64,000 nt of DNA, taken from the NCBI GenBank assembly GCA_048886685.1, contig JBHLKM010000003.1:160001-224000 (forward strand), written 5' to 3'. The position numbers and the translations under genes were made by a program. The stretch is from Candidatus Hodarchaeota archaeon (GTDB lineage: Archaea > Asgardarchaeota > Lokiarchaeia > Sigyniarchaeales > SOKP01). Below are positions 1-64,000 of this stretch, one piece after another. A model generated the notes under the pieces. That model was not told the origin of the DNA, did not search any database, and saw only the letters and a program-made list of their open reading frames with translations. How positions within the stretch are numbered: the first letter of the stretch is position 1; each line of letters begins with the position of its first letter.

Positions 1-693
1 CGAATAGGTTTTTATCTAGGCTATTTGAGAGACTTAGCAAGAAAGTTGAATAAATTAATTTCTGGCGACCAAGAAACTGAAATGATGCTTTCTTTAGAAG
101 CGTCAGAAATGGAGAAAATAGAGAAGCAACAAATGGAGGAAGAGACTTCTATCCTCAAAAAACCTTCAGTTGAACAAGATAAAGCGGCTTTAGATGATCT
201 TTTAGGATTTTTAGATGATTGGGAAAAAGAAGGTGAAGAATTTGAGGATCTTGAAGCAGGAGTTGATAGTAATGTTGTCTCAATCCCTAAGTCTGTTGGG
301 CTCGAGATAGATCATGAACTAAAAGAAATGGGGGAAGCTCCAATCCCTCAAGTTGAAGAAACATCTATCCTGGAAACTCAATCAGAATTTAAAGTTTATG
401 ATGATGAAGTTCCCCCAATTGCTCTGGATGACTACACACCGATGGAAATTGAGGAAGATTTATCTTCTGAAGAACCTTTACCTGTAGAAGAAGCAACTAC
501 TTATGAGGAATCTCCGCCAGTAGAAGAATTACCCTCATCAAGCGACTTACCTTCGTTAGAAGAATTAGCACCCCCTGATTTTGAGATTGAATCTTCTGCT
601 TCTGAATACGATACTGAATTTGTATTAGAAGAAGAATCAGAAACATTGGGATCTGTTCTACGCGACCTCGGTTGGGACCAAGAAGAAGATTAA
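1..693 (+). CDS. Hypothetical protein, 5'-partial, with a long acidic low-complexity C-terminus
   Basis: Frame is open from base 1 (RIGFYLGYLRDLAR...) to TAA at 691-693; very Glu/Asp/Pro-rich; no family recognised. Confidence 0.6.
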   Translation, partial: RIGFYLGYLRDLARKLNKLISGDQETEMMLSLEASEMEKIEKQQMEEETSILKKPSVEQDKAALDDLLGFLDDWEKEGEEFEDLEAGVDSNVVSIPKSVGLEIDHELKEMGEAPIPQVEETSILETQSEFKVYDDEVPPIALDDYTPMEIEEDLSSEEPLPVEEATTYEESPPVEELPSSSDLPSLEELAPPDFEIESSASEYDTEFVLEEESETLGSVLRDLGWDQEED

Positions 694-769
694 ACCCTAT
701 TTCATGGATTTAACTTTAAAAATAGAAAAGAGAAAGAAATAGCTGTACAAATTTCGAAATTTTAATAAT

Positions 770-1003
770 TTAATATCTTCTATCTTTTGAAATAATTTTT
801 ACATTTAAGGCTTCTGGTCCTTTTCCCTCTTTTGAATCTTTGATTTCAAATTCTACCTCATCTCCCATATCTAACTTACGAAATCCTGACATTTCAATAT
901 TTGAGAAGTGGACGAAAATATCTTCTTGACCATCAACACTGATAAATCCGTATCCTTTTCTTGCATCAAACCATTTAACAATACCTTTTAATCTATTGAA
1001 CAT
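770..1003 (-). CDS. Cold-shock domain protein (Csp family)
   Basis: GIVKWFDARKGYGFI (RNP1) and DIFVHFS (RNP2); start probably at MFNRLKG (1003), ORF track extends to 1021. Confidence 0.93.
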   Translation of the reverse strand: MFNRLKGIVKWFDARKGYGFISVDGQEDIFVHFSNIEMSGFRKLDMGDEVEFEIKDSKEGKGPEALNVKIISKDRRY

Positions 1004-1138
1004 TTTAGTTCTGTATCTCAACTATAACGTAAAATAAAATTATATAGAAAAAGATATTTTGCTTTTAAAATTTTTTTAAATACCCTCTTTTAACTAAGAT
1101 AAAATCAATAAATAATAATATACTACAATTATGTAAAT

Positions 1139-2497
1139 ATGATTTTTGATAAAGTATTACAAATTTTCCAAAAATATTGTATATGTGTCCATTGTCTTGG
1201 TAGAATGTTTTCTTTGTTAGCCTCACAAACAACAAACCAAAAAAGAGGAGATTCTTTATTACTGTCATTAACTATGGAAAATCATAGAAAACTTTTATCA
1301 AATAGTATTCAAGATCAAAAGGAGGCAATATTTAATTTAAAAATATTAGCTGAAAATGCTAATTATTTACCTGCTCAGAAAGTATTAAAAACTGAGGTTA
1401 TAGAATATATATTAAGGGATGAGCACCAACCTTGTTATCTTTGCAATGATATTTTTTTAAAAATTGAAAGGTATGAAAGGAAAGCTATAGAAGATCTAGA
1501 GGGAATTGAATTTAATAACTTCTTAGTTGGATCAACACCTGATTCTCAAATAATAAACAAAGAGGATAAATTCAAATCAGAATTTAATATATTAGAAGCA
1601 GAATCTTTTAAAAGTCATTTCAATCGCGTTATTGGTAAACTTCTAATGGATAAACTTAATAAATTTCCTGAATTCGATAATCCAGAGGTATTAATTGTAT
1701 TTTTTATAGGTTTTGAATCATTTAGTATCAAGTTAATCCTACGATCTCTTTTTATATTTGGAAGATATAATAAACTTTTGAGAGGAATTCCCCAAACTCA
1801 CTGGTTTTGTAAGAATTGCAAGGGAAAAGGATGTGAAGAATGTAATTTTACTGGAAAACAATATTTAATAAGTGTAGAAGAATTAATAAGTCCAGAATTC
1901 ATTAAAGCATCTGGAGCTACAGATTCTAAATTTCATGGTGCTGGAAGGGAAGATATAGACGTGAGGATGCTAGGTTTAGGAAGACCATTTATTCTGGAAC
2001 TAAGATCTCCAAAAATTCGTAATATAAATCTGTCTAAAATGGAGAAAAGTGTAAACCGAAAAAACAAGAAGAAAGTTAGAATTCAAGATCTAAGATATAG
2101 CAGTAAGAGAGAAGTGATCAAACTTAAAGCAGAAGCAAAAGACGCTAAAAAATTTTATAGATCATTAGTAGAATCTGTTGTTAAAATATCTAAAGAAGAA
2201 TTTGAAGAAAAATTGATTCTACTGAAAAATAGGTTTGAAAATCAAGAAATTCATCAACGAACACCCTACAGAGTTTCTCATCGCCGTGCTGATAAAATTA
2301 GAGGGAAGATAATCTATAATATAGAGGGAAAGTATATCAAACCCAATTTGTTTGAATTTATAATCGAAACACAAGGGGGAACTTACATAAAAGAACTTAT
2401 TAATGGTGATAACGGGAGAACTTCTCCCTCATTTTCAGAAATTTTCGAAATATTATTAGTATGTAAAGAATTAGATGTAATAAAAATCTCATCCTAA
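1139..2497 (+). CDS. pus10: tRNA pseudouridine(54/55) synthase Pus10
   Basis: N-terminal CxxC, GRYNKLLRGIPQT, catalytic FHGAGREDIDVRMLG, GGTYIKELING; sits upstream of rpl21e as is usual in archaea. Confidence 0.95.
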   Translation: MIFDKVLQIFQKYCICVHCLGRMFSLLASQTTNQKRGDSLLLSLTMENHRKLLSNSIQDQKEAIFNLKILAENANYLPAQKVLKTEVIEYILRDEHQPCYLCNDIFLKIERYERKAIEDLEGIEFNNFLVGSTPDSQIINKEDKFKSEFNILEAESFKSHFNRVIGKLLMDKLNKFPEFDNPEVLIVFFIGFESFSIKLILRSLFIFGRYNKLLRGIPQTHWFCKNCKGKGCEECNFTGKQYLISVEELISPEFIKASGATDSKFHGAGREDIDVRMLGLGRPFILELRSPKIRNINLSKMEKSVNRKNKKKVRIQDLRYSSKREVIKLKAEAKDAKKFYRSLVESVVKISKEEFEEKLILLKNRFENQEIHQRTPYRVSHRRADKIRGKIIYNIEGKYIKPNLFEFIIETQGGTYIKELINGDNGRTSPSFSEIFEILLVCKELDVIKISS

Positions 2498-2605
2498 ACT
2501 TATCTAATAACTAACACACTCATATGAAATCAAAAAATAAATAAACAATAAATCATAATTCTACTAAATCAATTGATTTTAGTACATAATTTAATTCTTA
2601 TAGGT

Positions 2606-2920
2606 GTGAGTACAATAACAAAACATCATGGATTTCGTGCGAAAACGAGACATAAACACAGAAAAAATGTCCGTAAACGAGGACTTGGAAGTATTGAAAA
2701 ATATTTAATTGATTATAAAGTAAATGACAAAGTTGATATAATTACTGATCCCTCACATCACAAGCGAGGCATGCCTCACAGTCGTTATCATGGTAGAACT
2801 GGTACAATCATAGAGAAAAGAGGGCGATGTTATCTAGTGGAAGTAAAATTAGGGAATTCAACAAAAACTCTAATAATTGGTACTGAACACTTAAGATTAA
2901 ATCCTGTTTCTGCAAAATAA
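2606..2920 (+). CDS. rpl21e: 50S ribosomal protein L21e
   Basis: HGFRAKTRHK and KRGMPHSRYHGRTG motifs; start uncertain (GTG 2606 or ATA 2615). Confidence 0.93.
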   Translation: MSTITKHHGFRAKTRHKHRKNVRKRGLGSIEKYLIDYKVNDKVDIITDPSHHKRGMPHSRYHGRTGTIIEKRGRCYLVEVKLGNSTKTLIIGTEHLRLNPVSAK

Positions 2921-2945
2921 AAATGATTTAAATATTGGTATAGCA

Positions 2946-3311
2946 ATGTCTGGACGAAAATTAGACGAAAAAACGGTTTCAATCCCGGAAGTAAAAGAAA
3001 TTATGGAATATGTTAAGGAACAAATGGAAGAAATTGATTCTGAGGAAGGTATGTCTCACTTTCAAGAAATTACATACAATTATGTCAATAAATTTGCTAA
3101 AATAGACACCAAAAAGGCAAAAGAAATAAAGAAATTTCTTATAGAGAAATATGATCTTGAAGAAATTTATGCCATTAACATTGTAAACATAGATCCTCAA
3201 ACTGTGCCTGAATTAAGAATTATTCTAGAAAAATCTTTTACTGGAAAAACATTGAATGATAAACAATTGGAAATTCTTATTGAAGAGCTTGAAGAAATCA
3301 AAACTTCTTAA
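2946..3311 (+). CDS. rpo4: RNA polymerase subunit Rpo4 (RpoF)
   Basis: VSIPEVKEIM, YVNKFAK, IVNIDPQTVPELRIIL; rpl21e-rpoF-DUF655-ksgA synteny. Confidence 0.88.
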   Translation: MSGRKLDEKTVSIPEVKEIMEYVKEQMEEIDSEEGMSHFQEITYNYVNKFAKIDTKKAKEIKKFLIEKYDLEEIYAINIVNIDPQTVPELRIILEKSFTGKTLNDKQLEILIEELEEIKTS

Positions 3312-3445
3312 AATTTAGATCGAAGAATTTATAAATCTATATTGTTTTAAATTCTAATGAACTACCCCAACTCATTAAGTAGTTTATAAAAAATAAAATT
3401 TCGAAATGGCTATCGGAAAATTAAAAATCAATAATATTGGTAATG

Positions 3446-4087
3446 ATGGAAAGAAGAGATCGATACAGAGGTCCACCTCGCAGAAGAGGATATCAAAGTG
3501 GTCCCAAAAAGAAAAAACAGTTTATAAAAAAATTTCGGGAGATTATAGTCTTAGATCTTCTTTTGCACGGTCATCCAGAGGAAGATAAACCAAGTTGGGC
3601 AAAAACGCCGATAGCACAAGTTCTTACTTTTCCAGATTTTGTTCTCTATGAGGTTAAGATGAATAAGAATTCCAATATTGGAGTACAAGAACAAAAAACC
3701 TATGAGGAATTTTTAAACGAAGATAAATTAAGAGATGTCTTAAAGAAAATCGATTTTAATGATTTAACCAGTACTTCAAAAGCGTTGATTCAGCCTATTC
3801 TTGAAAAAGAGGTCTTAAAATATGAGGAAGAATTTATTAACTTCTTTAATAACTCCACCTCGATTACTCCCCGTATGCACGCTTTAAAATTATTACCCGG
3901 GATTGGTCAAAAACATATGTGGGAAATTCTTGAAGCAAGAGAAAGACAAAAATTTGTAACATTTCAAGATATTTCTGATAGAACGAGCATTTCAAACCCC
4001 GCTAAACTTATTGCTCAACGAATTATAAAAGAACTCCAAAGAGATGCAAAATATTACCTTTTTAGTAAAACTCAAAAATATGAGTAA
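3446..4087 (+). CDS. DUF655 family putative nucleic-acid-binding protein
   Basis: FFNNSTSITPRMHALKLLPGIGQKHMWEILEAR (HhH-like) and conserved synteny; start approximate. Confidence 0.85.
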   Translation: MERRDRYRGPPRRRGYQSGPKKKKQFIKKFREIIVLDLLLHGHPEEDKPSWAKTPIAQVLTFPDFVLYEVKMNKNSNIGVQEQKTYEEFLNEDKLRDVLKKIDFNDLTSTSKALIQPILEKEVLKYEEEFINFFNNSTSITPRMHALKLLPGIGQKHMWEILEARERQKFVTFQDISDRTSISNPAKLIAQRIIKELQRDAKYYLFSKTQKYE

Positions 4088-4092
4088 ATAAT

Positions 4093-4929
4093 ATGAATTT
4101 TAAAGACGTACAACTAATCCTTAATCAGTTGGATTTCAAACCTAAAAGACAATTAGGTCAAAATTTCTTAACTGACCCAAATATATTAGAAAAAATCATA
4201 CGCATATCTGAGATATCAAAAGAGGATACAATATTAGAAGTAGGACCCGGTATTGGGGCATTAACAGAATCATTAATAGAGAAAGCTAAGAAAGTATATG
4301 CAATAGAAATCGACCCGATTCTAAGCAAATTCCTTTCAGAAAAATTTTCAATGTATAATAATATTGAAATAATTAATGATGACATCTTAAAAGTTAATCT
4401 TCCTTCACATAATAAGGTTATATCAAATATACCATATAAGATAACCGGCCCTATTTTAGAAAAGGTGTTTTTTAAACAAAATCCACCTCAAGGGATCTTA
4501 ACTATTGAAAAAAGTATTGCAAACCGAATTTTTTTATTAAAAAATTATAAGAATTTTTCTAGAATTAGCGTAGGTTTAAATTTTTTCATGAAACCAATTA
4601 AAAAGTATTCAATTCCACGAAATAGCTTTTATCCGATTCCAAAAATTGACTTAACTCTTATTAAAATTGTTCCCAAAGAAAATCTAAATCCCCTTCTACT
4701 GAAGGAAGAATCTATTCAACTATTTTTAAAGTTTATTGCTGGTATCATGCCTTACAAAAATAAAAATATCGTAAATGCTCTCTACTTCTTTTTAAAAGCT
4801 AATAATTACTCTTACCCTACAAAAGAGCAAATTTTACAAATCTTACAAGAAAAAAATTTTGAAAACAAGAAACTATTTAACTTTAATATAGAAGAATTTA
4901 TTGAGCTAAGCCAAATTTTTTATTCCTAA
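4093..4929 (+). CDS. ksgA: 16S rRNA m6,2A dimethyltransferase KsgA/RsmA/Dim1
   Basis: LGQNFL, ILEVGPGIGALT, ISNIPYKIT. Confidence 0.95.
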   Translation: MNFKDVQLILNQLDFKPKRQLGQNFLTDPNILEKIIRISEISKEDTILEVGPGIGALTESLIEKAKKVYAIEIDPILSKFLSEKFSMYNNIEIINDDILKVNLPSHNKVISNIPYKITGPILEKVFFKQNPPQGILTIEKSIANRIFLLKNYKNFSRISVGLNFFMKPIKKYSIPRNSFYPIPKIDLTLIKIVPKENLNPLLLKEESIQLFLKFIAGIMPYKNKNIVNALYFFLKANNYSYPTKEQILQILQEKNFENKKLFNFNIEEFIELSQIFYS

Positions 4930-4947
4930 ATTAAAACTTCTGAGGAT

Positions 4948-5643
4948 TTGATTACAATTAATTTTATACCTGATCTATTAATTGAATGTGATTTTAAAAA
5001 TGTTTATTATCCATCTGACGATTCATATTTATTAATTGATTATTTTAGAAAAAAAATAAATGAGGATTTCTTTGATGGTATTAAGCTAGAAAAAGTTGAA
5101 AAAATATTAGATATGGGTACCGGTACAGGTATAATCGCAATTTTTTTTCAAATCCTAAAATCTCTCTACCCAAAATTCAAACCTATAATATATGCCTCGG
5201 ATATTTCAGAAGAATCTATTATTTGTGCTAAAGGTAATGAAATCCTTAATAAAATCAATTATGAAATTGAATACTTTCAATCTGATTTATTTAAGTCTTT
5301 CCCAGATTCTTTAAGATCTAAATTTAATATTATAGTTTTTAATCCCCCTTATTTACCCACTTCTTCAGTTATAAAGGAAAGCACTAATAAAAAAGCTATT
5401 GATCATAGTTGGGATGGAGGCTATAAAGGAATTGAAATATTAACTGATTTCCTTAAAGAAGCGAAGAAATTTCTAAATTTAAAGAACCCTCATTATGTCT
5501 ATTATATTAGTTCTAGTAGCTCAAAAATAGACGAGTTGGATAAACAAATAATTGACCTAGGATATGAGAATGAAAAATTAGAAAAAATTCATATGTTCTT
5601 CGAAGATATTATTTTAAACCGAATACAATATATTAAAAGTTAA
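4948..5643 (+). CDS. HemK2/Mtq2-like protein-glutamine methyltransferase
   Basis: VYYPSDDSYLL, LDMGTGTG, FNPPYLP, WDGG. Confidence 0.88.
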   Translation: MITINFIPDLLIECDFKNVYYPSDDSYLLIDYFRKKINEDFFDGIKLEKVEKILDMGTGTGIIAIFFQILKSLYPKFKPIIYASDISEESIICAKGNEILNKINYEIEYFQSDLFKSFPDSLRSKFNIIVFNPPYLPTSSVIKESTNKKAIDHSWDGGYKGIEILTDFLKEAKKFLNLKNPHYVYYISSSSSKIDELDKQIIDLGYENEKLEKIHMFFEDIILNRIQYIKS

Positions 5644-6920
5644 AAAGGTCTTCGATTTCTTCTTTTTTCTAATAATGAAATACCATCATTATGCAAAGTT
5701 CTTGTCAGATTGTTCATTAAAAGATCAACTTCATTTGGTTTAAATAATGAACGTATATGTGCCTCAATTTGAGGAATTGGCAGTCCATAATGTTGATTTA
5801 GACTTGATATAGGTAATAAAATTGAAGATATTAAATCCGCTTTCTTAGAAGCTTTTTCGATAGGCTCCTCTTCGTCCATAAAAAATTCGATCCTACAAGG
5901 CGTATCATATCTGGTTGTTTTAAGATAAAATGCATAAAATGAAAGTGGAAAATAATATGGAATTTCCTTTTTTATCCCTGTGTCTCTAATTTTATCAATC
6001 TCTCGTTTACAATTAAAAATGCAGCTCCTTTCAGACTTTTTCAGTATCCTATTAAATAAATCGATGTCTGAGAAATATTTAATAACTTCCCGATAATTTA
6101 ATTTAACTACATCACTTAACTTTGAATAACTTGGCTTTAATAACTGAATTGAATCACATAAAAGATTTGATAATGCAGATGTTCTTGTATCCTTAATAGA
6201 TCCAATAAGAATAATACCTTTTTCTTTACAGTATGAATATAGTTTGTGATATGCTTTTAATAGACTATCATATTTTATCGATATTTCAGGATCTTTTGAA
6301 AATAATAAATTTATAGGCATAATGACAATAGATCCATCAATAATTATAAGATCTATATCATCAGATTTTTTTATCATCTTATTAAGTAAATTGATTTCTA
6401 TATATCTCAGGTCCATTGAGACATCTGCATCAACGGTATTCTCATCTCGATTAATAAAATTCCCCTGAACGAAATAGTTATTAAAACCACTTAAATCTGG
6501 GAAATACTCTATATTAGCAACATGGTTTTCTTTAAAATAGTATTTCACAGCAATTCCTTTTAAAAATGAAAAATCAACATTCATAAATTTCCTTATCACT
6601 GAGCTTCCATCAACACTTACTACATTTAAGCCTCTTAAATTCGAAGATAACAATGATTTCTTTAGGAACTTTTCTTTAATATAAAATCTAGGAAATTTTA
6701 TAAAATGTGAAAAATCTAAATCTTCTATATTTTTTAAGATAATCTTAGAAAATGTTTTCTTTAATTTTTCAACCTTAAGATATTCGTTAGCAATAATTTT
6801 TAAATCTTTCAATAAAATTTGTTCTTTTGTTAAGCCTATATTATTTCTTAATGCACTTTTATTATTGAGAAATGTTAATTTCTCATTATTAAGCTTAATG
6901 GGATTTTCTCTTATTGTCAT
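5640..6920 (-). CDS. nurA: NurA-domain nuclease
   Basis: SVDGS, IIIDGS, IGSIKD and C-terminal YGLPIPQIEAH NurA-type motifs. Confidence 0.8.
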   Translation of the reverse strand: MTIRENPIKLNNEKLTFLNNKSALRNNIGLTKEQILLKDLKIIANEYLKVEKLKKTFSKIILKNIEDLDFSHFIKFPRFYIKEKFLKKSLLSSNLRGLNVVSVDGSSVIRKFMNVDFSFLKGIAVKYYFKENHVANIEYFPDLSGFNNYFVQGNFINRDENTVDADVSMDLRYIEINLLNKMIKKSDDIDLIIIDGSIVIMPINLLFSKDPEISIKYDSLLKAYHKLYSYCKEKGIILIGSIKDTRTSALSNLLCDSIQLLKPSYSKLSDVVKLNYREVIKYFSDIDLFNRILKKSERSCIFNCKREIDKIRDTGIKKEIPYYFPLSFYAFYLKTTRYDTPCRIEFFMDEEEPIEKASKKADLISSILLPISSLNQHYGLPIPQIEAHIRSLFKPNEVDLLMNNLTRTLHNDGISLLEKRRNRRPF

Positions 6921-7020
6921 TACAAGAACTAAAAAATAAGGATAATAATAATAATAATGAGATATTTAATTTTTTGATTTTTTAAGGTTAATTGAAAAGA
7001 AAATTTATAATAGATTATCA

Positions 7021-7656
7021 ATGCAGTTAGGAAAAAATCCCTGGATTTTAATCGGGTTAATTTTTCTGGAGATACTCTTTGTTTTAGTACCTGCTTACAT
7101 TTCAAGCAAAATTGAGAAAAAAACATTCAAAACGTTATTGTTTGAAATGGGATTTCAGAAGAATAATGATTTTTTAATTAAAATTATTGCGGGATTAAGT
7201 ATTGGGGTCATATTTTTCTCATTTGGGGATTTCATTCTTATTTTTTTTCGACATATGGTAATAGAAAATTTGTTTGGTACTGAATTTATTGAGGAGGGAC
7301 AAGAAGGAGTAATTAATACTATCCCTTTCCAACCCGATTTGGTCCAAATAATCATTTTTGTTATCCTACAAATAATTATAATTGGCCCTTGTGAAGAAGC
7401 TTTTTTTAGAGGATTTATTATTAAAAAACTTAATGTAAAAATAAAAACAGCATATTCTGTAATAATTTCATCGATTTTTTTTGCACTTTATCACGTTCCC
7501 CCTATGATTGTACCTTTATCTACAACCATTACCTATTTTGGTTATTATTTTGCAATTGGTTTGTTATTAGCTTCGACTTTCATATCGTTTGAATATTCTT
7601 TAATTCCCTGTTCGATATCTCATTCTTGTCTTAATGTCCTAATATTCTTAATATGA
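7021..7656 (+). CDS. CPBP (Abi/Rce1-like) intramembrane glutamic endopeptidase
   Basis: Multiple TM segments; EEAFFRG, FALYH and SHSCLN motifs. Confidence 0.88.
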   Translation: MQLGKNPWILIGLIFLEILFVLVPAYISSKIEKKTFKTLLFEMGFQKNNDFLIKIIAGLSIGVIFFSFGDFILIFFRHMVIENLFGTEFIEEGQEGVINTIPFQPDLVQIIIFVILQIIIIGPCEEAFFRGFIIKKLNVKIKTAYSVIISSIFFALYHVPPMIVPLSTTITYFGYYFAIGLLLASTFISFEYSLIPCSISHSCLNVLIFLI

Positions 7657-7806
7657 ATTTTAGTTCATATGAAATATTAAATTTAAATTAAACAAAAACT
7701 AATTAATATTAGGGCTATTAATATCATAAGGTTTTTTTACACTTTTAATATGATATAACCCTAAAAGCTAAGAGAAATTCCCGAAGGAAATTATTCGTTG
7801 AGGAGA

Positions 7807-8322
7807 ATGACACAATACGATTATACGTTTAAATTAATGATGTTGGGTGATGCTTCAGTAGGAAAAACATCACTCACTCTTAGATACATCTCTGGATACT
7901 TCATGCAAGACTTAAAACTGACATTAGGCGTTGATTTCTATTCTAAGACAACGGTCTTTAACGGTAAGAAAGTTAAATTACAAATTTGGGATTTTGGTGG
8001 AGAAGAGCGATTTAGATTTCTGCTTTCTCAATATAGTAAAGGGGCAAATGGTGCCTTCTTTCTTTATGATATAACAAATCCAATGAGTCTGGAACATCTC
8101 CCAGATTGGACTCAAATTGTTAGAGAAAATGCGGGAGACATTCCAATAATGTTAATTGGTTCAAAAAAAGATTTAGATGAATTTCGAGCAGTTCCACGAG
8201 AAGATGGAATATTAGCCGCTAAAAAATATAATCTTGCTTCTTTTGTTGAACTATCTTCAAAAACAGGAGAAAATGTCGAGAAGGCATTTGATGTATTAAC
8301 TGAGTTACTTTTTGAAGATTAA
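7807..8322 (+). CDS. Rab-like small GTPase
   Basis: G1 GDASVGKT, G2 TLGVDF, G3 WDFGGEERF, G4 SKKD, G5 SSK; GAGGA SD-like site before ATG 7807. Confidence 0.93.
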   Translation: MTQYDYTFKLMMLGDASVGKTSLTLRYISGYFMQDLKLTLGVDFYSKTTVFNGKKVKLQIWDFGGEERFRFLLSQYSKGANGAFFLYDITNPMSLEHLPDWTQIVRENAGDIPIMLIGSKKDLDEFRAVPREDGILAAKKYNLASFVELSSKTGENVEKAFDVLTELLFED

Positions 8323-8430
8323 TAAGATCAAAGAAGTCATTTTTTTTTTAAGATTCTTGTATTAAGCTTAAAATGATATTTACAGATTATAATAATATAG
8401 TTTAAATCGTATAAGAATAGAATGATTATT

Positions 8431-8955
8431 ATGAACGATGAAGAACCGCCAAGACCTAAAGGAATAGATACAAACATTGAAGCACCTCAAATAGATACCG
8501 TAGATATTTATGAAAATAAAATCAATTTAAGTGAGCTTCTCAAGGAATATGATGGAGTTTTAATAGATTTCTTTCGAGGAAACTGGTGAAGTCATTGTAA
8601 AAAGCATTTAAAATTGTTGACAGAAAATTTATCAGAATTTACAACGCGAAATATAAAAATAATCTCTATTGTAAGTGATAGTGTAAGATTACTGAGAACT
8701 TTTAAAGAAGAAAATAATTTTAAAGTCGATTTAATCTCTGATCGTGGTGCTAAAATAGCTAAGGAATATGATGTCTATTGGTTTGCCCCTGGAGGAGGAA
8801 AAAAATACAAAATAAAACAAGCAGTTCCAAGTAAATTTTTAATTGATAAAAAAGGAATGATTATATGGAAATATATCGGCAAAGATAAAACAGATAGACC
8901 TTCCATTGAAATGATGACATCGATTATTGATAAAAATATGAAAAATCCTAATTAA
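8431..8955 (+). CDS. Peroxiredoxin-like (AhpC/TSA) selenoprotein; in-frame UGA at 8587-8589 read as Sec, about 174 aa
   Basis: Continuous frame from ATG 8431 (or 8422): ...LIDFFRGNW-TGA-SHCKKHL..., joining the ORF-track 8614..8955 fragment. UGA occupies the first Cys of the FFRGxWCPxC motif. Confidence 0.88.
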
Positions 8956-8957
8956 GA

Positions 8958-9013
8958 ATGAATTGTGCGTGAAAAAACCGAGACGCCCGAGGACGACCCT
9001 GCAAGGGACGGGA
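8958..9013 (+). promoter_or_regulatory. Candidate 3'-UTR SECIS element
   Basis: GC-rich structured patch starting 3 nt after the Prx stop in AT-rich DNA: ATGAA / stem TTGTGCGT-ACGCCCGA / apical A-run / GGAC, plus hairpin CCCT-GCA-AGGG. Confidence 0.6.
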
Positions 9014-9111
9014 TTTACTTTTCTAATTTTTTTATTGTTTTCTTAGAAAATTTTTTATTTATCATTTATTATGTATTGTTCAAAACTTAGTTTACTAAAC
9101 TTGAGAAAATT

Positions 9112-10761
9112 ATGTTTAATCGAGCATTTAAAAACTTCTTGACGAAGAAACCTTCAAAGGATGACCTATACCCCTATCTATACTCTATTGCTTTTGGAGA
9201 ATTAGGAAAACCTAAAGAAGAAATTAAAACTAAACCAATTAGATGTAGTAACTGTGATGCAATCTTCACTGATACTGATTTAATTCAGATAGATTCTCAA
9301 AAAGGTTCTTATTATGTATGTGAATTCTGTGGAACAGTCAATACAATTGATAAATCAAAGATTGAGAAAAAGCTCCCAAATGACGTTGATTTTATTTTAA
9401 TAGAAGCATTAAAAAAAGGAGCAGAAAAAGAAGAAAAAATTACAAAAATGGATAAAATCGAGGGAGATCTTTATATTTCTGTGATAGATATCTCTGGTAG
9501 TATGAGTGGTGCTAAAATTGAAGCTGTTAAGAAATCATTAATTCAGACTTTAAAAGATTATAAAATTAATTCTCCTCTCACTAAATATTTATTAATCACA
9601 TTTGAGAGCTCTGTTTACTATTATTTAAGACATGACAAAAATCCTCTAATATTTAGTGGAGATTTACTATTTTCCTTTGAAGGAATGAAAGATCAATTGA
9701 ATAAATCATTAAAAAAGGAAAAATTTTTGGGTTCCTTAGGTGAATTCGCTGATGACTGGATAAGAAAAGTAAAGAGTCTTAGATCGATGGATATGACTGC
9801 ATTGGGTCCCGCACTATATTTTGCAATTCATTCTTTTGAATTATTCAATCATACTGGAAGAATTACATTATTAACTGATGGATTAGCAAATCAAGGAATA
9901 GGAAATTTATCTGGTACTAGTCCTGTTGCTGAAAAAACTTATGAAAATATGGCGGAATTATGTAATCAATATAAAATTATTGTTGATATTGTAGGAGTAT
10001 CAGCAAGTGGAGATAATAATGAAATGGGGCTACAAACATTAGGAAAACTAACTGATAAGACAGGAGGAACATTATATTTAATATCAAGCGAAGAAATGGA
10101 AGCAATTTTTTCTGAACTTAGGCAAATGAGATATATAGCAAAAGATGTAAAGGTTAAAGTTATAGTTCCTCCCAACATTATTATCAAGAACATAACAGGT
10201 GCTTATAGCGCTAAAGGTGTTGTTGAAGGTTCTGAAATAAACTTAGGGGCGATTACAGAAGATAGGGAATTATTCTTAGAACTTGAATCGGCTAAAGAAC
10301 TAGTGGAAAAAGAAGAAGTTCCTGTACAACTTCAAGTGGAATACTTGGATAACGATGGTCGCAAGAGAATGAGAGTTATTAATGATAGAGTAAAGGTGAC
10401 AAAAGATGAAAAGAAATTTAAATCTCAATATGACCAGAGATTTAACGTAATGATGAATATCCAAGCAGCTGGAGGCAGTTTTTATGCAGGAAAAGCCAGA
10501 GAATCAAAAAAACGGTTAATAAACTTAAAACGTGAGATGTTAGCTGAATTTAATCATATGAGATCATCAGGTTTGGGTATTAGTGGACAAAATTTTTCTA
10601 AGGGATTAGCTTATCTAGATGATGAATTGGAGGAAATTGAGATGGAAGAAGAAAAAGCAGCTCATGCTCCGACACAAAGCTACTGGGCAGTTAAAGGTCA
10701 AAAAAGAGCAAGAATTTCCTCAAGTGCTCTAAAAAAACGGATGGAAAAGAAGAAAAAATAA
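9112..10761 (+). CDS. Sec23/Sec24-like protein (Zn finger, vWA trunk, beta-sandwich)
   Basis: PIRCSNC...VCEFCGTVN zinc finger; VIDISGSM, TALGPAL, LLTDGLAN, TGGTLY trunk motifs; QLQVEYLDNDGRKRMRV barrel motif. Confidence 0.75.
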   Translation: MFNRAFKNFLTKKPSKDDLYPYLYSIAFGELGKPKEEIKTKPIRCSNCDAIFTDTDLIQIDSQKGSYYVCEFCGTVNTIDKSKIEKKLPNDVDFILIEALKKGAEKEEKITKMDKIEGDLYISVIDISGSMSGAKIEAVKKSLIQTLKDYKINSPLTKYLLITFESSVYYYLRHDKNPLIFSGDLLFSFEGMKDQLNKSLKKEKFLGSLGEFADDWIRKVKSLRSMDMTALGPALYFAIHSFELFNHTGRITLLTDGLANQGIGNLSGTSPVAEKTYENMAELCNQYKIIVDIVGVSASGDNNEMGLQTLGKLTDKTGGTLYLISSEEMEAIFSELRQMRYIAKDVKVKVIVPPNIIIKNITGAYSAKGVVEGSEINLGAITEDRELFLELESAKELVEKEEVPVQLQVEYLDNDGRKRMRVINDRVKVTKDEKKFKSQYDQRFNVMMNIQAAGGSFYAGKARESKKRLINLKREMLAEFNHMRSSGLGISGQNFSKGLAYLDDELEEIEMEEEKAAHAPTQSYWAVKGQKRARISSSALKKRMEKKKK

Positions 10762-10824
10762 AAAAAGAAGATTGGCAGTTCTACTTATATGGGTTTTAAT
10801 TATCTCTACAAAGACAATTTGCTA

Positions 10825-11658
10825 CTAGTTCTTTTCAAATATTCCTTGTATAACCACAATTCGTCCTTCTTTAAGGTTATGGACAATATTTCTCCACTTT
10901 GTCGTAGGATCCTCAACTATAACACCAAGATTAATTGGTTGGGGATTTTTAGATCGAGGTTTGTTTCTCATATGTTGAATACCTTCAAGTATTTTCATTG
11001 TATCGTCACTCCATGAAATTTCTCTAAATCCACTATTATTAATTAGTTGCCTAAGCTCACTAGCCGTGAGAAGAAAACTGATTTCAGGATTGTTCGCCCA
11101 TATCACAGGGAAATGTATAGGTGTGATCGAACCGGCGCAAACTGTATTAAGTGCCAGGCGACCTTTTGGTCGAAGAACACGACTAATTTGAGAAAACAAA
11201 CGTTCTTTATTCTCGATATTCATTAGGACGTGTTGTAAAAATGCTATATCAAATTCGCCTTTATCAAAAGGCATGTCTAGCCCATTTCCTTGTCGAATCT
11301 CTATTTTATTATTTAAGCCTACCTTATCGTTTATTATTTCTGCAGCACGACAGTATTCTTCACAAAGGTCTAGTCCTGTAATATAACAACCGAACTCAGC
11401 TACTAATGTCCTAGCAGGACCACCAATACCACTTCCTATATCAAGTACTCGCATACTTTCATTAAGTTCAACCTTTTGAGCAAGTTCCATGGTTGCCGAT
11501 CTTCCACGGAGGTGAAGCTCTTCAACAGGTGCAATAACATCTTGAATCAATTTTGCGGTTTCAATCCCTTCATCTTTTAATATAGTGAGAATCTTTTCAC
11601 CAAGATCATTTTGTCCGTATTGGGCGTTTATGGCTTCTTCATAATTCAAACTAAACAA
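10825..11658 (-). CDS. Class I SAM-dependent methyltransferase (sarcosine/dimethylglycine N-methyltransferase-like)
   Basis: VLDIGSGIGGPAR, DMPFDKGEFD, RVLRPKG. Confidence 0.85.
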   Translation of the reverse strand: MFSLNYEEAINAQYGQNDLGEKILTILKDEGIETAKLIQDVIAPVEELHLRGRSATMELAQKVELNESMRVLDIGSGIGGPARTLVAEFGCYITGLDLCEEYCRAAEIINDKVGLNNKIEIRQGNGLDMPFDKGEFDIAFLQHVLMNIENKERLFSQISRVLRPKGRLALNTVCAGSITPIHFPVIWANNPEISFLLTASELRQLINNSGFREISWSDDTMKILEGIQHMRNKPRSKNPQPINLGVIVEDPTTKWRNIVHNLKEGRIVVIQGIFEKN

Positions 11659-11742
11659 ATCCTTCTTATTTGTTTAGTACAATATCATATCTTAAAAAAA
11701 GTTATGTTTGGAATTAAAAAGACTAGATTATTTCAAAAAGTG

Positions 11743-13230
11743 CTAAAACGATTTGCTATAGTGTATTGGAGGTTTTCGATCTACCCATGGTCTTTCTTGC
11801 TCCAATTGGGCTGCCAAACGGAAAAGAGTCGCCTCATCACCAAAACGAGCTGCAAATTGAATGCCTATAGGAATATTATCCGCTGTCCAATATAACGGAA
11901 CTGACATAGCTGGTTGACCTGTTGCATTATATACAAAAGTAAAGGCAACAAGATTATTCATTAATTGGATAGTTTTGCCTACTTTCGTCGAACTTTCTGG
12001 CGAAAAAGAACCTATTTTAGGAGGGGGAATTGTCAATGTCGGAGTGAGAAGTATATCATAACCACCCTTATGAAACCATCGTGCTACTTTCCGTGAAAAA
12101 CGCTGACATTCTTCTATAGCACTTAAATACTCGGCTCCAGTTCGAGTCATCGCGTTTTGATAAAACAACCAGGTCATAAGCTCCACTTGATCTTCTGTTA
12201 TCTTTTTACCTAATTCTTTTTCCCAATATGTGAACATATGACCAGTTGTACTAGCAAATATAATGCCAAAATGCATAAAAAGATTTGTATAGCTCAATTC
12301 TTCTGCATTTATCTCATCAACATTATGTCCTAAACTTTCGGATAACTTGGCTGCATCTCTCACTGCTTTTTCACATTCTGGATGTATTTTAGGTCCAAAA
12401 CTCCAACCATTAGGAATAGATGTTAAAAAGCCAATATTTAAGCGCCCTACTTCTTTCTCAACTTCTTCTAAGAAAGGCCGTTTCTTTGGCGGGGCATAAT
12501 AAGGATCTCCAATATCTGGTCCTGAGGTTACATCCAAAAGGGCGGCTGAATCTCTAACTGTTCGAGTGAGTGCATGTTCTACAACAACTCCACTCCCAAA
12601 ATCACCTAAAAGTGGACCTAGAGGGTTCCGTGCTCGAGTTGGTTTCATTCCGAAGACTCCACAACATGAGGCAGGGATACGAATCGAGCCTCCTCCATCA
12701 TTTCCATGAGCCATTGGTACAATACCAGCTGCTACAGCTACTGCTGAACCCCCACTAGAGCCTCCTGATATTATATCTGGGTTCCAAGGATTAGTTGTTG
12801 GTCCATATATTATAGGTTCTGTAGTGGGAAGACATCCAAATTCAGGTGTATTAGTTTTGCCAATAATTATCAATCCGGCATTTTTTTGTCGTTTCACGAG
12901 TTCTGAATCAAATTTCGATATATACCCCTTAACGACACCAGAACCTTCATTAAGAGGAGCCCCTTCATATTCAGCAATTAAATCTTTTAAGAGAAAGGGT
13001 ACACCACTAAAAATAGCATCAGTACGTCTACCTGAACTAATTTCCTTATCCCATTTTTTTGCTATTTTATGTGCTTCGTCATACATCTTATGAATCACGG
13101 CATTAAGTTTAGGATTAACACGCTCAATTCGTTCAATAGTCATCTCAACTAATTCAGATGGCTTAACTTCTCCTTCACGTACCATTTCTCCCAAACCAAT
13201 CGCATCATACTCCATCAATTCAACTTTCAA
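11743..13230 (-). CDS. Amidase signature family enzyme
   Basis: [33 protein letters not shown] (Ser-cisSer-Lys triad intact). Confidence 0.95.
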
Positions 13231-13450
13231 GATTTTACACTTTTTAATTTTTATTTGTAGTTGGATTAATTTTTATTTTTAAATATTAATCAATTAAGTA
13301 AAAAAAACTTATATACATATGTGTAGAATATTATACTGCTGATTTACCAACAAAATACTATTACTACTAAGATCAAACACTAATGTTATCTATTAAAAAA
13401 ATCCAAAAAAAAAACAAAATAAAAAGAATACAAAAAAAATAATGGTATTC

Positions 13451-13801
13451 TTATTTTATTTTTTTGATTATAAAAAGACCTAATCCCATAGCACCACCAA
13501 TAATGCTCCAGACTATGGCAATCCACATCCAGATGATTATATCACCAGGAAAGAAAGGATAGAATATCCATAGAATGACTAAAATAACCGCCCAAATAGT
13601 TCCAATTGTTTTTTCTTTTTTTTCACTCTCACTCATGAAAAATATTAAATGTAGGACAGCACCAATGATGCTCCAAATAATTGCCAACCACATCCAAAAA
13701 AATATGTCACCAGGAAAGAACGGGTAAAAAATCCACAAAAATACTAAAATAATTACCCAAACAGTTCCTGTTATCTTTTTTATTTTATCTATATCTCCCA
13801 T
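13451..13801 (-). CDS. Small 4-TM membrane protein built from a tandem 55-aa duplication
   Basis: LWIFYPFFPGD..WMW..I.WSIIG occurs twice with a 165-nt period. Confidence 0.75.
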   Translation of the reverse strand: MGDIDKIKKITGTVWVIILVFLWIFYPFFPGDIFFWMWLAIIWSIIGAVLHLIFFMSESEKKEKTIGTIWAVILVILWIFYPFFPGDIIIWMWIAIVWSIIGGAMGLGLFIIKKIK

Positions 13802-13981
13802 TTTATTTTTCTTCCTTTTGTTTATTGTTTTACTTAATTTTAAGGAAAATAAATTGTTGATATAATAGAATAAAGTTACTTTTTATAAAAATCAGATCTC
13901 CTCATTCGAGAATTATGGCTAAAGCCTTTATAAAAAAACAGAAAAGGTAATCTTATTAAAAATAATATCAAATTGATAAAT

Positions 13982-14143
13982 ATGAACAAGAAGACTAAAG
14001 TTTTATTATATAGTCTTGGGTTTCTTGAGGGACCCAGATGGCGAAATGGGAAGTTGTTCTTTTCAGATGCTGTCGTAGGAAAAAGTTATTGTGTTGATGG
14101 TAAAGGGAATTCAGAAGTCATCGTTAAAATGGCTAGTCCATAA
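13982..14143 (+). pseudogene. Truncated SMP-30/gluconolactonase-family N-terminal fragment (53 aa)
   Basis: MNKKTKVLLYSLGFLEGPRWRNGKLFFSDAVVGKSYCVDGKGNSEVIVKMASP*; the EGPRW...LFFSD motif opens the SMP-30 beta-propeller, but the rest is absent. Confidence 0.6.
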
Positions 14144-14167
14144 CACTTTTTGAGAAGGTGAAAAGAT

Positions 14168-14617
14168 TTGAATGAAAGGATCTCAAAGGATGATTATTTC
14201 ATGAAAATAGCAGAAGTGGCATCTTTACGCTCTACGTGTATTAAGAGAAAAGTGGGAGCAGTACTGGTAAAAAATGACCACATTTTATCTACAGGATATA
14301 ATGGTGCACCCTCTGGATTTGCCCATTGCACTTCTGACTCATGTGTTCGAAAACATCTTATGCCTGGTGAACGACCAGAATGGTGTAGGGGGGTTCACGC
14401 CGAGATTAATTGTATCATCCAAGCCGCACTTCATGGGACAGCAATCGAAGGGACTACTTCACTCTATACCACTACCTTTCCCTGTATGAGCTGTCTAAAA
14501 TTGATTATTAATGCGAAAATCAAACGATTGGTCTACAAGGAAGGATATAACATGGAAAATCGAATAAAAGAGGAATTGGTACAAGAATCTGAGATTGAAA
14601 TTGTAAAATTGGATTGA
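14168..14617 (+). CDS. dCMP deaminase family (ComEB-like)
   Basis: RSTC, TGYNG, HAEINC, PCMSC zinc motifs; GGTGA SD before TTG. Confidence 0.92.
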   Translation: MNERISKDDYFMKIAEVASLRSTCIKRKVGAVLVKNDHILSTGYNGAPSGFAHCTSDSCVRKHLMPGERPEWCRGVHAEINCIIQAALHGTAIEGTTSLYTTTFPCMSCLKLIINAKIKRLVYKEGYNMENRIKEELVQESEIEIVKLD

Positions 14618-14741
14618 AAATGGTTATAAAATGAAGTGATTATCATGATTAAGATTTGGTTCAATTCTAAAATATATAGAAAAAAGAATGAAAAAAAAAT
14701 ATAGTTTTTATTTTTTTTGAAGAAAATAACAAAAAAATTGC

Positions 14742-14948
14742 TTAGATTAATCCGATAGCAATTTTCATATCAGCTGCGGTTACTTTCTTTCTGCCAGAGT
14801 GTTTAGCAATATCAAGCGCACAACCAGTAAGGCTTTTCGCATATTCTTCTAAATAATCCATTAATTTATCAACTGCAGCTCGACTTACGATTTCTGCTCC
14901 GGCTTTTTTCATTAGAGCCCTTAATGGACTCCATGCAAATGCTGCCAT
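14742..14948 (-). CDS. Archaeal histone (HMf-like, no tail)
   Basis: Histone fold: LMKKAGAEIVSRAA...AKHSGRKKVTAADM; GGAGG SD upstream. Confidence 0.93.
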   Translation of the reverse strand: MAAFAWSPLRALMKKAGAEIVSRAAVDKLMDYLEEYAKSLTGCALDIAKHSGRKKVTAADMKIAIGLI

Positions 14949-15394
14949 TTTTTTATTCCTCCACTAATTTTTAATTTAGGTTTGTTTTATTTAAGATTAA
15001 ATACTTTAATAAAATTGATGTATTTATAATTCTAAATTGTTGTTTCTTATATATAAATATGTTGGTTGGTTTTCGATAACCGAGCAATTTGATCAACTAG
15101 ATCTAATCGACAAAAAAAATCGGGATAGAAAAAAATATTTGTTTTTATTACTAAATTCCAATTATAAGATCTGATCAATATCTGAGATCATTTGGGGCAC
15201 TTTATGATCTTGAATTAGTAATTTCATTATGAGCTGGTTAAAATTATTGATATATTTGTGAATAATCTTTTATGAAATAAAATTTCAAAATACATATCGA
15301 GCTAAATTTCTACACATTTATTTAATAGAGCCTTAATTTCACGCTTTTAACCATTTATAAAATTATCTAAAACTCAAATTTTTTGAAAAAGAAT

Positions 15395-15628
15395 TCATCT
15401 TTTTAAATTACTTTTTGGGGGATTGGTCTTCCTATTCTGTCTAATTAGAAGGAGCCCGAGAAGTAGGAAAACTAAATCAAAAAGTATATCCTTAACGTAC
15501 ACAATACTTTCTTTAAATCCGAAAAATACCCTAATATTTAAGGCAATAATCCCATATAAAATAGAGATTAATCCAAAACTAAAAAGCAATATACCCATAA
15601 AAAAGGTAAAATCATTTTTTCTCCTCAT
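15395..15628 (-). CDS. Small 2-TM hypothetical membrane protein
   Basis: Two hydrophobic segments with basic ends; no family recognised. Confidence 0.45.
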   Translation of the reverse strand: MRRKNDFTFFMGILLFSFGLISILYGIIALNIRVFFGFKESIVYVKDILFDLVFLLLGLLLIRQNRKTNPPKSNLKR

Positions 15629-15881
15629 ATCTTTAATCTGAGATTATGCTTTTACTTAATATTATGAAATTTAAGTATTTAACAGATTTCCTTTTCTAAA
15701 AATTCTCATAATTAGTAGATTTTATATTAAATTTTTTTTATATTAAATATGTTTTATAAATAAATCGAACTCATTCTCTTTTAAGGATCCTATAAATGGA
15801 AAATAGATAGAAAAAATAATTATATTATTTAGTATAATTAATTTTAATTGAACCAAGATTATTTAAGGAGATCTTTAAAAT

Positions 15882-16943
15882 ATGAGTGAAATTAATCCTA
15901 TAATTTTAGTAATTTCTGATATTCATTTAGGATCCTTGGATAGTGAAAAAGATTTGTTCCTTCGGTTTTTAAAAAAAATTATTAATGGGGAATTTGGGAC
16001 TGAATTAAAAGCACTCTTAATATTAGGAGATTTTATTGATTTATGTACAGATATTCCTGAAACTCTTTTGAAAAGACCGCAAATCCAGGAGATATTCACT
16101 CTTTTATTAGAAATTAAAACGGATATGAATCTCATTTTTATACTTGGAAATCATGAAATTCCTGTAACAGGAGATTACGATGAAAAATTCAAACATCGAA
16201 AAGAAAAATTTTTGAACAGATTTAGGAGTAGTAATTTCGGTGAATTATTTAATAATGATGAGATTTACTGTCAATACATGTTATTAAAAAAGGTGAATAA
16301 AGAGGATTTTCTTTTGTTATATGATACAAGAGAAGAAATTGAGGAAAATCCAATTAACAAAATAAGGATTGAAGGAATTGAATTAGATGAAGATTATAGA
16401 TGTTTTATGACACATGGCTATCAATTTGATGGCGATATCTATCGCTTTTTTGTTGGGCAAATATGGAGATCCTTAATCGCTAGGAATAAAATTGAAGTAA
16501 AGGAGGCATATGATTATTTTTGGAATGAAGTAATTAAGAATGGGAGAAAAATCAAACCAGTTACATTTGAAATGATGAAAAAAGATTTGGCTAATTTAAA
16601 AAATGTGTCTATAGAATCACAAGATATCCTTTTTTCAGAATTAAACATTTTAGAATTTAATCTAATAAAAGCAAACATGCGGATATTGAAGAAATGGGAA
16701 CATGCTAGTAAACCGGATTATTACTTTAATGAGATAAAAAGGTTCTTAGAGGATGATGAATATAATTTATCAAAAATAAATCATTTAATATATGGGCATT
16801 CACACCATAAGGAAGTGTATGATGGAATAGTAAATGGTCATTCAATAAGAGTGGTAAACGATGGCTCATGGCAACATATAGGGCCATCCTATGTAGAAAT
16901 TTATAAGAGGGGGATTATTAACTTAAAATCTTTTAGTGCATAG
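15882..16943 (+). CDS. Calcineurin-like metallophosphoesterase
   Basis: SDIHLG, GDFID, GNHE, THG and GHSH metal-binding motifs. Confidence 0.88.
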   Translation: MSEINPIILVISDIHLGSLDSEKDLFLRFLKKIINGEFGTELKALLILGDFIDLCTDIPETLLKRPQIQEIFTLLLEIKTDMNLIFILGNHEIPVTGDYDEKFKHRKEKFLNRFRSSNFGELFNNDEIYCQYMLLKKVNKEDFLLLYDTREEIEENPINKIRIEGIELDEDYRCFMTHGYQFDGDIYRFFVGQIWRSLIARNKIEVKEAYDYFWNEVIKNGRKIKPVTFEMMKKDLANLKNVSIESQDILFSELNILEFNLIKANMRILKKWEHASKPDYYFNEIKRFLEDDEYNLSKINHLIYGHSHHKEVYDGIVNGHSIRVVNDGSWQHIGPSYVEIYKRGIINLKSFSA

Positions 16944-17080
16944 GTATGCTTGAAAGTACCATCCAAATTCTCATTTATTTTGGTTTTGTATTTAAATAAT
17001 GTTCACAATTTATAAATCTCAACCTTTATTTTAAATTATTAAGCTAAAATTATTAACATATTAGGGATAAGTTTTTATCT

Positions 17081-17689
17081 ATGACAGAGCAAGAAACCCC
17101 AATCTTTAAGATGAATCATGAGAAAAAACCAATCTATATTTTCAAGATCGTAATTTTGGGTCAAGAGCGTGTAGGGAAGACCTGCATTGCCAAACGCTTA
17201 TGTTTTAATATGTTTGATGTTGAGACAAAAGAAACGCTTGGAATTGAGTTCTATACATATGATCTTCCCATTAGAGTTGCTGGAGAAGAAACTTTTATTA
17301 GAATTAGCATATGGGATTTTGGTGGTCGGGAGCAGTTTAAAAAATTATTTCCGTATTATATTAATGGTGCCAATGGTATTTTTATGGTATTTAGTTTAGT
17401 AGATCTTCAAACTTTATTAAGATTAGATTGGTGGTATGAGAGATTAGGTGAATATAATCATGCGGAAACTCCAAGAATATTTATTGGTGCTAAAAATGAT
17501 CTTGTAGGAAATGTTGACAATAAAACGCGAGTAGATAAATTGGTTATAGATAGATTTATGAAACGGCATGATGAAAGTGATTTTTTCAAAACTTCCTCAA
17601 AAGAAAATTATAATATTAAAAAAATTTTTAAAGAGCTGGTTATTAAGATTTTAGACAAGAACAAATTAGATTACGACCAACTTGAATAA
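17081..17689 (+). CDS. Rab-like small GTPase
   Basis: GQERVGKT, TLGIEF, WDFGGREQF, AKND, TSSK. Confidence 0.9.
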   Translation: MTEQETPIFKMNHEKKPIYIFKIVILGQERVGKTCIAKRLCFNMFDVETKETLGIEFYTYDLPIRVAGEETFIRISIWDFGGREQFKKLFPYYINGANGIFMVFSLVDLQTLLRLDWWYERLGEYNHAETPRIFIGAKNDLVGNVDNKTRVDKLVIDRFMKRHDESDFFKTSSKENYNIKKIFKELVIKILDKNKLDYDQLE

Positions 17690-17749
17690 AAAAAAAGTTA
17701 TTTATTTTCTTATTAAAAACGTAATACACTCCTTTTAGTGGATTTTATA

Positions 17750-18829
17750 ATGGTTGATATATTTTATGAAGAAGATGGAGATCTTTCAAAATTAGATGGG
17801 AAGACTATAGCAATCATAGGCTATGGTAATCAGGGACGTGCCCAAGCGCTCAATTTAAGAGATTCAGGGCTAAACATTATTATTGGAAATGTTGAAGATA
17901 AGTATGGGAAAATAGCCACGAATGATGGTTTTCCTGTCTTTTCAATTAAAGAGGCCTCCAAAAAATCAGATGTAATATTTCTTCTTATTCCTGATGAAGT
18001 AATGAATGATGTCTTTGAAAGAGAAATCAGACCTAATATCCAAGCTTATTCAACTTTAGTATTTGCGAGTGGATATAATATTGGATTTAAATTATTGAAA
18101 CCGCCTAAAGATCTTGACGTTTTATTAATAGCACCGAGAATGATTGGTGTTGGAGTAAGGGAGAAATTCCTTAAAGATGAGGGTTTTTTTAGTTTTGTCG
18201 CAATTGAGCAAGATGCGTCTGGAAAAGCAAAACAAATTTTATTAGCATTAGCTAAGGGTATTGGAACATTGAAAAAAGGAGCTATAATGATTAATTTCAA
18301 GCAAGAAGCAGAGTTGGATTTATTCAACGAACAAGGATTTGGTCCTGCTTTTGGTAGGGTATTACTATCAAGTATTTATACTTTAATTAAAGCAGGATAT
18401 CCTAAAGAAGCTGTATTGGTTGAAATGTATATGAGCGGAGAGATGGCATATACATATCAGAAAATGGCTGACATAGGAATAATCAAACAAGTAGATTTTC
18501 ATTCTCAAACAAGTCAGTATGGAGCTTTGAGTCGCGGTATTCGCTTTAGAAAACTTCCTCTCAAGGTAAAGATGAGTGAAATCTTAAAAGAAATCCAAAA
18601 TGGTGAATTTACTAAAGAATGGGAAAAAAGAATCAATAAGCTTAAATTTAAAATGTTTAAATATTTCGCAACTAAACAGAAAATAAATAAATTAGAAAAA
18701 CAAGTTAGAAAAAATCTTAGATTAAAATTATATGATATATATGAAGAACTACTTCCGACTAAAGCAGAGCTTTCTGAATTAAAAAAGATTTCAGACGAAT
18801 TAGACCTGTTTGAACAATATTATGATTAG
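17750..18829 (+). CDS. ilvC: Ketol-acid reductoisomerase
   Basis: IAIIGYGNQGRAQALNLRDSG, LLIPDE, DLFNEQ, HSQTSQYG. Confidence 0.88.
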   Translation: MVDIFYEEDGDLSKLDGKTIAIIGYGNQGRAQALNLRDSGLNIIIGNVEDKYGKIATNDGFPVFSIKEASKKSDVIFLLIPDEVMNDVFEREIRPNIQAYSTLVFASGYNIGFKLLKPPKDLDVLLIAPRMIGVGVREKFLKDEGFFSFVAIEQDASGKAKQILLALAKGIGTLKKGAIMINFKQEAELDLFNEQGFGPAFGRVLLSSIYTLIKAGYPKEAVLVEMYMSGEMAYTYQKMADIGIIKQVDFHSQTSQYGALSRGIRFRKLPLKVKMSEILKEIQNGEFTKEWEKRINKLKFKMFKYFATKQKINKLEKQVRKNLRLKLYDIYEELLPTKAELSELKKISDELDLFEQYYD

Positions 18830-18834
18830 GTACC

Positions 18835-19818
18835 TTATAATTCAAGAAGTATTACTATTACACCTAAAATAGTTAAAACTACACCAACAAAACCAAATTT
18901 AGAAATAGTTTCCTTATTTACAAAATATGTCAATGGAAGTGCAAAGAGAGGACTAGCACTTGCGATTAATGCTACAACATCAGCTCCTGCTACATGAACG
19001 GATTCAGTATATAGATATGCTCCAAGTGAAGTTCCTATAATTGAGGCACCAATTAATAGAGTCCATGTACGGAGAGATTTCTTACTACTCATTAAATTAT
19101 AGTCTCTCTTTTTTAAGTAATGCTCCCGCCACACCATTGAACTCAAGATCATTAAGGCGAATGGAAACCGAATAACATTTCCTATAATAGAACTAAGTTC
19201 CTCTTTTTGGATAATCTGATCTATTCTACCTGTTGCAAATTCAATCATGATGGCCCCAACGGCCCAACCTATAGATGCAGTGAAGCAATAAATAATTGCT
19301 TTAACAATATTTTTCTCAAAGACTTCTTGGAATTTTATCTTTATTGTTGGTTTTGCTATTAAGTTTCCATTTTCGAGTGGATTCTCAGAGTTTATTTTGG
19401 ATTTTCCAATGATCGTGATTCCTACACCAATTAGAAGAAGTGAAATAATCAAATTGAGTTTAAATGGTTTTTTGAGAAAAATTAGAGATAATATGAAAGT
19501 AAAAAGAGGAAAAGTCATCGAAATAGCAAGAGCAATGGTTGTTCCTAGTTTTTTTTGAGCAGTAAAATAAGCTGTATCCCCAATCACTTGACCAAATACA
19601 AAACTAAAAATTAATAACACCCAGATTTCCCATGGGATTACAAAAATGAGATCTAACTGATTTAAAAAGAAAGCTATAAGGAAGAAAGTTAATGTACCTA
19701 CGGCTGTTCGAAAAAAGTTGATAAAGGTTGGGCTAGCTTCATGCTCTGTTCTGCGAAAAATAACATTGGAGGCAACAAATGTTAGTACAGCTAAAATTGC
19801 GATAATTTCTCCTAGCAT
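18835..19818 (-). CDS. EamA/DMT family transporter
   Basis: About 10 TM segments in two EamA-like halves. Confidence 0.82.
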   Translation of the reverse strand: MLGEIIAILAVLTFVASNVIFRRTEHEASPTFINFFRTAVGTLTFFLIAFFLNQLDLIFVIPWEIWVLLIFSFVFGQVIGDTAYFTAQKKLGTTIALAISMTFPLFTFILSLIFLKKPFKLNLIISLLLIGVGITIIGKSKINSENPLENGNLIAKPTIKIKFQEVFEKNIVKAIIYCFTASIGWAVGAIMIEFATGRIDQIIQKEELSSIIGNVIRFPFALMILSSMVWREHYLKKRDYNLMSSKKSLRTWTLLIGASIIGTSLGAYLYTESVHVAGADVVALIASASPLFALPLTYFVNKETISKFGFVGVVLTILGVIVILLEL

Positions 19819-19896
19819 TTTATAAGAAAATTAAAGAACGCATAAATTGTTTTCTATCAAAAAGGATTTAAGATTTAAATATAAACGAGGTAGATA

Positions 19897-21369
19897 CTAA
19901 TTATTTTCTTTATTATGTCGTGCTATTTTTTTTCCAAATTCGTACAGTTTTAGGAATGATTTAGCTGCAGCTTCAAGAGAGGGGTAAACAAGAAAATTAT
20001 CCTTAAGGAGCATATCAACAAAAATCTTACGAGATTCACTAGGATATTGATGTAAGATAATAATCATGGTTTTATTCTGGCTTTCTACATAATCTCTTAT
20101 TTCTTTTAAATTACTGTAATACCCTTGAAAGCTTCTACCCTCTATATCTTTCCATGCATCTGTTTCTAATATTATTAAACTAATGTTTTCATCAACTGCA
20201 GCCTTGGTCACATCTACTAATTCTTTTTGGTATGTTACAAATGGTAAATCTAAAGGATTTGATAAACTCCCTACTCGAATCGGATAGATCTTAGTAAGTT
20301 TTTCGAGTGTTTCACCTTTAAACTGGGGGACTTCAAGCCCCATTTCTATTAATGTATCCGTTGCTAAAATTCCAAAACCACCAGACCATAATATAATTAA
20401 AGCCCTTTTATTCCTAGGATATACAATTTCTCTTTCTAGTTTCTTGAATCGGTTAAAGTATGAGGAAAATAAATATGCATCATCAATTAATTGATCCAGA
20501 GAGGAAGGAACTTCAATAATCGGAGTTTGTTTAAATATGGCATTCCAAATATTCTGTTTAGTTGCCATGGAGCCCGTATGTGATAAAACTGCTGTTTGAC
20601 CTCTTTCAGTTTTTCCTCCTCTCATAAATAAAACTGGTTTTGTCATACCTCTTAAAACTTTAAATAAATTTTTTCCTTCACTTGTATGTATTGGAGAAAT
20701 TCCTTCAAAATATACACAGATTACATCTGTATCGTTATCTTCATTCAAATATTGTAGAACCTCAGAAATTTGAATATCAACACAATTACCAATACTTACT
20801 CCAATTGAAAATCGAAGATGATATCTCCTAGATCCAAATTTAATCATTTTTGAATGTAAATCTCCTGATTGAAAAATCAGACCAATATTTCCATGTTCTT
20901 CCGGGAATGAAGAATAATACGCTGTTTTTCCTCTTGGACTATAAATTCCCATGCAATTGGGGCCGATACTTCTTGTTCTCTTGTAATCATCTAATATTTC
21001 TTTTATTTTATATTCAATTTCAGTCCCTTTTTCATCAAATTCACCAGTCCCAGCAGTAAATATATGAATAAAATTTACTTTTTTTTTTGAAAGAACCTCT
21101 TGTAAAGTTTCAACGAGAAGGTCTCTTCTAATAGATAAAATTAAAAGATCAATTTTATTTGCGGGAATATCGTCAATGGATTTATAACACTTAAGCCCTA
21201 AAAAACTTTCCTCTTTAGGAGACACTAAATATAAATTGTCTAGATTAAATCCCTGCCTTTGAAATCCTTTTACAAAAAAATCGACCGCATTACTTATTCT
21301 ATATATGGCAACATTTTTTGGATTAAACAACAATTCTAATGAAATCCTATTATCATTTGACTCCGACAT
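19897..21369 (-). CDS. ADP-forming acyl-CoA synthetase alpha-like (CoA-binding) protein
   Basis: LLFNPKNVAI, IGPNCMG, SIGNCVD, phospho-His motif SHTGSMA, NPLDL. Confidence 0.82.
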   Translation of the reverse strand: MSESNDNRISLELLFNPKNVAIYRISNAVDFFVKGFQRQGFNLDNLYLVSPKEESFLGLKCYKSIDDIPANKIDLLILSIRRDLLVETLQEVLSKKKVNFIHIFTAGTGEFDEKGTEIEYKIKEILDDYKRTRSIGPNCMGIYSPRGKTAYYSSFPEEHGNIGLIFQSGDLHSKMIKFGSRRYHLRFSIGVSIGNCVDIQISEVLQYLNEDNDTDVICVYFEGISPIHTSEGKNLFKVLRGMTKPVLFMRGGKTERGQTAVLSHTGSMATKQNIWNAIFKQTPIIEVPSSLDQLIDDAYLFSSYFNRFKKLEREIVYPRNKRALIILWSGGFGILATDTLIEMGLEVPQFKGETLEKLTKIYPIRVGSLSNPLDLPFVTYQKELVDVTKAAVDENISLIILETDAWKDIEGRSFQGYYSNLKEIRDYVESQNKTMIIILHQYPSESRKIFVDMLLKDNFLVYPSLEAAAKSFLKLYEFGKKIARHNKENN

Positions 21370-21958
21370 TTTCCTCATTTTTTAGTATTAATTTTGTATC
21401 GCAATTATAACAGTAAATAGGAGTTGAATTAAATTCTGTTCCACAGTTAGGACACTTTGATTTTATCTGATTCATTATAATTTGTAAATCCTCCATTTGT
21501 TCTTCGATTTCAACTTTTGTAATCCTCTTCAAAAGCAAAGAAAACGCTATAGAAACCAAGATAATTAAAAATATTAGGAGGATTGAATGTAAAAGATGAC
21601 TAGAAAAATTGGTTTTAAAATAATCTTTTGAATAGCGGGATAAAAAGACATAACCAAAAAAATTTGGAAAAAAGAATGTCATGACATTCATAGAATACGC
21701 TTTTTTAAAATCGTTATATAAGAAAATAGGAATGACTGATACTAAGATCCAAGTTAAGTAAATAAAAATCAGACCAGATAAATCATCAAATAAAATATAA
21801 TTCGTAATGAATTGGGTAATTCTTTTCTGAGCAATTGAAGCATCTGTATTAAAACTTACATTAAATTTATATCCAAAATAAAATATAAATAAACTCAGAA
21901 TGAGAATCTGAATAATAAAGAGAATAATTTTACTCCTAAAAAAATCGATTATCTTCAT
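21353..21958 (-). CDS. Membrane protein with C-terminal zinc ribbon
   Basis: Four hydrophobic segments followed by CPNC...CYNC. Confidence 0.7.
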   Translation of the reverse strand: MKIIDFFRSKIILFIIQILILSLFIFYFGYKFNVSFNTDASIAQKRITQFITNYILFDDLSGLIFIYLTWILVSVIPIFLYNDFKKAYSMNVMTFFFPNFFGYVFLSRYSKDYFKTNFSSHLLHSILLIFLIILVSIAFSLLLKRITKVEIEEQMEDLQIIMNQIKSKCPNCGTEFNSTPIYCYNCDTKLILKNEENVGVK

Positions 21959-22196
21959 TATTAATTATGTAAATTATAACCTAAAATTAAACTCTTTTAA
22001 ACTTCAATTGAATTTCTCGCTGAAAATGATAAAATTTTTATTATTTGTTATCTTTATTTAGTTACAGTGGAAGGCTCACTATCTTATTTTTTAAAATTAG
22101 CAAATCATCATCAATGTAGAGGATGTTTTCTCCTATGATGTATTCTTCTTCTTCAAAAAATATATGGATGGATGTTAATATGGAGGTAAATAGCAA

Positions 22197-25130
22197 ATGA
22201 GTTATACTTTTTCTAGAACTAAAATGATTGAAAAAATCAAATTTGGACTGCTTAGTCCAGATGAGATAAGAAAAATGTCTGCTGCTCGTATTATAACCGC
22301 AGATACGTATGACGAGGATGGGTTACCTATTCCTAGTGGTTTAATGGACCAACGACTTGGTACAATTGAGCCAGGACAGCGTTGCCAAACTTGCGGCAAT
22401 CTCGTATCGAATTGCATGGGTCACTTTGGACATATAGAATTAGCACGCCCCGTTATACATGTAGGATATGCAAAAAAGGTTTTAAAAGTGCTCCGCAGTA
22501 TTTGTCCAGATTGCTCTCGATTAATGCTCACTGAAGAGGAAAAGGATAAATTCAGACAAGAGCAAATAAAACATAGAAAAATTTTCTTCGAGGGTGATGA
22601 AGATGCTGCAAAAATCGTGTTTAAACGAGCCAGAAAAGCTAAAAATTGTCCTTATTGTGGCACAAAGAAGAAAAAAATTATTATTGAAAAACCTACCACT
22701 TTTTATGAAGAAGAAGAAGGAAAGGGTTCCCGTAGAATAACTCCTATAGAGATTTTAGAACGTCTTAAGAAGATGAGTGATGTTGATCTTAGAATTTTAG
22801 GTATTTCTCCTGAAAATGCTCGACTTGAGTGGGTTATTTTTACTGTGCTTCCTATCCCGCCAGTATGTGCAAGACCATCGATTACTTTAGATAGTGGTAT
22901 CCGTTCTGAAGATGATCTAACGCATAAACTAGTAGACGTTATAAGAATTAATCAAAGATTAAGAGAAAATATTGATGCTGGAGCACCTCATTTAATTGTA
23001 GAAGATCTTTGGGAATTATTACAATATCATATTACTACCTATTTTGATAATCAGGTTTCTGGGATCCCACCTGCAAGACATCGTTCAGGAAGAGCTCTAA
23101 GAACCCTAACTCAAAGATTAAAAGGTAAAGAAGGTAGATTTAGAAGTAATTTAAGTGGTAAGAGAGTGGATTTTTCAGCAAGGAGTGTAATATCGCCAAA
23201 TCCATATATTAGTATGAATGAAGTAGGTGTACCCATAGAAATAGCGAAAATTTTAACTATTCCCACTAATGTTAACGATTGGAATATTGAAGAAATGAAA
23301 CAGATGGTTTTAAATGGGCCTCTTCATCATCCTGGAGCTAATTATATTATAAGGAATGATCGTAGAAGAATTGATTTGCGTTATGTTAAAAATAGAAAAA
23401 TTATTGCAGATATGCTAGCACCAGGATTCACTGTTGAGCGTCATTTGAATGATGGGGATTTGGTACTGTTTAATCGTCAACCCTCGCTTCATAGAATGTC
23501 GATAATGGCACATGAAGTAAAAATCATGGATGGACGAACTTTTAGATTAAATTTGACTGTATGTCCTCCTTATAACGCTGATTTTGATGGAGACGAAATG
23601 AACTTGCATGTACCTCAAAGTGAAGAAGCACGAACAGAAGCAGAATTACTTCTTAAAGTACAAGAGCACATATTATCACCCCGTTTTGGAGGTCCAATTT
23701 TAGGCGGAATACAAGATTTTATTTCAAGCGTTTTTCAATTCACGAGAAAAGACTCTTTATTCAATAAAAAAGAGGCATTAAATTTACTTTATAAAGGAGG
23801 GGTATTTAATGATAACCCTAATTTTAGTTTAGAGCAATTAACTCCAGTGGTAAAGGATCCAGAACCTTTATATTCTGGTAAAGATATATTCAGTAGCTTA
23901 TTTCCTGATGATTTAAACATCAAAGTAAAATCAAAATTTTGCAATAGATGCGATGTATGTGAAGAAGAAAACTGCCCCTATGATGCTTACGTTGTAATTA
24001 AAAATGGAAAATTAATAACTGGAACATTAGATGAAAAATCTTTTGGAGCGATGCAACCAAATAGCATTTTGCAGCGAATTATTAAGGATCATGGAAATGC
24101 GCGAGGTCGACAGTTCTTAGATAGCGCTACTAAAATGTTGCTGGGTGTTATTCGAAAAAATGGTATGACTATGGGATTGGATGAAGTTTATGTTCATGGT
24201 CATGCATCTGATGAAATTCAAAAAATATTAAAAAAAGCTAATGAAGAATCTCATAAACTAATAAAAGCCTTTAATGAAAATGATACTACAATTCTAAAAA
24301 GGGCTCCTGGTCGTTCTATGAGAGAAACCCTAGAGTTAAGAATCCGGCAGGTGTTAGCAGATGCACAAAAAAAAGCAGAGGAATCAGCATCTGAATTCAT
24401 TGGAGATGAAGCACACTCAGTTATTATGACTAAAACTGGAGCGAGAGGAAATACGCTTAATTTAGGAATGATGTCTGCTGTTGTAGGACAAATGGCTATA
24501 AGAGGTGAAAGGATTAACAGAGGTTATATTGGATATAGGAGAACATTACCTCATTTTAAAGTAGACGATCTCTCACCAAAATCTAGAGGTTTTGTAGCTT
24601 CATCTTTTCGAAATGGATTAAAACCTGTAGAATTCTTTTTTCATGCTATGGGAGGGAGAGAAGGACTTGTTGATACCGCGGTAAGAACATCTCAGAGTGG
24701 ATATATGCAAAGAAGATTAGTAAATGCATTACAAGATATGGTTGTAGAAAATGATGGAACTGTTAGAAATTCTGATAAAAATATAATTCAATTTAAATTT
24801 GGTGACGATGGTATAGATGCAATGCATACAGACCACGGTTTAGCAGTCAATTTAGATGTCCTATTATTAAAAGCAAAGGCTCTTAATGTAGAAGAGATTC
24901 GTGAAGAAATTAAACAAAATTCTCTAATTCAAAAAACTACTCCTAAAACAAAAAAAGCTACTCCTCAAAAAGAGAAACCCAAAAAAGAACCAAAACCTAA
25001 AAAAGAAAAAATAGTTCTTGATGAAGAAACATTGATAAAACAATTTGAGGACGAAACTGGAAAGAACGCTATTTGGAGAGGGAAAGAAACAAAAGCTTAT
25101 TTAGAGTGGAAGCAAGAAAAACTTGGATAA
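22197..25130 (+). CDS. rpo1N: DNA-directed RNA polymerase subunit Rpo1N (A')
   Basis: Catalytic NADFDGD, CQTC..CMGHFGHIEL, GREGLVDTAVRTSQSGYMQRRL; GGAGG SD. Confidence 0.98.
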   Translation: MSYTFSRTKMIEKIKFGLLSPDEIRKMSAARIITADTYDEDGLPIPSGLMDQRLGTIEPGQRCQTCGNLVSNCMGHFGHIELARPVIHVGYAKKVLKVLRSICPDCSRLMLTEEEKDKFRQEQIKHRKIFFEGDEDAAKIVFKRARKAKNCPYCGTKKKKIIIEKPTTFYEEEEGKGSRRITPIEILERLKKMSDVDLRILGISPENARLEWVIFTVLPIPPVCARPSITLDSGIRSEDDLTHKLVDVIRINQRLRENIDAGAPHLIVEDLWELLQYHITTYFDNQVSGIPPARHRSGRALRTLTQRLKGKEGRFRSNLSGKRVDFSARSVISPNPYISMNEVGVPIEIAKILTIPTNVNDWNIEEMKQMVLNGPLHHPGANYIIRNDRRRIDLRYVKNRKIIADMLAPGFTVERHLNDGDLVLFNRQPSLHRMSIMAHEVKIMDGRTFRLNLTVCPPYNADFDGDEMNLHVPQSEEARTEAELLLKVQEHILSPRFGGPILGGIQDFISSVFQFTRKDSLFNKKEALNLLYKGGVFNDNPNFSLEQLTPVVKDPEPLYSGKDIFSSLFPDDLNIKVKSKFCNRCDVCEEENCPYDAYVVIKNGKLITGTLDEKSFGAMQPNSILQRIIKDHGNARGRQFLDSATKMLLGVIRKNGMTMGLDEVYVHGHASDEIQKILKKANEESHKLIKAFNENDTTILKRAPGRSMRETLELRIRQVLADAQKKAEESASEFIGDEAHSVIMTKTGARGNTLNLGMMSAVVGQMAIRGERINRGYIGYRRTLPHFKVDDLSPKSRGFVASSFRNGLKPVEFFFHAMGGREGLVDTAVRTSQSGYMQRRLVNALQDMVVENDGTVRNSDKNIIQFKFGDDGIDAMHTDHGLAVNLDVLLLKAKALNVEEIREEIKQNSLIQKTTPKTKKATPQKEKPKKEPKPKKEKIVLDEETLIKQFEDETGKNAIWRGKETKAYLEWKQEKLG

Positions 25131-25187
25131 GAAAAAAAAAACAAAACATTTGGTAAGATATAATAAAATTTGTAAGGTTTATAGAAG

Positions 25188-26384
25188 ATGGCAAAAATAA
25201 CTCAACAACATCTAGAAGAACAATTAGAAATGTTAAAAAAGGATGGAATTCCTGAAGATTTAATCTTAAAAATTAGAGAAAAAATTAAAAATGAAGATCT
25301 TGAGGAAGAACAACTAGAATATCTTTTAAACAAAATATTTATAAATTTTAATAATGCCCTTGTAGAAACATCAGAACCAGTTGGAACTGTAGCTGCACAA
25401 TCAATAGGAGAACCTGGTACCCAGATGACACTAAAAACCTTTCATTATGCAGGACTTGAAGAGTTTAGTGTTACACAAGGGCTTCCACGCCTAATTGAAA
25501 TAGTTGATGCTCGACGATTTCCTTCAACTCCAGCAATGGAAGTGTATCTAATTGATAAGTATAAAGAAACGGAAGAAAAAGCAATAGAAGTTCACAATCG
25601 TATAGAACAGATACGTATAGAACAAATAACTTCTGATGTAGACTTAGATTTTGTAAATTGGAAAATAGTTGTAAATTTAATTCCTGAAATTTGTGAAAAA
25701 AAGGGAATTGACATAAATGAAATACCTGAAATTTTAAAACGCTATAAAAAAAAAGGAACAATTAAACGTGAGGGAAATTCAATTATAATAGATCCAGGAA
25801 TAGAAGATCTTCAAAGTCTGCAAAAATTAAGAGAAAAGATACTAAAAAAAGTAGTTAAAGGTATTAGAGGAGTAAAGAGGGGATTATTAACACCTTCTGA
25901 TGATGGAGAAGAATGGATAATTAAAACAGAGGGTACTAATTTACAAGGTGTAATTCAAATTGAAGGAGTTGATGATACTAGGTCCGTTTCAAACCATATC
26001 CATGAAATAGAAAAATTATATGGTATCGAAGCCGCACGTCAGATGATAATTATCGAGTCTCAAAAAGTTCTGGAACAACAAGGATTAGATGTGGATTTAA
26101 GGCATCTCCTTATTCTGGCAGATTTGATGTGTTATTCGGGATCAATTCAATCAATTGGGAGACATGGGATTTCTGGATCAAAATCAAGTGTTTTTGCTCG
26201 CGCTGCATTTGAGGTTACCGTAAACCAATTACTTGATGCAGGGCTTTACGGAGAGGAGGAGCGATTGCTTGGAATTCCAGAAAATGTAATTGTGGGACAA
26301 ATATCACCAATCGGAAGTGGTCGTGTAAACGTGATGTTTGATCTCGATGCTAATCTGGAAATACTGAAACAAAAGAAAAAATAA
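25188..26384 (+). CDS. rpo1C: DNA-directed RNA polymerase subunit Rpo1C (A'')
   Basis: [39 protein letters not shown]. Confidence 0.97.
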
Positions 26385-26475
26385 AACTCGTTTTCAAAGA
26401 ATAAAATACACCAAAAAAAACTTAAACATTAAATTATTATTATTACTAATTATATAGACACGTTTTGAAAATATC

Positions 26476-26847
26476 ATGGCAAAGAAGAAAATTAAAGGCA
26501 TTACGGAAAAAGTTGATTTATCGCGTAAGAAAAAGAAGGAATTTGATGTTGATACAAATATTAGAGTAGCATATAAAACTGGTAAAGTTGTCTATGGGAA
26601 AAATAATGTATTAAAACATCTTAGAGAAAGTCTATTCAAATTATTAATTATCGCAAATAATTGTCCCGCAGATTTGGAAAGTCAATTAAACTATTATAAT
26701 TCTCTCATGAAGGATAAAATATATATTCATAAGTATAAAGGGTCTTCTTGGGATCTCGGTTTAGCTTGTGCAAAGCCTTACATGATCTCTGTTATTGGAG
26801 TTGTTCATGAGGGTGATTCAGATCTCTTAACTTTAAAGACAAGATGA
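26476..26847 (+). CDS. rpl30e: 50S ribosomal protein L30e
   Basis: KTGKVVYG, IIANNCP, DLGLACAKPY; synteny. Confidence 0.93.
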   Translation: MAKKKIKGITEKVDLSRKKKKEFDVDTNIRVAYKTGKVVYGKNNVLKHLRESLFKLLIIANNCPADLESQLNYYNSLMKDKIYIHKYKGSSWDLGLACAKPYMISVIGVVHEGDSDLLTLKTR

Positions 26848-26875
26848 AAATAATTATATAATATGGATTTTATTC

Positions 26876-27352
26876 ATGCTAAAGAAGAATATTAAGATTG
26901 ATAGAGAAGCAATGGAACTTATCTCGTTGTTTAATAATATTTCTGGAGCGATTATAAAAGATTGCCTGACATTTAAAAATCCGGAAAATAATTCCGAAGT
27001 TATCATCTTTCTTGTAAAGGAAGAAGATGTTGGAAAGGCTATTGGGAAAGCAGGTGAGCATGTTAAAGATCTAAAATCAAAACTTAACAAAAAAATTGAT
27101 GTAATTGCGTTTTCAGAAAATCTGAGTAAATTTATTCAAAATATTTTGCAGACTACAAAAAATTCAATTGTGGTTCAAAATATTGAAATAAAAGAAAGCA
27201 GAAATTTAAAGAAAACAGTTATTATAACTGTAAGACCACAGGATCGCGGAAAAGCAATTGGAAAAGATGGATCAATGATAAGAAAAATTAAAGAACTTGT
27301 TTTAAGGTATTTTGAAGTTGATAATGTAATTATCAATACAAAAAATATCTGA
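26876..27352 (+). CDS. nusA: Archaeal NusA-like KH-domain protein
   Basis: Two GKAIGKxG KH motifs; follows rpl30e. Confidence 0.92.
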   Translation: MLKKNIKIDREAMELISLFNNISGAIIKDCLTFKNPENNSEVIIFLVKEEDVGKAIGKAGEHVKDLKSKLNKKIDVIAFSENLSKFIQNILQTTKNSIVVQNIEIKESRNLKKTVIITVRPQDRGKAIGKDGSMIRKIKELVLRYFEVDNVIINTKNI

Positions 27353-27358
27353 TTCTTA

Positions 27359-28654
27359 TTGATAACTCTTAATTCAAACACAAAATTATATTTTCAAGTG
27401 ATTAAGTTTCCATCCTTAAAATTGTATAATGAACAAGCTGCTATAAATCATGTTAAATCGTTAAATTTTAGGCGTTATGCGGCAACTGAGGGTGAAACTA
27501 AAACAATAAATTATCTCCGAAAAGAATTGGAGAATGAGAAGGTTAAAATTAAAGTAGAATCTTTTGAATGGACTAAAATATTAATTAAATTAAATAAAAT
27601 GTTTTTTTTATGGACATTTTTTATTCTTTTGGGTAGTGAGATACTTTTATTATATCCCCTATTCACGTGGATAATCCTTCCTCTCAATGGTCTCTTTTTT
27701 GTTGTATTAATATTTGGAGGAAAGTATATTTTTGATCATTCTAGAATAATTTACAGTGGTAAGAGAAGAGAGTCAAAAAATGTAATAGCAACTATTCAAG
27801 CTAAAGATCTATATCCAAAAAGACCTGTTATAATCTTTTCAGCACATCATGATTCAGTTTCATCAAATTTTCCATACAAACTGGGGAAAATATTACTCAT
27901 TTCGGTAGTATTATTTTTGCTCTCAATTCTTCTTATAAACTTAATTCTTTCAATCTGGTCAATTTTGGCTATCTTTACAGCAATTCAAATTGATAAAATT
28001 TATCTATGGATAAGAAATATCTCATTAATTATTGGTATTATTCTACTGTCAGAAATCTTCATAACATTTTTTTCGAAAAAGACTAATAATTCTCTCGGTT
28101 CACTAGATAATGCGTCTGGTGTTGCAGTCCTATTAGAATTAGCGAAAATTGTTAATAAAAATCCCCTTGAAAGAACCGATGTAATTTTTTTATGGTGTGG
28201 AGCAGAGGAAATGGGACTATGGGGTTCAAAACAATACTGTTCTAAACACATTGAAGAATTAGATAATGATTACGACTTAAATAAATCATATAACATTAAT
28301 ATAGACGGGGTGGGTACTTACATAGGTCTAATTGATGAGACTGGATTAATTAAGAAAAAAAAAATGAATGAAAATCTGAATGATGTTATTAAAGCATCAG
28401 ATATGCACCAAAAAATCCCTCCTAGGAAGGCAAATGAAGGATTTGGATCAGGAAGTGATCATCTGGTTTTTAAGGCTTTTACAAAAAGAGCAGAAAAGAC
28501 TGGTTTTCAAGTAACTTGCTTTACATCAAAGAAGGATATAAAATATGTACATTCTAAAAAGGATACACCTGAACTATGTTCTGCTGAAAATCTAAATGGA
28601 TGCATCGATATTTGTTTCAATGCAATAAATAGCCTTGATTTGAGAGTTGAATAA
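27359..28654 (+). CDS. Membrane-embedded M28 family metallopeptidase
   Basis: SAHHDS, DNASGVA, AEEMGLWGS, SDH, VHSKKD with inserted TM helices; start uncertain. Confidence 0.85.
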   Translation: MITLNSNTKLYFQVIKFPSLKLYNEQAAINHVKSLNFRRYAATEGETKTINYLRKELENEKVKIKVESFEWTKILIKLNKMFFLWTFFILLGSEILLLYPLFTWIILPLNGLFFVVLIFGGKYIFDHSRIIYSGKRRESKNVIATIQAKDLYPKRPVIIFSAHHDSVSSNFPYKLGKILLISVVLFLLSILLINLILSIWSILAIFTAIQIDKIYLWIRNISLIIGIILLSEIFITFFSKKTNNSLGSLDNASGVAVLLELAKIVNKNPLERTDVIFLWCGAEEMGLWGSKQYCSKHIEELDNDYDLNKSYNINIDGVGTYIGLIDETGLIKKKKMNENLNDVIKASDMHQKIPPRKANEGFGSGSDHLVFKAFTKRAEKTGFQVTCFTSKKDIKYVHSKKDTPELCSAENLNGCIDICFNAINSLDLRVE

Positions 28655-28779
28655 ATTCTCTTTCCTTTATTTTAATTAATACAAACCAAAATTAGCATGA
28701 AATTAATTCATTTACATAAATTTTAAGTTCTATGATATATTTTTTCTCAATATATAAATTTTTAAATTTGGTGAATATT

Positions 28780-29208
28780 TTGCCAAAAGGACTATATGCT
28801 GCAAGAAAACTTCAAACGAATAGGAAAAAGTTTAAATGGTCAAAAACTAAATATAAACGTAGGAAACTAAAGCTAAAACAGAAAGTTGACCCTTTAGAAG
28901 GAAGTTGTCAAGCACTTGGGATAGTACTTCAGAAGGTTGGCCGAGAAAGTAAACAACCTAATTCAGCTATTAGAAAATGTGTAAGAGTTCAACTGAAAAA
29001 AAATGGAAAAGGTGTTACTGCATTTCTCCCTGGAGATGGGGCGCTTAACTTCATCGAGGAACATGATAGAGTCATTGTTGAGGGAATTGGTGGGGCAAAA
29101 GGGAGAAGTATAGGCGATCTTCCGGGAGTACGTTATAAAGTAGTTAAAGTTAATGGTGTAAGCCTAGAGGCTCTTTTGTCTGGAAAGAAAGAAAAGCCTT
29201 TACGTTAA
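28780..29208 (+). CDS. rps12: 30S ribosomal protein S12 (uS12)
   Basis: [36 protein letters not shown]; TTG start after GGTGA. Confidence 0.97.
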
Positions 29209-29221
29209 AGGGAAAAAAAAT

Positions 29222-29839
29222 ATGAGCAAAACGAAAAAAGAAATTAAATTATTTAATAAATGGTCTTTTGAAGACATCAGTATTGCAGATCGGACACTTG
29301 AAAATTACATCAACTTAAAACCGATCATTATTCCCCATTCTGCTGGGAGACATGAGCATAGAAGATTTTGGAAATCTTCTAAAGTGTCAATACTAGAACG
29401 ATTTACAAATAGATTACTTTCTCCTGGATTTATTGGAAGTAGAATTAAGGGACATAAAAGTTCTTCTAATTCTGGCAAAAAAGGAAAATTATTGAGAAGT
29501 ATAAAGAATGCATTTGTCTTAATCGAGCTAACTACAGAGGAAAATCCGATTCAAGTTTTAATAGATGCGATAGTAAATACCTCTCCAAGAGAAGAAACGA
29601 CGAAAATCGCAATGGGAGGCATCAGTTACGCTTCAGCAGTGGATATCGCACCCCAGCGCAGAGTTGATTTGGCTATAAAATATCTATCTCAAGCTATAGG
29701 TGCAAGATCTCATTCTAATGAGAAACAATTTGAAGAAAACTTAGCAGAAGAGTTAATATTAGCAGCAAGAAATAGTCAAGAATCTAGGGCTGTCAGGCGT
29801 AAAGATGAAATAGAAAGGATCGCAGTTTCAGCTAGATAA
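29222..29839 (+). CDS. rps7: 30S ribosomal protein S7 (uS7)
   Basis: KLFNKWS, NPIQVLIDAIVNTSPREE, AVDIAPQRRVD, ERIAVSAR. Confidence 0.97.
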   Translation: MSKTKKEIKLFNKWSFEDISIADRTLENYINLKPIIIPHSAGRHEHRRFWKSSKVSILERFTNRLLSPGFIGSRIKGHKSSSNSGKKGKLLRSIKNAFVLIELTTEENPIQVLIDAIVNTSPREETTKIAMGGISYASAVDIAPQRRVDLAIKYLSQAIGARSHSNEKQFEENLAEELILAARNSQESRAVRRKDEIERIAVSAR

Positions 29840-30074
29840 AGACCTTCATAATAAAAACTAAGCATATCAATTAATTTAAGAAGATTCTTGAGACATTAGA
29901 GTTCCAATTACCCCATATAAATAATCAATAAAAAAAACATACATTTTTTGATAAATTAAAGTCAAAAAAATCTTTATTTAAAAAATATACCAATCTCTTT
30001 TTATATCAATAATAAATTATACTAACTTAGGGATATTTTAAATGATTAATGCGAAGAGGTGATGGAACATTAAG

Positions 30075-30224
30075 GTGTTAAAGAAAAGACAATGGCTTAT
30101 AAAAGACGAAAAAATGAAAGGTATAAGCCCTAAAAAGTACTATGAAGAAATGTTTAAAGAACTTGTAAAAGAAATTAATGAAAATGAAAAAAGCGTCAAG
30201 AAATTCATTACTATAAAAAATTAA
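30075..30224 (+). CDS. Possible 49-aa Lys/Glu-rich small protein
   Basis: GTG...TAA open frame VLKKRQWLIKDEKMKGISPKKYYEEMFKELVKEINENEKSVKKFITIKN; below the ORF-track cutoff. Confidence 0.3.
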   Translation: MLKKRQWLIKDEKMKGISPKKYYEEMFKELVKEINENEKSVKKFITIKN

Positions 30225-30428
30225 GTTAAATTTAAATAAACTCATTTACTTAAACTATGATCTAATTATTAGGAAGCACCACAAAATACATAGAATTTTG
30301 TTTCAGAATTAGCTGGTGCTTCAGAATATTTACATAATTTTGATTTGGCAGAATCTGCATATTCAAATCTGTGAACCATATTATAATGGCTCTTTGCTGA
30401 TAATATCAAGTAGAAAAAAAAATATGAG

Positions 30429-31928
30429 TTAGTTTTTAATTGTATAATCCAAAACAGTACCAATAACAACAAAAACAAAAAATGTGCTAATAGAAATGTT
30501 CTGAATTAAGTACTCGGTAGGTGGTAAAATAGCTATATATAATATTGTTATGAAGAAGTCATATACTAAAAATGAAGTCCATAAAGCTATAGTTGTTGTT
30601 CTAATTGGTTTTTTTGTGACAAAACTAATGGTTAGACCTATAAGAGCATAAATAAGAATAATAATAAGAGGTAGTGGTACCCAATCAAATTCAGGTGGAA
30701 TTAAAGTTACATATATGAAAAATATGATTACTGAGAAAATTAAGAAGAAATTAATATAGTACAACAAACGCCTTATTAAGTTCTTTTCTTGATCTATTTT
30801 GAACCATAATATACCAAAAGATATGAATAATAACCAAGCATAAATCAAATTTAATGCATCCAAAAAAGTGAATCCAACATCTATAAGGTAATGTGTACCT
30901 CTTAACGCATAAATGATTCCGTATCCTAGAATTTGAGTAAGCAAAATGTGGTATGTCGATCTTCCTATTAATGAAATCACATGTGAAAATTTATTATCTG
31001 AATTTTGTGGTAGACACTTCATTGCAAGTAAAAATAGAAAGGCGGAATATGGAGAGATTAAGAAATGATAGTCTCCTCTTAAAAGTGGAACGCCACCAAT
31101 CATAATCCTAAAACCAAAAAATTGATAGGCACAAATAAACGCTAAACTAATAGGATATATAATCCACATGAAGAAATTTCTATTTTGTTCTAGTTTATAG
31201 CCAAATGAGAACCACATACCAAAGCCAATCGCAGGTAGATAAAATAAAATAGAGGTCATGAACATATTAAGCATATGTATTTTTGACCAAGAAATTACAC
31301 TCCCAGGATATAGGTTGCCAATAAAGAAAAAAATGGCTAAATGCATTGCGATCTCAATAATAAAGCATAGGATTAATGTTAAATTTGGTTTTTTAGTTAA
31401 TGCTTTATAGAGTAAAGGTAAGATTATGATAGACTGGAAAATTAATGGTAGAAACCAATTTCCAGGACCCCAAAATGGTAAAATTCCTATAAATAAATTC
31501 ATAAAACCATGGCTGGGGTAATACTGACCATGATACATCTCTGAAATGTTGAATTGATAAAGAATTAGCCCCAATAATGTAGAAAATCCGTATAAAACAA
31601 GAAAAGGTACAATATACCGTAAAATTTTACTTTTAAAATAATTCCAAGAATATAATTCCTTTAACGATTGATCCCCTTTTCTTTGGAATGAAATTCCCAT
31701 ATTAAATCCCATTATTACTAAAAATACTGGAATAGATATTCTCTCCCATAGTGTGACAGCGATATTGCTTTTTACTCCCCATGAAACCATATGATCAAAA
31801 ATTACTAAAAATATCATTGCTGCTTTTAAGAAATCTACTTGGAAATATTGTCTAGTGTCTATTATCAAAACTTTCTGTTTGGTTTCAGTTATAAATAATT
31901 CAGATTTTTTTTTTTTCTTCATATCCAT
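30429..31928 (-). CDS. Acyltransferase-3 (OafA-like) polytopic membrane protein
   Basis: VDFLKAAMIFLVIFDH, IPVFLVIMG, GNWFL, IGRSTYHILLTQ. Confidence 0.75.
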   Translation of the reverse strand: MDMKKKKKSELFITETKQKVLIIDTRQYFQVDFLKAAMIFLVIFDHMVSWGVKSNIAVTLWERISIPVFLVIMGFNMGISFQRKGDQSLKELYSWNYFKSKILRYIVPFLVLYGFSTLLGLILYQFNISEMYHGQYYPSHGFMNLFIGILPFWGPGNWFLPLIFQSIIILPLLYKALTKKPNLTLILCFIIEIAMHLAIFFFIGNLYPGSVISWSKIHMLNMFMTSILFYLPAIGFGMWFSFGYKLEQNRNFFMWIIYPISLAFICAYQFFGFRIMIGGVPLLRGDYHFLISPYSAFLFLLAMKCLPQNSDNKFSHVISLIGRSTYHILLTQILGYGIIYALRGTHYLIDVGFTFLDALNLIYAWLLFISFGILWFKIDQEKNLIRRLLYYINFFLIFSVIIFFIYVTLIPPEFDWVPLPLIIILIYALIGLTISFVTKKPIRTTTIALWTSFLVYDFFITILYIAILPPTEYLIQNISISTFFVFVVIGTVLDYTIKN

Positions 31929-32239
31929 TATAATACTCTTTTTTGAAAAAGTTAAAAAAATTTACTTAAGAAATTAATTTTTTTTCCAATAATATAACGA
32001 TAAAGTAGTCCAATTTTTACAATTAAGATAATTGAATCAAATGAAATTTATAAGTTTTTGATCTTAATGTCTAAATACTGAAGCCATATATCACAATTCT
32101 CTTAATTTCATGTTGGGTATCACCTATATATTACCTTAATTGAATCTTAGCTTATAAAAATCCTAAATTTTTATATAATTGATAATCATATTATTTAGTT
32201 AAGCAGATTTAAAGAATTTGTATAGATTCGATAAGTAAA

Positions 32240-34222
32240 GTGGCTTCCGACAAAAATAGTAACTTCTTAGAAAAGCAACTAAAGACGTTAGGTCAAAAAG
32301 TAAGAATAGATATTTTGAAAAAATTAAAAGTTGTTCAGGATCATTGTTCCTTTTCGAAACTCCAAAAAGAAGTTCTGGAACATAATCTTTCTTCTGTGAA
32401 TTTTTCTTTTCATTTAAATACATTAAAAAAATGTGAGCTCATTGATTCATCAGAAAAAGGATATTTTATAACAAAATTAGGGAAACAAATTTTAAACAAT
32501 ATATTGTCAATAGAACAAATCCTCACCGATAGATCCAAATCCAGAATGATTAGGACTTCAAAATATTCAAAAGAATTATTCGATTCTAATAAAATTGAAG
32601 AATATCTTGTTGTTGAAGGGGAATTAGATGTTTTTTTGGCTAAGCAAATTGCTCGAGAAGTTGAAGAACGTTTATCAAAAACAAATATTGAATATTTAAC
32701 TGCCCCATTAATGCGAGAATATATTAACGCGATTTTATTAGAAAATGGTTTAGAAGAGGTAAGACATAAGCTTACAAGACTTGGAACTCCCCCTTTTGAA
32801 GTGTTTAAATTATTCAATTCAAAAGAAAGTGAAATAACACCAGAGTGTTTTATAAGAAAGCTAGGTTCTGATGTTTCTGAACAATTTTTACTTTTAAATC
32901 TCCTTCCTAAAAACCTCGCTGATTTATATCTAACGGGAGAAATAGCATTCCTGCATTTAAATTACTGGAGTTTAAGGCCTTTAAGTATTTATTTAAATTC
33001 TAATTCTGTTCTTAACTATATTATAAACAATTACCCAAATGTATCAGATAATTTCGAGAAAACAGAAAATTTAATTCATCTAATTTTAGGTTTCTGCGAT
33101 TTGTTGAATAAATGTAAACAATTTTATTCAGAAGATTTATTATTAGGGGAATTTTATAATCATTTTCTAGCAAATTTCAATTTTGCGGTAGAAAAGTCTT
33201 ATATTATCGATCTATTAACTTCTCAGATGCTCAGCGTTAATAAAGGCTTCAATAATGGTCGATCACATTTATCTTTAGGGTTTAATATGACACGGTCTCC
33301 AAATAATGATAGTATCTTACTTAATCCCCCAGTTAAACAATTTCTATATTCTTTTACTGAAAAACCAGCAAAGAATAATATCCCATTATTATTGTTTAGA
33401 TACTCAGATTTTCTTTCTCAAAATTCAACTAGAGATACTATCAATGATCTTTTCTCTCATTCCTTAAAAAATAATATAATCCTCCAGAATAACAGTCTTT
33501 CAAATTTGCTAAATTCTACCATAATTAATGTTTTAAATCCAAAACAAAACAGAATTATTCTAGATAAGATATTAATAAATTTGCATATGATTTCTGTAGA
33601 AGCAAGACAAAATGATGATATCTTCCTTGAATTGTTGCAAGATAAAATTGGATCAACTTTTGAATTATTCAATTTAAAGGAAAAGCTTGCGAATAAAAAA
33701 CTAAGTACACTTAATAATTGGGGTAAAATAATACTACAAATATTTGGTGAAAAAAAGGATAACATATTAAAGGATTCAATAAAATCAATAAGTTTTTTTG
33801 GGTTAAATAAAGCTATCTTAAATCATTGTGGTATAGAACTTGATAGAACGGAGGGTAGTGCTTCATTTGCCCTAAAAATTCTTAGTTTTATGAAAACTCT
33901 TATTGAAGAAAAGAATGAATTAGAAAATGAATACTTTACACTGTCGCAGCCCCATCCTGATAAATATTTACAAGATTGTTGGAACAATGGAACTCTACAT
34001 AATGAACAAAGAATCAATTGTTATTCGTCTAAAATTATTAGAGAGAATTCTACCCTATCTTTACTCAAGAAACTCTCCCTATTTAAAAAATTTGAGAAAA
34101 TTATAAATGGGGGGTCAATATTTGATCAATCCATTGATGCAAATGATATCACCCTTAATAAATATCTAAAAATGTTAATAAATTTAAAAATTAATGCTTT
34201 TTCTTTGAGAAACTTTAAATAA
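32240..34222 (+). CDS. ArsR-type HTH + ATP-cone + degenerate class III RNR (NrdD)-like fusion protein
   Basis: RIDILKKL...FSFHLNTLKKCELI...YFITKLG (wHTH); RTSKYSKELFDSNKI...LTAPLMREYINAILLENG (ATP cone); NrdD-like remnants; no Zn or glycyl-radical tail. Confidence 0.75.
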   Translation: MASDKNSNFLEKQLKTLGQKVRIDILKKLKVVQDHCSFSKLQKEVLEHNLSSVNFSFHLNTLKKCELIDSSEKGYFITKLGKQILNNILSIEQILTDRSKSRMIRTSKYSKELFDSNKIEEYLVVEGELDVFLAKQIAREVEERLSKTNIEYLTAPLMREYINAILLENGLEEVRHKLTRLGTPPFEVFKLFNSKESEITPECFIRKLGSDVSEQFLLLNLLPKNLADLYLTGEIAFLHLNYWSLRPLSIYLNSNSVLNYIINNYPNVSDNFEKTENLIHLILGFCDLLNKCKQFYSEDLLLGEFYNHFLANFNFAVEKSYIIDLLTSQMLSVNKGFNNGRSHLSLGFNMTRSPNNDSILLNPPVKQFLYSFTEKPAKNNIPLLLFRYSDFLSQNSTRDTINDLFSHSLKNNIILQNNSLSNLLNSTIINVLNPKQNRIILDKILINLHMISVEARQNDDIFLELLQDKIGSTFELFNLKEKLANKKLSTLNNWGKIILQIFGEKKDNILKDSIKSISFFGLNKAILNHCGIELDRTEGSASFALKILSFMKTLIEEKNELENEYFTLSQPHPDKYLQDCWNNGTLHNEQRINCYSSKIIRENSTLSLLKKLSLFKKFEKIINGGSIFDQSIDANDITLNKYLKMLINLKINAFSLRNFK

Positions 34223-34250
34223 AAAATTAATAATGACTTTTTGCTTCTCT

Positions 34251-35168
34251 CTATTCTCTCATTAGTTCTGCTAAAAGAGCTTTTCTCATAGGAATGCCGT
34301 AAAAAGTCTGTTTAAAATAAATTGTTTTTTCAGAAGCATCAACATTGGGAGAAATTTCTGTAATTCGCGGTAAAGGATGTAATAAACGAAATTTATCTTT
34401 AGTATTTTCAAGATCATTTTCTCCAAAGGTGTAAAAACCTTTCACCTTTTCATACTCTTCTAAATCTATAAATCTTTCTTTTTGAACTCGTGTCATATAA
34501 AGTACATCCAATATATTTAAAATCTTTCTATAATCCGTTATTTCCTTATACTTCATATGTCGTTGTTGTAAGAAATCTTTATCTCGATTTCTCATTTTCA
34601 ATTCCACAGGGCTTATGAAATAAATATTAACGTCATAATTAGATAGGAGAATCGAGAGTGAATGAACTGTTCTACCATATTTAAGATCTCCCATTACTCC
34701 GATGTTCAACCCATCTAATGCACCGCATTCTTCAGTAATGGTTAAAAGATCTAATAAAGCTTGAGTAGGATGTTCTCCACTTCCGGATCCAGCATTAATA
34801 ACTGGCACTCGTGCAAAGTTTGAAGCCATTCTCGCAGCCCCTTCAAGTGAGTGCCTCATTACAATACAATCGCTATAATTTTCTACTGTTCTAATTGTAT
34901 CTGCAATACTCTCCCCTTTTTTAATAGAGGACACATCTCCTGAATGAAATCCAATTACATTCCCTCCCAATCTATACATAGCAGATTCAAAACTAAGTCG
35001 AGTTCGAGTAGAAGGTTCAAAAAATAAAGTTGCTAGAATTTTACCTTTAAGAAGATTTGAGTTTTTTTCACTCAACATTTCTTTACCTCTTTTCAAGATA
35101 TACTCAATATCTTCTCTATCAAATTGTTTAGCACTTATTATTCCTTCTGCAAATTTCTCATGGAACAT
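34251..35168 (-). CDS. pyrB: Aspartate carbamoyltransferase catalytic subunit
   Basis: FFEPSTRTRLSFE, HPTQALLD, GDLKYGRTVHSL, HPLPR. Confidence 0.97.
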   Translation of the reverse strand: MFHEKFAEGIISAKQFDREDIEYILKRGKEMLSEKNSNLLKGKILATLFFEPSTRTRLSFESAMYRLGGNVIGFHSGDVSSIKKGESIADTIRTVENYSDCIVMRHSLEGAARMASNFARVPVINAGSGSGEHPTQALLDLLTITEECGALDGLNIGVMGDLKYGRTVHSLSILLSNYDVNIYFISPVELKMRNRDKDFLQQRHMKYKEITDYRKILNILDVLYMTRVQKERFIDLEEYEKVKGFYTFGENDLENTKDKFRLLHPLPRITEISPNVDASEKTIYFKQTFYGIPMRKALLAELMRE

Positions 35169-35328
35169 TTAAATTCTCATTTATAATGTTTTTATTAACA
35201 TTATGAAAGTAAGATTTAAATTATTTATTATTAAACTACGGTTTTTCAAAAGAAATAGGCTAAACTAATAAAATTTAAAATTTATAAATAATTAAATTAG
35301 TTACTCAGATAAAATAGTTGTTCTATAT

Positions 35329-35610
35329 ATGAAGTATCCTAAAACCACAAGGAAATATTGCCCTAGTTGCCGTTCACATCAAATACATAATGTTTCACTG
35401 TACAAAAGGGGTAAAGAACGCGCTCTTAATCATGGTAGGAGAAGAGTAGAGCGTAAAAAGAGGGGTTATGGGAGTTTTCCAAAAGAAATTTTTCATAAAA
35501 ACGCTAAAATCAATAAAAAAAGTACTCCTATTTTAGAATGTACTGAATGTGGAAAAAAACAATATGCAAAATCTTATCGTGTTAAACGTCTTGAACTACA
35601 AGAAGTATAA
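35329..35610 (+). CDS. rpl44e: 50S ribosomal protein L44e
   Basis: YCPSCRSHQIH, RGYG, LECTECGK. Confidence 0.95.
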   Translation: MKYPKTTRKYCPSCRSHQIHNVSLYKRGKERALNHGRRRVERKKRGYGSFPKEIFHKNAKINKKSTPILECTECGKKQYAKSYRVKRLELQEV

Positions 35611-35628
35611 GAAAAAAGGTAAAATTAA

Positions 35629-35835
35629 ATGGTTAGAGATAAAAAATCAAAGGATCTAATACCCCAACCAAAAAGCCGATTTTTACGTGTAAAATGCTTA
35701 AATTGTGGAAACCAACAAATAATTTTTGGATGTTCGGCAACTGATGTAGAATGTTTAGTGTGTGGAAAAACTTTACTCCAATCCACAGGTGGGAAAGCTC
35801 GAATTCTTACCAAAATTTTAGAAGTTCTTTCTTAA
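35629..35835 (+). CDS. rps27e: 30S ribosomal protein S27e
   Basis: [20 protein letters not shown]...CLVCG...TGGKA. Confidence 0.96.
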
Positions 35836-35877
35836 CCACAGGTTTTAATGTTCGATTACTTTTTTTAGCTAAAAGAT

Positions 35878-35897
35878 CATGAAACTGAAATTTCATG
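35878..35897. terminator. Hairpin between convergent rps27e and tfs
   Basis: CATGAAA-CTGAAA-TTTCATG, a perfect 7-bp inverted repeat near T-tracts. Confidence 0.3.
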
Positions 35898-35954
35898 TTT
35901 ATACTGCTATATCTCTGTAATATTATTATTGTTTCGTCTAATAAGAAATATAAT

Positions 35955-36287
35955 TTATCCTTGACGCCAAGTGTGTTTACATTTTACACATCTAAAAAAA
36001 TGAGTACTCGGCTCATCTGAGCTTCTAATTTGAATTTGCCAGGTTTCAGCTTCCTGATTTTGACATTTAGGGCAACTTCTTTTAACTATTGGGTGGACTT
36101 TAATTTTATCTTCTTCTGATATAATTATTAAATTTTTTTTTAAGGCTTCTTTCTTCTTTTCAATAGTCTTGTGATCTATTGAGCTGTTTAAGATTTCTTG
36201 ATAACCACACTTACATACAAGATAATCATTTCCATCTTCAGTTTTTTTACGTAAAAGATTTGAACACTCAGGGCAGAATTGTACCAT
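35955..36287 (-). CDS. tfs: Transcription factor S (TFS/RpoM family)
   Basis: FCPECSNLL N-terminal ribbon; CPKC...QIRSSDEP...CVKC with the catalytic DE intact. Confidence 0.93.
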   Translation of the reverse strand: MVQFCPECSNLLRKKTEDGNDYLVCKCGYQEILNSSIDHKTIEKKKEALKKNLIIISEEDKIKVHPIVKRSCPKCQNQEAETWQIQIRSSDEPSTHFFRCVKCKHTWRQG

Positions 36288-36312
36288 TAGTCGTCATCCA
36301 CATTTTTTCTAA

Positions 36313-36630
36313 CTACAAATACTCTTTTTTCAGTTCATATAACTTTAGATAGTATTCAAAATTTAATTTATTCATGTCTTGAATGATTTCTGCCACGATT
36401 GTCTTCCCTCCATCCATTTTGATGACAAGCTCACCAATAACATTTACAAGATCTTCCTTTTTATACCCAAAATCGACATTTTTAATATCAACACTAATTT
36501 GTCCACTCCCATCATTTAATACGATATGTTCTTTCTCAACAATATTTTTTACATACCCAGTTACTTGGATTCGAACATCATCTTTCTTGATATCTTTTAT
36601 AGTTCTTTGCTTCGCAGACTGTATTGACAT
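36313..36630 (-). CDS. Single OB-fold protein, RPA3/RPA14-like
   Basis: RIQVTGYV, VLNDGSGQISV, VNVIGEL, then a C-terminal helix LNFEYYLKLYEL; divergent from PCNA. Confidence 0.65.
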   Translation of the reverse strand: MSIQSAKQRTIKDIKKDDVRIQVTGYVKNIVEKEHIVLNDGSGQISVDIKNVDFGYKKEDLVNVIGELVIKMDGGKTIVAEIIQDMNKLNFEYYLKLYELKKEYL

Positions 36631-36810
36631 TTTTTCTTTAAAAATCTTAAGAGTTAGTTATAACATATACATTGAAAAATTAAGATAACTATAAATAATT
36701 ATTTTAATACCTAGAATTGGTTTTATTAAAAGACTAATATTAAACATTATTAATAATGCTAATAAAACATTATTATCTTAATTATAATTGAATAAAGGTA
36801 CTGAAAGAAT

Positions 36811-37614
36811 ATGAGCTTTACGTTAAAATTGGAAAATAGTCGAATATTGAAAGGAATTGTTGAAACTCTTGCTAGTATTATAGACGAAACTGAGTTTCGA
36901 GTCACTCCTAAAGAGTTTACAATCTCAGCAATGGATCCTAGTAGAATCTGCCTATTAAAATTATCAATAAAAAAAGATGACTTTGATGATTATCAATGTA
37001 ATAAAGAATCCAAAGTAGGCTTAAACTTGGATGATCTGGATAAGATCCTGAAGAGAAGTGCTGCTAATGATTCAGTTGAGATTAACTTTAATGAAACTGA
37101 TCAAAAAATAAAAATCAAAATGCAAAGAGAAGGAGTATCGCGAACAAGAACATTTAGTCTAGCTTTATTAGATATTGATATCGAGGAAATTCCAATGGAT
37201 AACTTATTGAAGATTGAATATCCCTCGAATTGGGTCTTAGACCCAGACTTTTTAGTTGAGGCAATTAAGGATGCTGAAATTTATTCTGAAATTCTCAATA
37301 TAAACGCCAATGAAGGACAGGGGCTCATTTTTAGCTCATCAGGACAAATAGGTGAAATGGAATACGATCTCAATGAAGATGACTTAATCGAGAGTGATCT
37401 CCAAGGTTCAAGTAGCGGGGCTTATTCCTTAACATTCCTTAAGGCTATTTTAAAAATTGCTTCAATTACAGAGAAATTAAAAATATCTTTAAAGACTGAT
37501 CATCCCTTAAAAATGAATTTTGATCTTCTCGAAGGGGGAAAACTAAGCTACTTCCTTGCACCAAGAGTAGAAGAAGAGGAATTTGACGAAGACGAGGATA
37601 TGGACGAATTTTAA
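36811..37614 (+). CDS. pcn: PCNA sliding clamp
   Basis: AMDPSRICL, VGLNLDDLDKILKR, YSLTFL, YFLAPRVEE. Confidence 0.97.
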   Translation: MSFTLKLENSRILKGIVETLASIIDETEFRVTPKEFTISAMDPSRICLLKLSIKKDDFDDYQCNKESKVGLNLDDLDKILKRSAANDSVEINFNETDQKIKIKMQREGVSRTRTFSLALLDIDIEEIPMDNLLKIEYPSNWVLDPDFLVEAIKDAEIYSEILNINANEGQGLIFSSSGQIGEMEYDLNEDDLIESDLQGSSSGAYSLTFLKAILKIASITEKLKISLKTDHPLKMNFDLLEGGKLSYFLAPRVEEEEFDEDEDMDEF

Positions 37615-37766
37615 ATGATTCTTTCTCAAATTTTAACTTATTTGATTTTTAGTAGTTTTTTTAACTTTAACAATAAACCATTCTACTCTTAACTTATTAT
37701 AATTTAAAAATGTCAAATTTCTTAATAATTAGATAATACTAATCACGACTGTAAATTTATTGAAAA

Positions 37767-38951
37767 ATGAGTGAAAATTTGGATTTGGTAAAGCGTTATC
37801 CTTGGCTTCCTTCTTTGAAAGATTGCTATCCTAGAATAGCAATAAAAGGACCTATGGAATTTATTGATGAAGTCTTCTCAAATGACAATGATAATGATCT
37901 TGGTAGTAGAATCTTGGAATTTTTTAAAGCAGCGATAGATAACCTTGAAGAGTTTTCTTATTATATGGATGATGAGACCAATATACACTTTTATATCCTA
38001 ATCAGAATAATTTTAAGTATATTAAACAGGATACAAATTACCAATAGAGTTGCAGAATTATATTCGAAGACTGCATATAGAAAATTGAATAAAGAATTAA
38101 ATAATGCTTCAAATTTATATAGAATTTATAAGGATTTGAAATTAGATTTTATCTATAAAGAAGAACCTATAATATATAAAAAAATTAAATTAAAAGATCA
38201 AGAACTATTTGAAAAAACTAATTTTAGAATCCATTTTATTGATTATCTCCAACTCGCTGCTAATCTAAAGGATGATCATCGAAAATTAACAAATAACCCG
38301 ATAACAGATGGTTATGTATTTATTCAACCCAAAAATCTCAATAGATTAATTCAAGAATTCGTACGTAAGAAAATTTTAACTTTAATGCAAATTGAAGAAC
38401 ATAAAGAATCCTTACTCAAAAATAAAGTATTTGCAAATATTTATAAAACAATTGAAAATATTTGGGAAGTAAAAAAAGAAAAATATCAACAAATTGAAAT
38501 CTCTAATATCAATGGAAAGAGCCAAAGAGATTATTTCCCTCCATGTATAAGAGAGATATTTAAAAAAGCAGAGGAAGGTCAGAACTTAATACATATCGAA
38601 AGATTATTTATTGTCTGGTTTTTGAATGCTCTTAAATTTCCTGAGGAAGAGATAATAAATATATTTTCAACGCTTCCTGATTTTGATAGAGATAAAACAA
38701 CTTATCAGGTAAGATATGCAATGAGAAAAGGATATACACCTTATTCGTGTGAATCTGTAAAATCTTATGATTTATGCTATGCTAAGATATATAATGATGA
38801 TATATGTTTAAAGGGATATTACTCAAGAACTCAAGATAAACAAATGGAACTTACCCAACCTTTAAGATATGTCGGGATAAAACAATTTCGTCAATCTAAA
38901 AAACCAAAATCTTCTAATAACAAACCACAAGAAAATGATGAAAGATCTTAA
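37767..38951 (+). CDS. priL: DNA primase large subunit PriL
   Basis: RYPWL, GYVFI, FPPCIR, HIER, PDFDRDKTTYQV, Fe-S cysteines. Confidence 0.9.
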   Translation: MSENLDLVKRYPWLPSLKDCYPRIAIKGPMEFIDEVFSNDNDNDLGSRILEFFKAAIDNLEEFSYYMDDETNIHFYILIRIILSILNRIQITNRVAELYSKTAYRKLNKELNNASNLYRIYKDLKLDFIYKEEPIIYKKIKLKDQELFEKTNFRIHFIDYLQLAANLKDDHRKLTNNPITDGYVFIQPKNLNRLIQEFVRKKILTLMQIEEHKESLLKNKVFANIYKTIENIWEVKKEKYQQIEISNINGKSQRDYFPPCIREIFKKAEEGQNLIHIERLFIVWFLNALKFPEEEIINIFSTLPDFDRDKTTYQVRYAMRKGYTPYSCESVKSYDLCYAKIYNDDICLKGYYSRTQDKQMELTQPLRYVGIKQFRQSKKPKSSNNKPQENDERS

Positions 38952-40221
38952 ATACTTAAATCGCATATTTATCGAATATTATAAAAATAAAAAGGCCAAT
39001 ATCTCATTTATTGATTTATTACCGCAAAGAGAGTTTGCTTTTTTTCTTTGGGATAAGAAATCAATCATGATGAGGCACATGGGCTTTAATAATAAAGACA
39101 ATTTCATTAATTTTTTAATTAATAATGGACCTCGACATGTTTATTCTAGCGGAGCTTTTTATCAAATCCCAGAAAATCAAAATATGGATGGTAAAGGCTA
39201 TTTAGGTTGTGATTTTATTATAGATATAGATGTAGATCATTTTTATACACCCTGTAAAGAAGATCATGATTTATGGAATTGTAGAGAATGTGGTAAAAGT
39301 GGGACGGGAATGGTCTCTAAATGTCCACATTGTAGTAAGACGAAAATACAAACTATAACTTGGATATGTGAGGAATGCTTAAATATAGCAAAAAATGAGA
39401 TAATTAAGCTACTATATAACTTTTTAATACCAGATTTCGGAATTTCTCTAGATCAAATGAAAATTGCATACTCAGGTCACCGTGGATATCATTTGAAAGT
39501 AAAAGATGAAAAAATAAGAACGTTATCTAGTGAAGAAAGAAGAGAAATTGCAGATTATGTTTCAGGAGAAAATATTTCCTTTGAGCTTTTAGGATTGCGA
39601 GAAAAACGAGGTACTATTTTTGGATTTTCAAAAGAAAATATTGGATGGTCTCAAAAATGCCTAGAAAAAATTAAAGAAATTTTAAACAAATCTGATGCAG
39701 AAATTCATCATATCTTACTTAATAAAAGATTATTTAATCTTAAAGCAGATCAAATTACAAGTTTTATAAATTTCAAAGACGAACTTCTAAATATAATTCA
39801 AAATAATACGAATAATGTATGGCCCAGTGATAATTTCGGGATAAAATCATGGATGAATTTCTTAAGTGGAATAGTTCATGAAATAGGAGTTGAAATCGAT
39901 ACACCAGTAACTGTTGATATTCATAGACTCATCAGATATCCTGGATCTCTTCATGGAAAAACGGGATTTAAAGTACAAGAATTGAATCCTGATGATTTAG
40001 ATAATTTCAATCCTCTAAATGAAATAAATGAGAGACTAGATCCAATTGTTTTTGAAAGTAAAGTGGAAACTACTCAAAAAATAGAAATCACTATTCCTGA
40101 GGTACCAGCAACTAAGATAAAAGAAAAAGTTTATGGACCGTATGTAATGGGACAAATAATCAAAGTTCCTCATCATATAGCGGTATTTCTTTTATGTAAA
40201 GAAGTAGCAAAAACCATATGA
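38935..40221 (+). CDS. priS: DNA primase small subunit PriS
   Basis: QREFAF, DIDVD, YSGHRGYH, IDTPVTVDIHRLIRYPGSLHGKTG. Confidence 0.95.
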   Translation: MMKDLKYLNRIFIEYYKNKKANISFIDLLPQREFAFFLWDKKSIMMRHMGFNNKDNFINFLINNGPRHVYSSGAFYQIPENQNMDGKGYLGCDFIIDIDVDHFYTPCKEDHDLWNCRECGKSGTGMVSKCPHCSKTKIQTITWICEECLNIAKNEIIKLLYNFLIPDFGISLDQMKIAYSGHRGYHLKVKDEKIRTLSSEERREIADYVSGENISFELLGLREKRGTIFGFSKENIGWSQKCLEKIKEILNKSDAEIHHILLNKRLFNLKADQITSFINFKDELLNIIQNNTNNVWPSDNFGIKSWMNFLSGIVHEIGVEIDTPVTVDIHRLIRYPGSLHGKTGFKVQELNPDDLDNFNPLNEINERLDPIVFESKVETTQKIEITIPEVPATKIKEKVYGPYVMGQIIKVPHHIAVFLLCKEVAKTI

Positions 40222-40282
40222 GTTAAAAATTTATTTACATGAACACTAAGATAAATTATTAATATAAAAAGTTTCGATATTA

Positions 40283-40951
40283 ATGGATTTAAAAAAAGAA
40301 TACGAAAATTTATATCAGCATTGGCTTAAAGAATTCCAACAAGCAGAATTAACTAATTTGAATCAGAAACTATTTGAAAAATATGGTAAACTCCTAAATT
40401 CTGTTGACAATCATCAAGAAAATGAATCTGATATCATTAAATCCCAAGTATTTGAAACCTATAAAAAAAACCTTAATTTCCTATATGAGGATCTTTTAAA
40501 GATGAGAGAACTTAAAATTGTTAATACAGCACTAGCTCTTAAAGAAATTGATATTGATAATGTTATTGAAGCTGAAAAATTACTTTACCAAAATTTAGTG
40601 AGTTCAATTAAAGGATTCAACAAAGTTAAAGCTATTTCTAAGTTTGAAGGAGGAGAACAATTAAAAATTGAAGAAATTATTAAACCTAAAACTGATAAAG
40701 AACCTGAAATAATAGAATCAGAATTATCAATAAAAGAAAAAAATTCGATTATCTCTGAAATAATCAGTGATCAAAAGGAAGAACAAGTAGATTTTACCTT
40801 ATTAAGATTCATAAAAAAAACACCACCATTAGTAGGTATTGATCTTATTAATTATGGACCATTCGAGGAGGAAGATATAGCGTATATTCCTTCTCAAAAT
40901 GCGAATATCCTTGTATTGGAAAAATTTGCAGAAAAAATAGAAATTTCTTAA
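40283..40951 (+). CDS. GINS complex subunit (Gins51/Gins15 type)
   Basis: Helical A domain (LLKMRELKIV) and C-terminal B domain VGIDLINYGPFEEEDIAYIP; PCNA-priS-gins synteny. Confidence 0.88.
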   Translation: MDLKKEYENLYQHWLKEFQQAELTNLNQKLFEKYGKLLNSVDNHQENESDIIKSQVFETYKKNLNFLYEDLLKMRELKIVNTALALKEIDIDNVIEAEKLLYQNLVSSIKGFNKVKAISKFEGGEQLKIEEIIKPKTDKEPEIIESELSIKEKNSIISEIISDQKEEQVDFTLLRFIKKTPPLVGIDLINYGPFEEEDIAYIPSQNANILVLEKFAEKIEIS

Positions 40952-40954
40952 TAA

Positions 40955-41140
40955 TTAGTTAAATTTCTTTTCAAATTCTTCTTTAAAGTACTTTAATCGA
41001 TATTTACCATATTTATCTATTAAAGAAAATTTCGGGGGTTTTGGATTTACCAACTGACCTCCACAATATCGACACTTTGAATTAGGATTTGCTAAACCAT
41101 ATTTATTACAGCTACTACACTTCTGTAAATATTTTGTCAT
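40955..41140 (-). CDS. nop10: H/ACA RNP protein Nop10
   Basis: KCSSCNKY..CRYCGG..PPKFSLIDKYGKYR; follows aIF2alpha. Confidence 0.92.
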   Translation of the reverse strand: MTKYLQKCSSCNKYGLANPNSKCRYCGGQLVNPKPPKFSLIDKYGKYRLKYFKEEFEKKFN

Positions 41141-41168
41141 AGGTTAATCAAACATATTTATTTGGAAT

Positions 41169-41990
41169 CTAGTCTCTTATGAATTCAAATGTGCCATTGT
41201 ATTGAATTGTTTTTTGTTCAATAACTTCTAAAGCATCAGACAATATATTTTCAGCGTCTAAATAATCTTTTGTTATCACTTCTAATCGATAGAATGGTGC
41301 AGCTAAATAATTAATTTTAATATTACGAGTTTCCTTTGAGTCAATGACTTTTGTGGCTTCCAGTAATGATTCTTTAATTTGATCTATTCCATTTTCTGAA
41401 TTAAATGATAACTTAACCTTCCCTGATATACTTACTGTTGAAATTTCTACATTCTCATTTACTATTTTCAATAAAATTGTCTTAATATCATCGGAAACTC
41501 CTTCTAATTCACTTAAAATTTCTTCACCATTCTCTTTCAGATTTTCTATCGCCTCTTGGTATGTATCAAAATAATCTAAGACAGGAAATCCTATTAATTC
41601 ATAAGCTTCATCAAGAGTCATGTTAACTCCTTCAGCTTCTGTAAGGAATTGCAATAGGTTTTCAAATTTTACAGCATATTTCCATTCTTTTAATCTTATC
41701 TCTCTTTGAGCTGAATTCACTCTTCGTAATGACAAATCGACATGACCTTTTTCTGGATCAACTCGCAACACACGTAATACTATCCTCTGACCAATTCGAA
41801 CATAATTTCTTATATTCTTAATCCATCTAGAGCTTATCTCCGATATATGTATCATCCCTCTTGCTGTATTTTCAGAAGATAAGCCTTCAAAATCAATCAG
41901 ATCCACGTATACATATTGATCTTGAACTACAGTAACTTTTGCAATAACAAACTCCCCTTCCTTTGGAAAATTTGTTCTACTCTTTACCAT
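41169..41990 (-). CDS. eif2a: Translation initiation factor aIF-2 alpha
   Basis: FPKEGEFVI, IHISEISSRWIKNIR, VLRVDPEKGHVDLSLRRV, APFYRL. Confidence 0.96.
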   Translation of the reverse strand: MVKSRTNFPKEGEFVIAKVTVVQDQYVYVDLIDFEGLSSENTARGMIHISEISSRWIKNIRNYVRIGQRIVLRVLRVDPEKGHVDLSLRRVNSAQREIRLKEWKYAVKFENLLQFLTEAEGVNMTLDEAYELIGFPVLDYFDTYQEAIENLKENGEEILSELEGVSDDIKTILLKIVNENVEISTVSISGKVKLSFNSENGIDQIKESLLEATKVIDSKETRNIKINYLAAPFYRLEVITKDYLDAENILSDALEVIEQKTIQYNGTFEFIRD

Positions 41991-42278
41991 AATACTAATT
42001 TACTTTTGTTTGTTCTCTTCCTTTTTTTTAATTATTACAATATTTAACGATCTATCGTTTTTTATTTTTATTATCTCATTCACTTAGAATTCATAACAAA
42101 TACTAAAAATTATTTTGAAATTAGATTATAAGATGAAAAAGACCATAAGTTTGGTAGAATATAGTAAAAAATATAAACTCAACAACATTTAAAAATAACA
42201 TCTAATAAAAATAAATTTAATTTGGAAATTTAAAATTTAAAGAAATAAATAATTATTAATAGAGGAAATTGATGAATT

Positions 42279-43580
42279 ATGCCAACTGATAAGCCTCATT
42301 TGAACTTAGTAATTATTGGGCATATAGATCACGGTAAGAGCACTATGATGGGTGCTTTACTCATCGAAACTGGTGCGGTAACAGATAGAGAAGCTCGTGA
42401 ATTAGAAAAACTTGCTAAAGAATATGATCGAGAATCTTGGTCTTATGCTTTCGTATTTGACAAGTTAAAAGAAGAACGACAGCGAGGAATCACAATTGAT
42501 TTAGCTTTCCGCAAATTCGAAACTCCGAATCGATATTTCACTATTATTGATGCACCAGGTCATGCAGACTTTGTCAAGAACATGATAACTGGCGCCAGTC
42601 AGGCCGATGCCGCAATCCTCGTCGTATCTGGGAAGAAAGGTGAAATGGAGGTTGGAATTGCTGCGAATGGGCAAACCCGTGAACATGCATATTTAGCACA
42701 AACCTTAGGTGTAAAGCAAATAGTTGTTGCGGTAAATAAAGCTGATATTTATGATTATAGTGAGGATCGTTTTAATGAAGTTAAAGAATCTGTTGGTGAT
42801 CTTCTAAAAAACATAGGTTTTCGAGTAAAAGATGTACCATTTGTACCTACTAGTGGTATGGCAATGGAGAACTTATCAAAAAAGAGTGATAAAATGCCAT
42901 GGTATGATGGTCCAACCTTAATTGATGCAATCGATAAATTCGTACTTCCTGAAAAGCCTACTGGTAAACCCTTAAGGATTCCAATACAGGATTCTTATAG
43001 GATTAAGGGAACTGGCGTTGTACCTGTAGGTCGAGTAGAAACAGGTATTCTGAAGAAGGGTGATAAAGTTGTAATTAATCCAACAGGTTTTCAGGGTGAA
43101 ATTCGAACGATTGAAATGCATCATGAGGAAATCCCCCAAGCTGAGCCAGGTGATAACATAGGTATGAGTATCCGTGGAATTACTATGCAGGATGCGAGTC
43201 GAGGAGATTGTATAGGACATCCTAGTGATCCTCCTACTGTAATCACTCCAAATGGAAAATGGACTGGACAAATCATAGTAATCTGGCATCCAACCGCTGT
43301 AGCGCAAGGTTATACTCCAGTAATTCATGCCCACACAGCCCAAGTTGCCGCAAGATTTGCAAGCTTGGTTAAAAAATTAGATCCGAAAACTGGTGCTGTA
43401 ATTGAGGATTCTCCTAAGTTCTTAAAAAGAAATGAAACCGCTATCGTTGAGTTATCTCCTATTAAGAAGATGTGTCTCGAAAAATATGAAGTAATTCCAG
43501 AAATGGGTCGATTTGCTGTAAGAGATATGGGACGCACCGTAGCGGTCGGAATAGTTAAGGATCTTGACACCGGAGCATAA
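42279..43580 (+). CDS. tuf: Elongation factor 1-alpha
   Basis: GHIDHGKST, ERQRGITID, DAPGHADFVKNMITG, PVGRVETG, GRFAVRDMG. Confidence 0.98.
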   Translation: MPTDKPHLNLVIIGHIDHGKSTMMGALLIETGAVTDREARELEKLAKEYDRESWSYAFVFDKLKEERQRGITIDLAFRKFETPNRYFTIIDAPGHADFVKNMITGASQADAAILVVSGKKGEMEVGIAANGQTREHAYLAQTLGVKQIVVAVNKADIYDYSEDRFNEVKESVGDLLKNIGFRVKDVPFVPTSGMAMENLSKKSDKMPWYDGPTLIDAIDKFVLPEKPTGKPLRIPIQDSYRIKGTGVVPVGRVETGILKKGDKVVINPTGFQGEIRTIEMHHEEIPQAEPGDNIGMSIRGITMQDASRGDCIGHPSDPPTVITPNGKWTGQIIVIWHPTAVAQGYTPVIHAHTAQVAARFASLVKKLDPKTGAVIEDSPKFLKRNETAIVELSPIKKMCLEKYEVIPEMGRFAVRDMGRTVAVGIVKDLDTGA

Positions 43581-43585
43581 AAAAC

Positions 43586-43611
43586 CTTTTTTTTTTGAAC
43601 TTTTTTATTTT
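43586..43611 (+). terminator. Oligo-T archaeal terminator after tuf
   Basis: Consecutive T tracts directly after the stop codon. Confidence 0.5.
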
Positions 43612-43784
43612 AAACTTATTTTAATTGAGACTTTTTTGAAATTTTTTTTAATTAACTTCTGAATTCAGTTTTGCTTTATCTTTATTATATATTAGAATAT
43701 TCCCATGATATAGGAATATTATTTTAATTTTTGAAGCTTAAATCACCTTTTCTTAGTAAGAAGATTCTAATAAGGGAAGGTTGA

Positions 43785-44267
43785 TTGGAAGTACTCTCGA
43801 CAAAAACGAAAATATGTTTTGTAGGGCAAAATGGAGTTGGAAAATCTTCATTGTTATCATTACTTCAAGGAAGGAAGATTTCAAAGAAAATAAACCCAAC
43901 TGTTGGGTTAGAAATACAAGATTCAGTATTAAATGGAAGTAAAGTCAATATTTGGGATTTTGGGGGTCAAGAACGTTTTAGATTCATGTGGCAAGATTTT
44001 TTGAAAGGTGCAGGATTAGCAGTTCTAGTATGCGATTCTACTGAAGATAATATCGAAAAGACACGAGAAATCTATAGTAAGTTTTCACGTTATATCGGTT
44101 CAAAAATAATTGCAATAGCAAATAAACAAGATCTTCCTGATGCCTTAAGTGCTGAACAAGTTGAAAAAAAATTAGGCATCCCCACTTATGGAATGTCTGC
44201 GATAAGAGTAGATCTACGTGGAAGAATTAGGCGCATTTTAGAATATGAACTTGATAATAACAAATGA
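43785..44267 (+). CDS. Small GTPase, Arf/Rab-like
   Basis: GQNGVGKS, PTVG, WDFGGQERFRFMWQDF, ANKQDLPDALS (Arf-like), MSA. Confidence 0.9.
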   Translation: MEVLSTKTKICFVGQNGVGKSSLLSLLQGRKISKKINPTVGLEIQDSVLNGSKVNIWDFGGQERFRFMWQDFLKGAGLAVLVCDSTEDNIEKTREIYSKFSRYIGSKIIAIANKQDLPDALSAEQVEKKLGIPTYGMSAIRVDLRGRIRRILEYELDNNK

Positions 44268-44275
44268 TTGAACAC

Positions 44276-44836
44276 TCAAAACAATTTTCCAATTAAGTGG
44301 GCAAGGCGAAGACACTCTGGTAATTTAGAATCAATACTGCTCTTTTGTATTAAGAATTCTAATTCAGAAAGCTCTATACCTTTTAAATGAAAATATATAT
44401 TTGAGAATCCGCCTGCAGTTTGGATTCTGGTTTTGTATAAATTTCCAGCATTTACTATACATTTGATTTTTTCCTTGTAATGTTCTGGAAATTTTTTAAT
44501 TAGAGCATTGATAACAGAATCGAGATTAACACTTTGATCATTAAATGCAATTATGGGTTTTTTCAGTTCATTGTAAATTCGTTCAAGGTTAATGATATTG
44601 AAACCTCCGAATGTAATTGTATGGGTCATTATATATTGGATGTGTTTCTCATTTTGTCGTACAAGTTCAATTAACTTCTCAGTTGCATTATTTCCATCAA
44701 TATCAATTTCTGTTCTAATTACATTTACCATCCTAATACCTTGACAGACAACTCCAATTAATTGAGTTGTTTTAACTCCAGATTTAAAATCGAAGGTTGA
44801 ATCATCTATTCCAATAATAATAGGATTTTCTTTCAT
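44276..44836 (-). CDS. DUF99 family endonuclease V-like protein
   Basis: IIGIDD, ITFGGFNII, KLPECLRLAHLI; start placed at MKENP. Confidence 0.82.
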   Translation of the reverse strand: MKENPIIIGIDDSTFDFKSGVKTTQLIGVVCQGIRMVNVIRTEIDIDGNNATEKLIELVRQNEKHIQYIMTHTITFGGFNIINLERIYNELKKPIIAFNDQSVNLDSVINALIKKFPEHYKEKIKCIVNAGNLYKTRIQTAGGFSNIYFHLKGIELSELEFLIQKSSIDSKLPECLRLAHLIGKLF

Positions 44837-44840
44837 AATG

Positions 44841-45293
44841 TTATTTCTTAGGCAAAAATTCTTTAATATAATTAAAAAATATAGTAAATGCTTCTGTAGC
44901 ACTCGCTATTTCTTCATTTCTAACATTTAAATCTCCACTTAAATTCTCTGATAGGTAGTTAATTATATCATCTATAGTAATTTTCTTACTGAGCCAGGCA
45001 TAGGCGACTAAGGCTTCAGCTGTATCAGCAAAATCATGCGCATCAGCACGGGTTTTTGCGAAATTTTTCATATTAGCATTTTTCAAAGCATTAGCCAAAA
45101 TTTTTTTACTAACTTTTACTCCAGTTCTCAAAATTTTGTTATTTGGGCTGTTTTTAGTCAAATATATTGATTTTGCCATGGAATAAGTAAGATTTACGAT
45201 TCCATCTCCTATTTTTGCTAACCCTTTATCTGTCCCTATCGCTTTTTGGGATTTATTTAGGTCTAGATCTTTAATTAAAAACTCATAATCCAT
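44841..45293 (-). CDS. Archaeal mini-RNase III-like protein
   Basis: DKGLAKIGDGIVNL, KILANAL, ADTAEALVAYAWL; usual neighbour of rpoL and DUF99. Confidence 0.75.
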   Translation of the reverse strand: MDYEFLIKDLDLNKSQKAIGTDKGLAKIGDGIVNLTYSMAKSIYLTKNSPNNKILRTGVKVSKKILANALKNANMKNFAKTRADAHDFADTAEALVAYAWLSKKITIDDIINYLSENLSGDLNVRNEEIASATEAFTIFFNYIKEFLPKK

Positions 45294-45351
45294 TAATTTA
45301 AGTTGAATTATGGCATCTTATAAAGTTTTCATAAAAAGATTATAAAAGTAG

Positions 45352-45852
45352 TTAAGTAAGTTTTTGAAAGAGTTTTTGAACCTCAATTACTTCCTCCCTA
45401 AGAGATTCAATTGCTTCATATAAGATATCTTTGATTTTATACTTTTTATCGGGATCAAGGCGGATAAATATTTGGGCTGGTACTATACCTGTTACTTTAT
45501 ATGCTGCCGCATTAACACCCTCAATATTTAATAGATGCTTGACCAGAATATTACAGAAACCATGGGATTGACCTTCAACAACAAGTTCATAATCATTCTC
45601 ACCGACTATTTTAGTTAAATTTAATTTGAGGTGCTTATAATCAGGAAATCTAGCTTCTTCTTCTATTTCAAATTCTTCCTCTGGAAGTACATCAATATCA
45701 TCATCATCTACTGAAGAAGAAACAACCTCCTTTTCTTTTTTATCATTAACTTCAGGATATTCACCTATATCATCATCGAGTAGATCATCTTCTAGGTCAT
45801 CTAAATCTTCTTCATCTTCATCTTCTGGTTTCACAGCTTTTTTCTTAGCCAT
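45352..45852 (-). CDS. rpo11: RNA polymerase subunit Rpo11 (RpoL) with acidic N-terminal extension
   Basis: ELVVEGQSHGFCNILVKHLL..GVNAAAYKV; csl4-rpoL synteny. Confidence 0.82.
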   Translation of the reverse strand: MAKKKAVKPEDEDEEDLDDLEDDLLDDDIGEYPEVNDKKEKEVVSSSVDDDDIDVLPEEEFEIEEEARFPDYKHLKLNLTKIVGENDYELVVEGQSHGFCNILVKHLLNIEGVNAAAYKVTGIVPAQIFIRLDPDKKYKIKDILYEAIESLREEVIEVQKLFQKLT

Positions 45853-45940
45853 CGTAAAAACTCCAAATAATTAAGAATTGATAATAAGAAATATTTAAAC
45901 TAAAATAAAATTTTTATGGTTTTGTAGAAAAAGTCAAATT

Positions 45941-46159
45941 TTATAGATATTGATTGGCTAGGTCTTTTAATCTTTCAGTTGCAAGATTTTGAAGATCTCG
46001 TGAACCAAATAAAGTAATCTTTATGCTTTTTCCCTCAACACTTGCATTTAAATTGAGATAGTTTATCTTTTTTTGCACATTTTCAAGGAATTTAATTATA
46101 TTATCTAAAGAACCACTATTATTGTGGAAATGAATGACTTTTTTACCTTCTTTTTTCAA
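45941..46159 (-). CDS. Small hypothetical protein between csl4 and rpo11 (possibly related to the DUF2067 N-terminus)
   Basis: Position in the csl4-X-rpoL cluster; IKITLFGSR. Confidence 0.45.
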   Translation of the reverse strand: MKKEGKKVIHFHNNSGSLDNIIKFLENVQKKINYLNLNASVEGKSIKITLFGSRDLQNLATERLKDLANQYL

Positions 46160-46215
46160 ATCTAAACACTTTATAATGGTTGTTATAAAAAAATATTGAG
46201 TTAATTTAAAAAAAG

Positions 46216-46827
46216 TTAAAATCTTAAAGGTTCAGATACATTCCTATAGTCATTTGCCAGTTTTCTTGTCTCAGTATTACCACATCTTTCACACCTTAAC
46301 TTATTATAACCAATTTTATCCAGCGGAGTTCCACAAATAACACAATCTGCATAAATTACTCCAAAGTCCTTCCCGCTAGTACTTAAGTTATATTCATTAT
46401 AATTTAAGCTTATTACTCGAGCTCTTACAATATCAGTAATTTGAAAAGCATCTTGTATTTTTTCGATATATCTATCCGAGATTTGAGATACATGGATATT
46501 ACCAAAATAACCTGAATTAAAATGAATTTTATTATTAATAGTATAAAAGTTTATGCCAACTGAATACTGTCGTAAAAATAAAATAGGGCCAATGACGATG
46601 TCTCCTATTTTTACGATTTTTCGGTCTTTTTCTTGATGAGTTTTTATTTCAATTTTTCTTTTTTCGTTGTCCATATCAATAATTCCTGATTTAGTTGCAT
46701 ATATTTGTCCATCTTTAACAAAGGTTGATTGTTTATCAGGTAGAAATTCCTCAACTACTCCAAGATATTGACCTGTTAACACGATATCGTCATTATTTAA
46801 AGATTTTTTATCCAATAATATCAACAA
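46216..46827 (-). CDS. csl4: Exosome RNA-binding protein Csl4
   Basis: GQYLGVVEEFLP, IHVSQI, DIVRARVI, CVICG...CERCGNTETRKLA. Confidence 0.92.
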   Translation of the reverse strand: MLILLDKKSLNNDDIVLTGQYLGVVEEFLPDKQSTFVKDGQIYATKSGIIDMDNEKRKIEIKTHQEKDRKIVKIGDIVIGPILFLRQYSVGINFYTINNKIHFNSGYFGNIHVSQISDRYIEKIQDAFQITDIVRARVISLNYNEYNLSTSGKDFGVIYADCVICGTPLDKIGYNKLRCERCGNTETRKLANDYRNVSEPLRF

Positions 46828-46929
46828 TAATCTTATAATTTCCCAATTTCTTTCTATTTTAAGTAAATAGTATTAAATAAAATAAATAAATTTAATGTAT
46901 TAATTATAAAAGAGTAAACATTTTTACGG

Positions 46930-47580
46930 ATGAAAATCAACAAAAAAGAATTAATCTCTATCATCCAAAACACTGAACCATTTATTAAACCTAAAATTGA
47001 ATTAGAACAATATTGTATTGATGCCATTAGTGCTGTTGATATAATAATGTTTGCCGGTTTTGAATATAATGATATTGATAATAAATTTATTGTTGATCTA
47101 GGCTCAGGAACAGGAAGATTATCTATAGCAAGTACTTACTTAAATGCTAAATCAGTTTTAAGTGTTGATATAGATATTAGCGCTTTAAATATTTTAAAAA
47201 AGAACATTCATGCCCTGGGATTAAAAAATATCGTATTTCCTTTATGTGCAAATGTAAAAAATCTTGAATTTTCAAATAAGTACCTCTTCAACAATATAAA
47301 AATTACAACAATAATGAATCCTCCTTTTGGTGTTAAAAAAAGAACTGCTGATCGCATTTTTTTAGAAAAGGCATTCTCCTTTTCAGATGTTGTTTATTCT
47401 ATTCATCTAGCTGGAGAAAAGGTTTTTAGGTTTATCTCAAAATTTTGTGAGAGATTTGATTGGCATATTGATAATTTCTTTCCTTATAATATGAGTCTAG
47501 AAAGAACCTTCCAATTTCACACGAAAAAAACTAAGGTTATTGATGTAAATGTATTTAGATTTGTAAAAAATGGAATATAA
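46930..47580 (+). CDS. METTL5-family methyltransferase
   Basis: PKIELEQY, VDLGSGTGRL, MNPPFG, VYSIH, FHTK. Confidence 0.9.
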   Translation: MKINKKELISIIQNTEPFIKPKIELEQYCIDAISAVDIIMFAGFEYNDIDNKFIVDLGSGTGRLSIASTYLNAKSVLSVDIDISALNILKKNIHALGLKNIVFPLCANVKNLEFSNKYLFNNIKITTIMNPPFGVKKRTADRIFLEKAFSFSDVVYSIHLAGEKVFRFISKFCERFDWHIDNFFPYNMSLERTFQFHTKKTKVIDVNVFRFVKNGI

Positions 47581-47604
47581 ATTAATTATGTGTTGAGTAA
47601 ATGC

Positions 47605-48909
47605 TTATTGAAATTTTTTCCATGAATCTAAATATTCTGGATACATTGCTTTATTTCCTAGCATCTCTTCAATTCTAAGAAGTTGATTAAATTTTGCACA
47701 ACGGTCACTTCGGCACGTGGCTCCTGTTTTAAGCTGACCTGTACAAAGTCCAACTGCTAAGTCCGCAATGAATGGATCCTCAGTTTCTCCCGAACGGTGC
47801 GATACCATAACATTAAATCCATTATTGAAGGACATCTTACATGCATTTATTGCTTCTGTAAGAGAACCAATTTGGTTGACTTTTAATAGTAAAGTGTTTC
47901 CCGCTTTTTCATTTATAGCTTTTTCCAAAATTTTTATATTAGTTACCGTTAAATCATCATCAACAACTTGCATAGTCTTATCAATTTTAGCAGTTAGTTT
48001 AGCAAAGCTCTTAAAATCTTTTTCATTAAAAGGGTCCTCAATCGATTTAAATGGATACTCCTGAACTAGATCGAGATAATATTGTAATAACTCTTCTTCA
48101 CTTAATTTTTTTCCATCAATGTTATAAATCCCATCTTCATAAAATTCACTAGCTGCTGCATCCATTCCTAAAACAAAATCAGTACCCATTAAAAAACCTG
48201 CTTCTTCAATAGCTTCAATTATAATATCAACTGCTTCGGATGTTAAAGAAAGGTTTGGGGCGAACCCTCCCTCATCTCCAACATTAATTGCCGATGGCCC
48301 ATATTTTTTAGCTAATAAGATTTTTAACGTCTGGTATACTTCAGCTACATTCTGAATAGCTTCTGAGAATGATTTAGCACCTATAGGAAGGACCATAAAT
48401 TCTTGAATTGATAAATTATTTCCCGCATGTTCTCCTCCATTGATAATATTGCAGGATGGCAATGGTAAGAGATAATCTTGTCTTGTCTTATTAAATGCTA
48501 AATTATGAATATGAGCATATAATGGTATATCGGATAAATCTGCAGCTAATTTAGCAACTGCTAATGAAACAGATAAAATAGCGTTAGCTCCTAAATTACT
48601 CTTATTTTCAGTTCCATCAATATTTATCATCTCTTCATCGATTTTTGATTGTTCTCGCACATCAAAACCTAACAATTTTTTACTTAGGATCTCATTAACA
48701 TTTGCTACTGCTTTTGTGACATGTTTACCCTTAAAAGCTTTTCCACCGTCCCGCAATTCAAGTGCTTCTAAAACGCCAGTAGATGCACCAGAAGGAACAG
48801 CCGCTCTCGCGTACTTTCTTCTAGCATAGACCTCTGATTCTACAGTGGGATTTCCACGTGAATCTAAAATCCATCTTGACTTTATATTTGTAATTTTGAA
48901 TTCAGTCAT
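47605..48909 (-). CDS. eno: Enolase
   Basis: [42 protein letters not shown]. Confidence 0.98.
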
Positions 48910-49013
48910 AAATATCCTATATATTTTTTTTCTAGATATGAATATTAATAAGGAATTAAGAAAATTTAATTCTTAATATAATCTAATATAAATTAAATTT
49001 ATCTATAAAAAAA

Positions 49014-49985
49014 ATGACTCTTGAGAATAGGCCTTTCGTAGAAAAATATCGTCCTAGATTTTTGGATGAAGTGGTAAATCAAAAAGGAATCATTAAACGG
49101 TTGAAACAATTTGTTAAAGATAAATCCATGCCTCATCTTATTTTTGCTGGTCCAGCTGGTACGGGTAAAACCACTTCTGCGTTGGCAATGGTTCGAGAAT
49201 TATATGGGCGAAAGATGGCAGTGAATAGAACCTATTTAGAATTGAATGCCAGTGACGCGAGAGGTATCGATGTCATAAGAACATTTATTAAGGATTTTGC
49301 TAAAGCACGACCATCAATAGATATTCCCTTTAAAATATTGATATTAGACGAAGCAGACAACATGACATCCCCTGCTCAACAAGCTTTAAGGAGAACAATG
49401 GAAAAATATACAAAAAATTGTCGGATGATTTTAATCTGTAATTATTCAAATAAAATCATTCCACCTATTCAATCAAGATGCGTTGTGTTTCGATTTTCAT
49501 CCTTAAGTAATAAAGATATCAAGAAAAGAGTGAATTATGTTGCAAACCAAGAAAAGATTATTTTAACTCCTGGAGGCTTAAATGCATTAGTAGATGTTTC
49601 TAGAGGAGATTGTAGACGAGCTATAAATTACCTACAATCCTGTGGCACAATCTCTAAGAAAATTGATAACGATATTGTCTTTAGAGTTGCTGGAGAAGTT
49701 CCTCCTGAAAAGATAAAAGATATTTTAAAAGCTGCTTTAGAAAGCCAATTACAATTATCAATCAATTTACTTAACGATTTAATTAATGATTACGGGCTCT
49801 CAGGACAAAATATTATTAAAAATATTTATAGAGAAATATACGACTTGAATGTTTCTGAAGATATGAAAATTGAACTAACCAAACTTTTGGCTGAATTTGA
49901 ATATCGTCTTAGCCAAGGTGGAACAGAAGAAATACAGCTACAGGCGTTATTAGCCAAAATTGTGATGTTGCAAGAGGTTGAATAA
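49014..49985 (+). CDS. rfcS: Replication factor C small subunit (no intein)
   Basis: EKYRP, GPAGTGKTT, ELNASDARGID, LDEAD, QSRC. Confidence 0.97.
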   Translation: MTLENRPFVEKYRPRFLDEVVNQKGIIKRLKQFVKDKSMPHLIFAGPAGTGKTTSALAMVRELYGRKMAVNRTYLELNASDARGIDVIRTFIKDFAKARPSIDIPFKILILDEADNMTSPAQQALRRTMEKYTKNCRMILICNYSNKIIPPIQSRCVVFRFSSLSNKDIKKRVNYVANQEKIILTPGGLNALVDVSRGDCRRAINYLQSCGTISKKIDNDIVFRVAGEVPPEKIKDILKAALESQLQLSINLLNDLINDYGLSGQNIIKNIYREIYDLNVSEDMKIELTKLLAEFEYRLSQGGTEEIQLQALLAKIVMLQEVE

Positions 49986-50840
49986 TTGATGTTTGAAATT
50001 AAAATAAAACTTCCTTTTCAAGAAAAAACTTTCCATTCTTTCCTTAGATTTAAAATCCTCTATTAAATTAACTTTTTCATCATAAACAACGTCCCATAAT
50101 ATTAATCCCCTTGGATCAGCAGGTTGATATGAAATATTCTGCGAGGAATCAAATAATTGAATGAAATCATCTAACAAGATTTCACCCATACCTAACTCTA
50201 TGACTTTCTTTACCATACGACGAACTTGTTGTCTTAAGAATGCTTTACTTTTAAATTGAAAAATAATAAAATCAGCTTCAATTGATAAATTTACTGAGTT
50301 CATATCTCGTTCAGTATTTACTTCACTCTTATCCCTTTTCGAGAAATTGACAAAATCATGTCGTCCTTCTAAGAATCGACAAGCATTATGCATGGCTTCT
50401 ATATTTAAAGAGTTATTTTTTTGAAGATACGATAGAGGTGTAGGAACAAGATATATATAATGGCGTAATATCGCATTATACCGAGAAGAGAAATTTAGAG
50501 GTACTTTTGTATAAGCCCAAATCCCTATCTCATTGGGTAAGGCTGAATTAATTTCCATTAACACTGGCTTTTTCTCCAATATACAAGTAAAACATGCACC
50601 TCGTGCAGATACAAATCTATCTGTTCTGCTCGCCGCTTCAAATCCTGAGAGTCTAATGTTTTGAATATATTTTTTTTTCACCAATGCTCTTAAAATACAT
50701 TCTTCAATAGATAAAAAATTAGATTGTCTTTGAGATCCAAAAAATTTGGATTTTCCTATATAATACATTTTCAAAAGATATTTACTTTTTTCCATCATTA
50801 ATAGAACAACTTTATTTAACGTATTAATTAAAGAAGCCAA
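49950..50840 (-). CDS. truA: tRNA pseudouridine(38-40) synthase TruA
   Basis: FFGSQRQ, ASRTDRFVSA, GRHDFVNFS, FLRQQVRRMV; true start probably at MMEKSKY. Confidence 0.92.
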   Translation of the reverse strand: MASLINTLNKVVLLMMEKSKYLLKMYYIGKSKFFGSQRQSNFLSIEECILRALVKKKYIQNIRLSGFEAASRTDRFVSARGACFTCILEKKPVLMEINSALPNEIGIWAYTKVPLNFSSRYNAILRHYIYLVPTPLSYLQKNNSLNIEAMHNACRFLEGRHDFVNFSKRDKSEVNTERDMNSVNLSIEADFIIFQFKSKAFLRQQVRRMVKKVIELGMGEILLDDFIQLFDSSQNISYQPADPRGLILWDVVYDEKVNLIEDFKSKERMESFFLKRKFYFNFKHQLFNLLQHHNFG

Positions 50841-50995
50841 AAATCCAAAATATTTTTATTTTTTTTCTACAATTTTGCATTTTACAATGTGTTAGATTAA
50901 AGAAAAACATTTTAATCTGAAGCATATTTTTTATATTCAAAATTTAATTATGGTTTATAAATTACCAATTTTATTAAAATTTTAAATGAAATGTT

Positions 50996-53900
50996 ATGGT
51001 AAAGATCGTTGCCTCACTCAGAAATTTCCGTGATCGTATCAGAACCTCAATAAGTATAAAAACCCAAAATGTATTGTTTTTCTTCGCAATTTTTTTGGTT
51101 ATATTCTTAGCTATACTATTAAGGATTAGTCCAATAATTAGAGGCCCACGTTTAATTAAAGCTTTTGATCCTTGGATACAATGGTATAATGCAGAATATT
51201 TATCAGAACATTCTTTATATGAATACTTCTCATGGCATGATTTTAAGAGCTGGTATCCAAATGGATTTTACCGTGGAACTCTACGTCCAGGTTTGACCTT
51301 TACTGTTGTAATAATATATAAAATACTAACCTTTTTTGGTATTCCTATCTCTCTCTATGACATTTGCTATTTCTTCCCCGCAGTTATGGGAGGTTTAACA
51401 GTTTTAGTCATTTATTTCTTAGGAAAAGAAATTCTTGATCGAGGGACTGGATTAATTGCTGCTTTTTTCCTAGCCTTTAATCCGGGTTATATGCAACGTA
51501 CAATGGTAGGATTTTTTGATAATGAAACAATCGGCGTTTTTGCTTCTCTGTTGACATTTTTATTTCTTCTAAAAGCTATAAGAACTGGAAGATTTTTATA
51601 TTCCATTCTTAGTGGTCTTTCTTTAGGCTATTTGTCTCTAAGTTGGGGGGGGTATCAATTTGTGTATTTGATTATCCCACTACTATGTATTATATTAATC
51701 CTAATTGATAAATACAATGAAAATATACTAATTTCTTATGCTGTTGTTGAAGGAACTGGGTTGTTAATTTTCTCTTTATATACAGGTTTTAGATATGATG
51801 CTCTATTTTCAGATTTAGAAACAGGCGGCATTTTTCTATTTACTATTATTTTAATTATATTTCATATAATACAAACAAAAAGAGTGGAACACCCATCTTT
51901 ATATAAGAGTATATTAAATGCTGTAAAGTGGGGTTTTATACCCGTTTTTTTAATTGGTGCAATAATTATATGGACTGCTCCTGATCTGCTTCCTTTTGGT
52001 TTTGGTGCAAAATTTCAAACAATTCTTAACCCTTTATTTCGAGATGAAATAAGTCTAGTAGCTTCAGTTGCTGAACAGATGCCAAGTCCGTGGAGCGTTT
52101 TTTATTATAATACTTTGATTCCATTAGTTTTAACACCCCTTGGAGTTTATTTCTGCTTCAAAGTGTTAAATGCCCCAGAAATTTTTCTAATAACATTTGT
52201 AATCCTAATGTTTTATTTTACAGGGAGTATGATTCGGATCATATTAATATTTTCACCTGCAGTTTCTTTGATGGGTGCATATGGATTAGTAAGTGTATTA
52301 AAAATCTTTGGTAGCTTTTTAGGGGACAGGAGAGAAGGTATTAGTAGAAAACGCAAAAGACAATTAAAAGGCACAATTGGGAATTCTGAAATTCTTGCGA
52401 TTTTCATGATTGTTGGGTTTTTAGGAGTTGCTCAAATTGTTCATGCATCTGACATTTCGATTGACCAGTTTTCTTATACACAAATATCACCGGCTGGTGT
52501 TCTTCACGATTGGGAAGAATCTCTCATGTGGATGAGATCTAACTTAGAAGGAACGGATGTGGTTGTATCTTGGTGGGATTACGGCTATTGGCTTACCCCT
52601 ATCGGTAACGTGACCACAGTTAATGATAATGCCACCATGAATTCAACTAGAATTGGTTTAACGGGTATGGCTCTAATGCAGACCAATGAAATTTATAGTG
52701 CAAAAGCATTTCGTAGGTTGAAAGCAGATTATGTCTTAGTATACTTTGGATTAATGATTAGTGGCTTGGGTGGAGATGAAGGGAAATGGCCTTGGATGAT
52801 AAGAATTTGTAATGATAATTATGCAAGGTATAAAGCTCGTGGTATGGAGGAGGATAATTGGGGTGAAGATTTTGTATTTAATGAAAGTTCGTACCAAGAT
52901 CCCAATACCGGAAGAATGTGTCCTAATTGGTTTAATAGCCAGCTGGTTAAATTGATGTTTTCTTCGGCTCCTGAATTAGGATATTACCTGCCAACGAATC
53001 GGGATGAAGTACAGAGAGAAGATATAAGGTGGACCTATGTTAATACGATTAACAACGAAAATAATCCTACTTGTGAAGGTGGAGTATGGAAAGACTATAT
53101 CCCAGACAATGGATTATACGATTACAACATATTTATTCCCACATATATCTCATCTACAGGCTTAGTGAAACTTTTTAAACTTGACTATACAGTCTTAGAA
53201 TCAAGTTTTACAATACAAGAAGCGGAGGTTTTTGAAAACGGATATGCTACATTCAAACTCACGAATACTGGTACGAAAGATTTGACTATAAAAAGTGTAA
53301 AGATTAATGGAACTGATTATGATTTTGTGATAAGCAATAGTGCCGAAATTAATAAAATTGAGAATGGTGCTTCAGAGATGGTTTGGGTTGACATTAAATC
53401 GAAAGGTACAACTTTTCAAAAAAATGATGTAGTAAATATTGATGTAACTGCTGAATCGGTAGCATTACAAGGAAAAAAATATGAATTTTCAAATGCTACT
53501 AAAAATTTCTTTGTAAAAGTACCAGCACAAGGTGCTATAAAAATTAATAAAGAAAATAGTTCGATAATCCAAAAAGACCTTTTAACAACAGATATATATC
53601 TTGAAGTAGAAAACTACGGAGAATCGATTGAAGTCTTAGAAAGATTTTATTTAAACGAGGATACTATTGAAAATGAAATAAATTCTAATAATATTGAATA
53701 TCTTAGTGGTTCATCTATATTAAAACCAGGGGAAAAAGCAGACATATATATAAATGACATAAATGTTATTGATTTTGATTCTGTTGAGATTATGGGTACT
53801 AACTTGTATGTTTCTAAAATTGGGGTTGCAACCCCTAATAATGTAAGTGATGAGGTATTATTTAGCTCAACTCTGGAAAATTATTCGATCTCTATTTTGA

Positions 53901-54967
53901 GTGAAGAGAGGATTATTTCTCCTGAAGCTCTGCTAGCAATTAATAGTATTAAAAGAGTACACATTCCTGCTAATTTCAATTTCACTCATGGATTTACATA
54001 TGAGAATGAAAGTACAATCTTGAAAATTAATGTGAAAAATACTGGAGATATTGTATTTGGAATAGATTCAATTTATTTAACAGATTCTTTGATTGAAGTT
54101 GATTATGCAGATTTCTATACACAAAGTGGAAGCGTACTTTTGTATGAAAACCAAGAAGATTTTATAATTATTGATGCAACCAATTATGGTAATTTTGAGA
54201 TTAATGATGAAATACTAGTCTGTGTTACTGGAAGTTTTGGAATAACAGGTTCGGTAACATCAGATATAGGTTATATTCATACAGTTAAAGATGATCCAGA
54301 TATTCAAATAATTGAAAATATCGATGATATAATGACTTCTTTTATTTATGCTAATGAGACAGGGAAATTAGTAATTAAAAATACCGGAGATGAGCCTGTG
54401 ACCATTGATGATATCTATGTGAATTCCACTCTTGCTACAAATATAACATATCTCTCGGGAAAACCTTCTCTTGACATTCAAGAATGCGCAATTGTATCTT
54501 TTGACATTCCAGATTTAATGTTAAACAAATCAACCGAAATAATTGTGAATATTACAACTACTTCTACCGCTACAACTAGCGAGACTTTTAATGCTTATGT
54601 AGATCCAGCATATTATAGTCTTGTGATTGATGACGATGCAACTGAGGTAGATAACAATGCAAATATGACTTTATTATTTACAAATACCGGAAAGGCTAAT
54701 GTAACAATTGAATCCCTCTATGTAAATGATACTTATGTTCCGTTATCAAATATTTATGCTTATTTTAATAATACTTGGGTACCATTAACAAGTAGTAATA
54801 TATTAGCTTTTGAAATAGGCATTGGAGATACTATGGAATTAACCATCAGAGTTAATGATCTCGAAGTGATTACAGGTCTTACGATTAATGTTGATGATGA
54901 AGTAATAATCACTATACGAACTGAAGAGGGTCCTGAGATTATTCACGAAGAAATTGTAATTCCTTAG
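50996..54967 (+). CDS. aglB: Oligosaccharyltransferase AglB/STT3 with long C-terminal Ig-like repeat extension
   Basis: AFDPW, GFFDNE, ASVAEQ, SWWDYGY, DEGKWPWM motifs; about 590-aa beta-rich extension. Confidence 0.93.
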   Translation: MVKIVASLRNFRDRIRTSISIKTQNVLFFFAIFLVIFLAILLRISPIIRGPRLIKAFDPWIQWYNAEYLSEHSLYEYFSWHDFKSWYPNGFYRGTLRPGLTFTVVIIYKILTFFGIPISLYDICYFFPAVMGGLTVLVIYFLGKEILDRGTGLIAAFFLAFNPGYMQRTMVGFFDNETIGVFASLLTFLFLLKAIRTGRFLYSILSGLSLGYLSLSWGGYQFVYLIIPLLCIILILIDKYNENILISYAVVEGTGLLIFSLYTGFRYDALFSDLETGGIFLFTIILIIFHIIQTKRVEHPSLYKSILNAVKWGFIPVFLIGAIIIWTAPDLLPFGFGAKFQTILNPLFRDEISLVASVAEQMPSPWSVFYYNTLIPLVLTPLGVYFCFKVLNAPEIFLITFVILMFYFTGSMIRIILIFSPAVSLMGAYGLVSVLKIFGSFLGDRREGISRKRKRQLKGTIGNSEILAIFMIVGFLGVAQIVHASDISIDQFSYTQISPAGVLHDWEESLMWMRSNLEGTDVVVSWWDYGYWLTPIGNVTTVNDNATMNSTRIGLTGMALMQTNEIYSAKAFRRLKADYVLVYFGLMISGLGGDEGKWPWMIRICNDNYARYKARGMEEDNWGEDFVFNESSYQDPNTGRMCPNWFNSQLVKLMFSSAPELGYYLPTNRDEVQREDIRWTYVNTINNENNPTCEGGVWKDYIPDNGLYDYNIFIPTYISSTGLVKLFKLDYTVLESSFTIQEAEVFENGYATFKLTNTGTKDLTIKSVKINGTDYDFVISNSAEINKIENGASEMVWVDIKSKGTTFQKNDVVNIDVTAESVALQGKKYEFSNATKNFFVKVPAQGAIKINKENSSIIQKDLLTTDIYLEVENYGESIEVLERFYLNEDTIENEINSNNIEYLSGSSILKPGEKADIYINDINVIDFDSVEIMGTNLYVSKIGVATPNNVSDEVLFSSTLENYSISILSEERIISPEALLAINSIKRVHIPANFNFTHGFTYENESTILKINVKNTGDIVFGIDSIYLTDSLIEVDYADFYTQSGSVLLYENQEDFIIIDATNYGNFEINDEILVCVTGSFGITGSVTSDIGYIHTVKDDPDIQIIENIDDIMTSFIYANETGKLVIKNTGDEPVTIDDIYVNSTLATNITYLSGKPSLDIQECAIVSFDIPDLMLNKSTEIIVNITTTSTATTSETFNAYVDPAYYSLVIDDDATEVDNNANMTLLFTNTGKANVTIESLYVNDTYVPLSNIYAYFNNTWVPLTSSNILAFEIGIGDTMELTIRVNDLEVITGLTINVDDEVIITIRTEEGPEIIHEEIVIP

Positions 54968-55115
54968 AATTAACCTATATATTTTAACTTAAATAATATT
55001 CATTTCTTTAGAAATAATCATAACATATGGTTCATTAGAATATTTATAGTCTTATCTCTTATATATTACATTTTATATAAATTAAAAATAAATCAAATTA
55101 TCAATTAAAAACTAA

Positions 55116-57148
55116 ATGATTATGGATTTTCAATTACAAACTGAATATAAACCTGCAGGCGATCAACCTTTAGCTATTCAAACATTAACAGAGAATATTA
55201 GGAATGCTAAAAGTTTTCAAACCTTATTGGGCGCAACTGGGACAGGGAAAACATTTAGTATTGCTCAAATAATACAAGAAGTACAGAAACCAACATTAGT
55301 AATGTCTCCTAACAAAACTTTATGTGCCCAACTCTATAATGAGTTTAAAGAACTCTTTCCTGAAAATGCCGTTCACTACTTTGTCTCTTACTATGACTAT
55401 TATCAGCCAGAAAGAACATTTCATTAAGAAATTTTCTGGAAGCATACATGCCTGTTTCGGGGATGTACATAGAAAAAGACTTCAGTGTGAACGAGGAAAT
55501 AGAAAGATTACGATTGGCTGCTACTCACGCTATTAGGACAAGAAAAGATGTTATTATAGTCGCTTCTGTTTCATGCCTTTATGGAATTGGGAACCCAGAG
55601 GTTTGGACAGCAGTTTCTCTCAGTTTAGAAACAGGACAAACGATTAACCGGGGGGAAATATTGAAAAGGCTAATTAGCATTAATTATGAGCGAAACAATA
55701 TTGATTTTAAACCAGGCGTGGTAAGGGTAAGAGGAGACATTATAGATATATGGCCAGCATACTTAATTAATGCTTTACGGGTTTCGCTTTTTGGGGATGA
55801 GATTGAATCAATTCAAGAGATACATCCAATTTCGAGTGAAGTATTAAACGATTTACCTAATTGCCGAATTTTCCCTGCCACTCATTTCATCATTCCAGAA
55901 GAAAATAAAGTGAAAGCGCTTGAATCAATAGAGGTTGAATTAACTGATCAACTTGATAAATTTAAGAAAGAAAAAAAATATGCTGAAGCACAACGATTAG
56001 AAAGACGCATTAAATTTGATTTAGAAATGTTAAGAGAAATGGGGTGGTGCAAAGGTATAGAGAACTATTCTAGACATCTAGATGGAAGAGCACCCGGTTC
56101 TCCTCCTATGACATTAATTGACTACTTCCCAGAAGATTTCCTTATTGTCGTGGATGAATCTCATGTTTCAATCCCTCAAATTCATGGACAAATCGGGGGA
56201 GATAGATCTCGTAAGAAAAATCTTGTAGACTATGGGTGGCGTTTGCCAAGTGCCTACGATAATAGGCCACTTACTTTTGAGGAGTGGGAGAGTAAAATTA
56301 AATATACAATTTTCATGAGTGCTACTCCGGGAGATTATGAATTAGAGAAAAGTGGGGAAATTTCAGCAGAGCAAATAATTAGACCTACAGGTCTTGTAGA
56401 TCCTCAGGTTGAGGTTAGACCTGCGAAGAACCAAATTGATGATTTGTTAGGAGAAATTAGAAAAGTCGTAGACAATAACGGCAGGGTTTTAGTTACTACA
56501 CTTACTAAGAGGATGGCTGAAGATATAGCAGATTATTATTCTGAATTGGGAGTTAAAATAGAATACTTACACTCAGAAGTCGATACTGTGGAGAGATTTG
56601 AGATATTAAGGCAATTAAGAGATGGTACTTATGATGTTGTAGTAGGAATTAATCTTCTTCGAGAAGGATTAGATCTTCCTGAAGTGCAATTAGTTGCAAT
56701 CTTAGATGCTGACAAACTTGGATTTCTACGCGATACTCGTTCTTTAATTCAAACAATTGGAAGAGCCTCTAGAAATGTTGAAGGAAAAGCAATCTTATAC
56801 GGTGATAGAACCTCTATAGCAATGAAAGCGGCGATAGACGAAACAAATAGGAGAAGGAATAAACAGATTGCGTACAATGAGAAAAATGATATAACCCCTC
56901 AAACAATTAAGAAAAATATTCTAAAATCTTTATCAGAGGAAAAAGAATATAAAGAAAGAGAAGTAAAAAGATTAAAACAGAATGTTAAAGCAAAAATAGA
57001 TCAATTACAAGAGGAAGGAGATATTGAGATTGTGATTGAATATCTTGAGAATAAAATGTTTATGGCTGCAAAGGAACTTAGATTTGAGGATGCAGCATAT
57101 CTACGTGATAAAATTAAGGAAATACAAAAAGATTATAAAAAAACATAA
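55116..57148 (+). CDS. uvrB: Excinuclease ABC subunit UvrB, interrupted; predicted join(55116..55412,55442..57148), about 667 aa
   Basis: Part 1: [31 protein letters not shown]. Part 2: [45 protein letters not shown] tail. The frames are joined by removing 29 nt. Confidence 0.9.
55413..55441 (+). other. Candidate bulge-helix-bulge (BHB) intron in uvrB mRNA
   Basis: Central helix CCAG(55407-10)/CTGG(55436-39), 3-nt bulges AAA(55411-13) and AAG(55440-42), inner stem GAA-c-ATTTC/GAAATTTT; canonical cuts restore CAG CCA GAA GCA TAC (QPEAY). Confidence 0.75.
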
Positions 57149-57343
57149 TGATGTCTATTTTTTAATATCAACGTACCATATTAGGAGCCACTATAAGCTA
57201 GAATTTGATTTTTTTCAAAGGAGCTCAAAAATAATGATGGTGATTAAGCTCTCTTAGTCTTATAAAACTGAAAAAGCTATATATAAAAATAATCTAATTA
57301 TATCTATTTAATAATATATTCCAATTATAAAAAGGAGAAAAAA

Positions 57344-58105
57344 ATGTCAAGTGATGTTTTAATTTATGAAGTTAAAGATCAGATTACATACATAACATTA
57401 AACAATCCAAAGCGAAATTTGCTAGATCCTCCTTTATGTAAAGCCTTGGGAGAAGCATGGGAACGCTTTGCTGACGACTCCGAAAGTAGAGTTGCAATTC
57501 TCGGTGCAAATGGTCCAGACTTTAGTTTTGGTGCAGATCTCAGACACAGAGGTTTATTAAAAGATCTTCGTAAGGCATTTCCCCCTAATGGGACTAAAAT
57601 CCTGAAACCTATCGTTGGAGCAGTACATGGAACTGTTGCGGGAAGTGGATATGGGCTTGCGATTAGAGGTACAGATATAACTTATGCTACAGAAGATGCT
57701 CAGTTTATCTTTGGTGAAGCGTGGGTAGGAATTGTAGGTGGAATTATAGAATATACCCCTTACATGCCTTTTAAGATTGCTATGGAATTTTATATGGGTG
57801 GGCAACCAATGAGTGGTAAACGGGCTTATGAAGTGGGTTTAATCAATCATATAACTAAAAACAAAGAGGAGCTTATGGTAGAAGCCATCAAAATGGCTGA
57901 AATTCTACGCGACAATGCGCCATTAACACTAAAAGCGATTAAATATGGGCTTTATAAGAATTTGGAGCCTGCAGCAAGAAAAGCAACGCGTTTAGCACAG
58001 GAGGAATTCAATACGTTTATTCAACCTCAATTAGATAGTGAAGACCTGCAGGAAGGTATCGCAGCGCTTAGAGAAAATAGAAAGCCAATATTTAAAGGGC
58101 GCTAA
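57344..58105 (+). CDS. Enoyl-CoA hydratase/isomerase (crotonase) family protein
   Basis: ITLNNP, FSFGADL, KPIVGAVHG, AYEVGLINH, SEDLQEG..RKPIFKGR. Confidence 0.92.
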   Translation: MSSDVLIYEVKDQITYITLNNPKRNLLDPPLCKALGEAWERFADDSESRVAILGANGPDFSFGADLRHRGLLKDLRKAFPPNGTKILKPIVGAVHGTVAGSGYGLAIRGTDITYATEDAQFIFGEAWVGIVGGIIEYTPYMPFKIAMEFYMGGQPMSGKRAYEVGLINHITKNKEELMVEAIKMAEILRDNAPLTLKAIKYGLYKNLEPAARKATRLAQEEFNTFIQPQLDSEDLQEGIAALRENRKPIFKGR

Positions 58106-58281
58106 TACGTCGCTTTAGTATTTTTTTGGAAGAAGAAATAAGAAGAACTAATAAGAAAATGAGTAAGAATTGGCAATAATTTATTATTGAGTTATCTTCC
58201 TTTTTTTTTTTGAAAGAATCCTTATTTTAATTCAGGATGATTTTAAAAAAAAATGAGAATTTAAACTTGGAAAATATAAAC

Positions 58282-59385
58282 TTAGCCAAAAATATTTAAG
58301 CTTATTCCTTTGGGATATTCATCTCTTACTTTTACCATTTTGATTGCGTTATTAGGACAATTCACAGCACAGGTTCCACATCCTATACACATTTCTTCTC
58401 TGACTTTCATTCTTTCATCCGATGAATCTGGTTTATTTGGCCAAATATGATAAATTGCTTCATTTGGACATTTTTCCATACATATTTCACATTTAGTACA
58501 GAGTTCCATATCAAATTCAGGAGCAAAATTGGTCTGATTTACGCCCTTATAATGATATAATTTTGCTGGAAGAAGTGCTCCGCAATGGCAACTACAACAG
58601 TTGCAAATCCACTGTGAGGTCTCCTTACTGGTATCTGCAACAGTATTATGAATAAGTCCTGCTTTTTCAGTTTCTCTAATAAATTCAATAGCTTGTTCCT
58701 TAGTTAGTCTTTTTGCCCCATAAGAGATTTGCCTTTCTGCAGCTTCTCCAGTTAAAAAACAACCCATTTCAGCGGATGCTACTTCACAAGGCTCATCTGT
58801 ATATTCACCAATTAACCGACATTGACAAGGTACAACCGCAAACGATTCATTTTTATCGATCATATCTTTAACTACCTCAAAAGGAAGCACTTGAGTCTCA
58901 ACATCTAAAGATTCATCAACTTTAATTAGCTTCTCCTCAGAGTCATATGGAAGCAAAGGACGGAATCCTCTTCTGATATTATCAACATTATCTAAATCTG
59001 GTGTCCTGTTCTTAAAAATATAGCGATAAATCTCTGCAACCTTGCGAAGATTTTCTTGGGAATCCTTACGTCTTATGAAATACATTTCAAATATACCCGG
59101 TACAAGAGGTAATAATCTATAATCTGACCCAGATCTTAAAATAGTACCATTTCTTGCCGATCTTCTTAATAGTTCTTCTATTTCTTCTTCTGATTTACCT
59201 GTTTTTTCCGCTAATTCTTTTCGTAAGGTTATTTTACCAACATTATTAAATTGAGACAAAATTTTTATCTCTTCTTCATTCCAGAAAATCTTCATCAATT
59301 TGAATATTTTTTTGTGGTTAGGAGCAGTTATTCTACCTATTTGTAGTTTTTGTCTTACAATTTCATAATAGTCAACCACAGTCAT
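58282..59385 (-). CDS. 4Fe-4S dicluster-binding protein with N-terminal HTH-like region
   Basis: PCQCR, ICNCCSCHC, two CxxCxxCxxxCP ferredoxin motifs. Confidence 0.85.
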   Translation of the reverse strand: MTVVDYYEIVRQKLQIGRITAPNHKKIFKLMKIFWNEEEIKILSQFNNVGKITLRKELAEKTGKSEEEIEELLRRSARNGTILRSGSDYRLLPLVPGIFEMYFIRRKDSQENLRKVAEIYRYIFKNRTPDLDNVDNIRRGFRPLLPYDSEEKLIKVDESLDVETQVLPFEVVKDMIDKNESFAVVPCQCRLIGEYTDEPCEVASAEMGCFLTGEAAERQISYGAKRLTKEQAIEFIRETEKAGLIHNTVADTSKETSQWICNCCSCHCGALLPAKLYHYKGVNQTNFAPEFDMELCTKCEICMEKCPNEAIYHIWPNKPDSSDERMKVREEMCIGCGTCAVNCPNNAIKMVKVRDEYPKGISLNIFG

Positions 59386-59629
59386 AAAATAATTGAGGAT
59401 TGTATTTATTATAAATTTTTCAGATCAATATGAAACTTAATTTTTAAGATTTCAAAATCTGTTTTAAGGAAAAAGCATGAGTTTTACATACGAATTTTTC
59501 TTATCTTTCTATTGTTTTTATCCTTTTTAAGCTTCCTAGAATTTATTAAAGCTTAATAAATACCATTTATCAGGAAACTTAAGATTATAAAGGAAAAAAA
59601 AAAATTAATTTTGAATTTATTATAAATTC

Positions 59630-61813
59630 TTACTTCAACATATGTCTCTTTTTTCTTATAATAGTGTATCCGATTCCGAGAATAGCTATTAATGATGCAG
59701 ATAAAACTGAGTAAACTGAATAACCTGGGATCAATGCTTTTTCACGCTCAGTTGGTGAGTATTTAATCAATTCATAATGCATGAAACCCCAATACCAGCT
59801 ATAATCCCAATCTTTATCGACGGCATGCCCAATCAGATCATTTGCTAGATATATCTGTGGATATTGATAGTTTTGAGCCCAATCACATAGTTTATTATAT
59901 GAATCCTGTTGTCCAGTACTGTTTTGAAACCACATTTTAGCTATTAATTCGTCGCAAGTTGTATTATAGTTAAAGCCCATATTCATAAATCCAGTGTATG
60001 GAAAAAATTGCCCGTCAGCCAAGCTATTACCTTTATAATAGGCTTGAATGTAAGCAAGAACGTTTACTCGGGTATAATACCATTTTATTGCAAATCCATC
60101 ACATGTAAACCAAGGAAATGACCAACTACCACCGGTCATTGAAGTATAAGTATCAGGGTCATTTTTGGTAAGCGTTATACCACATCCAATATCCTTAAGA
60201 CTGGTTGTCATCAAATCTTTAGTTTCTAGATGAGCATCATCATAACTATAATCAAAGTTATAAATAGGGTTGGTCTCTGCTATATAATTCCATTCTGCTG
60301 TCGAATTAGAAAGATCCAGCTCTCTATCAGCACATATTGGTCCCCAAAAATCATCATCGAGAAGGGCTTGGCGTGCTATGTCAAGATCATGATAAGCAAG
60401 TGGTATGGAGCTATTATAATATACATTGTTTTTTGGAAGCAATCCTCCACCACGCTCTACACGATCATCAAAAGCAACATGTACGTATGTGTCATAATCA
60501 AAAGCATAAGAAATCGCTTTCCTAAACGCTCGATTCACTCCCTCTGCGTTTATCGTGCCATCTGGATTCATTATTCCTGAACCCATGAATGGATACTGGA
60601 GACCTGGGTAAATGTTGTATGGAGCGCTATTCATGGGGATGTCTCCATCAGCAAAATACGTTTTCAACCATGTTTCGTTGATGCAATTTAAAATGATGTT
60701 TTCTCCATAATTTTCAAGACCCATAGGTATATATCTTATATCAGGGGCAGCAATCATATCCTCATAATTAATAGGTTCCCATGCACGGTCATAAGCCCAG
60801 TCAATTTCTCCAGCAACCATAGCAGTACTCCTTGCTTGATATCCATCTTCGCTGTGGGCAAATGTAGCTAGTGCAACATATGGAACCATATGCCAACCCC
60901 GAGCTTGTGAATCAGTAGCGTTCCACCAATCATCAAATCTATTCATTGTACCAATACCACTTCCAAGGTTATGACCTACAAACTGATACGGACCTGTACC
61001 TATCAGATGTCCAGTTTCGTATCCCTCCATAATAGTATCTTCATAGGCTTTATACGCCTCCATTGATATCATCCGTAATCCTACAGCTCCGCTGAGATAA
61101 CCTGGGCCAGTTCGCCAATCATTAAAAGAAATGTTTACCTTTCCTCCCGATTGTAGATTTTCTGTGATTGTCACACCTGCAATCCGGGGAAAGCGGCTAA
61201 CATAATCTCCAGAAGCCCCATATTCTGCATAAGTTGATGGCACTCCATCAAATTGCGTAACATTCCAACCGACTGTTTCATAATCTTCCCAATCAGCTAC
61301 TTTTAACCACCAAGTTGTTCTCACACTAATTAAACTTTGTGGAATAGACGAGGGGAGAATACCACTGATATTTCCTGTAATTCTCATAACTCTATCAATA
61401 TTCCATTTACATACTGTAGCATTCCAATCTGAGCCGTCATGGAATTTAACACCTGATCGAAGGGTTACCTCCATTGACTTTATTCCCGCATAATTCATAA
61501 AACCAGCAGCATTTATTTCATTCGGTCTATTTTCAAATTCCCAGCTTGTTGCAAGTACTGGGTCAAGTTCGCTATAGTCACCACTCCAACCATCTCGAGG
61601 TGAAAATAACGCTTCAATAGCGCTAAACATGTAATAATCACCAGTACTGGTCACAAAACAAGTTGGGTCCCAATTGGCTATGGGTCGTGCTCCACAAGCA
61701 CCCACAACAAAAAGAGGTATATCATCCTGAGCGTTTACTGTTATAGGTATGATTGGCAGTAACATAGAAGTAAGACAAAGAGTTAATATTAATCTTTTTG
61801 AATACTTTCTCAT
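59630..61813 (-). CDS. Peptide/nickel ABC transporter substrate-binding protein (family 5) with C-terminal membrane anchor
   Basis: Signal peptide, PVLATSW, LRSGVKFHDGS, IGTGPYQF, FRKAISYAFD; IPGY-TM-RKKR tail. Confidence 0.9.
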   Translation of the reverse strand: MRKYSKRLILTLCLTSMLLPIIPITVNAQDDIPLFVVGACGARPIANWDPTCFVTSTGDYYMFSAIEALFSPRDGWSGDYSELDPVLATSWEFENRPNEINAAGFMNYAGIKSMEVTLRSGVKFHDGSDWNATVCKWNIDRVMRITGNISGILPSSIPQSLISVRTTWWLKVADWEDYETVGWNVTQFDGVPSTYAEYGASGDYVSRFPRIAGVTITENLQSGGKVNISFNDWRTGPGYLSGAVGLRMISMEAYKAYEDTIMEGYETGHLIGTGPYQFVGHNLGSGIGTMNRFDDWWNATDSQARGWHMVPYVALATFAHSEDGYQARSTAMVAGEIDWAYDRAWEPINYEDMIAAPDIRYIPMGLENYGENIILNCINETWLKTYFADGDIPMNSAPYNIYPGLQYPFMGSGIMNPDGTINAEGVNRAFRKAISYAFDYDTYVHVAFDDRVERGGGLLPKNNVYYNSSIPLAYHDLDIARQALLDDDFWGPICADRELDLSNSTAEWNYIAETNPIYNFDYSYDDAHLETKDLMTTSLKDIGCGITLTKNDPDTYTSMTGGSWSFPWFTCDGFAIKWYYTRVNVLAYIQAYYKGNSLADGQFFPYTGFMNMGFNYNTTCDELIAKMWFQNSTGQQDSYNKLCDWAQNYQYPQIYLANDLIGHAVDKDWDYSWYWGFMHYELIKYSPTEREKALIPGYSVYSVLSASLIAILGIGYTIIRKKRHMLK

Positions 61814-62061
61814 ATTATTTATTCGCCTTATATAATTATTTTACACAAAATTTATTTTTCGATTTTTTTGTTAAAATTTAAATTTACTTCGTAAATTTAT
61901 TTAAAGGTTATGATTATAATATATTTAAACATTACTGAAAATGATCAGTATTTACCAAGAAACCATTAATTAAAAAAAATATAAAGAATTAAATCATAAC
62001 GAAGCGAAGAATTTAAGAAAATTAAAAAATTTTTAATTTAATCCTATAGAGATGAGAAAGG

Positions 62062-63129
62062 ATGGCTAAACCAAAAACAAATATGATAAAATATATCCTC
62101 AGACGGATATTAATGATGGTACCAATGCTGATTCTTGTTCTAACTTTTGCCTGGATTTTGTCGCATATGATGACTGTAAGCCCAGTTACCAATAAATTAA
62201 GTGGATTAGTCGAACCTGAATTCATCGAAGCAGAATTACAGAGAATTGGATATTATGATCCCTGGTATGTTCAACTTGGTGCCTATTATAAGAATTTTTT
62301 TACAGGAAATTGGGGTACTTCTTATGTAATTCGAGATGGTGAACCTGTACTCAAATTTGTTTTAGAAGTATTTCCAAAAACAATAGAATTAATGATAATT
62401 CCGATCATAATAAGTCCTATTATTGCAGTTAAGCTTGGATTATCATCCGCAGTCCATAAGGACAAATCAAGAGATCTTTTCATTAGAACTCTAGCAATTT
62501 TTGGAGCTGGATTTCCAGTGTTTTGGATTGCTACTTTGCTCCAGCTCTTCTTTGGTTATTATATAGATATATTTACATACGGACAGTTTGATTTACCCAT
62601 TATGTTCCAAAATCAACCTGGATTATCAGCTCCTGTACCAGATGGTGCATTTAGCACAGGATTTCGTATTATTGATAGTTTCATCTATAATGATCAAGAA
62701 TTTCTTTGGGATACAATATTACATTTATTTGTTCCAGCTCTTTGTTTAACTTTTGTTTCATTAGCTAGTGTTACAAGGCAAACCCGATCAAGTATGTTAG
62801 ACGTTTTAGATCAAGATTATATTAGAACTGCGCGGGCCAAAGGTGTTTTAGAAAAGGATGTTATAAATAAACATGCCCTTCGCAACGCTTTATTACCTAC
62901 CAGTAATCTTATTATAGGAGGGACCGCAACGGCATTGCTAGGATCTTTTTTTATAGAAGTAACTTTTACCTATAACGGTTTTGGATATTATATGGTGAAT
63001 TCTATATTCGCAGGGGATTATTTGGTTATTAACGGACTCTTAGTATTTGCAACTATAATACTTATTTCAGGAACATTAGTTGCAGATGTAATGTATACTA
63101 TTATTGATCCTAGAATAACATACAGATAA
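62062..63129 (+). CDS. Peptide ABC transporter permease (OppB/DppB-like)
   Basis: YILRRIL, GNWGTS, RSSMLDVLDQDYIRTARAKG (EAA loop), IDPRI. Confidence 0.93.
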   Translation: MAKPKTNMIKYILRRILMMVPMLILVLTFAWILSHMMTVSPVTNKLSGLVEPEFIEAELQRIGYYDPWYVQLGAYYKNFFTGNWGTSYVIRDGEPVLKFVLEVFPKTIELMIIPIIISPIIAVKLGLSSAVHKDKSRDLFIRTLAIFGAGFPVFWIATLLQLFFGYYIDIFTYGQFDLPIMFQNQPGLSAPVPDGAFSTGFRIIDSFIYNDQEFLWDTILHLFVPALCLTFVSLASVTRQTRSSMLDVLDQDYIRTARAKGVLEKDVINKHALRNALLPTSNLIIGGTATALLGSFFIEVTFTYNGFGYYMVNSIFAGDYLVINGLLVFATIILISGTLVADVMYTIIDPRITYR

Positions 63130-63147
63130 GATAAAATTGAGAGGGAG

Positions 63148-64000
63148 TTGAAAATTACAGAACAAGCTTTTATAGAGGATATAGCTAATAAGCAATCTAA
63201 ATCACTAACGAAAGAGAAATTTATTCGATTTTTAAGATTTTATTTAATTCCTGGTTGGCGAGATCCTGAATTTGCTTCTCAAGAATATGAATCAGAAAAA
63301 ATAAAATCTAAAAGGAGAATGTTTAGACGCCTTCTTAAACCTCTAACAATAACAGGATTCGTAATGATTATATTCATTTTAATATTAGCAGTATATGCTC
63401 CTTGGTTAACTCAATATAGCCTAGGTGAAATTATATCACCATATTATCCTCCCGAAGGAAATCCTTTTGATGATCCATCACCAGAACATCCGTTTGGGAC
63501 AACAAAGTATGGATATGATATTTTAGCAAGACTTATTTGGGGAAGTCGAACTACTGTCGTAATGGCATTAATCCCAGTAACCATTGCTATTGGAGGAGGT
63601 ATTCTCTTAGGGACAATAGCAGCATATTTTGGTGGAATGGTTGATTATGTTATGATGCGTTTTGTAGATTTAATGTATGCATTTCCGAATTTGATACTTG
63701 TCATCATACTTGTTCCTATATTGGGACAAGAATTATTAACTAGTCTTGTAATTTACGGAATTCTTTTTATACCATATAATATCAGGTTTATGCGATCACT
63801 TGTATTACAAGTAAAACAACTGGAATTTATTGAAGCAGCAAAAACGGGTGGTGCGCAAAAATTCAAAGTGATGTTTAAACATATTATACCAAATGCAATA
63901 TCTCCTATATTAATAGCTTTTTTTGGAGGTGCAGCAATTGCAATATTAGGGCTAGCAGGTCTAGCTTTTATAGGACTTGGAGATCCAACTGTTGCTAGCT
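63148..64000 (+). CDS. Peptide ABC transporter permease (OppC/DppC-like), 3'-partial
   Basis: Not in the ORF track; translates through HPFGTTKYGYDILARLIWGSR and EFIEAAKTGGA...FKHIIPN and runs off the window end. Confidence 0.9.
   Translation, partial: MKITEQAFIEDIANKQSKSLTKEKFIRFLRFYLIPGWRDPEFASQEYESEKIKSKRRMFRRLLKPLTITGFVMIIFILILAVYAPWLTQYSLGEIISPYYPPEGNPFDDPSPEHPFGTTKYGYDILARLIWGSRTTVVMALIPVTIAIGGGILLGTIAAYFGGMVDYVMMRFVDLMYAFPNLILVIILVPILGQELLTSLVIYGILFIPYNIRFMRSLVLQVKQLEFIEAAKTGGAQKFKVMFKHIIPNAISPILIAFFGGAAIAILGLAGLAFIGLGDPTVAS

Follow-up and report, generated by a model that had tools for sequence, protein, structure and literature searches.

The interrupted uvrB locus

The window, i.e., the whole 64,000-nt stretch of Asgard archaeal DNA analysed here, contains a uvrB gene that is interrupted by a 29-nt insert at 55413-55441 (+), between a Glu and an Ala codon (Table 1). 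An in-frame TAA is found inside the insert at 55425-55427, and in its unspliced form the gene consists of two open reading frames of 103 aa (55116-55427) and 566 aa (55448-57148). Deletion of 55413-55441 yields a single open frame of 667 aa with the QPE/AY motif restored, and four cut registers (55410-55413) give an identical UvrB because GAA is repeated at the insert ends. These features bear out the first-pass annotation of this DNA, which had described an insert with an in-frame stop at this position and had expected its excision to give QPEAY and a UvrB of about 667 aa; it also took the host for a probable Lokiarchaeon, and the close UvrB relatives are indeed named Promethearchaeota or Lokiarchaeota.

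The gene is single-copy, with no second uvrB in the genome, and uvrA (961 aa) and uvrC (613 aa) of the same genome are open frames. No record of the 566-aa product exists among database proteins, and among the 23 database relatives closest to exon 2, 17 are annotated as fragments of 564-567 aa. Directly upstream of uvrB lies a 1323-aa AglB/STT3 with a long C-terminal extension (window 50996-54967).

Table 1. Features of the interrupted uvrB gene, in window positions
Feature	Position	Strand	Remarks
uvrB exon 1	55116..55412	+	ORF, ResIII domain match, low dN relative to family-A kin
Exon strand of 4-bp central helix, CCAG (family B: CCGG)	55407..55410	+	
5' three-base bulge AA^A	55411..55413	+	Predicted cut after 55412; A-U pairs close the bulge in the naked-RNA prediction
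Putative intron, 29 nt	55413..55441	+	The insert is 30 nt long in each of the 10 further family-A sequences examined and 32 nt long in families B and C
Hairpin within the insert (core AUUUC/GAAAU, loop of 5 nt), holds in-frame TAA	55414..55435	+	
Intron strand of central helix, CTGG (family B: CCGG or CCGA)	55436..55439	+	
3' three-base bulge AA^G	55440..55442	+	Predicted cut after 55441
uvrB exon 2, 568 codons + stop	55442..57148	+	Truncated protein called from internal ATG 55448

Inserts in related genomes and selection on uvrB

A uvrB match was obtained in 142 of the 159 genomes of the class, and an insert at the same codon, counted when 20-45 nt long and at this exact codon, is present in eight of the 159, all belonging to one genus, as well as in nine metagenome contigs. 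These inserts are 29-32 nt long and fall into three dissimilar sequence families, namely family A (29-30 nt; G000, which is the genome of the window, G017, G090 and G101), family B (32 nt; G007, G019 and G087) and family C (32 nt; G009). A genome of another genus (G126; uvrB frame of 121 aa at G126:C120:4206-4328) does not match the insert pattern and was not counted, and a locus-level search for related loci returned mostly non-Asgard uvrB.

The insert interiors differ by family, and each forms a hairpin and ends with four exon-pairing bases and two spare bases. In the comparison of 10 uvrB alleles, the 4-bp helix is paired in 95% of the cells, and the whole structure is paired in 90% of the cells at slide 0 versus 22-40% at slides of 1-3. 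One helix pair is A-U in seven alleles and G-C in three, with the exon half being a Pro wobble base; this compensatory change goes back to a single event that family B inherited, and kin do not count as independent. The covariation that the first-pass annotation had suggested looking for in related genomes is thereby found, with the helix kept at the EndA register in all three families. The junction exon 9-mer is fixed within each insert family and varies freely among 37 intron-free alleles, only two of which contain CAGCCAGAA.

Among intron-bearing alleles, exon 2 has a dN/dS of 0.035-0.08 at a dS of 0.39-0.73 and exon 1 a dN of 0.009-0.053 at a dS of 0.21-1.0 (0.009-0.017 at 0.29-0.63 for the window against its family-A kin). 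Pairs of intron-free alleles give similar dN/dS values (0.056-0.113), and none of 16 uvrB alleles has a stop within the 460 spliced codons that were checked. The two halves, regarded as otherwise intact by the earlier annotation, are thus conserved and under purifying selection, and the ratio near 1 that it had named as the mark of a recent pseudogene is not what is observed. Given the purifying selection, the lack of stops and the open uvrA and uvrC frames, a functional protein is presumably made across the insert.

Fold and putative splice motif

The central helix CCAG/CUGG, already proposed from the window alone, is predicted with a pairing probability of 0.98-0.99 when 30-150 nt of flank are included and is stable in every context tried. 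The weak outer stem drawn with it (G55406-C55443, then UAU/AUA) is not predicted (P = 0.014 for G55406-C55443), and the structure as originally drawn has an energy of -0.3 kcal/mol versus -9.5 for the MFE. The two 3-nt bulges fared differently in part, as the EndA register is kept across families but the 5' bulge is closed in the predicted fold: its AAA pairs with the U run of the insert in the naked-RNA prediction (7-bp stem, P 0.99), and the form with an open 5' bulge lies 4 kcal/mol higher in the window's genome (P about 0.001). The form with an open 5' bulge and the intron-side helix is the MFE in the G007 allele, and alleles of the G019 type have a C-A mismatch in the helix and a helix probability of only 0.1.

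A canonical hBHBh' exon-exon helix is not found, as it is represented by the single G-C pair mentioned above and is absent in family B. On the modelled folds, the motif is a relaxed bulge-helix-bulge (BHB) without an exon-exon helix. Taken alone, the fold of the insert is not beyond chance (z -1.6), so the case for an intron rests on the comparison among relatives, in which cutting after base 2 of each 3-nt bulge restores QPE/AY in 16/16 tabulated alleles, including those without the junction repeat. An Rfam search of the inserts gave no match, and a promoter scan remained at chance level.

Other inserts in the genome

The first-pass annotation also suspected that other apparently frameshifted genes hide such introns, and a genome census agrees with this. 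The census was motif-free: proteins from 2.8 of 3.34 Mb of a second genome of the same genus (G005) were aligned to the window's genome, and the reverse, and inserts were located by homology. All well-aligned frame-breaking inserts within 24-45 nt turned out to be 29-34 nt long, eight in the window's genome and six in G005 (one duplicate; 13 distinct). At least three helix pairs together with a constrained energy of -3 kcal/mol or lower were found in 12 of these 14 inserts versus six of 157 ordinary in-frame indels; given that this threshold was set after the candidates had been viewed, we take the size of the gap and not a P value from it. Both bulges start with A in 11/14 frame-breaking inserts versus 25/157 in-frame indels.

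When the census, end scans and a motif scan are combined, the tally in the window's genome comes to about 18 inserts, each 29-37 nt long, spread over about 16 coding loci. The interrupted loci are uvrB, cdhA, thioredoxin, pfk (two inserts and a partial duplicate), a GH38 hydrolase, acetoacetate-CoA ligase, gamma carbonic anhydrase, an Fe-S oxidoreductase, dnaG, thiolase (two inserts, 16-nt exon), a proteasome chaperone, purA, cobO and two small proteins; for purA and cobO, motif restoration was judged only from what we take to be the features of these families. The interrupted purA and dnaG are both single-copy, exon 1 comprises only 8-20 codons in other interrupted genes, and the inserts fall in all three codon phases. 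Several of the curated inserts split a codon without a junction repeat, and the 15 curated inserts have no mutual similarity of the kind expected from a MITE-like repeat family, with the exception of the duplicated pfk.

A paralog-only census was insensitive, and the motif-only scan was too noisy (267 matches versus 234-264 in slid controls, with uvrB itself missed); its matches were retained only after a homology check. Candidate matching between the two genomes produced hundreds of false matches and was dropped, so introns common with G005 are under-counted.

Five distinct 30-nt BHB-type inserts in G005 lie in genes whose counterparts in the window's genome have no interruption (337488, 691071, 1505072 and 2599625 on the plus strand; 2089490 and 1410049 on the minus strand). 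The partial second pfk (G000 C16:51445 and C5:244202) carries the same 30-nt insert (93% identical), and this copy possibly reflects bin contamination (8.4%) or duplication. One candidate (C7:156246) was taken for an ordinary gene boundary and discarded, and a 38-nt motif-like gap between two GTPase-like frames (G000 C14:123033, minus strand), with a similar gap in G005, is an intron or a boundary. Within the uvrB insert, 19 nt (window 55417-55435) are identical to a sense coding stretch of another gene (G000 C16:87118-87136, minus strand); such a match was equalled in 8/3000 shuffles, or about 4% after the 15 inserts tested, and is either chance or a donor.

Splicing machinery and proposed mechanism

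The genome encodes two EndA paralogues, located in the regions of C18:52942 and C5:74654, and one RtcB. EndA alpha (198 aa) has the Tyr/His/Lys catalytic triad and a crenarchaeal-type specificity loop ending in K-P-R, and among PDB entries it is matched best by 3p1z and 3ajv (E 5e-34), which we take to be Aeropyrum pernix structures. EndA beta (200 aa) is without the catalytic His and reads as a structural subunit. The loop residues K44, P45 and R46 have been tied to EndA cleavage of relaxed motifs (PMC12397907), and the K-P-R loop of the host enzyme agrees with the relaxed motif of the uvrB insert. ARAGORN reported only 35 tRNA genes in this genome; many of them contain introns and several received odd calls (Stop, Pyl, ???), which suggests that non-canonical tRNA introns were missed; a tRNA-Sec was called on contig C1.

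Given that inserts of the same shape but different sequence occupy one site between conserved halves, the uvrB message is very probably spliced. With considerable confidence, we regard the insert as a short tRNA-type relaxed BHB intron of the EndA type known from cbf5, a reading that comes from sequence comparison and upholds the EndA/RtcB-type mRNA intron first proposed for this gene. The two-subunit EndA would cut after 55412 and after 55441, at base 2 of each bulge, once the weak A-U pairs at the 5' bulge had been opened, and RtcB would then ligate the exons into the message for the 667-aa UvrB, while unspliced RNA would give a 103-aa dead-end product. Most likely, the insertion is tolerated and has persisted because it is spliced out by the host. 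The parallel with HAC1/XBP1 drawn by the first-pass annotation holds for the ligation step but not for the cutting enzyme, as HAC1/XBP1 introns are cut by IRE1 and not by a tRNA endonuclease.

Alternative explanations

Ribosomal bypassing, an artefact and a pseudogene all fit the insert poorly. Translational bypassing as in T4 gene 60 or the Magnusiomyces byps, in which the ribosome would take off at GAA 55410-12, skip the hairpin and land on the GAA at the insert end with the RNA left uncut, is suggested by the window allele, where a short hairpin insert, absent from the predicted protein, is preceded by GAA and has this codon at its end as well. The matched codons are not conserved, however: the last codon is non-Glu (GAT, AAA, AAG, GAC) in four of the 10 distinct uvrB inserts and GAG in another, and matched take-off and landing codons are possible in only 3/15 curated inserts of the genome. 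The T4 model also needs a stop directly after the take-off codon (PMC8211752), whereas the first stop here follows after 2, 5 or 21 codons and is never adjacent. An exon/intron helix at the EndA register is not expected under bypassing either, and we hold this reading to be very unlikely. An assembly artefact is the least credible reading and can practically be set aside; the window allele is one base shorter than all its family-A kin inside a T run, which may be a homopolymer error, but homologous inserts are present in independent GTDB, JGI, ENA and Logan assemblies.

That a fold-back or template-switch insertion, consisting of an inverted CCAGAA copy and a GAA duplication, inactivated uvrB is as improbable as bypassing. 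An inverted copy of the upstream exon does stand at the end of the insert, along with a 3-nt direct repeat, and intron-free patches appear to have replaced the insert in some kin, but the selection on both exons (dN/dS 0.035-0.08 at dS up to 0.73) largely refutes a pseudogene, no further stops have accumulated, uvrA and uvrC are open in a genome with no other uvrB, and families B and C do not retain the direct repeat. Fold-back could nevertheless be the first origin of the intron. The same slight chance is given to a split gene whose 103-aa and 566-aa pieces are made separately, the latter from a restart at ATG 55448, and then associate. Gene callers annotate such a form, and the in-frame ATG lies 6 nt into exon 2; its Met, however, also occurs as an ordinary residue in intron-free UvrB (AYMP), with Leu taking its place in others. 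According to the alignment, the break would sit in the base of the damage-verifying beta-hairpin, which together with Tyr96 has a role in damage verification by UvrB (PMC5053424), and the first piece would end in a tail of unrelated residues whose length (1, 4 or 20) varies by family. A split gene also leaves the helix and the 8-20-codon first exons of the other genes unexplained.

Probable gain and loss of inserts at the uvrB site

The uvrB tree places families A and B as sisters (support 97) with C apart, which points to two or three gains in one genus. Intron-free alleles nest within family A. The intron-free SRR14865925 and the intron-bearing ERZ23498673 are 99-100% identical in exon 2 and 75% identical over the last 60 nt of exon 1, and three intron-free alleles on different backgrounds have in common a patch of ~33 nt just upstream of the junction (L364, L375 and L176 versus L374 and L175) that includes a Ser TCT to AGT change and resembles the intron-free G093. 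From this common exon-1 patch, we infer that the intron was lost when a short patch from an intron-free donor recombined into the gene, and not through reverse transcription of the cell's own mRNA. On these alignments, the intron appears to have been lost several times in this way, and its repeated replacement by intron-free patches means that the insert may carry a cost. Database proteins were also searched for products of spliced cDNA; all close relatives that span the junction fell in with intron-free genomic alleles, and the two whose contigs were examined both have the intron-free exon-1 patch.

Open uvrB frames of ~1200 aa are found in G093 (L177), G003:C107 and G116:C100; that of G093 holds an intein-like insert ending in HN before TFTIAQ, at the Walker A motif and ~155 nt upstream of the intron site.

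Relation to known systems and implications

A BHB intron in pre-mRNA is known from cbf5 of Desulfurococcales and Sulfolobales (Watanabe 2002; Yoshinari 2006; Yokobori 2009, PMC2738675), which has been given as the only archaeal coding sequence with such an intron (PMC7714728, PMC2738675). The uvrB case resembles cbf5 in that a short intron lies within a conserved coding motif with an unconventional BHB at its borders, the cuts fall between bases 2 and 3 of the bulges, the EndA is hetero-oligomeric, and gain and loss are lineage-specific. It differs in phylum, in that the gene is a bacterial-type DNA-repair helicase, in being one of about 18 such inserts in its genome and in having dissimilar inserts at one site; splicing has been shown for cbf5, whereas that of uvrB is something we infer. 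In Haloferax volcanii, the 5' UTR of HVO_1309 harbors a 46-nt BHB intron (Schwarz 2020, PMC7714728). Its mRNA is a substrate of the tRNA splicing endonuclease, as that of uvrB would be, but its intron lies outside the reading frame, whereas the production of UvrB would need splicing. Asgard tRNA genes have been described to contain short BHB-bordered intervening sequences that, like the uvrB inserts, were gained more than once and in the presence of two EndA paralogues (bioRxiv 10.64898/2026.10.13.758758); that study covers tRNA genes only ('mRNA' is absent from its text), and its focal families belong to other classes. The first-pass annotation knew of no BHB intron in uvrB, and our literature search, which left most subscription papers outside, likewise gave no report of introns in uvrB or in Asgard mRNAs.

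We think it likely that the tRNA-splicing machinery is a routine mRNA-splicing system of this genus, on which tens of protein genes per genome depend (among them the single-copy uvrB, purA and dnaG), and that introns of ~30 nt keep arriving at favored sites where the exon supplies half a helix and are purged by short-patch recombination. Given that intron-plus and intron-minus uvrB alleles occur on backgrounds 99% identical in exon 2, gain and loss are directly testable. Should the messages indeed be spliced, many mRNAs undergo splicing in Asgard archaea and the corresponding proteins are truncated in public annotations, which distorts metabolic reconstructions (cdhA, pfk, purA). A routine mRNA-splicing system of this kind would amount to a non-spliceosomal exon-intron gene structure with ongoing turnover in archaeal relatives of eukaryotes.
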